Origin: an uncultured Fidelibacterota bacterium
GTDB taxonomy: Bacteria; Fidelibacterota; Marinisomatia; Marinisomatales; UBA1611
Reading direction: 5' to 3'
Length of the DNA: 34,122 nucleotides
Assembly: GCA_913040915.1 (NCBI GenBank)
Contig: CAJWHW010000024.1
Location: 1 to 34,122 of the forward strand
This document shows positions 1-34,122 of this stretch, piece by piece. Numbering within the stretch: the first letter of the stretch is position 1; the number at the start of each line of letters is the position of its first letter. The notes beneath the pieces are model-generated. The model was not told the origin of the DNA and did not search any database. It worked only from the letters and a program-made list of their open reading frames with translations. The translations under genes were made by a program, and so were the position numbers.

Positions 1-53
1 ATTCAAAATCCATTTCTCGCAAGGGAGTGGGGGTTCGAGCCCCTCCACCGGTA
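1..53 (+). tRNA. tRNA-Leu (CAA), 5' half truncated by the window edge
   Basis: Anticodon loop ttCAAaa at the very start, long class II variable arm (tttctc-gcaa-gggag), T-arm GGGGG-TTCGAGC-CCCTC, acceptor 3' strand CACCGGT and discriminator A. CCA is not encoded. Confidence 0.9.
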
Positions 54-99
54 CATTTTAATAAGATTTTTAGCCCGATTTTATAAATCTAATTTTTTC

Positions 100-128
100 T
101 TGACTTGTATTAAATAAACCAATACTTT
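100..128 (+). promoter_or_regulatory. Putative sigma70-type promoter
   Basis: TTGACT (100-105), 17-nt spacer, TACTTT (123-128). It sits about 7 nt upstream of a GC-richer structured island. Confidence 0.55.
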
Positions 129-135
129 AACCATT

Positions 136-222
136 GAAGGTGCTGGTTTGGTGCCTTTGGTATGTGGAAGGGGTAGACGTTCACTCTGTCCGAGGTCATT
201 GTGAAGTCTGCCCCATTTTTTA
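136..222 (+). ncRNA. Candidate small non-coding RNA with two hairpins, the second terminator-like
   Basis: Hairpin 1 is GAAGGTGC/GTGCCTTT (136-158). Hairpin 2 is GGGGTAGAC-G-TTCAC...GTGAA-GTCTGCCCC (170-214), followed by a T-run. Stem imperfections are G-U pairs on + but mismatches on -. There is an upstream promoter and no meaningful ORF. Confidence 0.5.
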
Positions 223-394
223 TATAAAATACACTTAATATTAATTATTATTTAATCCGTATATATTCATATATTATTATATATAAAGTATATTAAATTA
301 CTAGTTAAGGCATGATTTGATTTATAAATTATATAATTATAATTTTCCAATTATATAGTTTGTTACAAACATAAATCAGTTATTAATCCAATAA

Positions 395-2179
395 TCAACA
401 TGAGATAGATTTTAATGCTTTCTCCTGAACAGTTAAAATATCATTTACTTTTATTTTCTGCTTAATATGTAACCTTCCAATTGTACTGCAAGGGACACCA
501 TAGATCATACAAATTCTTTGAAATTCCATTAATTCTTTTTCCCCTACTAGGACCAATGCAGCACCAAAAGATTCTCCAAATAATAATTCTTGATCCAATA
601 GTTTTCTAGAAACATGTACCCTTATTCCATAATCTCGGTTCATTTGTATATACAAATCAAAAAGTGCAGTAATTAGTCCACCTCTAGAAAAAGTACTGAC
701 TTTTTTGATAATATTTTCATTAATAGCTTGAATTAAAGTTTGATTGATATTGAATTCCATTGTACTATCAAACACAGATTCATTATCATCAAATGTTTGA
801 CCAGTTATATCCTGGTAAAGTGAATTTTTTAATTCACCATTCAAGCTTCCTAGAATAGAAATAAAATCAGATTCTTGAATATCCAGGTTACTTTCTGAAC
901 ATGTTTTGCCAATACCAATAACTTGATGTTGATTAAATTCAAGTTCATTAATGAAATGTATTTCTGTTTTATCTTTTATATCAAAAGCATGTATTGCTGA
1001 TTGTTGGCCATCCAAATATTCCATTTGATTTACATTTGATAATATTTGTATGGACTGAATATCTGATCCAACTGCAGAAATTTTACGAACCACATTTGCA
1101 ATAGAACGAGCACCGTCAAAAAACGTGTTCTCCGAAGACAGAATTTGTTGCTTAGTTGCAACTTTTATAATTCTCCCTAATTGAACTTTAGTTAGTTCTC
1201 CTGATTCATTTTTTGGATAACCGGCAACTATTATTTCATTGACAACTTTTGTAATACTTAGTTTTTTCCCTTTTGTCTTTCTATTTGTGAAAAATTTTGA
1301 GTTTTCTTTATCATTTTGCTTTTCTTTACTGTGTATGGATATACTCATTAAATCTAAGGGCCATTTCTTTATCTTCTCATCATCAAATTTAAGGATATGA
1401 TAATTATCAGATTTTATTCGACCTATTTTATAATATTCATATCCGTATTTTTTCATCAAATCTTTTAAGGAGTTATCACTAACTCCATTCAAGATGACTA
1501 ATCCGTCTCCCTTCTTACATTTTAGAGGAATAGACAATTCTATTGAAGCCTGTGCAGGAATAAACTTAAAAAGATTTCTTAAATCAATCCCTTGAGTGCC
1601 GTTTAATGAAAATCCAGTCACAAACTCTTTAGATAAACTAAGTACATCCATGATCCTTTTTTCATTCATTAAAGTTTTTCCCGGTTTAGGAATCTTTACA
1701 TATCCTAATATTTGATCTTTTGCACCCAGATTTTCATAAGTATTTTCAGGCAATAAACCCATTACAATTACTTTTCCTGATTTTTTTCTGGGTGCATCAA
1801 GAGATATATGATGATTAATTGATGGTTTAAAAAAGTCGGTCAAATTTGATTCGTACTGATGTATAGATCTTAGTGTTGTTTTTGGAGGCTTAAATAACCA
1901 GATTAAAGCCAATTGCGAAGGCCACACTCTTCGAAGAGCACAATCACGTAATAAGAAATTTGGTGATCGCCATACTTTTTCTTGTGTTACATCTCTAATT
2001 TCAGTTATAACAAGGTTTTGTTTAGATGGAAGTTGTTTTACAAATCTTGGAGAAAGCTTTTCCCTTTGTAGTAGAATAGGCTCAACAACATCATGAATAA
2101 TTTTTAATTCTTTTTTACTGGGAACCCGACTAAGAGAGCGCTGAATGAATTCAAGGTCAAGTTTAGAGAAAAACTGCAT
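395..2179 (-). CDS. Degenerate PurL (FGAM synthase II / PurM-like fold) paralogue, probably catalytically inactive
   Basis: PurL-like segments: N-terminal LEFIQRSLSRVPSKKEL, GARSIANVVRKISAVG, FSRGGLITAL, and C-terminal LLFGESFGAALVLV...GVPCSTIGRL. The catalytic motifs SEHCSY, ESHNHPS and GAATG are absent. Confidence 0.7.
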   Translation of the reverse strand: MQFFSKLDLEFIQRSLSRVPSKKELKIIHDVVEPILLQREKLSPRFVKQLPSKQNLVITEIRDVTQEKVWRSPNFLLRDCALRRVWPSQLALIWLFKPPKTTLRSIHQYESNLTDFFKPSINHHISLDAPRKKSGKVIVMGLLPENTYENLGAKDQILGYVKIPKPGKTLMNEKRIMDVLSLSKEFVTGFSLNGTQGIDLRNLFKFIPAQASIELSIPLKCKKGDGLVILNGVSDNSLKDLMKKYGYEYYKIGRIKSDNYHILKFDDEKIKKWPLDLMSISIHSKEKQNDKENSKFFTNRKTKGKKLSITKVVNEIIVAGYPKNESGELTKVQLGRIIKVATKQQILSSENTFFDGARSIANVVRKISAVGSDIQSIQILSNVNQMEYLDGQQSAIHAFDIKDKTEIHFINELEFNQHQVIGIGKTCSESNLDIQESDFISILGSLNGELKNSLYQDITGQTFDDNESVFDSTMEFNINQTLIQAINENIIKKVSTFSRGGLITALFDLYIQMNRDYGIRVHVSRKLLDQELLFGESFGAALVLVGEKELMEFQRICMIYGVPCSTIGRLHIKQKIKVNDILTVQEKALKSISC

Positions 2180-2824
2180 TTATTCTTCCCAATCAATATT
2201 GATCATAACTGATTGGATTTCATCCCAAGTATAACCTTTTCTTTTGAAAAGACTTACTAGACGGTTCCTATCTTTTTGGGATTTATTTCCAATTCTGAGT
2301 CTTTTTTTCATAAGCTTCATTAATTGGTCTTCCGGTCTATTTATTTCATATAATTTGTTCAAGATAGGTTCTAAAACCGCATCCGGAATTTGATGTGAAT
2401 AAAATTCACTTTTTACTGCCATTCTACCCAGTAACTTTTTTTCTATTAAATGAACTGCATATGTCTTAGCGAATTCTAAATCATTGATATAGCCTTTAGA
2501 TTCAAATTCATCAAGAATTGGTTCTATATCAAAAGGATTATATCCTTTCTTTTTCAACCTATTAAACAATTCTGCACGACTACGCTGACGATAACTTATT
2601 AAAGTTAAAACTATATTTTTTATTTGATTTTTTATTTCTAAGGATTCTATTTCACTAATTTCTTCTCTCTTTAAAATTTGCCCTACTTCTAATGGTTTAA
2701 AAAGAAAAACGTCTTCAGATATTCCGAAGACGTCTCCTGATTCTAATATGACATTGAATCTTTTTTTCCGCTTCTTCTGCGGTTTAATTGATTTAATTTT
2801 AAGCTTCAGCGGTAACAGCCTCAT
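2180..2824 (-). CDS. recX: Regulatory protein RecX
   Basis: Directly downstream of rec[26 protein letters not shown] and RKGYTWDEI are RecX-type helical repeats. The exact start is uncertain. Confidence 0.9.
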
Positions 2825-3821
2825 TTTCCAAACCCATAAATGATTTCACCTTAGAAATCACTTGATCCATTATATCTGGATTATCAGTCAAATATGTTTT
2901 GGCATTTTCTCGCCCCTGTCCAATCTTCATATCATCATAAGAGTACCAGGCACCTGTTTTTTCTATAATATTTCCTTCTACAGCTAAGTCGATTATATCG
3001 CCGACAGAAGAAATACCCTGACCATACATAATATCAAATTCAGATTTTTTAAATGGAGGTGCTACTTTATTTTTAACAACTCTGACACGAACCCTGCTAC
3101 CCACCATTTCAGTACCATCTTTGATAGTTGTAATTCTCCGTATTTCCATACGAATTGATGAGTAAAATTTGAGTGCTCTCCCTCCCGGCGTTGTTTCAGG
3201 ATTCCCAAACATAACTCCGATCTTTTCTCTAATCTGGTTGATAAATATAACAGTCGTATTTGAGCGACTCACTGTTCCGGTTAATTTTCTTAATGCCTGC
3301 GACATTAATCTGGCTTGAAGTCCGACATGTGAATCACCCATATCTCCTTCTAATTCAGCTCTGGGAACTAATGCAGCTACAGAATCAATCACTATAACAT
3401 CCAAAGCACCACTTCTAACCAGTGTTTCACAAATTTCCAGAGCCTGCTCACCGGTATCCGGTTGAGAAATCAATAATTCTTTTGTATCGACACCTAATTT
3501 CTTGGAATATTCGGGATCAACCGCGTGTTCCGCATCGATAAAAGCAGCAAAACCTCCAGACCTTTGTGCTTCCGCCACAATATGAAGGGCCAAAGTTGTT
3601 TTTCCTGATGATTCAGGTCCATATATTTCAATAATCCTACCTTTGGGAACACCTCCGACCCCTAAAGCAACATCTAAAGATAAACATCCTGTTGAGATCA
3701 CATTTTCCATATTTGGTGAGTGATCATCTCCAAGCCGCATAATAGAGCCTTTCCCAAATTGACGGTCAATCTGTGTGATAGCTAATTCTAATGCTTTAGA
3801 CTTTTTCGTTTCGGCAGACAT
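2799..3821 (-). CDS. recA: Recombinase A
   Basis: GPESSGKTT Walker [41 protein letters not shown] and [14 protein letters not shown] precedes the ATG. Confidence 0.99.
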
Positions 3822-3830
3822 AATAACTCC

Positions 3831-4409
3831 TTATAAGTTTTCCCCTAGAGGAAAAGTTTTTAATATGGTATAAACAGATTCGCTTTGCAGCATTTCGCTA
3901 CTGAAAAATTGCACACGATCTACGGGTAAATCAATTGGATCATAGGATGATTTTAAAAATGGATCAATTTTAGGAGTATGCTTTTGTGGATACTTGATTC
4001 TTGCAACAGTTATGTGAGGTGAAAATTCCCGATCGGCTTTTGGAAAGCCTATTGGTTCCAAGGTGGATTCAATTTTTTCAACAAGATTAAAAAGTAGATC
4101 TAATTTACCATGAACCCCAAGCCAGAGCACTCTAGGCCTTGCGGGGATAGGAAAACACCCTGTATCTTTGATCTTCAAATCAAACGGATTTAAATCTAAT
4201 GTAATTTTCTCAACATGTTTAATTATATTATTTAAAGATGATTCAGGTGTATGCCCTATAAATTTTAGTGTTAAGTGAAGTTGGGTATTTTTTACCCAAT
4301 GAATAACACCATTTGATGAATCTAAAGTGGAATAAAGCATATTTTTTTTTGATTTCACATCACTTGGAACAGGAATAGCCAGAAATGTTCGTATTAGTTT
4401 ATCTTTCAT
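3831..4409 (-). CDS. thpR: RNA 2',3'-cyclic phosphodiesterase (2'-5' RNA ligase family, 2H phosphoesterase)
   Basis: RTFLAI N-terminus, two HxT motifs (HLTL, HITV) and FP...RPRVLWLG. Classic position between cinA and recA. The probable start is the second Met (4409); the ORF track starts at 4439. Confidence 0.92.
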   Translation of the reverse strand: MKDKLIRTFLAIPVPSDVKSKKNMLYSTLDSSNGVIHWVKNTQLHLTLKFIGHTPESSLNNIIKHVEKITLDLNPFDLKIKDTGCFPIPARPRVLWLGVHGKLDLLFNLVEKIESTLEPIGFPKADREFSPHITVARIKYPQKHTPKIDPFLKSSYDPIDLPVDRVQFFSSEMLQSESVYTILKTFPLGENL

Positions 4410-4507
4410 ATTTAAAATAAATACAATACCATAATGCAAATAGCAATGATTAAGTATATAAATCGGCTATCTAGTTTAAAAGTCATTATTATTTATTAAA
4501 AAGTTAT

Positions 4508-5731
4508 TTATCTTATTTTCAAAAGAAACAGCCTGAGCAAGTTAAGTGCTGCTTGGCTAGTGCGTAGTTTATTCCTTTTTCTATCATTTCCATATCTTAT
4601 TTCTTTGACCTTTACACCACTTTCATGAGCTAAACCAATGTAAATGAGCCCAACTGGCTTATCTTCAGTTCCACCGGTTGGGCCTGCAATTCCAGTAACG
4701 GAGATTCCGATATTTGTGCTAAATTTTTTCATAACATTCTCTGCCATAGATTCTGCAGTTTGTGTGCTAACTGAGCCATATCTCTCCAATAAAGCTTTAT
4801 CAACATCTAATAAATCTATTTTTGATTGATTACTGTACACCACCAAACTTCCTCTGAATATATCTGAGCTGCCTGATACATCTGTTAAACGATGACCAAT
4901 CAAACCGCCAGTACATGATTCAGCAATAGCAATTGTTTTATTTTTTTCTTTAGCTAGACGAACAATGACACTCTCAATACTATCACCATTTTCACTGTAG
5001 ACTTTAACACCTAGAATATTTTTTATCTCATCTCCTAATCTTTTAACAGATTCTTTATTTTTATGTGCAATGCGGATATTCACACCAGTAAGAGCAGGAT
5101 AATACCCAATATCACATCCATGATCTTTTTCCGTTACAGATGCAATTTGTTCAATTAATGCAGATTCTGGTATACCAGTGGTCATAAGATTATATAATTT
5201 TCTAGACCTGACTCCCTTCGATTGAATATAAGGGATCACTGTTTCTTGCATCATAGATTTCATTTCATCAGGAACACCCGGAAGTGAAATTATATTTACA
5301 CCACTGATCTTAAATTTATACCCTCTGGCTGAGCCGATAGGATTTTGGATAACATCACCTTCTATCGGTATCAATGCCTGGCTTCGATTTGATTCCGGAA
5401 TTTCGATGCCAGAGCGTTGAAATTTTTCTGTTAAATATTGCCAATAATTCTCATCAAATTTTGATTTTGTTCCCACAAAATCAAATAGAGTTTGTCTTGT
5501 AATATCATCGGTTGTTGGTCCTAAACCACCGGTACAAAGAACAAAATCTGGATTTATTCGGACATTATGAGATAATGTGTTTGTAATTGATTCCTTTTGA
5601 TCTGGTATGGTTATTTGCTCTAAAATACTACAGCCTAATGCGGTTAACTTTTTTCCCATCCATGTGGCATTGGTATTGATTGTTTCACCTGAAAGAAGTT
5701 CATTCCCAATTGAAACGATGCAAATTTTCAA
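4508..5731 (-). CDS. cinA: Competence/damage-inducible protein CinA (MoCF-like domain plus PncC NMN deamidase)
   Basis: IGNELLSG...NTNA, TGGLGPTTDDITR, LPGVP, then AESCTGGLI and TGIAGPTGG. Confidence 0.96.
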   Translation of the reverse strand: MKICIVSIGNELLSGETINTNATWMGKKLTALGCSILEQITIPDQKESITNTLSHNVRINPDFVLCTGGLGPTTDDITRQTLFDFVGTKSKFDENYWQYLTEKFQRSGIEIPESNRSQALIPIEGDVIQNPIGSARGYKFKISGVNIISLPGVPDEMKSMMQETVIPYIQSKGVRSRKLYNLMTTGIPESALIEQIASVTEKDHGCDIGYYPALTGVNIRIAHKNKESVKRLGDEIKNILGVKVYSENGDSIESVIVRLAKEKNKTIAIAESCTGGLIGHRLTDVSGSSDIFRGSLVVYSNQSKIDLLDVDKALLERYGSVSTQTAESMAENVMKKFSTNIGISVTGIAGPTGGTEDKPVGLIYIGLAHESGVKVKEIRYGNDRKRNKLRTSQAALNLLRLFLLKIR

Positions 5732-6189
5732 CCTAAAATTCCTAATAAGCCTTGAGTTACAAATAAAGCTAGTAAACCGGCAACTACATCATCCAACATT
5801 ATACCATGAGCAGAATGTATATCATCCATCATTTGTACCGGGCCGGGCTTAAGAATATCAAATAATCGAAAAAAGAAAAAAGCAATAAATCCCCAGATAA
5901 TATCTAATGGTAATAAATAGAGCGCTATCCACATACCAACCCATTCATCCACTACTATAGCCTTAGGATCTGTATTTTTCCAAACTTCAACTAAAATTTC
6001 CGATACTATGATACCAATAAAATAAATGATAATAGTAATTAAAAGAAAAAACGGGTCATCAATGATTGGCTTTAGAAAATACCATGCACCTAACGCTGCT
6101 AAACTTCCCCATGTCCCAGGTGCTATTGGAATACGACCTATATAAGCAACAGTCCCAACAAATTCAGCGACTTTAAAGCGGTAATTCAT
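5728..6189 (-). CDS. pgpA: Phosphatidylglycerophosphatase A
   Basis: APGTWGS, DPKAIVVDEWVG, FFRLFDILKP, GIMLDDVVAG. Confidence 0.96.
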   Translation of the reverse strand: MNYRFKVAEFVGTVAYIGRIPIAPGTWGSLAALGAWYFLKPIIDDPFFLLITIIIYFIGIIVSEILVEVWKNTDPKAIVVDEWVGMWIALYLLPLDIIWGFIAFFFFRLFDILKPGPVQMMDDIHSAHGIMLDDVVAGLLALFVTQGLLGILG

Positions 6190-6779
6190 TCTCTTTCTAA
6201 GAAATTCTGAATTGTATGTCGATTAGTATAAAGATATGTAATGCCCGTAAAAACCGTAAAAACCGTTACAATCAAAGTTAGATTATAGATTATGTGGTAA
6301 TCCTTCACAATCTCCAACATTGGTATAGCCCAGGCAACACTTAAACCTTTAATTCCGAGAATCAATAATATAAAGGAAATTATACCCATCTGAGCTGCAG
6401 TTTTTGCCTTTGCAATAGTAGAAGTAACCATCGATAAACCTTTTTTCTCCATAGCCATACGCAATCCTGTTACAAAAAGATCTCTGAAAATGATAAGTCC
6501 GACCATCCAAAACTCAATTATATTTAGCATAGCGAATGAAATAAATGCTGATGAAACAAGAATCTTATCTGCAAGAGGATCCAAGAATTTCCCTTCAGGT
6601 GTTACCATATCATACTTCCGAGCATAATAACCATCATATGCATCTGTTATACTTGCGATAATGAATATTATTAGTGCAGTAGGGTGTCCCCAAGGATGTT
6701 CCCAAAAGAGGCATAGTATGAAAACTGGTGTTAGTAATATTCTGAAGAGTGTAAGAATATTTGGCAGTGTTAAATTAAT
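6186..6779 (-). CDS. pgsA: CDP-diacylglycerol--glycerol-3-phosphate 3-phosphatidyltransferase, extended 57 codons upstream of the ORF-track start
   Basis: The same frame continues upstream of 6608 as (I)NLTLPNILTLFRILLTP...ASITDAYDGYYARKYD, completing the D..DG..AR...G..LDP.ADK motif. There is no in-frame ATG/GTG/TTG upstream before a TGA. ATT at 6779-6777 lies 7 nt after GGAGG. Confidence 0.93.
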   Translation of the reverse strand: MNLTLPNILTLFRILLTPVFILCLFWEHPWGHPTALIIFIIASITDAYDGYYARKYDMVTPEGKFLDPLADKILVSSAFISFAMLNIIEFWMVGLIIFRDLFVTGLRMAMEKKGLSMVTSTIAKAKTAAQMGIISFILLILGIKGLSVAWAIPMLEIVKDYHIIYNLTLIVTVFTVFTGITYLYTNRHTIQNFLERE

Positions 6780-7363
6780 GTTCTTCCCTCCATCGCTCGT
6801 ATCAGTGTAGCTTCATCTGTATATTCTAAATCACCTCCAACAGGAATACCACGAGCTAATCTGGTAACTTTCACATTTTCATCAGATAATATCTTTGCTA
6901 AATACAAGGCAGTTGTTTCACCTTCTACACTTGGATTTGTAGCGATCACGATTTCCATTCCTGGTTCAATACGCTCCAATAACTTATTTATATTTAGCTC
7001 ATCTGGTCCGATACCATCCAAAGGCGAAAGAGCTCCGCCTAAGACATGGTATTTTCCTCGAAAACTGTTTGTCTTTTCAAAGGCATATATATCAGGTGCA
7101 TCCTCTACGATACAAAGGATACTATTATCTCTTCGAATATCAGAACAAATTTTACAAGGGTTTTCTTCTGTGATACCATCACAAATAGTACAGGAACGAA
7201 CTTTAATTTTGATTTCTTTTAATGCATCCGCTAAACGATAGGCTTTTTTACTTTCAGATTTAAGCAGATGAAATGCTAATCGCTGTGCAGTTTTTTTACC
7301 TATTCCTGGAAGTTGAGAAAATTCTTCAATTAAGCGGTTTGCACTATCTGGAAAGGCTTGCAA
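6770..7363 (-). CDS. recR: Recombination protein RecR
   Basis: LPGIGKKTAQRLAFHLL HhH, CxxC...CxxC zinc finger, and Toprim YHVLGG...ATNPSVEGETTA. TTG start. Confidence 0.98.
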   Translation of the reverse strand: MQAFPDSANRLIEEFSQLPGIGKKTAQRLAFHLLKSESKKAYRLADALKEIKIKVRSCTICDGITEENPCKICSDIRRDNSILCIVEDAPDIYAFEKTNSFRGKYHVLGGALSPLDGIGPDELNINKLLERIEPGMEIVIATNPSVEGETTALYLAKILSDENVKVTRLARGIPVGGDLEYTDEATLIRAMEGRTLI

Positions 7364-7687
7364 TTACATTCCCGGTATTTTCAATCCACCTAACATACCA
7401 CCGGCAACAGAATTCATCTTTTCCTGTGAATCTGTTTGGGCTTTAGATAGAGCTTTGTTCAGTGCGGAAATGATTAGGTCTTCCAACATTTCTTTATCTT
7501 CATCCATTGCTTCCGGGTCGATATTAAGTTCCAGTACTTCCTGTTTACCATTTACCTTCACAGATACCAATCCACCACCAGATTCCGATTCAATAATCAT
7601 ATCTGATAGTTGACTTTGTACTTCTTCTATTTGTTTCTGCATTTCCTGTGCCTGTTTCAGCATTTTTGACATGTTTCCTTTAAACAT
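7364..7687 (-). CDS. ybaB: Nucleoid-associated protein, YbaB/EbfC family
   Basis: KQAQEMQ, SGGGLVSVKVNG, D.EMLEDLI.SALN. Lies between dnaX and recR. Confidence 0.96.
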   Translation of the reverse strand: MFKGNMSKMLKQAQEMQKQIEEVQSQLSDMIIESESGGGLVSVKVNGKQEVLELNIDPEAMDEDKEMLEDLIISALNKALSKAQTDSQEKMNSVAGGMLGGLKIPGM

Positions 7688-7695
7688 GGTATCTC

Positions 7696-9375
7696 CTATC
7701 GTAAAATTTCGCCATCGAATACTTCGACAACTTTATTAAATAATTTTTTTTCATCGGGATTGTGTTCAGCTTTTTCAGGTTTCTTATTTTGTGATACCCC
7801 AGCTTCTTCCCCATTTTTAATCTTTAACTTAAGGTCTGTACCAGTTTCAGCTTTAATAATTTTCTCAATTACCTGGACACCGCGCTCCACCAATTTGATA
7901 TTGAATCCGCTTTTTCCAAAAGATTTAATTGTTAATATATTTCCAATGATATCAGTCGGTTTACATTCTTCAATAATTGCTCCAATAGATGGACGTTCAA
8001 TATGGATTTTCTCTACGATATTAGGCCACTTTTCTTCCATTTCTTTTAGTTTAATAATTTCATCCTTTAATTGTTCATCTGATTTTGTTGCTTTTTCATC
8101 TGTTTTCTCTTTTTTAACTGATTCTTCAGGTTCTTGGATTACTCTTTCTTCTTTTATTATAGATTTTACTGATGGTTTTGTCAGAACAGATTTTTTTTGT
8201 TCAACTAATGTTTTTCTATTATTTTGTGATTTTTTATTATTTACTACAGTTGGTAAATTACCAGATAATATTTGTTCGATTTGAACAGATTGATCCATTT
8301 CGAGTAATTTTAATGCAGTCATTTCTAGTAGTAAATAGGGGTCTTCAGCTCTCCGAATTATTATAGATGCATCAATTAATATTTGATTGACTCTTAGTAA
8401 ATCCCGACGATCCCAAACTTTACTCTCACTCAAATATTTCTCTTTATTCTCTTCATTCATTTCCAGTAGTGATTTTCCAGATTCTACACCGGCATATAAG
8501 ATATTTCTTATATGTTCAACTATTCCTGTAATGACTTCCACAGCAGGTACGCCAAATCTGGAAAATTTAGATAATAGATGCACCATTCCTTCGGCATCTT
8601 TTTCAAAGACACTCCTAGTAAATTCAAAATACAAATCATCAGTAATTAGTCCAAGTGCCTTAACAACTCCATCATAATAAATCTTATCTCCACAATAAGA
8701 AATAGCTTGATCTAATAGACTTAATGCATCTCGCATACTCCCATCAGCTTTTCGTGCAATAACGCTAATAGATTCCGAGTCATATTCAAATCCTTCTTCA
8801 TTTAAAATGAGTTGCAGCCTATCAAAAATTACCTGAAGAGATATCCGGTTAAAATCAAATCTTTGGCATCTGGATATGACAGTAGCAGGCACTTTGTGAA
8901 TATCTGTAGTTGCAAAAACAAATTTTACATGAGATGGCGGTTCTTCCAGAGTTCGCAAAAGCGCATTAAATGCTTCCTTAGTAAGCATGTGAACTTCATC
9001 AATGATGACAACCTTATACGAAGCAGAAATTGGAGCGAATTTTATTTGTTCGCGTAATTGACGGATATCATCAATACCTCGATTTGATGCACCATCAATT
9101 TCTAATACATCCAGAGATCGGCCATCAGCGATTTCTTTGGAAGCAGTAGAATTAGGATTAAACTTGGTTGACGGTTTGCCATCTGCATTCAAAGCCATTG
9201 CAAGAATACGTGCAGTAGTGGTCTTACCAACACCTCGAGGACCAGTGAAAATATAGCCTTGGGCAATACGATCCTGTTCAAACGCATTAATTAAGGTTTG
9301 AGTTATGTGATCTTGCCCCACAACATCCTTAAAGGATTGGGGGCGCCATTTAAGTGATAATACTTTGTATGCCAT
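7696..9375 (-). CDS. dnaX: DNA polymerase III subunit gamma/tau
   Basis: KWRPQSF, GPRGVGKTT, EIDGAS, IIDEVHML, SRCQRFDF, GSMRDALSLLDQ. Confidence 0.98.
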   Translation of the reverse strand: MAYKVLSLKWRPQSFKDVVGQDHITQTLINAFEQDRIAQGYIFTGPRGVGKTTTARILAMALNADGKPSTKFNPNSTASKEIADGRSLDVLEIDGASNRGIDDIRQLREQIKFAPISASYKVVIIDEVHMLTKEAFNALLRTLEEPPSHVKFVFATTDIHKVPATVISRCQRFDFNRISLQVIFDRLQLILNEEGFEYDSESISVIARKADGSMRDALSLLDQAISYCGDKIYYDGVVKALGLITDDLYFEFTRSVFEKDAEGMVHLLSKFSRFGVPAVEVITGIVEHIRNILYAGVESGKSLLEMNEENKEKYLSESKVWDRRDLLRVNQILIDASIIIRRAEDPYLLLEMTALKLLEMDQSVQIEQILSGNLPTVVNNKKSQNNRKTLVEQKKSVLTKPSVKSIIKEERVIQEPEESVKKEKTDEKATKSDEQLKDEIIKLKEMEEKWPNIVEKIHIERPSIGAIIEECKPTDIIGNILTIKSFGKSGFNIKLVERGVQVIEKIIKAETGTDLKLKIKNGEEAGVSQNKKPEKAEHNPDEKKLFNKVVEVFDGEILR

Positions 9376-9385
9376 AAGACTATTC

Positions 9386-9655
9386 GGCCGTGCACCGTCG
9401 TTTGACTATTCTGTCTCCTATTCAATATCAATCAGCCAACTCCATTTCGGAATACTGTGGGCACATAAATCTTCTAAGTTACCGCTGCTCCCTTCCGGGC
9501 CTGACGGAGTTCATCAGTGATTCATTGCAACAGATCGAAACTTCAACATTACTTAATTCATTCAAATAAGTCAGCAACAGCCTTGCGTCGGCATCAATCC
9601 TGCTATAGCGGATTGCAGGTTACAGGGCACCGCTAATTCCCCATCTAGCACGGCC
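9386..9655 (-). ncRNA. ffs: Large (Alu-domain-containing) signal recognition particle RNA
   Basis: The minus strand begins GGCCGTGCTAGATGGGGAATTAGCGGTGCCCTGTAACCTGCAATCCGCT (Alu domain), contains the helix 8 signature GTCAGGCCCGGAAGGGAGCAGC, and ends GCACGGCC pairing with the 5' end. About 270 nt, directly upstream of dnaX. Confidence 0.95.
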
Positions 9656-9723
9656 AGAAGTTAATTTTTCAAAACATTGTTGTATCTAAATTTACGTTGA
9701 AAGATTAATACTCAAATCATCAA

Positions 9724-10110
9724 TCAGTAAATGATTACAATTTTAATTTCCGCAATTTCAAACCAATCCCAAAAATTCGATTGATCCAATTTTAAAACAC
9801 CATCTTTAAAATTGAAACGCAATCTTTTCCTGTAAAGCGATTCTGTGAACCATTCAGAGTTGTCTCGCTTATAATAAATCGCAACATATGGTGGACTATC
9901 TTCTCTCAAGTCAGGAATTAATAACGTACATATTGCTTCATTAAATTCCCCTTCAGAAGTAATAAAATCTAATTTGGTAAAACTATATACCCTTTTTTTT
10001 AAAGGCGAAAATTCCTGTAAGTTTTTTAAATGTTCCTGTCCTTTAATATGGTATGCGGCCAGAAAAATATAAATCGTGATAAAAAAAAGGGGGCGATTTC
10101 TCACCCCCAA
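9724..10110 (-). CDS. Hypothetical protein, start uncertain
   Basis: 128-codon open frame with a protein-like C-terminal ~90 aa. The only canonical starts (TTG 10110, GTG 10104) lie at or inside the upstream terminator. Confidence 0.5.
   Translation of the reverse strand: MGVRNRPLFFITIYIFLAAYHIKGQEHLKNLQEFSPLKKRVYSFTKLDFITSEGEFNEAICTLLIPDLREDSPPYVAIYYKRDNSEWFTESLYRKRLRFNFKDGVLKLDQSNFWDWFEIAEIKIVIIY
10081..10108 (-). terminator. Rho-independent terminator of the 147-aa acidic protein gene
   Basis: Minus strand GGGGGTGA-GAAA-TCGCCCCC followed by T8, about 10 nt after the stop at 10119. Confidence 0.9.
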
Positions 10111-10118
10111 ATTTGCGT

Positions 10119-10562
10119 TTACTTTTTCTTTCGCCCAAAGAATCCTTTTTTCTTCTTTGGCTTTTCATCTTCATCTTTCGACTCATCTTGTCCACCATCC
10201 TCTGATATGCCTTCAATCCTTTTTTCATATTCACTCATTTCTACAGAAGAGGCTGGTTCTGTCTCATCACCTCTATCATCTCCACCATCGTCCGAAGCAG
10301 CATCAGGATTATCCCAAATTTCTTTCAATTTTGCATGGCGTTTTTCTGAATTTTCTTTCAGACTTGTTAACATTTCATTTACTTCATCATGAAAATCAGC
10401 TATAGTTTGCTCCAATCGATGGATCAATTCTTCCTGGAGCGGTCCCCCGAAGCCTTCTCCCACTTGTTCCATTAGACCACCAAATTGGTCCATTAAATAT
10501 TGCTTTTGTGGATCTACTTCCGGAGTAGTTTGGTCTCCAGTTGCATCAGGTTGTTGTGCCAT
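10119..10562 (-). CDS. Hypothetical acidic coiled-coil/disordered protein with basic C-terminal tail
   Basis: Strong SD GGAGGA, a following terminator, D/E-rich sequence, ends KPKKKKGFFGRKKK. Confidence 0.85.
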   Translation of the reverse strand: MAQQPDATGDQTTPEVDPQKQYLMDQFGGLMEQVGEGFGGPLQEELIHRLEQTIADFHDEVNEMLTSLKENSEKRHAKLKEIWDNPDAASDDGGDDRGDETEPASSVEMSEYEKRIEGISEDGGQDESKDEDEKPKKKKGFFGRKKK

Positions 10563-10576
10563 TATTCCTCCATGGA

Positions 10577-11410
10577 TTATTTAAAATTTGTTCTTTCATA
10601 TTCAGCTTCTGACAAAATAATTGTCTCTGAAGGTGTCAACAATGTACTCACAGCATCAAACAATTCGCTACTAAAAATCAAACCCATTACAATTCCAAAT
10701 AATTGGGTATAACGATTCAAATCATTACGTGGTACACCGTATTCATTATAAATAGTTGACCGTTGTGAATTATATAGTTGAGCCAATGCAAATCCGGTGG
10801 TACCAGTCAATCCATATAAGTATGGTCTTAAATACTCGTAATCTTTAATCTCAGAACGATAGGATAAGTGATCTAGATCACTTAAATGAACTTTCTCAAT
10901 TGTAGTCGGTGTCTGAATATGCAGAATATTCTCATTTACAAGAAATAAAGATCCCTTCAATACTTTTTGACCCGAATGCTTTAGGATTACAAATTGTGGC
11001 TTTGGAATTTCATTTATAATTTTTTCAACTCTTAAGAAATCGAGTCCTTCGTACATGGCAATTTTTGCTTCTTCTGTGAATTCAGGCTGAGAATCAACAT
11101 GTGCTTTCAATTTATCAAAACCTTCCTGGCTGATAAATCTTTTTACAGTTTTCTGTTTGGCTCTTATTTCCTTAACTATCACCACACGGTAATTTTCTTC
11201 GTTGATACGAAGAATTTGAGCATTTACAAATCCTTTTTCTTTCGGGAAGATTCTGTAAAAACGATTTTCATGTTCATCTATTTCCGTACCTACCTTACCA
11301 CTCAAAATCATAACCTCAGTCTCTGGTATGCCTGAAATTGCTCTTGGGATGCTACAAAATATGAACAATAGAATTAATGTGTTTGATTTGAACATTGAAC
11401 GAAGCGTCAA
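10577..11410 (-). CDS. Hypothetical exported/membrane protein
   Basis: Signal-peptide-like N-terminus and two C-terminal hydrophobic segments. Overlaps the upstream stop by 4 nt. Confidence 0.8.
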   Translation of the reverse strand: MTLRSMFKSNTLILLFIFCSIPRAISGIPETEVMILSGKVGTEIDEHENRFYRIFPKEKGFVNAQILRINEENYRVVIVKEIRAKQKTVKRFISQEGFDKLKAHVDSQPEFTEEAKIAMYEGLDFLRVEKIINEIPKPQFVILKHSGQKVLKGSLFLVNENILHIQTPTTIEKVHLSDLDHLSYRSEIKDYEYLRPYLYGLTGTTGFALAQLYNSQRSTIYNEYGVPRNDLNRYTQLFGIVMGLIFSSELFDAVSTLLTPSETIILSEAEYERTNFK

Positions 11411-13674
11411 AAATTAAATGATGTCTCGACAGTAGTCTGCTTTACAGGTTCCAATTTACCAGTACCATCATCACGATAAAATTGACGAAAATCCCAAATT
11501 AAACTAACACCCTTACTCATCTCATATCCGACCCTGTACCCCATGATGGTATTTTCACTCGGGTTTTCAAAATCAAATGGGTTGGCGTCATTATTCCGTT
11601 GATAGTAAGCCATTGCGGAGCTGACCTTGGGAATATTATCAGCGTTTAAATTTACAAATGCATTAAAACTTTGTATCGTATCTGAATCAGCAACCATATT
11701 TGCGAAAGACGCAGTAAAAGAAGCCAGATCAAATAAGTTCAATGATGCAGAACCAAAGATACCGGAGGATTTAAAATCATTACTATTTTCATCAAAAGTA
11801 AACATATCTTTTGTCAAAATTAAAGTTGAGTCACCAATTGTATTTGTAACAACTCGAGTTAAGTCATATGATTGATCAAAGAAATTTGGTACGAAAGAAC
11901 CATTTACTATCCTGTATTCAAACGAAATATTCAGAATATTAAAAAGGCTCAATTTTAGACCTGGAATAGTAATACCTGTCCCGCTACGATCTATACGATT
12001 AAATGTAGAATCCTTGGTTACTGCTTCGGGAAAACTCAAGCGATTAAATTCAGAATATAAATCCATGCTCAGTGTTTTGCTCTTTAATATTGGATACCCA
12101 ATATCAAATGAAAAACCTGTGGCGACTGCCTTATTATCTTCTAAACTAAATGGAGTAGCTTTTAGAATAATTGATGTATCAGGATAATCTCCAAAATCAT
12201 ATAGATTATCACCATCTGAATCAATATCCCATCTAGAAGAGTCCAACCCAATATGTGGATCCGGAATACCATCCCCATCCGTATCATTCCATAAATTAGT
12301 ACTATCTGGAAAATCATCGAATATATCTGGATAGCTATCATCATCAGCATCATTTAATCCTGAAAACATATTTGCGTCTGTCACAAAATTTACACCAATG
12401 GTTAATGGAAAACCTTCTGATACAATATAGGAGGCCCTAACACCAGTTAATGTACCACCTCGCGAAAAGTCCTTCATATTAGCAAAGAAAAGTTCACCAC
12501 CAACAGGACCAATATTAAAACCAGTATTTAATCCAATCCGCCTAACAGATGGAAATTCCATCATATTAGAATAATTATTTAATAACCCTCCATAACCCAA
12601 AGTCATACCTTCAATACTACCATATTTAGCCCACAATGGATCAGATTTCTGCCCATATTTTATAAAAAGGATTTTATCTAGTATTCTTGAAGGATCGTTG
12701 GCGACATCCCAATCTTCCGTGCGAATATTCCCTTCAAAATCCATATATAAAACCAAATCCAAACCAATACCAAATTTTCCTATATTTACCTCAGGACGTA
12801 GCGAAAGCTGGTTATATAAAACACCATCCAAGGTGACTGAACCAACGCCCATTCCCATAGAGAAAGGTTTCGCTGGTGAAGAAGCACCGCTTTCTTCGGG
12901 AACATCAGGTGTTTCTTCAATACTTTCAGTTTCAGGTGTTTCCCGTTCATCCGCTTCTTTCGAAGTCTCTGATTGCTGTGGCGTTTCTTGCGCTTCGGGT
13001 TGATCCGGCACTTCAGTTGTTTCAGGAACCTTTTGTTGCTCCGGCTGTTTGGTTTCAATTTCTTGTGGTTCAGGCTCTTCATATGGTTCTACTTCTGGAT
13101 CTGTAGGATATTCACTGGGTGATGCGGGTGCTTGAATCAAATTTCCGGTCGCATTACTGATTGCCTTCTCTCCTGGGCCGACAGAAACTGTTTGCCCACT
13201 GATCATATTCAATACTTCAAATAGGCCCTCCTTGCCAACAAATTGATCCACTCCAGCCTGACTTACGATAGCTGCAAATTGTGTTCCTTTTACACTTGCC
13301 ACTGATACAGGGGTTTGGATTCGAAAAGACTTTGTCCTTCCTTCCGTTTTTACATCATTCAATAATGTTCCATGTGCTAGATCAACCGTTCTAGTGTTTC
13401 GTGTATCCATAAATCCAAATTTGGTATTCTCACGTAATTTCAGGATAGTTCTATCATCAAGGTACATGATTGCACCGAAACCTTCTTCTCCAACTTTTAT
13501 TTTATCTCCATTAAGAATTGGTGAACCTAATTTCGCTTTTTCCGAAAAGGAATTTTTACCGAATCTTTGCAAGGTAACGTCACCTTCCACTTTAATAACA
13601 CGGGCAATTACATCGGCCTGTAGTTCCAATAAAAGGGAAAATAATATAAAAAATAATGAAAATGCTTTTGACAT
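11407..13674 (-). CDS. FecR-domain protein fused through an acidic linker to a probable outer-membrane beta-barrel with Ca-binding DxDxDG repeats
   Basis: Signal peptide; FecR-like GDKIKVG...ILKLRENT...IQTPVSVASVKGTQF; P/E/Q/T-rich linker; amphipathic beta strands; DTDGDGIPD-type repeats; C-terminal Phe (TSFNF). Confidence 0.75.
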   Translation of the reverse strand: MSKAFSLFFILFSLLLELQADVIARVIKVEGDVTLQRFGKNSFSEKAKLGSPILNGDKIKVGEEGFGAIMYLDDRTILKLRENTKFGFMDTRNTRTVDLAHGTLLNDVKTEGRTKSFRIQTPVSVASVKGTQFAAIVSQAGVDQFVGKEGLFEVLNMISGQTVSVGPGEKAISNATGNLIQAPASPSEYPTDPEVEPYEEPEPQEIETKQPEQQKVPETTEVPDQPEAQETPQQSETSKEADERETPETESIEETPDVPEESGASSPAKPFSMGMGVGSVTLDGVLYNQLSLRPEVNIGKFGIGLDLVLYMDFEGNIRTEDWDVANDPSRILDKILFIKYGQKSDPLWAKYGSIEGMTLGYGGLLNNYSNMMEFPSVRRIGLNTGFNIGPVGGELFFANMKDFSRGGTLTGVRASYIVSEGFPLTIGVNFVTDANMFSGLNDADDDSYPDIFDDFPDSTNLWNDTDGDGIPDPHIGLDSSRWDIDSDGDNLYDFGDYPDTSIILKATPFSLEDNKAVATGFSFDIGYPILKSKTLSMDLYSEFNRLSFPEAVTKDSTFNRIDRSGTGITIPGLKLSLFNILNISFEYRIVNGSFVPNFFDQSYDLTRVVTNTIGDSTLILTKDMFTFDENSNDFKSSGIFGSASLNLFDLASFTASFANMVADSDTIQSFNAFVNLNADNIPKVSSAMAYYQRNNDANPFDFENPSENTIMGYRVGYEMSKGVSLIWDFRQFYRDDGTGKLEPVKQTTVETSFNF

Positions 13675-13705
13675 ATTGATGGACTCAAGTTTTATTCAAT
13701 GAAAA

Positions 13706-16468
13706 TTACTTTTTTAAGGCATTGTAGACCAATGATTCAATCGATGAAAATTTAATTCCTGTTTGCTCAGATAATCCCAGTTCACATGTTCTGCTTGATG
13801 ATACACCTTTTGAAACCGATGCATTTGAGATACTTTTACTAATGGCATTTTTTGGAAGATCCGGCACTCGAAAAATTCTATCACCACCAGTTCCACAGCA
13901 AAAATGTTCGGTGGGAGTTTCAATAGATGAAGAACATTTTTGGACTAAATCAAATAATGCATTTTCAGAATCCATTTTCTGAGAAGAACATACAGAATGG
14001 ACAAAAACAGGTTCTTCAGATTTTTCTATTATTAGCTTATCACTGATATCCTTTAGAAATTGTATTGAATCAAGAATTGTAAGATGTGAGTGAAGGTCAT
14101 TTAAAAATTGCGTGCAGGGTGACATATCAAATATGATAGGAATTTTACCATCATTTGATAAAAGTCTCAATTCTTCTCGTAATTTGTTTGCCATCTCTTT
14201 GCCAACATTCTTATAGCCTCTGGATTCAAAGGCCATACCACAACAATGATTATTAAATGATTCCAGGATTTGAATATTGATACCAACTTTTTGTGTAATT
14301 TGCAATAAATAGTCACTTGAACTCATACCCGAATCATCAGATGCAATAACACGTCCGACACAGGTAGGGAATAAAATATAGTCTGGATTGGAATTGATTT
14401 GACTTTTCTTATTTTTACCAGAGTTTAAAATATCATTTTTAGCAGGAATAACACCTACTTTTGGCCAAATTGGAAATAAAGTACTTACGTTATGATTTAA
14501 CCATTTTGTAACCGCATTCAGATAATACGGATTAAATATTAGAATTTTTAAGTTTAAAATTCTAATTCCAAAATGAAATAAACGAACGGCTAACCAGAAA
14601 TTTGAAGCAAAAAATTTCACCCAGTGACTTTCTTTATTACTATTTCCACGAATATCCTTCACCATTTTACCTGTATTTATATTTACGGGACAATCTATCT
14701 CACATAAACCATCCGTAGCACATGTATCAGAAACATAGTAATTAAATTTTTTCAAATCATTTTTTTGAATTGGATTTATATTATTTTCTCGCATTATTGC
14801 AATACGTTGTCTAGGGGTAAAAGTAAAACCGCGACTTGGACAAATTCGTTCACAAAAACCACATTCAATACATTTATCCACTTCATCATGAACCTGGGGC
14901 ATTGGTTTAAGATCTTTCATATGAATTTTTTCATCCCGATTTAATAACACATCCGGATTCAAAATATGGTTCGGATCAACTAGATTTTTTACACGCCACA
15001 TAATTTCGTATAATGGACCTCCCCACTCAGCTTCAACAAAACCTGCCATATTTCGACCAGTGCCATGCTCTGCTTTTAAAGACCCATTGAATTTGCCAAG
15101 TGTCATTTCAGCAAGATCATCCATTAATCCTTCGTAATTTTTCACACCAGTCGCATCATCAAGGTCTACAGAAGCAATAAAATGGAGATTCCCATCTTTT
15201 GCGTGACCAAATATCACCCCATCCATAAAGTTTCGTTTTTTAAAAATTGATTTCAAATCCCGAATTGCTTCCGCTAGATTTTCTGGATCTACTGCAATAT
15301 CTTCTGTAATAATACTGGTGCCAGATTGTCTCAATGACCCAACTGTAGGATACAAACCTTTACGAATTTTCCAAATCGTTTCTCTTTCTTTTTGATCTGT
15401 AACAAGTTTCATCGATACCACAGATGAATCTTTTTCTGTATATAGCTTCGATTCTTGAATCAAACGTTCAACCTCATCTAAAGAATTATCTTGAAATTCA
15501 ACTAAGAGCCCAGTCAAATCATCTGGTATTTGGTTTGGATCGTAAGGTGGATTTTTAAAATGCTTCGCAGTACGAAGTGATTGATCATCCAGTAACTCAA
15601 TGGCTACTGATCCTAAATCCCTGAAAAATGGGACAGACTCACCACCTCGTTCAGGTGAGTTAAAAAGAATTAATCCTGTACCTTTTTGTGGCGGATCAGG
15701 AATTGTATTCAGTATAACAGATGAAATAAATGCCAATGTTCCTTCAGCGCCAACTAATAAATGTGAAAAAATATCTAAGGGGTCAGTATAATCCAAAAAT
15801 GAATTAAGAGAATATCCTATTGTGTTTTTTATTCGATACTTATTACGGATTTTTTCCACCCATTTTGGTTTGGATTCAATCTCTTTTTTGATCTCAATTA
15901 ATCCTTCTGCAAGATCTGGCTCTAAATATCTAAATTGTTCTCTAGCTGTATTCTGACTTGTATCATAATGGTTCCCATTAACAAGAATAAAAGTTATATC
16001 CTTAAGCGTATGGTAGGAATTGTACTCTGTCCCACAAGCCATTCCGGATGAATTATTTGATACAATTCCTCCAATTCGTGCCGTATTGATTGAAGCCGGA
16101 TCCGGTCCTATTTTTCTATGATATGGGCTCAACATCTGATTAGCAACAGCTCCATTGACACCTGGCTGGCACCAAATAGAGTTTCCGTTATCAACTATTT
16201 TGAATTTCTGCCAATCGTAAAGTACTTCAGCTATGATGCCAGTGGTAATGGATTGCCCAGATAATGAAGACCCGGCAGTGCGAAAAGTAACAGGTGTATT
16301 TGTTTCATTTCCAAATTTTAGAAGGCTTTTGACATCTGTTACATTTTTGGGTTTGGTAACAGCTTTCGGAACGAGACGATACATACTTGCATCCCGGGCA
16401 TAAACCAACCGAGTAACTAAATCATCATGAATAATTGATTGCGGTAGATAGCTTGCAAGAGATTTCAT
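13706..16468 (-). CDS. FAD-binding and (Fe-S)-binding oxidoreductase, Dld-II-type D-lactate dehydrogenase family
   Basis: DASMYRLVP, FR.AGSSLSGQ, IGPDPAS, FGHAKDGNLHF, LKAEHGTGRNMA, CIECGFCERICP, CATDGLCEIDCP, and CCG domains. Confidence 0.9.
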   Translation of the reverse strand: MKSLASYLPQSIIHDDLVTRLVYARDASMYRLVPKAVTKPKNVTDVKSLLKFGNETNTPVTFRTAGSSLSGQSITTGIIAEVLYDWQKFKIVDNGNSIWCQPGVNGAVANQMLSPYHRKIGPDPASINTARIGGIVSNNSSGMACGTEYNSYHTLKDITFILVNGNHYDTSQNTAREQFRYLEPDLAEGLIEIKKEIESKPKWVEKIRNKYRIKNTIGYSLNSFLDYTDPLDIFSHLLVGAEGTLAFISSVILNTIPDPPQKGTGLILFNSPERGGESVPFFRDLGSVAIELLDDQSLRTAKHFKNPPYDPNQIPDDLTGLLVEFQDNSLDEVERLIQESKLYTEKDSSVVSMKLVTDQKERETIWKIRKGLYPTVGSLRQSGTSIITEDIAVDPENLAEAIRDLKSIFKKRNFMDGVIFGHAKDGNLHFIASVDLDDATGVKNYEGLMDDLAEMTLGKFNGSLKAEHGTGRNMAGFVEAEWGGPLYEIMWRVKNLVDPNHILNPDVLLNRDEKIHMKDLKPMPQVHDEVDKCIECGFCERICPSRGFTFTPRQRIAIMRENNINPIQKNDLKKFNYYVSDTCATDGLCEIDCPVNINTGKMVKDIRGNSNKESHWVKFFASNFWLAVRLFHFGIRILNLKILIFNPYYLNAVTKWLNHNVSTLFPIWPKVGVIPAKNDILNSGKNKKSQINSNPDYILFPTCVGRVIASDDSGMSSSDYLLQITQKVGINIQILESFNNHCCGMAFESRGYKNVGKEMANKLREELRLLSNDGKIPIIFDMSPCTQFLNDLHSHLTILDSIQFLKDISDKLIIEKSEEPVFVHSVCSSQKMDSENALFDLVQKCSSSIETPTEHFCCGTGGDRIFRVPDLPKNAISKSISNASVSKGVSSSRTCELGLSEQTGIKFSSIESLVYNALKK

Positions 16469-16896
16469 TCAAACGGACGTAGGTTTTCACGGATCTCATC
16501 AGGGACAGGAACAGTTTTATTCAATTTATAATTAAAGGCAATCAATTTGAATAATGCATTACATACAGGTTTATCACCCTGAAAAACTGCTGCAAGAAAA
16601 TCAAAACTTTTTGTTCCAACTCGGCAAATTCTATGACCAATATCTAATCTTGAAGGATGCGTAACTTGAGCTAAATAATGAACACTCATAGAACCCAATA
16701 TTGTACTTTTATCCATTTCTTTTCGAATTGCTGAAAATCCAAGCTGGATATATACATCTACTCTGGCAGATTCCATATAGCTTAAATAGGTAGCATGATT
16801 CAGATGCCCCAGCGCATCCATATCTCGCCAACGCGTATTAATAGAAGTCCAAAAATCAAAATCTTTTCGCTGTAAATTCTTCATGTCCATGATCAA
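16465..16896 (-). CDS. Acyl-CoA thioesterase (4HBT/FadM hot-dog family)
   Basis: RWRDMDALGHLNHATYLSYMESAR motif. Confidence 0.9.
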   Translation of the reverse strand: MIMDMKNLQRKDFDFWTSINTRWRDMDALGHLNHATYLSYMESARVDVYIQLGFSAIRKEMDKSTILGSMSVHYLAQVTHPSRLDIGHRICRVGTKSFDFLAAVFQGDKPVCNALFKLIAFNYKLNKTVPVPDEIRENLRPFE

Positions 16897-16908
16897 ACTT
16901 AAAAAGAC

Positions 16909-17276
16909 GTGATCTTAACAAACACAAAAAGATTAACCTTTGGCAGATATTCTGAATATGATTTAGAATACCTTTTTGAATTAAATGGTGATTCAGATGT
17001 CATGAAATATATTACCCTCGGTAGACCAATGACGATTGAAGAAGTGAAAAATAAGTCAATCCCAAAAATAATGAAGGCCTATACACATGGTCCTGATTTT
17101 GGGATTTTTCCAGCATTTTTAATTAATGATAATCAATATATCGGTTCCTTTCAATTTGAACCGGACTATGAAATTAAAAATTTCATTGAAATTGGATGGC
17201 GCTTAAAAAAGAGTTTTGGGCAAAAAATAAACCACATTCTGGTTTACCTGATGTACTATATGAATTAAATCCGTAA
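16909..17276 (+). pseudogene. RimJ/RimL-type GNAT acetyltransferase, frameshifted and internally deleted
   Basis: L.TKRL, D.DVMKYI and EIGWRL are present. The expected KEFW follows only in the -1 frame at 17211, and the G.GYATE acetyl-CoA motif is missing in both frames. Confidence 0.65.
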
Positions 17277-17358
17277 CAATTATGTGTCTCTATGCTTTAA
17301 AAAAACTACCTATTACAAAGCATGACCCATCTATAATAATTGTTGTAGATTTGGATCA

Positions 17359-18303
17359 ATGAAACGAGTTTTTTACATCACTTCAATGATGGCTGCTCTA
17401 GTAATTGCCCAGCCAAAAGAAACAATTGAATTTCAGCTGAATACTATATCAGGTATTGTATTAAATAAAAAAGATCAGACCCCAATTCCAGATTTAAAAG
17501 TTGAAATTTTAAGTGGTAATAATCTATTGAAAGATTCTACCTTCACAGATGATGATGGAAATTTTATGATTGAAGAAGTAGGATATGTATGGAAACCAAA
17601 AATACGTTTTTTTTCTCGTGATTTTGAAAGCATAACCCACAAATTAAATCCGAAACAATTAGACAAAAATAATAATATCGCCATACGCCAACTTGTATCC
17701 CCTATACCCAATAATAAAAAAATTCCTTCCTTGACTCAGAATGCAATTGAATTAAGGGCAGAAACATTTTTTATTCGTGGCAATGTCTTTTATTATTTAT
17801 CTATTGTGAATAATCGTTATTTTGCAGAACGAATAATTATTCGTTCAAAACAGGTCCATGATAAAGGGGATGGTTTTATTGATATTGTAGTAAATGGTAT
17901 AACATACGATCCTGCACGGTGCTATGTCCCACAAATTGGTAAATATGAAAATTTGGCCCATATTATTGATGATTATTTCCCATCACCTATTTTTGCACGT
18001 TCTGGTCTTCCCCTCCATTTACCAAAAGATCTATTGGAACCATCTACAATCTATGGAGCAGTTAAGGATGCAATTACTGGAAAAGCTGTCCCTGGTGTTG
18101 AAGTAAGACTTGCAGGTTCTTCAAAGAGAAGAATAACTGATCAGAAGGGTAAATTTGCTTTTCAGGTTAATGAAGCCGGGACATATAGAATTATGGTCAA
18201 CCCACCTCTTGGATATACCAAGAATGAATCCGGCATTTCACAGATTATGGTAAAATCCAGCCGTGGAGGCTGGTATTTATCAAACCATTTTGTAAGCCGT
18301 TGA
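17359..18303 (+). CDS. Exported protein with two carboxypeptidase-regulatory-like (transthyretin-fold) domains
   Basis: Signal peptide; [16 protein letters not shown]...TDDDGNF and [19 protein letters not shown]...TDQKGKFAF repeats. Confidence 0.75.
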
Positions 18304-18890
18304 AATTATTTTATCAATTTTTATTATTTTATTCTTCTTTACTTTTTTCTCAACAAGACATGAATCAAAACGAAATTACAACTTTAGGAGGTGGATGCTT
18401 CTGGTGCGTAGAAGCGGTTTATCAACGCATTAACGGCGTAAGCGATGTAAAGCCGGGTTATGCTGGAGGGCATACAAAAAACCCTACCTATAAAGAAATA
18501 TGCACCGGTAAAACTGGACATGCTGAGGTTGCACAAATTGAATTCGATCCTAGAATAATTTCCTTTACTCAAATCTTAAATATTTTTTGGCAGGCCCATG
18601 ATCCCACTACACTGAATAGGCAAGGCAATGACGTAGGCACTCAGTACCGTTCTGTAATTTTTTATCATTCAGAAAACCAGAAAAAGATCGCCCTTGAATC
18701 AAAAAAAGAAGCTGATCGGTCTAATTATTGGCCTGGCCCTATTGTTACAGAAATCACTGAAATTAATAATTATTATGATGCTGAGGATTATCATAATAAT
18801 TATTATGACAACAATCCAAACCAACCTTATTGTTTATTTGTTATCAAACCTAAATTAGACAAATTAGAAAAAAACGGAATTATTGATTAA
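18300..18890 (+). CDS. msrA: Peptide-methionine (S)-S-oxide reductase MsrA
   Basis: [46 protein letters not shown]. Confidence 0.98.
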
Positions 18891-19962
18891 TCTGTTCATA
18901 TTCAGCCATAGCTTTAATTAAGGCGTCTATTCCTTCTTCCGGCATCGCATTATAAATTGAAGCACGGAACCCTCCAAGAGAGCGATGACCTTTTAGAGTA
19001 TGTAGTCCACGTTTTACACAAAATTCTATAAAATCTCTATCATTTTTTTCTGTATCTGTAAAAATAAATGGAATATTCATCATAGACCTGTCTTCTTTTA
19101 CAACTGGAGACTTAAATAGCGTGTTACGATCAATCTCATGATAAAGTTTTTCAGCTTTATTTCGATTTATTAATTCAATGGTTTTTAAACCCCCAATGTT
19201 TTCCAACCATTTCAATGTTTCATTCACAACAAAGACAGAAAAAACCGGTGGAGTATTGAACATGGAATCCGTTTTAATATGGGTCTCATAATTTAGCATG
19301 GTAGGTAATTCGCGATAATTTTTCCCCACTAAATTATCCCGAATAATTACCAATGTAACACCTGCAGGTCCCATATTTTTTTGCGCACCTGCATATATCA
19401 GACCAAAATCTGAAACATTCATTGGTTTGGATAAAATATCTGAAGACATATCAGCCGCTAAAAATCCATCAGGGTTCAGTACTTGTGGTAATACTTTATA
19501 TTGAGTTCCATATATAGTATTATTGCTTGTTATATGGAGATATGTTGCATCGATATTTTGTTCATAAATTTTAGGAATAAAAGAAAAAGTTGAACTCTGT
19601 GAACTGCCAACCACATTTGCTTTTCCAATCTTATTACATTCAGCAATAGCCTTTGTTGACCATGAACCCGTTTCTATATAATCTGCTTGACCATTTTCTG
19701 GTAATAAATTGAGCGGTAACATTGAAAATTGAGTGGATGCACCGCCCTGCAACCAAAGGACATGGTAATTCTCTGGTATATTCAATAACGAACGTAGATT
19801 TTGGGTCGTTTCTTCAAATAATGAAATAATTAATGCAGACCGGTGACTAATTTCTAAAATGCTCATTCCAGAATTTTTATATTCTAATACTGCTTTTCTG
19901 GATGCTACTATAACCGGGTCTGGTAAACATGCCGGACCAGCTGAGAAGTTGAATGTTTTCAT
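18880..19962 (-). CDS. serC: Phosphoserine aminotransferase
   Basis: [35 protein letters not shown] (PLP lysine), [23 protein letters not shown]. Confidence 0.98.
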
Positions 19963-20119
19963 TGGGCTTGTATTCAGTAATTAAATGATAGATAAAATTA
20001 CCGGGATTTCTAATGCAATATAAAGAAATTCCTAGTCAAATTATCTTTGGTTTTAAAAAATACCCCGCCAAATTAAAGTTAAGAAACTTGACAGGGTTTT
20101 ATTAAAACGATTTAGATTT

Positions 20120-21112
20120 TTAAGGTCGTTGAATTCTATAAGGGATGGACCAAACTGATGTATTGTAGCCACCATCATCTACAAATATAGTGGCTAAATC
20201 TACTGTTTCAAAAAATGATCTAAACCCACGCTGTTGGAATCCAAATCCAGGACCATGAGCTCTCCAGCCACCGGTGTGTATATTGTCATTTATAACTGAA
20301 TCCAAAAACATACCCTTATCATTTAAATGTTTTCTTCCACGCATTTCAAAACTCCTACCATAATTCTTAAGAACCCATTCACCAACGCCAGTACTATCAG
20401 AATTCAATTCTGGTCCACTATTAGTAACAGATACTTCGATTAAATAGGGCATAAAAGCAGTAAAATTTGGTAAGGCTTCACGATCAATAAATAAATCTCC
20501 TATCCCATCGGTGTTGAACTGGTAGAGTAATTCACCTTGTTCCATTAAATTCGTGAATTCATAGATAGATATACTACTGATTGATACTTTATCTCCGGAA
20601 CCGCCAACTAATGGTGTAAGCGCATTCACTTTCCAATCATACCCCTCCGAGCTATTGGGATTATCAACTTGGTTGAAACGAACTTTTCGAATGAAACTTG
20701 TTGAGAATTCTTTAGTAAAACTGATGGAATCAATTTGAGTATTAACAGTCGTATCAAATGCTTTTACATACAAAGTTCCATTTAGACTGTAGGTGACAAG
20801 ACCTACGGCTGTATCTCCATCTACATCAAAATCAACAGTCCTATTACGATCAGTAATACGTCTTCCAAAACGAATTCTGTATCCTTCTCCATATGCTAAT
20901 GTATCACTGAATGTCTTGGCTATCCCACTTATCTCCAAACCAGTTTCAAAATCAAGTTCCACATCACCATTGGTATCAAATCCATCCATTCCCAATACAT
21001 CATCTGAATCCAAAAGGGCTAATAGCGTAGTTTCTATATTTATTTGATTTTGATCTGTGCACCCATTGAATAAGATCAAAGTTAACATTGTGATTAAAGA
21101 TATTTTTTTCAT
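20120..21112 (-). CDS. Hypothetical lipoprotein, last gene of the ECF operon
   Basis: MKK, hydrophobic stretch, lipobox LFNGC. Beta-rich mature region. Confidence 0.8.
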   Translation of the reverse strand: MKKISLITMLTLILFNGCTDQNQINIETTLLALLDSDDVLGMDGFDTNGDVELDFETGLEISGIAKTFSDTLAYGEGYRIRFGRRITDRNRTVDFDVDGDTAVGLVTYSLNGTLYVKAFDTTVNTQIDSISFTKEFSTSFIRKVRFNQVDNPNSSEGYDWKVNALTPLVGGSGDKVSISSISIYEFTNLMEQGELLYQFNTDGIGDLFIDREALPNFTAFMPYLIEVSVTNSGPELNSDSTGVGEWVLKNYGRSFEMRGRKHLNDKGMFLDSVINDNIHTGGWRAHGPGFGFQQRGFRSFFETVDLATIFVDDGGYNTSVWSIPYRIQRP

Positions 21113-21145
21113 AATTCTTTATCCTACTTTATTACGTATTATTCA

Positions 21146-21667
21146 TTAAAATCCACGGCGGCGCTTGCCACCCCATTTTTTCTTTTTACCGTGATTCCTT
21201 TTATTTGCCCTTTCCTTTAATTCACCTCGAATATCACGCATCATTTTTTGCTTAAACACGCCCAGATTAGCCAACTGCCTGGGCGAAAGAATATCATCCA
21301 TGCCCAATAGGAACTCTGATTCAAACTCTATATGCTTCTTCCTTAATTCTGTTATTCTATTTATGGTGGCTTTCACATCAGATTTGGCTATATCTTGTTC
21401 TGCTTTTAATTTTATTCTCATATCTTTGCCAAGCGCTTTTTCCATCTTTTTAAGTTCATCCAGTTCTTCCCTATGCTTTCTGAATCTGGGGAAAAATTTT
21501 TCTGCCTGTTCCGGGGTTAAGTCTAATTCTTCCGTAAGACGCCATACCATCATCATTTCCATTCTTTTTTCTCTTTTTCCATGATCTATTTCAAACTCAT
21601 CAAAATCATTAGGCTGTTTCTGTCCAAAGAGCTCCGTTAAGATGAATAATATTAACATGTATTTCAC
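21146..21667 (-). CDS. Spy/CpxP-like periplasmic helical protein
   Basis: Short signal peptide, LTEELDLTPEQ and ILSPRQ (LTxxQ-type repeats), Met-rich. Confidence 0.75.
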   Translation of the reverse strand: MKYMLILFILTELFGQKQPNDFDEFEIDHGKREKRMEMMMVWRLTEELDLTPEQAEKFFPRFRKHREELDELKKMEKALGKDMRIKLKAEQDIAKSDVKATINRITELRKKHIEFESEFLLGMDDILSPRQLANLGVFKQKMMRDIRGELKERANKRNHGKKKKWGGKRRRGF

Positions 21668-22053
21668 AATGCAATCTCCTTATTATATTCAATTTCATGA
21701 AGTAAATCCATAGTTTCCCAAAGATTATCTTCTTCTAACAAAAAATAAGCTAATTCATCTATATAACTAGAATTATCCATCATGGTAGTATCTGAGATAT
21801 TCCAAAAATCTAATTCAAAGTAATTTGATTCAATTTCTTCTACGTAAAAGGTGTTCTCAACTATAGCTACACCTAACTGTGTATAGGTAGAAAAGAATAA
21901 TATAAATACCAAAGCCAAAGCAGTAACAAATGTTTCTTTATTACGCTCGGCCTTTTCAACACGTTCATGAAGTTTATTTAAAAATATGTTTTCATCAACA
22001 ATCGATTTTTTATTCGAATTTAGACTAATTAATTGTTTTTCAAATTTATTCAT
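21664..22053 (-). CDS. Probable single-pass membrane anti-sigma factor
   Basis: Overlaps the ECF sigma stop by 4 nt. Short cytoplasmic N-terminus, one TM segment (FVTALALVFILFF), acidic C-terminal region. Confidence 0.65.
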   Translation of the reverse strand: MNKFEKQLISLNSNKKSIVDENIFLNKLHERVEKAERNKETFVTALALVFILFFSTYTQLGVAIVENTFYVEEIESNYFELDFWNISDTTMMDNSSYIDELAYFLLEEDNLWETMDLLHEIEYNKEIAL

Positions 22054-22586
22054 AATTGCAACATTTCTTTTAATGTATTTAGTGCGTGATGATAATTCAC
22101 TTTAGCTGTATTCTCAGACATCCCAGTAATCTCTGCAATATCCTTGTAAGGTAAATTTTGAGCAATGCGCATTATCACCACTGTCCGTTGTTTTTTTGGC
22201 AATATACCAATTGCATCCCATAGCTCTTTACGAATCCATGCGTCTTCCAATTCTGTATCTTCTGCACCTCGATCCGGAACCTGGTCGATATGGAGAAAAT
22301 GTTTCCATCTATTTCGTGTAAGCCATGAATTGGCTGTATTAACATTGATTTTATAAAGGTAGGTTGTAAAGGCTGCTTTAAACTGAAAATTTTTAAGATG
22401 CCTATGTAATTTAAAAAATACGTCTTGCGCCAAATCTTCTGCAGCCATTTGGTCATGGGTAATATTATAGAAAAAACCCACTGTATTGGATAGATGCCTA
22501 CGAACAATCTTGTCAAAGGCTGATAGTATCCCTTTTTGATATTCTTTAATGAGTTCATGGTCACTTTGCATATCATTGTACCCCAT
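22050..22586 (-). CDS. ECF-family RNA polymerase sigma factor
   Basis: Region 2 AEDLAQDVFFK...FTTYLYKI.VN and region 4 LPKKQRTV...YKDIAEITGMSENTAKVNYHHA. The true start is probably the Met at 22571. Confidence 0.95.
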   Translation of the reverse strand: MGYNDMQSDHELIKEYQKGILSAFDKIVRRHLSNTVGFFYNITHDQMAAEDLAQDVFFKLHRHLKNFQFKAAFTTYLYKINVNTANSWLTRNRWKHFLHIDQVPDRGAEDTELEDAWIRKELWDAIGILPKKQRTVVIMRIAQNLPYKDIAEITGMSENTAKVNYHHALNTLKEMLQL

Positions 22587-22588
22587 AA

Positions 22589-22614
22589 GACGCTGAACGT
22601 CGCTAAAGGTTAAA
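22589..22614 (-). promoter_or_regulatory. Putative autoregulatory ECF promoter
   Basis: Minus strand TTTAAC-N16-CGTC (AAC at 22611-22609, CGTC at 22592-22589), matching the general ECF consensus AAC-N16/17-CGT. Confidence 0.65.
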
Positions 22615-22702
22615 AAACTTTTTTATTTTTAACCATTGTCATTTTTCTTGAAGTAAAAGCATATTATTTTCTTTCTGTTTAATAATTATTACCATTTTCT
22701 TT

Positions 22703-25700
22703 ATGAAGAAAATCTTGCAAATACCAACACCTAATCCTGAACAAGCATCAGCCATAAACCACCCTCCTGCACCTTTAATGATCCTAGCCGGTGCAGGAAC
22801 TGGAAAGACATTTACCTTATTACATAGAATTAAACATCTCATTATGTCTGATCAAGTGAAGCCTGAACACGTATTGTTACTAACCTTTACAGAAAAGGCT
22901 ACTGCTGAAGCAAAAGAGTCAATAAGTAAAATGCTAGGCGAAAATGCGAACGATATTTTCACAGGTACTTTCCACAGCTTTTGTCATTCTATCATGCGTC
23001 GTTTTGGGCCAGAAGACAAATTGAGTGATGTCTTATGGCAGGAAAGTGATATTTTATATTTTTTGATAAATCATTTTGGCGAAATGGATTTTATTCAGTC
23101 TAGAGTATTTGCAGATAATCCTATTAGAGCAATCCGGGAATCGTTTATACCTTTTTTCAATAGGGTTAGCGATGAACTTCTTACCCCGGAAGAATTGATT
23201 ATCAAAATCAAGAAAATTGATAATTCACAAAATTGGTTTTTAAAAAATTTTCCCGGTATTCATGACAAGAATACAGATTTTGAAGATGTCGAATTTCAGC
23301 TTCGAGATCTTGTCCAGGCCTATGTATTTTTCCAAAATGCAAAAGCAAATAACAATGTAATAGATTTCGGGGATATGATCCTGGGCTGTTACAATATTCT
23401 TAAAAATAATCAATCTGCCTTAAAGCAGATCAGAAGAGAATACAGGCACATCTTTATTGATGAATACCAGGACAATAACTATGCTCTGAATAAGATTGTG
23501 AATTTCATTATAGAAAAAAAACCCAGTATTACAGTTGTAGGAGATGAAGATCAATGTATTTATTCATTCCGCGGAGCAAATTATTATAACATTTCTGATT
23601 TCAGAAAACGGTATGAATCTCATCCAAATTATGTAGAAATACCACTAGTTGAAAATCGTCGCTCTACTCAGGAAATTCTTGACCTAGCCAATGCATCCAT
23701 CAAACTAAATCCGGATCGAACACCTAAAGTCTTAACATGCCTGCCAGAAAATGCGGAAACGGGTCCAAAACCCAGATGGATCCAAGCAAATAAGACAGAG
23801 ACGTTGGATGCATTACCAACATTGATTCAGTCCTTGGTCAAAGAAGGACAAGCACTCTATGGCGATATTGTTGTATTATGCCGCGGCTGGGGTAATGTAA
23901 ATGAAGCAGCCAATACAATGGAGAAAGCTGCTATACCGGTGGACATTCATATTGAAAAACTTTTCGATGTTCCTATTGTGAAAGATGTATTGGCCTGGGG
24001 TCATTTGATCTCTCAGAATGAGTTTGCGGATATTGCACTCTATCGAATTTTGCGCGAGCGAGTTGGAGAATCCTGGGCAGGCGATTATTTCCAAAAAATG
24101 GAGAATAAGTCTATTCAAGAAAAACTTGATGAATTAAACAAGATGAGGAATGATACTAACGAAATAGATATATTGATGAATTCTATTACTGCTCTTCATG
24201 AAGCTATGGTTAAAAAACTAAAGGCTGATGAAATGGTCTGGCAAATACTTACAATAATAAAAGATTCGTTTTTAATTAAATCAATTCGCAACGATTACCG
24301 CTATAATCATCGACTGAATCTTGCGAATGCAGGTGAAATAATGAATCTGGCAGAACAATTCGTAAATAAGTCCCCTGAAGCAAATTTTAAGAATTGGCTT
24401 GAATTCATGCAAGTAATGTCAATGTCAACTAATCAAATTGCAGCGCAGCCAGAAATTGAAAATGGAAATCTTGCAGTTCAAGTAATGACAATTCACCAGA
24501 GTAAAGGACTTCAGTTCCCTGTGGTCATTATGCCATTTTTATATAGTGGCAGTTTCCCATCTAGTCTTAAAAAACATGCTATCATTGACCGATTACCTAT
24601 ATCGTGGATGGCATGGGAGCAAGGTGCTGACACTGATTTTCGTGAATTGCACAATCGAGAAGAACGCCGTGTCTTCTACGTAGGGGTTACCCGCGCAAAA
24701 AAACAACTATATTTATTTGGACCAACTTCAAGGCAATCCCTTTTTATAAAAGAATTAGAAAACATTGACCCTAAACCCATGGAGATAATTACCATGAATA
24801 CAACCAAAATTCCCACAATCAAAATGAGTAAAGAACGCCAAAATTTATTGGTAAAACTCAACAGAGAAATCGCTTCAAATCAATTAGGAAATGCCCGGGA
24901 AATTTTAGATCAAATGATGCAGGATAAGGATGATGATTTATGTGAAGGTGACCCCACTCCTTTAACAAATTCAACTCTCACCTTATCATCGACCAAAATT
25001 GAAACCTACAATTCATGTCCATTAAAATATAGATTAAAATATATAGATAAAGTTCCAGAACGGAAAACTCGAGCTACTGGTGAATTCGGATCAATTATGC
25101 ATAGTATTTTAGAAGAATTCCACGGTTTAGAAGCAAATAAGCAAACCGAGAAAACATTATTAGATCTTTTAGAAAAATATTGGCGTGAAGATTCATTTGA
25201 ATATCGTCAACGAGGCGATGAATTCCGTAAACAAGGTGAAGAATTATTATCAGATTATTTTCTTTTTTTTCAGAATAATCCAACCAATGTAATTGGTCGA
25301 GAGAAGAGTTTTACATATATGATGGAAGATATAAATGTGAAAATATCCGGAAAAATCGACCGTATTGATGATCATGGAGATTCTTTAGGAATTGTAGATT
25401 ATAAAACTAGTCGAAAAAAGCAAAAAGTAATTAAGAATATCCAGATGGCATTGTACACTGAAGCGCTGCTCCATGGTGCAGTTGAAGGTATTAGTGGAAA
25501 ACCCGGTGATGCCAGTCTACACTTTTTACGTTTTGGAGATGATCCCATCGCATCTCACAGGTTTACAGATGAAGAATTGGAAGAATACCGAGATACGATC
25601 AAGGGTGTTGCATCAGGTATTCGATCAGGATCATTTGAAACTAATAAGGATGACTATAACTGTCAATATTGTGATTATAAAGAATTTCTCTGCCCTGCAT

Positions 25701-25711
25701 GGGAAGAATAA
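22703..25711 (+). CDS. UvrD/PcrA-family SF1A helicase fused to a C-terminal PD-(D/E)xK nuclease with a four-Cys Fe-S staple (AdnAB/AddB-like)
   Basis: Helicase motifs AGAGTGKT, TFTEKA, TFHSFC, DEYQD, VGDEDQCIYSFRGA, TIHQSKGLQF and EERRVFYVGVTRAK. Nuclease motifs CPLKY, GKIDRID, DYKT, QMALY and CQYC...LCP. Confidence 0.93.
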   Translation: MKKILQIPTPNPEQASAINHPPAPLMILAGAGTGKTFTLLHRIKHLIMSDQVKPEHVLLLTFTEKATAEAKESISKMLGENANDIFTGTFHSFCHSIMRRFGPEDKLSDVLWQESDILYFLINHFGEMDFIQSRVFADNPIRAIRESFIPFFNRVSDELLTPEELIIKIKKIDNSQNWFLKNFPGIHDKNTDFEDVEFQLRDLVQAYVFFQNAKANNNVIDFGDMILGCYNILKNNQSALKQIRREYRHIFIDEYQDNNYALNKIVNFIIEKKPSITVVGDEDQCIYSFRGANYYNISDFRKRYESHPNYVEIPLVENRRSTQEILDLANASIKLNPDRTPKVLTCLPENAETGPKPRWIQANKTETLDALPTLIQSLVKEGQALYGDIVVLCRGWGNVNEAANTMEKAAIPVDIHIEKLFDVPIVKDVLAWGHLISQNEFADIALYRILRERVGESWAGDYFQKMENKSIQEKLDELNKMRNDTNEIDILMNSITALHEAMVKKLKADEMVWQILTIIKDSFLIKSIRNDYRYNHRLNLANAGEIMNLAEQFVNKSPEANFKNWLEFMQVMSMSTNQIAAQPEIENGNLAVQVMTIHQSKGLQFPVVIMPFLYSGSFPSSLKKHAIIDRLPISWMAWEQGADTDFRELHNREERRVFYVGVTRAKKQLYLFGPTSRQSLFIKELENIDPKPMEIITMNTTKIPTIKMSKERQNLLVKLNREIASNQLGNAREILDQMMQDKDDDLCEGDPTPLTNSTLTLSSTKIETYNSCPLKYRLKYIDKVPERKTRATGEFGSIMHSILEEFHGLEANKQTEKTLLDLLEKYWREDSFEYRQRGDEFRKQGEELLSDYFLFFQNNPTNVIGREKSFTYMMEDINVKISGKIDRIDDHGDSLGIVDYKTSRKKQKVIKNIQMALYTEALLHGAVEGISGKPGDASLHFLRFGDDPIASHRFTDEELEEYRDTIKGVASGIRSGSFETNKDDYNCQYCDYKEFLCPAWEE

Positions 25712-25735
25712 ATCTGCATTCTTTTGTTGTTTTAC

Positions 25736-26155
25736 CTAAGGTGTTTTGATAATCTGATATTCTAACCTGCCTGTAAAATTATCACCTAAAAGAGAAATTT
25801 TTCTAGGAGAGCCTATACCTGAAATAGAGTTTGTGCTTGTCCATACGATATTACTCAAAAGATAGGGCTGAAATATTGTATCACCGGAATCATTCATCAT
25901 TAACAATAATGTAGAATCAGAATTACTGATTTTCACATCAGAAAGGATAAGCGTTGTTAAAATAGAGTCCGTTGTGTCTGTTGCTAAGGATAACTGCCAT
26001 TCATGTTCTTCTGAAAAATCATCTCCATTCACAGACAATGAAAAATAATCTATATTGTTTACCACAGCCGGAATATTCTCTAATAATCCATCTTTATAAT
26101 CTGGTGGTGTAACACATCCAGTAAACAAAAGCAAATAAAGTGTGAGTTTTTTCAT
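25736..26155 (-). CDS. Hypothetical lipoprotein
   Basis: MKKLTLYLLLFTGC lipobox. Overlaps the rmuC stop by 4 nt. Confidence 0.8.
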   Translation of the reverse strand: MKKLTLYLLLFTGCVTPPDYKDGLLENIPAVVNNIDYFSLSVNGDDFSEEHEWQLSLATDTTDSILTTLILSDVKISNSDSTLLLMMNDSGDTIFQPYLLSNIVWTSTNSISGIGSPRKISLLGDNFTGRLEYQIIKTP

Positions 26156-27249
26156 GGCTCGATACTTTTTACTTCTTTAGTCCCTAATTCTAATTCTTCA
26201 ATTTTTTCCATTGGTTTTTCAAGAGCCCTACGCCTTGTCCCGCTTAATTCTTCATAATGATTTCCAAGAGAATTTAATGTTTTTCCCATTGCATCAATTT
26301 TAACAATAAAGTTATCCCATTGTTTCCGAAATATGCCTACCAACTCCTGCATTTCACCTGCTTTCTTCTCCATAGCAAAATTGGATACAGCCTGGCGAAT
26401 CAAAGAAAGGATTGCATATAATGTAATAGGTGAACATAACAAAATTTTCTGCTTCAGTGAAAAATCAATTAATTCATGATCTTCTTGGTTTAAAAATGAG
26501 TATATACTTTCATTAGGGATGAATAGCAGGACATAATCAACGGTACCTCCTTTAGGATCAATATAACCACGTTTTGATACTTCCTTGATACGGTCTCTTA
26601 CATCAGATAAAAATTGTTTTTTTTCAGCATCCCGTTCAGAATCTGTTTCAGCAGTTACATATTTTTCATAATGTGCTAAAGGAAATTTCACATCCATATT
26701 AATCGATTTATCATCAGGTAGGTAAAAAGTGAAGTCCGGCCTGTTACTTCCACCAGAAATCTGTTCCTGTTGAGTATAATTCAACCCTTCTACCAGTCCA
26801 ATAAAGTCTAAAATATCTTTTACCATCTTTTCACCCCATTGGCCACGAGCCTGAGAACTGGATAATATCTGTCGCAACTTGTTGGTAGTATTTGTTAATT
26901 CGCCCACACTTGTTTTGGATTCTTCCATTTGACTTTTAAGGGCAACAGTATTTTTTGACAGGTCCTTAAGATTATCCTTCATCTCTTTTAATGCAGAATC
27001 TATCAATTCCTTTTTGGAGTCAAGTTGTGAACCTGAGTTTTCAATTAATTTTGAAAACTCTGTAGAAGCTAGATCTAGGAATTGTTTTTGATTTTGGAGG
27101 AGTGCTTCATTAGATAAATCACCAAAAGATGATTTTAATTCATCCTGACTGTGCTGAATTGAATCTATTTCCTTTTGACGAACAAACCATACTAAACCAC
27201 CACCCAGTACAAAGCCTAGAATAAATAATATAATAACAGTAGAATCCAT
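26152..27249 (-). CDS. rmuC: DNA recombination protein RmuC
   Basis: N-terminal TM helix, coiled coil, RGQWGE, RPDF, DVKFP, LFIPNES, SPITL. Confidence 0.93.
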   Translation of the reverse strand: MDSTVIILFILGFVLGGGLVWFVRQKEIDSIQHSQDELKSSFGDLSNEALLQNQKQFLDLASTEFSKLIENSGSQLDSKKELIDSALKEMKDNLKDLSKNTVALKSQMEESKTSVGELTNTTNKLRQILSSSQARGQWGEKMVKDILDFIGLVEGLNYTQQEQISGGSNRPDFTFYLPDDKSINMDVKFPLAHYEKYVTAETDSERDAEKKQFLSDVRDRIKEVSKRGYIDPKGGTVDYVLLFIPNESIYSFLNQEDHELIDFSLKQKILLCSPITLYAILSLIRQAVSNFAMEKKAGEMQELVGIFRKQWDNFIVKIDAMGKTLNSLGNHYEELSGTRRRALEKPMEKIEELELGTKEVKSIEP

Positions 27250-27252
27250 TTA

Positions 27253-28575
27253 TTAAAGTGTTAGTGCAAAGTCATCCACTAAAATTCCAGGGCAAGTGGT
27301 TGCACCAAGAGATCTACCACCATAGGTTCCTGTTTCCGGATTGATGCTTGCCTTATCTTCCACATCAATGAGATTCTCACCAAAAAAATTGTAAAAAGAA
27401 TCATCAAAGCGCATGGTTTCAATTGGGGCTACTATTTCTCCACCTTCAACCCAGAAACACGCATAACGTGTTAGACCGGTAATGCGCCCACCGGCATTGT
27501 CACTCCAATTCAAATAATGGATATTGGATAAGTATAATCCCTTATCAATTGCGCTGGTAACATCCTTTTGATTTAACAAACCTGGAGACATTTTTGGAGA
27601 TCTCATAAACTCACCACTTTCTGCAAAGTTTGATTCTACATCGTATTCTTTGGCAGACCTGCTGCTTACCAACGTATTTCTTAATTCACCATCCTTAATT
27701 AATATCAGCTGTTCAGAAGAAATTTCTCCATTGGAATTGAATTTTGGACAAAAACCTGGTGTAAAATCTTCTGCCACAGAAAATTTAGGCGATAAGCGTA
27801 CATCATCATGGCGCATACGACCAAATCCACTACATCCTTGTCTTAAAGATGCTTCAGATATACCGTTCCAACTGAACATCCCAAGAAAATCTGCTACTGC
27901 AGCTGATTCAAACCAGGTACGATATTCCCCAGTCTCAATCTTTACGGGCTTCCTTTCCATAAGAGACAATTTTTCCCTCGATCTCCTAACATAGGATTCA
28001 TAGTCATGCTGATTCCAGTCTGAACCTGCAAAAGATCCTTTAACCATTTGATGTTCAGGCGTGACCAATGAATAATCCAAGCTGTAAGATTCAGTCTCAA
28101 ACCAATGTTTCTGCCCTAAGTTATTCGCATTTCCACGAAACATTCTTCCGTTGGCAAGAATGCCAACAAAATCAACGCCATCCACAGCAGGTAAAATAGC
28201 ATCAACAGCATTTTCAAAAGGCAATCCATTAGCTGACTTAACTTCATGACTTGAACCAGCATTTTCTGGCAAAACGACAAATGGGTCTTCTGGAATTTCC
28301 TTCGCTTCCATACGCATCCGTGAAATTTCTACTTTCCCCCGTTCTATATCTGTATCAAAATTCCCAGAAACAGTAAATCCACCATGAACCGTCCGGTTAT
28401 TCACAATGAATTTTAGTTCCATATCTGCATCATCTATTAAACCAGTTTGTCGAACGGTTGCATTATTAAAACGGATAAATTGACTATTTTCACCTGAGAA
28501 TGATAAAATCAGGCTTTCTTCATTTTTTAGTTCTATGAACAATGACTCGCTTAGTGTATTAAAAATATTTTCCAC
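27253..28575 (-). CDS. TldE/PmbA-family protein, non-catalytic partner
   Basis: RFNNA.VRQ, GLY...HYLNWSD...ITGLTRYACFWVE.GEI, no HExxH. Coupled to tldD, GTG start. Confidence 0.88.
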   Translation of the reverse strand: MENIFNTLSESLFIELKNEESLILSFSGENSQFIRFNNATVRQTGLIDDADMELKFIVNNRTVHGGFTVSGNFDTDIERGKVEISRMRMEAKEIPEDPFVVLPENAGSSHEVKSANGLPFENAVDAILPAVDGVDFVGILANGRMFRGNANNLGQKHWFETESYSLDYSLVTPEHQMVKGSFAGSDWNQHDYESYVRRSREKLSLMERKPVKIETGEYRTWFESAAVADFLGMFSWNGISEASLRQGCSGFGRMRHDDVRLSPKFSVAEDFTPGFCPKFNSNGEISSEQLILIKDGELRNTLVSSRSAKEYDVESNFAESGEFMRSPKMSPGLLNQKDVTSAIDKGLYLSNIHYLNWSDNAGGRITGLTRYACFWVEGGEIVAPIETMRFDDSFYNFFGENLIDVEDKASINPETGTYGGRSLGATTCPGILVDDFALTL

Positions 28576-30017
28576 TATACACCTCCAAAAACCTGAATGT
28601 TTTCAAATAAGCATGTTGGAGAAGCATGCCCCACACGAATCACCTGATTCGGCTCACCTTTCCCGCAATTTGGCGTGCCATAAATACCAAATGTTTCTTC
28701 GCTTCCAACACCTTTGAGACTATTCCAAAATGGTGTCGAAATTCCACGATAATTTGAATTTTTAACAACCTTAGTCAATTCCCCATTTTTGATTAGTCGC
28801 CCATATTCACATCCAAATTGAAATTTATTGCGATAATCATCAATGGACCATGATTTATTTGATTCCATATAAACGCCTGATTCAACCTGACCAATCAAAT
28901 CTTCAAAAGTTGAATCACCCGGTTCCAGATTTATATTTGCCATTCGGTCAATCGGTGCACGATTCCATCCACTAGATCGAAAATTTGCAACACCGTCGAG
29001 TCCTGAACGGATTTGACTTTCTTTTCCTCCCAAACCACGAAGGAGTAAACCTTCTTTAATAAGGTACTCTTTAGTTGCTTTGAGTCCACCATCATCATAT
29101 GCATAGGAAGCAAATTCAGATTCTAGCGTTGGGTCAAATGTAATATTCATGAGTTTTGATCCATATTGAAGCGAACCAAAATCTTCTAATTTCACAAAAC
29201 TCCAACCTGCATAATTTCTTTCATCTCCTAGTATTCTATCTACTTCCAGTGCATGGCCAATACTTTCATGAATCTGCAGCATCATCTGATCAGGAGCAAT
29301 TACAAGGTCCATTTCACCAGTGGGGCAATCTTCCGCTTTTAATAATTCAATTGCCTGTTCTCCAATTCGATTTGCATTAGCGAATATTTCAAATTTATCA
29401 AAATATTCCATACCCATTTGACGACACGTACCGCGCATACCACCAAAAGTTCTTGTTTGCTGGTTTGTACCATCAGCTGCGGTGGCACTCAAATCGAATT
29501 CCAGCATCAAAAAATCTTGATGAATGTCACTACCGTTTGAGCTAAGAAATTTGAAAGATGTTTCGATGACCTGACATAATGATGAAGCACTCACAATTTT
29601 ATCAGAAACTTTTAAATGATTGTACGCTTCTAGCAGAATCTCATTCAGCTTTCCTGCAGATAAACTTTCTCGATTTTTTGTAAAAGGCGATGAATAGGTT
29701 CCTTTATGTGATGGCCGCGCAGATTCATCAAATTGATAGGTAGCATGCTGAGAAGCAATTTTTGCCTGTTGGAATGCTTTTTTGGCGGCATTTGCTATAC
29801 CTTCAGGTGTCATGTTAGGTGTACCAAAATACCCAAATTGACCATCAACCAATACTTCCACCATTATACCGTGGGTTGCAGATCGACCATTTGCCACAGG
29901 CACACCATCCCTAATCATTCTAGGCGTGTGGGCTTCATACACTTCACGAAGGCCAACCCATTGAGCAGGAACATCCACTGCACTCATTAGGTGGTTTAAA
30001 TTAATATCTAACTTCAT
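28575..30017 (-). CDS. tldD: TldD-family zinc metalloprotease
   Basis: HESIGH zinc motif, DRILGDERNYAG, PIDRMANINL, CGKGEPNQ. Confidence 0.92.
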   Translation of the reverse strand: MKLDINLNHLMSAVDVPAQWVGLREVYEAHTPRMIRDGVPVANGRSATHGIMVEVLVDGQFGYFGTPNMTPEGIANAAKKAFQQAKIASQHATYQFDESARPSHKGTYSSPFTKNRESLSAGKLNEILLEAYNHLKVSDKIVSASSLCQVIETSFKFLSSNGSDIHQDFLMLEFDLSATAADGTNQQTRTFGGMRGTCRQMGMEYFDKFEIFANANRIGEQAIELLKAEDCPTGEMDLVIAPDQMMLQIHESIGHALEVDRILGDERNYAGWSFVKLEDFGSLQYGSKLMNITFDPTLESEFASYAYDDGGLKATKEYLIKEGLLLRGLGGKESQIRSGLDGVANFRSSGWNRAPIDRMANINLEPGDSTFEDLIGQVESGVYMESNKSWSIDDYRNKFQFGCEYGRLIKNGELTKVVKNSNYRGISTPFWNSLKGVGSEETFGIYGTPNCGKGEPNQVIRVGHASPTCLFENIQVFGGV

Positions 30018-30305
30018 TGTTAATCCTGTTTAATTGAAAATTCTTTAGTTCATTTTTTTATTATTTCCAAATCAAATACCATAATGTTTTTATTGGTAGA
30101 TCATTTGTTCTAAAAAAGGGAAATTAACTCTGAACTAATCAAAAATGATTTATAATTCGGAAGAATATAATTTTAAACATTGATTTAAATATTTAGTGAT
30201 TTTCTTATTCTAAAATTAATCCCTGATAAGATAAATATATAATTAAAAGGTTTATTTTTAATATAACATAAATTGACTACACTAAATTTTTATGGCAATT
30301 AAATA

Positions 30306-30409
30306 TGTCATATTGGCAGTATATAATTTTATAATGAGCAAGTATTAAGACATATTTACAGTATATCTGTTGTTTTGGAAGTGCATTTACAATTGGCATT
30401 AGAATTGTA
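30306..30409 (+). promoter_or_regulatory. Putative hsp20 regulatory region: imperfect palindrome plus sigma54-like -24/-12 element
   Basis: TGTCA-tat-TGGCA at 30306-30318 and TTGGCA-ttagaa-TTGTA at 30393-30409 (GG-N10-GT rather than GC). Confidence 0.5.
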
Positions 30410-30451
30410 TAAAAAATATTGAATTTTAAATAAACAAATAAGGAGTCAAAA

Positions 30452-30889
30452 ATGACATTAATTAAATGGACACCTAGACCAGCTTCAATCTTTGATGGTA
30501 TGGATAAAATGATTAGTAATGTATTTGATAATGACTGGAATTTCCCAGTCACATCAAACATGAATTGGTCACCATCTATTGATGTAAAAGAATCAAATGA
30601 TTCATTTACTTTAACTGCCGATATACCGGGCCTAACAAAAAAGGATGTAAAAGTGAAAATCACAGATAATATCCTGACAATTTCCGGTAATCGAGCAGTT
30701 GACAATAAAAAATCAGTGAGCTATCATTACAGAGAAAGACATTTTGGGACGTTTAAACGATCGTTTAATTTACCAGAAACGGTAAAAGAAGAAGATATTA
30801 CAGCAAATTTTAAAAATGGAATTTTGACTATCGAATTTCCAAAAAATGAAGTGGCTCTTCCAAAAGAAAGAGAAATCAAAATTAGCTAA
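30452..30889 (+). CDS. Small heat shock protein, Hsp20/alpha-crystallin family
   Basis: PSIDVKE, ADIPGL.K.DV, LTISG.R, RERHFGTFKRSFNLP, A.FKNGILTI..PK. SD AAGGAG. Confidence 0.97.
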   Translation: MTLIKWTPRPASIFDGMDKMISNVFDNDWNFPVTSNMNWSPSIDVKESNDSFTLTADIPGLTKKDVKVKITDNILTISGNRAVDNKKSVSYHYRERHFGTFKRSFNLPETVKEEDITANFKNGILTIEFPKNEVALPKEREIKIS

Positions 30890-30898
30890 TAACTGATT

Positions 30899-30942
30899 AA
30901 TTTATAAAATAGGTCAGCATAAGTTGGCCTATTTTATAAATT
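30899..30942. terminator. Bidirectional hairpin terminator between convergent genes
   Basis: AATTTATAAAATAGGTCAGC-ataa-GTTGGCCTATTTTATAAATT long inverted repeat between the hsp20 and flavin reductase stops. Confidence 0.8.
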
Positions 30943-30944
30943 AT

Positions 30945-31430
30945 CTAAAATAGTTTTTTAAATCCGATTAATATACTAACAACGGAATCATGATTAAATT
31001 GTGCATTTTTATGAATGGAAATATTTCGATGATATACGGTACAGCCCATATATTCTAACTGGTGTCGAAAAGCAGAAAGAAAGGCATAGGCTGAGCTTCC
31101 ACTGTGAGTGGCAATCAAAGCTTTTTTATCTAAGAAAGCTTGTCGCCATTGCTTAGTAGAAACTGTTATCCATGTAATGGTATTTGTAAGGATAGGTGGA
31201 ATTCCAGCATTATACTCCGGTGCACAAAAAATAAATCCATCAGCAGATTCAAATTTTTGCACTAACTCATCTAATAACTTTTTATCGGCCACTTCTCCAT
31301 CAGGAATAAACAAAGGCAGTGTATAATCTTCTAAGGATATCAGCTCATGGTCAACATTCAGCATTATGCTTATTTTTTGCCCAAGGCTATAATTATTCCC
31401 TTTAGAAGATGACACAATTAAAATTTTCAT
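30945..31430 (-). CDS. NAD(P)H-dependent FMN reductase (flavodoxin-like, SsuE/ChrR family)
   Basis: ADGFIFCAPEYNAGIPPILTN.I.W motif and AF.DK.ALIA.HSG. Confidence 0.9.
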   Translation of the reverse strand: MKILIVSSSKGNNYSLGQKISIMLNVDHELISLEDYTLPLFIPDGEVADKKLLDELVQKFESADGFIFCAPEYNAGIPPILTNTITWITVSTKQWRQAFLDKKALIATHSGSSAYAFLSAFRHQLEYMGCTVYHRNISIHKNAQFNHDSVVSILIGFKKLF

Positions 31431-32158
31431 TAAACCACTACTCCTCCATCGACATTTAAAACAGCTCCAGAAATATAACTGGCTTCATCACTAGCTAAAA
31501 ATGTGTAAGCATTCGCCACATCTTCCGGTTTTCCCCATCGTTTGAGAGGTACCTTTTCTTCCATCATATTAATTATTTTTTCCGGTATTCCCACTATCAT
31601 ATCTGTTTGTATAAAACCAGGTGCTATAGCATTTACCCGAATTCCATCTTTTCCCAACTCCCTGGCCCAGACTTTTGTCATGCCTACAACACCAGTTTTG
31701 CTGGCAATATAGTTTGTTTGACCAAAATTACCATTATGTGCTACAACGGAAGATGCATTAAGAATTACACCACTACCCTGATCTTTCATCATCTCGGCAG
31801 CTGCTTTTCCACAAAAATATACCCCGCGGAGGTTAACATTAATTACAGTATCAAATTGTTCAGTATTCATTTTTCTCAGTGTATTGTCCAGAAGTACACC
31901 TGCATTATTTACCAAAATATCCAATCTTCTGAATTCTTTTTTTATATATTCAAATAAATAAGAGACGCTCTTTTCATTACTAATGTCAGTTTTTACAAAA
32001 TGTCCATTAACTGCTTTAGCTGTCTCTTCTCCTGTTTTTTTATCAAATTCTGCAATGATAACCGTTGCACCTTCTTCAGAAAATTGGTGAGCAGTGGCTT
32101 TCCCAATACCACGTCCACCTCCAGTAATAATTGCAATTTTATTTTCTAGAAGTTTCAA
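31430..32158 (-). CDS. FabG-like short-chain dehydrogenase (3-oxoacyl-ACP/acetoacetyl-CoA reductase family)
   Basis: TGGGRGIG, LVNNAG, NFGQTNYIASK (YxxxK), VNAIAPGFIQTDM. Confidence 0.9.
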   Translation of the reverse strand: MKLLENKIAIITGGGRGIGKATAHQFSEEGATVIIAEFDKKTGEETAKAVNGHFVKTDISNEKSVSYLFEYIKKEFRRLDILVNNAGVLLDNTLRKMNTEQFDTVINVNLRGVYFCGKAAAEMMKDQGSGVILNASSVVAHNGNFGQTNYIASKTGVVGMTKVWARELGKDGIRVNAIAPGFIQTDMIVGIPEKIINMMEEKVPLKRWGKPEDVANAYTFLASDEASYISGAVLNVDGGVVV

Positions 32159-32162
32159 TTTA

Positions 32163-33650
32163 TTAAAAATCTCCTTCGTTATAGACTATATTTAATTTTT
32201 TACATTCTTCAATCAAGTTGCCCCTCAACTTTCTGGGTCCGCTAAAAAATAATTTTGAATCTACATTTTCACCTACGGAGCAAATATTTTTCAATTCATC
32301 TTTCCAATTTGGAATTCCAAAACTCGAATTTACCCAAAGATTATCAACTAACTTTACATCTGTTTCCTTTTTCAATATATCAGTGGAAATATAGATCATT
32401 CTTTCTTTCATTTCTTCGGGGTTTTTATCTACAAAAAAAATGTGATACCGAAAAAAAGAATCATCATTTTTAAAATTTATCTCATCCAATAATTTCGTAA
32501 ACCATTCAAAATAATGCTCATCATTATTAAGCCAGTAAAGATCTATTCGTTTCAAGGATAATTGATCTTTATCTTCTTTTGATTTTAAAGCAATGTCTTG
32601 TAGTATTGGAGCTATTCTGGAGATGCCATGACCCGCACCTACCAAAATTGCATGCTCCGTATTCATAATATTATTACTTGACGAGCCGTAAGGGCCATCA
32701 ATTCTTATGGACCAATTTATATCTTCTCTATTTTGAAGACCTTCTAGTATTTCACGATACAATTTCCTTGTCCATTTATTATTTGATTTTATATGAAGAG
32801 TAAGATCTCCTGAATTTGTATAATGAATAATATTGAAAGGATACCATTCCATTCTGGAAATCTCCTGACAATTAACATATAAATAATCTCCGGGGTTAAA
32901 AATAAACCCATCCGGTCTAGAAATTGTAAGTTCTAAAATTTTTGATGGTAGAAGATGAATTGCCTTCAAATCAACAAACTCTCTATTCTTTTTTCTATTG
33001 ATAAGGACATTATAAAGAAAAATCAGCCTTGGAATTAATAGCCATTGTAAAATACCGATATCTTGTACTTGAATTTGATTCTGAATTAAGGGTTTACTAT
33101 CATCACGTATATCTTGTTTGGCTTTATCATAACGGTCAGATACGAGCCAACTTACGGGATTAACTGCAAAACCATTCAAAAAATCAGGAAAAGCATCGGC
33201 AACATCTAAGAATTCATTGAAATCAATGGTTCCACTTTTATCCTTGTCAGCTCGTTTAAAAAACTCATCCACTAACAGGTCAAGTTGAAATTCATCATAA
33301 TCAAGATTATTTTCTAAAAAACTTTGTTCTATTAGTATTTTTAGCTCAGGACGATCTATAAAACCACTGTCATCCAAATCATGAAGATTAAATGCAAATT
33401 TTATCTTATCCTGATTTGTTCCACTGATGATCGTCTCAATAGTTGCCATGAATTCTTCAAAGTCTATCGAACCATTATTATCCCTGTCAAAAATATCGAA
33501 TAAACGATTAGAAATACCTTCATTGGAAATTTCTAATCCTTTGCGAAATTCGTTTCTGTCAATAAGTTGGTCATCACCCGCAATTTCTTGAAATTTATTG
33601 CGGAGATCTACAAGAAACGGACCCACTAACTTTTTAGATGTATTTATCAA
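32163..33650 (-). CDS. NOX5-like protein: four EF-hands plus FAD/NAD(P)H-binding dehydrogenase domain, lacking the ferric-reductase transmembrane domain
   Basis: EF loops IAGDDQLIDRNEF, DRDNNGSIDFEE, DLDDSGFIDRPE and DKDKSGTIDFNE. Then LLPSK, PGDYLY, EWYPF, IDGPYG, EHAILVGAGHG, FEWF, G.PNW, FFSGP and a terminal F. Confidence 0.88.
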   Translation of the reverse strand: MINTSKKLVGPFLVDLRNKFQEIAGDDQLIDRNEFRKGLEISNEGISNRLFDIFDRDNNGSIDFEEFMATIETIISGTNQDKIKFAFNLHDLDDSGFIDRPELKILIEQSFLENNLDYDEFQLDLLVDEFFKRADKDKSGTIDFNEFLDVADAFPDFLNGFAVNPVSWLVSDRYDKAKQDIRDDSKPLIQNQIQVQDIGILQWLLIPRLIFLYNVLINRKKNREFVDLKAIHLLPSKILELTISRPDGFIFNPGDYLYVNCQEISRMEWYPFNIIHYTNSGDLTLHIKSNNKWTRKLYREILEGLQNREDINWSIRIDGPYGSSSNNIMNTEHAILVGAGHGISRIAPILQDIALKSKEDKDQLSLKRIDLYWLNNDEHYFEWFTKLLDEINFKNDDSFFRYHIFFVDKNPEEMKERMIYISTDILKKETDVKLVDNLWVNSSFGIPNWKDELKNICSVGENVDSKLFFSGPRKLRGNLIEECKKLNIVYNEGDF

Positions 33651-33742
33651 AGATGTTTTACGTGTACAGATTGAATTGAGTCCTGTAATTTATTGAAGAC
33701 GTTTTACTTAAAAAGAGAACTTTTTATGAGGAACTAAAAAAA

Positions 33743-34122
33743 ATGATATTTAATTCAATATTAGACACTATTGGCACCACACCAGTTATTCGCCTGAATA
33801 AAATCGGGAGCGAACTGGACTGCGATCTATTTGTTAAATGTGAATATTTCAATCCTGGTGGGTCGGTGAAAGATCGGATTGGATGGAGAATGGTTGAAGA
33901 TGCAGAAAAAAGTGGTCGGATTAAGCCTGGTGATACACTCATTGAGCCAACTTCCGGTAATACTGGACAAGGAATGGCTTTAGCATCAGCTGTAAAGGGA
34001 TATCGTTGTATCATCACCATGCCTGAAAAAATGAGCAAGGAAAAACAGATTTCTTTGGAAGCATTAGGTGCAGAAATTATAAGGACCCCAACAGAAGCGG
34101 CCTGGGATGACCCGAAGAGTCA
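33743..34122 (+). CDS. Cystathionine beta-synthase / PLP-dependent cysteine synthase family, 5' part running off the window (missing from the ORF track)
   Basis: Manual translation gives [18 protein letters not shown]...[16 protein letters not shown]...[10 protein letters not shown]...[16 protein letters not shown]...[22 protein letters not shown] lies upstream. Confidence 0.92.

Follow-up and report, generated by a model that had tools for sequence, protein, structure and literature searches.

Two parts joined in one protein, a di-haem membrane domain and a dehydrogenase domain, define the NADPH oxidases (NOX). By the criteria of the NOX family (Hajjar et al. 2017, PMC5676040) and of the ferric-reductase-domain superfamily (Zhang et al. 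2013, PMC3591440), the membrane part is a transmembrane ferric-reductase domain of about six helices; in NOX, TM3 and TM5 hold four haem-ligating His as two bis-His pairs, and an FNR-like dehydrogenase (FAD_binding_8 and NAD_binding_6) lies at the C-terminus. Proteins of the NOX5 subfamily, among them human NOX5, csNOX5 of Cylindrospermum stagnale and Marinimicrobia proteins of 662–664 aa, also carry an N-terminal domain of four EF-hands. The position of the regulatory EF-binding region in csNOX5 and the two Asp residues needed for Ca2+ activation (D611 and D631) are given in the part of PMC7317449 on this region. In the screening strategy set out in PMC5676040, bacterial NOX were required to possess the haem His and canonical FAD and NADPH motifs, so a clade without haems is invisible to such screens.

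NOX-type dehydrogenases without a TM domain are known as laboratory-made DH domains of SpNOX and csNOX5. According to the passages of PMC11031084 on the isolated SpNOX domain, it is an NAD(P)H:flavin reductase without flavin selectivity from which cytochrome c or O2 can receive electrons without an intermediate, and it contacts mainly the isoalloxazine of the flavin via the C-terminal Phe and the Pro-Phe within the FAD motif, the ADP part of FAD being directed towards the missing TM domain.

We analysed a 34,122-nt stretch of DNA (the window; contig CAJWHW010000024.1 of assembly GCA_913040915.1) from an uncultured Fidelibacterota bacterium, in which a natural protein of 495 aa combines NOX5-type EF-hands directly with a NOX-type dehydrogenase. 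Literature searches found no description of an EF-hand plus dehydrogenase form without the haem/TM block, in line with a preliminary description of the window that had called the architecture apparently undescribed.

Architecture of the 495-aa protein and the deleted membrane block

The gene and its parts are as follows.

32163..33650, minus strand: whole gene, haem-less NOX5 offshoot with EF-hands, TM6 stub and FNR-type dehydrogenase, 495 aa
33141..33620, minus strand: EF-hand domain, aa 11–170, aligning to human NOX5 14–168; AF2 pLDDT ~80
33549..33584, minus strand: EF1 loop region, aa 23–34, non-canonical, aligning to where human NOX5 has its first EF-hand
33453..33488, minus strand: EF2 Ca2+ loop, aa 55–66, DRDNNGSIDFEE, canonical; D55 and E66 100% and D57 99% conserved in the clade
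33345..33380, minus strand: EF3 Ca2+ loop, aa 91–102, DLDDSGFIDRPE, canonical; D91, G96 and E102 100% conserved
33213..33248, minus strand: EF4 Ca2+ loop, aa 135–146, DKDKSGTIDFNE, canonical; D135 and E146 100% conserved
33057..33140, minus strand: variable linker replacing TM1–TM5, aa 171–198, ending in an invariant QVQD motif
32982..33056, minus strand: TM6-derived helix (aa 199–218) and basic cluster NRKKNR (aa 218–223), aligning to TM6 of full-length bacterial NOX5
32676..32972, minus strand: FAD-binding subdomain, aa 227–325, with YPFNI where NOX has HPFT; P271 and F272 invariant
32202..32651, minus strand: NAD(P)H-binding subdomain, aa 334–483, with GHGISR for GIGVTP and FFSGP for FFCGP; F495 lies just beyond
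32340..32441, minus strand: equivalent of the regulatory EF-binding region in NOX5, aa 404–437, aligned without gaps to the csNOX5 dehydrogenase domain

The open reading frame runs intact from a TTG start through 495 codons to a TAA stop, and the start is backed by N3 and S5, invariant among 79 homologues, and by the near-invariant K7 and L8. The stop lies 4 nt from the TTG start of the downstream gene at 32158, and GGAG sits 10–12 nt 5' of that start. A promoter and terminator scan yielded 16 promoter-like sites (17.3 expected) and 1 terminator-like site (2.1 expected). In four metatranscriptome runs, RNA-library contigs fell mainly on a nearby FMN_red gene; only one contig, of 152 nt (run X16, 33468–33619, no differences), fell on the gene studied here, which speaks neither for nor against its expression.

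Pfam returned the combination that had been predicted for this protein, namely EF-hand families at aa 27–150, FAD_binding_8 at aa 227–325 (2e-20) and NAD_binding_6 at aa 334–483 (2.4e-20), and no Ferric_reduct (PF01794) match even at E ≤ 1; the same model does pick up this domain in P0297, a relative of 663 aa (1.7e-11). The best matches were NOX5 and the csNOX5 dehydrogenase domain rather than generic FNR enzymes, which agrees with the NOX5 descent proposed earlier, and human NOX5 was the best sequence match in the PDB (phmmer, E 1e-62). Three blocks aligned, aa 17–171 to human NOX5 14–168, aa 201–300 to 374–475 and aa 307–488 to 511–712, leaving without counterpart the human residues 169–373 (~205), which contain TM1–TM5 and all four haem His. 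The co-linearity at both ends noted in the preliminary description was recovered, with IAGeD, LLPSK, PGDYLY, IDGPYG, EHA.L.GAG, FEWF and G.P.W all visible in the human NOX5 alignment and the terminal F common to the 495-aa protein and bacterial full-length NOX5. When the AF2 model of the dehydrogenase domain was superposed with Foldseek on that of csNOX5 (8cap), the TM score was 0.88–0.89 and the rmsd 2.5–2.6 Å.

A ferric-reductase domain of about six helices is thus absent, all columns of the haem-ligating His are deleted, and a single hydrophobic window is found in the protein, whereas both the C-terminal FNR-like dehydrogenase and the N-terminal four-EF-hand domain, homologous to that of NOX5 over its whole length, are present. 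Further NOX5-like traits are TM6, the hinge, the dehydrogenase fold with its terminal Phe and a candidate counterpart of the EF-binding region. The membrane block had been described as missing; this held for TM1–TM5 and the haem His but not for TM6, whose equivalent helix at aa 199–218 is still there. Without haems no electrons can pass across the membrane, so the protein is not an NADPH oxidase, and transmembrane electron transfer to O2 is impossible for it. At the sequence level, we regard the architecture as confirmed, and the reading as an intact NOX5-derived protein that lost the haem-carrying membrane domain was supported by every check proposed earlier.

Within the clade, column entropy peaks (2.34) in the linker that stands in place of TM1–TM5 and, as had been stated, no His occurs in aa 151–230; AF2 pLDDT was <50 for aa 171–202, and Q194 and V195 were found in 79/79 clade members. 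The TM6-derived helix survives as one of the best-conserved segments, with a column entropy of 1.06 that is as low as that of the EF-hands (1.09), P207 and N214 in all 79 members, R or K at position 208 in 79/79, and a following basic cluster with a median net charge of +4. Its hydrophobicity (KD-19) was 1.69 in the window protein and 1.50 in the clade median; a KD of 1.6 was reached by 20/79 members only, the other 59 falling below the usual TM threshold. AF2 placed neither the domains nor this helix confidently (pTM 0.49, helix pLDDT 55–57).

These values bear on whether the protein could be bitopic, the stub crossing the membrane once, the EF domain lying beyond the cytoplasm to sense external Ca2+ and the dehydrogenase inside. 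The KD-19 of the window protein and the flanking charges, QVQD before the helix and NRKKNR after it, fit such a topology and the positive-inside rule, but there is no signal peptide although an N-terminal domain of ~198 aa would need export, a basic residue and an Asn are invariant in mid-helix, and few members are hydrophobic enough. EF and dehydrogenase domains would moreover lie in separate compartments, in conflict with the NOX5 mechanism as presented in the part of PMC7317449 cited above and with the weak support for an EF-dehydrogenase complex given below. We consider this topology highly improbable.

Distribution of the clade and its gene neighbourhood

In a phylum scan, the ~495-aa form was detected in 20 of 301 genomes, almost all from one family, with an identity of 43–76% for the complete copies. 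At least 120 protein clusters were listed, and 120/120 lacked PF01794 at lengths of 422–507 aa. The same deletion, for which the preliminary description had proposed a search, is shared by related genomes, and 51 columns were invariant among 79 members. Five candidates for further TM-less forms (P0197, P0202, P0225, P0243 and P0268) were rejected, being N-terminally cut proteins that keep part of Ferric_reduct. A complete 663-aa NOX5 is present in some relatives' genomes, and genome G218 carries it together with the 495-aa form at a different locus.

A decaying pseudogene or an assembly artefact of full NOX5 would have nothing in its favour beyond the missing domain itself. The intact frame, the invariant columns, the presence of both forms in G218 and, above all, the same boundaries in 20 genomes and >100 clusters at 43–76% identity refute this explanation, whose probability we regard as negligible; the earlier judgement that the gene does not look like debris was well founded.

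A quick tree was computed from 57 rows and a careful tree from 35 rows × 481 columns, the 22 rows left out of the latter being DUOX-like, other short or long NOX-like, the identical P0297 and more animal and bacterial full-length sequences. The 495-aa-form clade was monophyletic in the careful tree with a support of 100/100. Both trees left unsettled whether its sister group is the Marinimicrobia full-length NOX5, the cyanobacterial NOX5 or all of these (with support values of 78 and 16/12, respectively, in the two trees), and only the BLAST identity of the EF domain (46–49%) points to the Marinimicrobia full-length proteins as relatives.

The gene sits in a syntenic slot beside a PLP-enzyme gene in 18 of 19 loci. 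The neighbours in the window are listed below.

33743..34120, plus strand: cystathionine-beta-synthase/cysteine-synthase-like PLP enzyme, divergent, cut by the window end; defines the slot
31430..32158, minus strand: FabG-like SDR gene, downstream and translationally coupled here, but a facultative neighbour; adjacent in 7/19 loci
30945..31430, minus strand: FMN_red (flavodoxin-like) gene, a facultative neighbour; in 5/19 loci
30452..30889, plus strand: HSP20 gene, convergent, bounding the other side of the slot; on that side in 15/19 loci

A full-length relative of the PLP-enzyme gene scored 519 bits on TIGR01137 (cut-off 510). The SDR and FMN_red genes were rejected as operon partners: in addition to their low adjacency counts, the cassette fills the slot without the EF-hand/dehydrogenase gene in G047, G209, G241 and G259. 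The FMN_red gene was found without it in G209, G241 and G259, and the SDR in the same slot without it in four genomes, G241 holding only a 92-aa fragment.

No membrane-protein gene was a conserved neighbour in the 19 loci, and Ferric_reduct was absent from 17 of the 18 carriers searched. The organism's own genome (85% complete) gave 0 matches to Ferric_reduct, with neither a stand-alone ferric-reductase TM gene nor a full NOX5. Among the three roles suggested in the preliminary description, that of one half of a split NOX is not supported by these results; a Ca2+-gated flavoprotein is the best reading, and a regulatory subunit would be a possible rival to it.

The same searches weigh on a two-component arrangement in which the TM6-derived helix would dock the flavin face on a separate membrane redox protein that is not a ferric reductase, or on the quinone pool, and so preserve a Ca2+-gated electron input to the membrane. 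As a precedent, E. coli Fre reportedly reduces MsrQ, a ferric-reductase-domain-only protein; no MsrQ-like protein with such a domain was found in the organism's own genome. The invariant polar positions of the stub region (Q194, P207, R/K208 and N214) are better explained by a specific interface than by a lipid anchor, and the stub and its flanks, followed by the basic cluster, are among the most conserved parts. The flavin faces the TM domain in NOX structures, and SpNOX FAD likewise points to the missing TM domain in the passages of PMC11031084 already mentioned. With no candidate partner found, no conserved membrane-gene neighbour and most stubs below the TM threshold, we think this arrangement unlikely.

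Cofactor motifs, EF-hands and a possible EF–dehydrogenase contact

The dehydrogenase domain departs from NOX at its signature motifs, as used by Hajjar et al. (PMC5676040). The FAD motif H[PSA]F[TS][LIMV] was found in 5/79 clade members versus 35/35 full-length relatives and the NADPH motif in 0/79 versus 35/35, the window protein having YPFNI and GHGISR instead. The substitutions H270Y, T273N, P345R/K, C470S and E493G/K/R fall, by a motif-based mapping, on positions at which NOX2 H338R, T341K, P415H/L, C537R and E568K abolish or strongly reduce activity, as reported in the section of PMC9674757 on these variants. The replacement residues are largely fixed (Y 80%, N 77%, R/K 100%, S 85%). Identity to Marinimicrobia full-length NOX5 was 27–33% in the dehydrogenase, versus 32–50% between that NOX5 and other full-length NOX5-type proteins, and only 32 of the 73 dehydrogenase columns conserved in full-length relatives were kept, as against 17 of 18 EF columns.

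On the other hand, P271, F272, D318-G319-P320-G322, G342, W373, W383, P447, W449, F468 and G471 are invariant in the clade; G340 occurs in 97% of its members and the terminal F in 80%. The two-subdomain fold, the motif and C-terminal aromatics and the Gly-rich loop by which the FNR superfamily is recognized are all discernible in sequence and model, with cofactor binding predicted, and this pattern supports a flavin pocket that has probably been kept.

The dehydrogenase could nevertheless be a non-turnover scaffold in a pseudoenzyme Ca2+ sensor, with Ca2+ signalled via the EF-hands and the TM6-derived helix to another target. Constraint is inverted in the clade, with an entropy of 1.09 in the EF domain and 1.06 in the stub versus 1.65 in the FAD and 1.80 in the NAD subdomain; compared with Marinimicrobia full-length NOX5, the EF domain was more similar than the dehydrogenase in 15/15 members, while among full-length proteins the dehydrogenase equalled or exceeded the EF domain in similarity in 30/34. 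The complete loss of the NADPH motif, the consistent Arg/Lys in place of a Pro that NOX2 cannot exchange for His or Leu without losing its activity and the lack of a terminal aromatic in ~15% of members point the same way. Against this, invariant dehydrogenase positions (P271, F272, DGPYG, GxG, FEWF, F468 and G471) line the flavin and nicotinamide pockets, and the fixation of the replacement residues looks more like a shift in specificity than like decay. Fre-type flavin reductases, too, are not known to have the Pro of this NADPH motif. We judge a pseudoenzyme to be unlikely, but the likeliest of the rivals.

Among NCBIfam models, the best matches of the dehydrogenase part were the Fre and LuxG flavin reductases (NF005963 and NF052252), which share the two-domain FNR fold and use flavin as a substrate. 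The scores of 29.6 (cut-off 230 bits) and 25.6 (cut-off 340) lie so far below the cut-offs that the protein is not a member and the likeness serves as a working analogy only; Fre, for its part, has neither EF-hands nor a TM6 stub. Compared with the laboratory-made DH domains, the 495-aa protein is natural and conserved across a bacterial family, and it has an EF-hand regulator, a TM6 remnant and altered cofactor motifs.

As for the four EF loops claimed earlier, three (aa 55–66, 91–102 and 135–146) are canonical, while EF1 (~23–34), which does align to the EF1 region of NOX5, was not matched by the canonical EF-loop pattern. Predicted Ca2+ ligand positions were 99–100% conserved in the clade, which supports a Ca2+-sensing function that has probably been retained. 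In the counterpart of the EF-binding region, mapped by offset within the printed alignment, the first essential Asp of csNOX5 is kept as E and the second column is T/K/D in the clade, with D at +3 in 59%.

An ESMFold2 complex of the EF and dehydrogenase domains gave a median ipSAE of 0.49 versus 0.27 for the best control, with at least 88% of contacts agreeing among three runs and a partner pLDDT of at least 71. In the tool's calibration, 116 of the 157 solved complexes passed, as did 2 of the 215 mismatched pairs; at scores ≤0.60, only 18 of those 157 did so, together with both of the passing mismatches. Given that solved NOX5 and DUOX structures exist, the pass obtained here may reflect likeness to those, and the model weakly supports a docking of the EF domain on the dehydrogenase domain.

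Proposed function and meaning

The best explanation, towards which we lean with modest confidence, makes the protein a flavin reductase or diaphorase that depends on NAD(P)H and is switched by Ca2+. Its gene would be a functional offshoot of bacterial NOX5, inherited vertically within one Marinimicrobia (Fidelibacterota) family. The architecture, the deletion, conservation, distribution, fold, motif changes and the lack of a ferric-reductase partner in 17 of the 18 carriers searched are observed, and Ca2+ gating, the binding of flavin and NAD(P)H and the identity of the acceptor are inferred. The parts left are the NOX5-type EF domain, a flexible linker of ~28 aa, a sequence-specific TM6-derived helix with its basic cluster and the FNR-type dehydrogenase. 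Ca2+ would bind EF2–EF4, the loaded EF domain would dock on the dehydrogenase domain as in NOX5, and electrons would exit directly from the flavin. This flavin may itself be the substrate and diffuse, as free FMN, FAD or riboflavin, or it may pass the electrons to an acceptor in solution or at the membrane surface. Counted against the flavin-reductase reading were the lost NOX cofactor signatures, the changes at NOX2-sensitive positions, the dehydrogenase drift, the second csNOX5 Asp not kept in place and the low-confidence AF2 domain arrangement.

A more specific and doubtful extension is that the TM6 remnant and basic tail have been re-used as a docking element that would hold the exposed flavin face of the Ca2+-gated dehydrogenase on the inner membrane surface or on a non-ferric-reductase partner. 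Were this true, SAR406/Marinimicrobia would possess a route, under Ca2+ control, for feeding electrons to quinones, iron chelates or free flavins, a physiological role without counterpart among known NOX-family proteins, and the protein would offer a naturally soluble EF-hand/dehydrogenase module for studies of NOX5-type Ca2+ activation.

The Ca2+-sensor/dehydrogenase pair of NOX5 can thus persist for long without haems, in abundant marine bacteria, and in the dehydrogenase of this clade new residues have become fixed at sites critical for disease in human NOX2. If inactive, the protein would exemplify a pseudoenzyme derived from NOX. If active, it would represent a Ca2+-regulated dehydrogenase of the NOX type that occurs naturally and is probably soluble or peripheral. 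The activation of hydride transfer by EF-hands could then conveniently be followed with no membrane protein involved, and the protein would be a candidate for a marine flavin or iron reductase under Ca2+ control.

Domain architecture and relation to NOX5

The gene under study and the coding region of its N-terminus are located as follows.
32163..33650 (-): EF-hand/dehydrogenase (EF-DH) gene, an unbroken frame of 495 codons with TTG as start codon
33615..33650 (-): N-terminus of the protein (aa 1–12), MINxSKKLxGPF

Four nucleotides separate the TAA stop from the next gene, which starts with TTG, so both the intact frame and the close spacing of the preliminary description were borne out; this gap and a GGAG 10–12 nt upstream of the second start make translational coupling of the two genes probable. 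Pfam placed EF-hand families at aa 27–150, FAD_binding_8 at aa 227–325 (2e-20) and NAD_binding_6 at aa 334–483 (2.4e-20), with no Ferric_reduct match at a threshold relaxed to E <= 1, which is the expected domain combination. Among the four EF-hand loops proposed, three were canonical (aa 55–66, 91–102 and 135–146) and the first (about aa 23–34) was non-canonical; the linker was His-free as claimed (none at aa 151–230). The N-terminus was strongly conserved in the clade of such haem-less proteins (hereafter the short form), with N3 and S5 invariant and K7, L8, G10 and F12 in at least 90%, and has no counterpart in full-length NOX5.

Among all PDB chains, human NOX5 was the top match (1e-62), followed by the Cylindrospermum NOX5 dehydrogenase domain (about 5e-49). 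The human alignment, in which the motifs previously listed for both ends were seen, consisted of three co-linear pieces.
Query 17–171: human NOX5 14–168
Query 201–300: human NOX5 374–475
Query 307–488: human NOX5 511–712

A linker of about 29 residues therefore stands for about 205 NOX5 residues. We then aligned 15 short-form members with three related Marinimicrobia proteins of 662–664 aa and three other bacterial NOX5-type proteins. The short form tracked the full-length proteins through '...VNPVSWL', where the EF domain ends, and picked up again at '...QWLLIPRL...', aligned with TM6, while TM1–TM5 including both bis-His pairs were absent. Since the alignment resumes at TM6, a TM6-equivalent helix (aa 199–218, then NRKKNR) is still in the protein, and the supposed loss of the roughly 200-aa haem/TM block holds for TM1–TM5 and the haem ligands but not for this helical stub.

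An AF2 model built from a 114-row alignment had a mean pLDDT of 74 and a pTM of 0.49, with pLDDT of about 80 in the EF and dehydrogenase domains, below 50 in the linker (171–202) and only 55–57 in the stub helix (201–221). The proposed superposition on NOX5 succeeded: human NOX5 ranked first in Foldseek (1.6e-25), and the modelled dehydrogenase domain fitted the corresponding chains of Cylindrospermum stagnale NOX5 (csNOX5) with TM 0.88–0.89 and rmsd 2.5–2.6 A. Complex prediction of the EF domain (1–170) against residues 186–495 gave a median ipSAE of 0.49 versus 0.27 for the best control, with at least 88% of contacts agreeing between runs and partner pLDDT of at least 71. In calibration, 116 of 157 solved complexes and 2 of 215 mismatched pairs passed this test; those passing with a score of 0.60 or below were only 18 of the 157, together with both mismatches. 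These values weakly suggest that the EF domain docks on the dehydrogenase part, a pass that may stem from likeness because related complexes are solved.

Distribution and phylogeny of the short form

A word-indexed protein search matched 160 clusters, and among the 120 listed none carried PF01794 (Ferric_reduct) and lengths were 422–507 aa. Only two 50%-identity clusters (P0014 and P0123) had the full short-form architecture when 1.84 billion representatives were searched exhaustively; next in rank were EF + TM + dehydrogenase proteins of 630–690 aa, fragments and giant EF-repeat proteins. Five short matches considered as further TM-less forms were rejected, each retaining part of Ferric_reduct. 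The giant proteins (P0122, P0125–P0127, P0129, P0130 and P0133; 2200–3070 aa, 9–15 EF-hand-like stretches each) ranked among the best EF-domain matches in the representative library. Source names and the ESM Atlas assigned the short form to Candidatus Marinimicrobia (Fidelibacterota), where source databases label its members as hypothetical protein, EF-hand protein or ferredoxin-NADP reductase.

Scanning 301 genomes of the phylum, we obtained matches in 23: apart from the window's own genome, its family contributed 21 of 25, a second family one of two and the remaining 30 families none. The same deletion was thus found in relatives, 20 of the 23 carrying the short form (one copy cut by a contig end) and three only the full-length form. 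EF-DH was divergent to a cystathionine-beta-synthase-like PLP-enzyme gene in 18 of 19 loci, and an HSP20 gene lay on the other side of this slot in 15. Fifteen sampled members formed a clade with 100/100 support on a long stem (0.85–1.04 substitutions per site); no sister group was resolved by the trees built. The short form is a real, conserved gene family and, as had been argued, not debris.

Complete NOX5-type genes were found at three loci of Marinimicrobia genomes.
L025 1438..3429 (-): genome G218
L022 1495..3483 (-): genome G209
L023 412..2403 (+): genome G242

Their 662–664-aa products have EF-hands, Ferric_reduct, HPFT, GIGVTP and the terminal F, and carry FFCGH where other NOX5 have FFCGP; genome G047 has a similar gene truncated at a contig end. 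An ORF of 450+ aa was predicted after the full-length gene in G218 and G209. In G218, which holds both forms at separate loci, they are therefore paralogues. The window protein's EF domain was closest to these full-length proteins (46–49% identity).

The preliminary description had called the architecture apparently undescribed, and full-text literature searches likewise gave no description of an EF-hand + NOX-type dehydrogenase protein without a ferric-reductase domain. None of the papers searched combined Marinimicrobia with 'NADPH oxidase', nor did the phylum names co-occur with EF-hand, ferric reductase or NOX5 among the matches listed. The study of Zhang et al. 2013 (PMC3591440) takes the ferric-reductase domain as its anchor, and the passages of it consulted do not mention the short-form architecture; the filters of Hajjar et al. 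2017 (PMC5676040) would exclude the clade. The supplements of both might list such sequences.

Conservation of the stub and the dehydrogenase domain

The stub is the sole hydrophobic window of the protein (KD-19 = 1.69), but across 79 members the median was 1.50 and only 20 reached the usual 1.6 threshold. P207 and N214 were invariant, position 208 was always basic and Y213 occurred in 76 of 79, with an invariant Q194-V195 ahead of the helix. Conservation this specific to sequence fits an interface, whether intramolecular or facing a partner or the membrane surface, and not a plain lipid anchor. Column entropy was as low in the stub (1.06) as in the EF-hands (1.09), and higher in the dehydrogenase subdomains (1.65 and 1.80). 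This inverted constraint pattern supports the main rival reading, in which the protein senses Ca2+ and its dehydrogenase domain is catalytically dead.

We compared the 79 members with 35 full-length NOX5-type proteins. Of 18 EF-domain columns conserved among the full-length proteins, 17 were retained; of 73 such dehydrogenase columns, only 32 were kept, 12 had a new fixed residue and 29 were relaxed.

Dehydrogenase changes from full-length to short form
His of HPFT: Tyr in 80%
Thr of HPFT: Asn in 77%
SSAP stretch: lost
Pro of GIGVTP: Arg or Lys in 100%
Cys of CGP: Ser in 85%
Glu three residues before the C-terminus: Gly, Lys or Arg

All 15 sampled members were 36–49% identical to the full-length G218 protein in the EF domain and 27–33% in the dehydrogenase domain, whereas dehydrogenase identity equalled or exceeded EF identity in 30 of 34 other full-length proteins. 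The FAD and NADPH motifs by which Hajjar et al. 2017 (PMC5676040) define NOX occurred in 5/79 and 0/79 short forms, respectively, versus 35/35 full-length proteins for each. By our own motif-based mapping, columns 270, 273, 345, 470 and 493 correspond to NOX2 338, 341, 415, 537 and 568; in an X91+ CGD variant table (PMC9674757), H338R has residual activity and T341K, P415H/L, C537R and E568K have zero activity where recorded, and the accompanying discussion describes P415H as disrupting the NADPH-binding consensus. Invariant in the short form were the pocket-forming P271, F272, D318-G319-P320-G322, G342, W373, W383, P447, W449, F468 and G471, and 80% retained the terminal Phe.

Genomic neighbours and putative activity

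The window's own genome (85% complete, 71 contigs) gave no Ferric_reduct match, so no stand-alone ferric-reductase gene was found there, and EF-DH alone matched NAD_binding_6. Above cut-off, only the three full-length NOX5 genes matched Ferric_reduct in 41 family genomes; at E <= 0.001 there was none in 17 of the 18 short-form carriers of this sample, G218 being the exception. No membrane protein was a conserved neighbour in 19 loci, and the earlier suggestion of one half of a split NOX found no support. In a further rival reading, the stub might dock to the quinone pool, or to some partner that does not belong to the ferric-reductase family.

The surrounding regions encode the following.
30945..32158 (-): SDR (FabG-like) and FMN_red part of the slot, compared with loci L053–L057 of relatives
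30945..31430 (-): FMN_red gene
within 22703..30017 (+): AddA-like UvrD helicase/PD-(D/E)XK nuclease, 1002 aa
within 22703..30017: 139-aa ORF without annotation
within 22703..30017: RmuC
within 22703..30017: TldD/PmbA metallopeptidase pair

Of 19 loci, only 7 had SDR and 5 had FMN_red next to EF-DH; the same cassette occupied the slot without EF-DH in G047, G209, G241 and G259, and both genes were rejected as obligate partners; they are facultative neighbours. Across the family the slot has three states: EF-DH + SDR + FMN_red, EF-DH alone and SDR (+ FMN_red) alone. The SDR frame of G241 is just 92 aa and may be broken, and G259 lacks EF-DH, otherwise present in its genus, with 133 bp from the PLP-enzyme gene to SDR. 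Contigs of four marine metatranscriptome libraries (140–406-nt pieces, 99–100% identical) matched FMN_red and almost none the two genes upstream of it, although such contigs cannot rank genes. The RmuC-to-TldD/PmbA block is syntenic in many relatives.

In csNOX5 and human NOX5, Ca2+ folds EF-hands 3–4, which then bind a dehydrogenase regulatory region (csNOX5 611–634) with D611 and D631 essential (PMC7317449). The Ca2+ ligands are retained in the short form, and a counterpart of this region aligns without gaps; the column of the second essential Asp is variable, with a D three residues on in 59%. The isolated SpNOX dehydrogenase domain is a flavin reductase that requires added flavin without selectivity and reduces O2 and, by direct transfer, cytochrome c; its isoalloxazine lies between the FAD-motif Pro-Phe and the C-terminal Phe, and the ADP part of the flavin points at the missing TM domain (PMC11031084). 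Since exactly these sandwich residues are retained, we infer by homology that the short form would be a Ca2+-switched NAD(P)H-dependent flavin reductase or diaphorase, in which electrons would exit from the flavin to an acceptor. A shift in nucleotide or flavin preference may lie behind the fixed Arg/Lys, Tyr, Asn and Ser, now that there is no TM domain to aid FAD binding. The short form bears on NOX evolution and on bacterial Ca2+ signalling.
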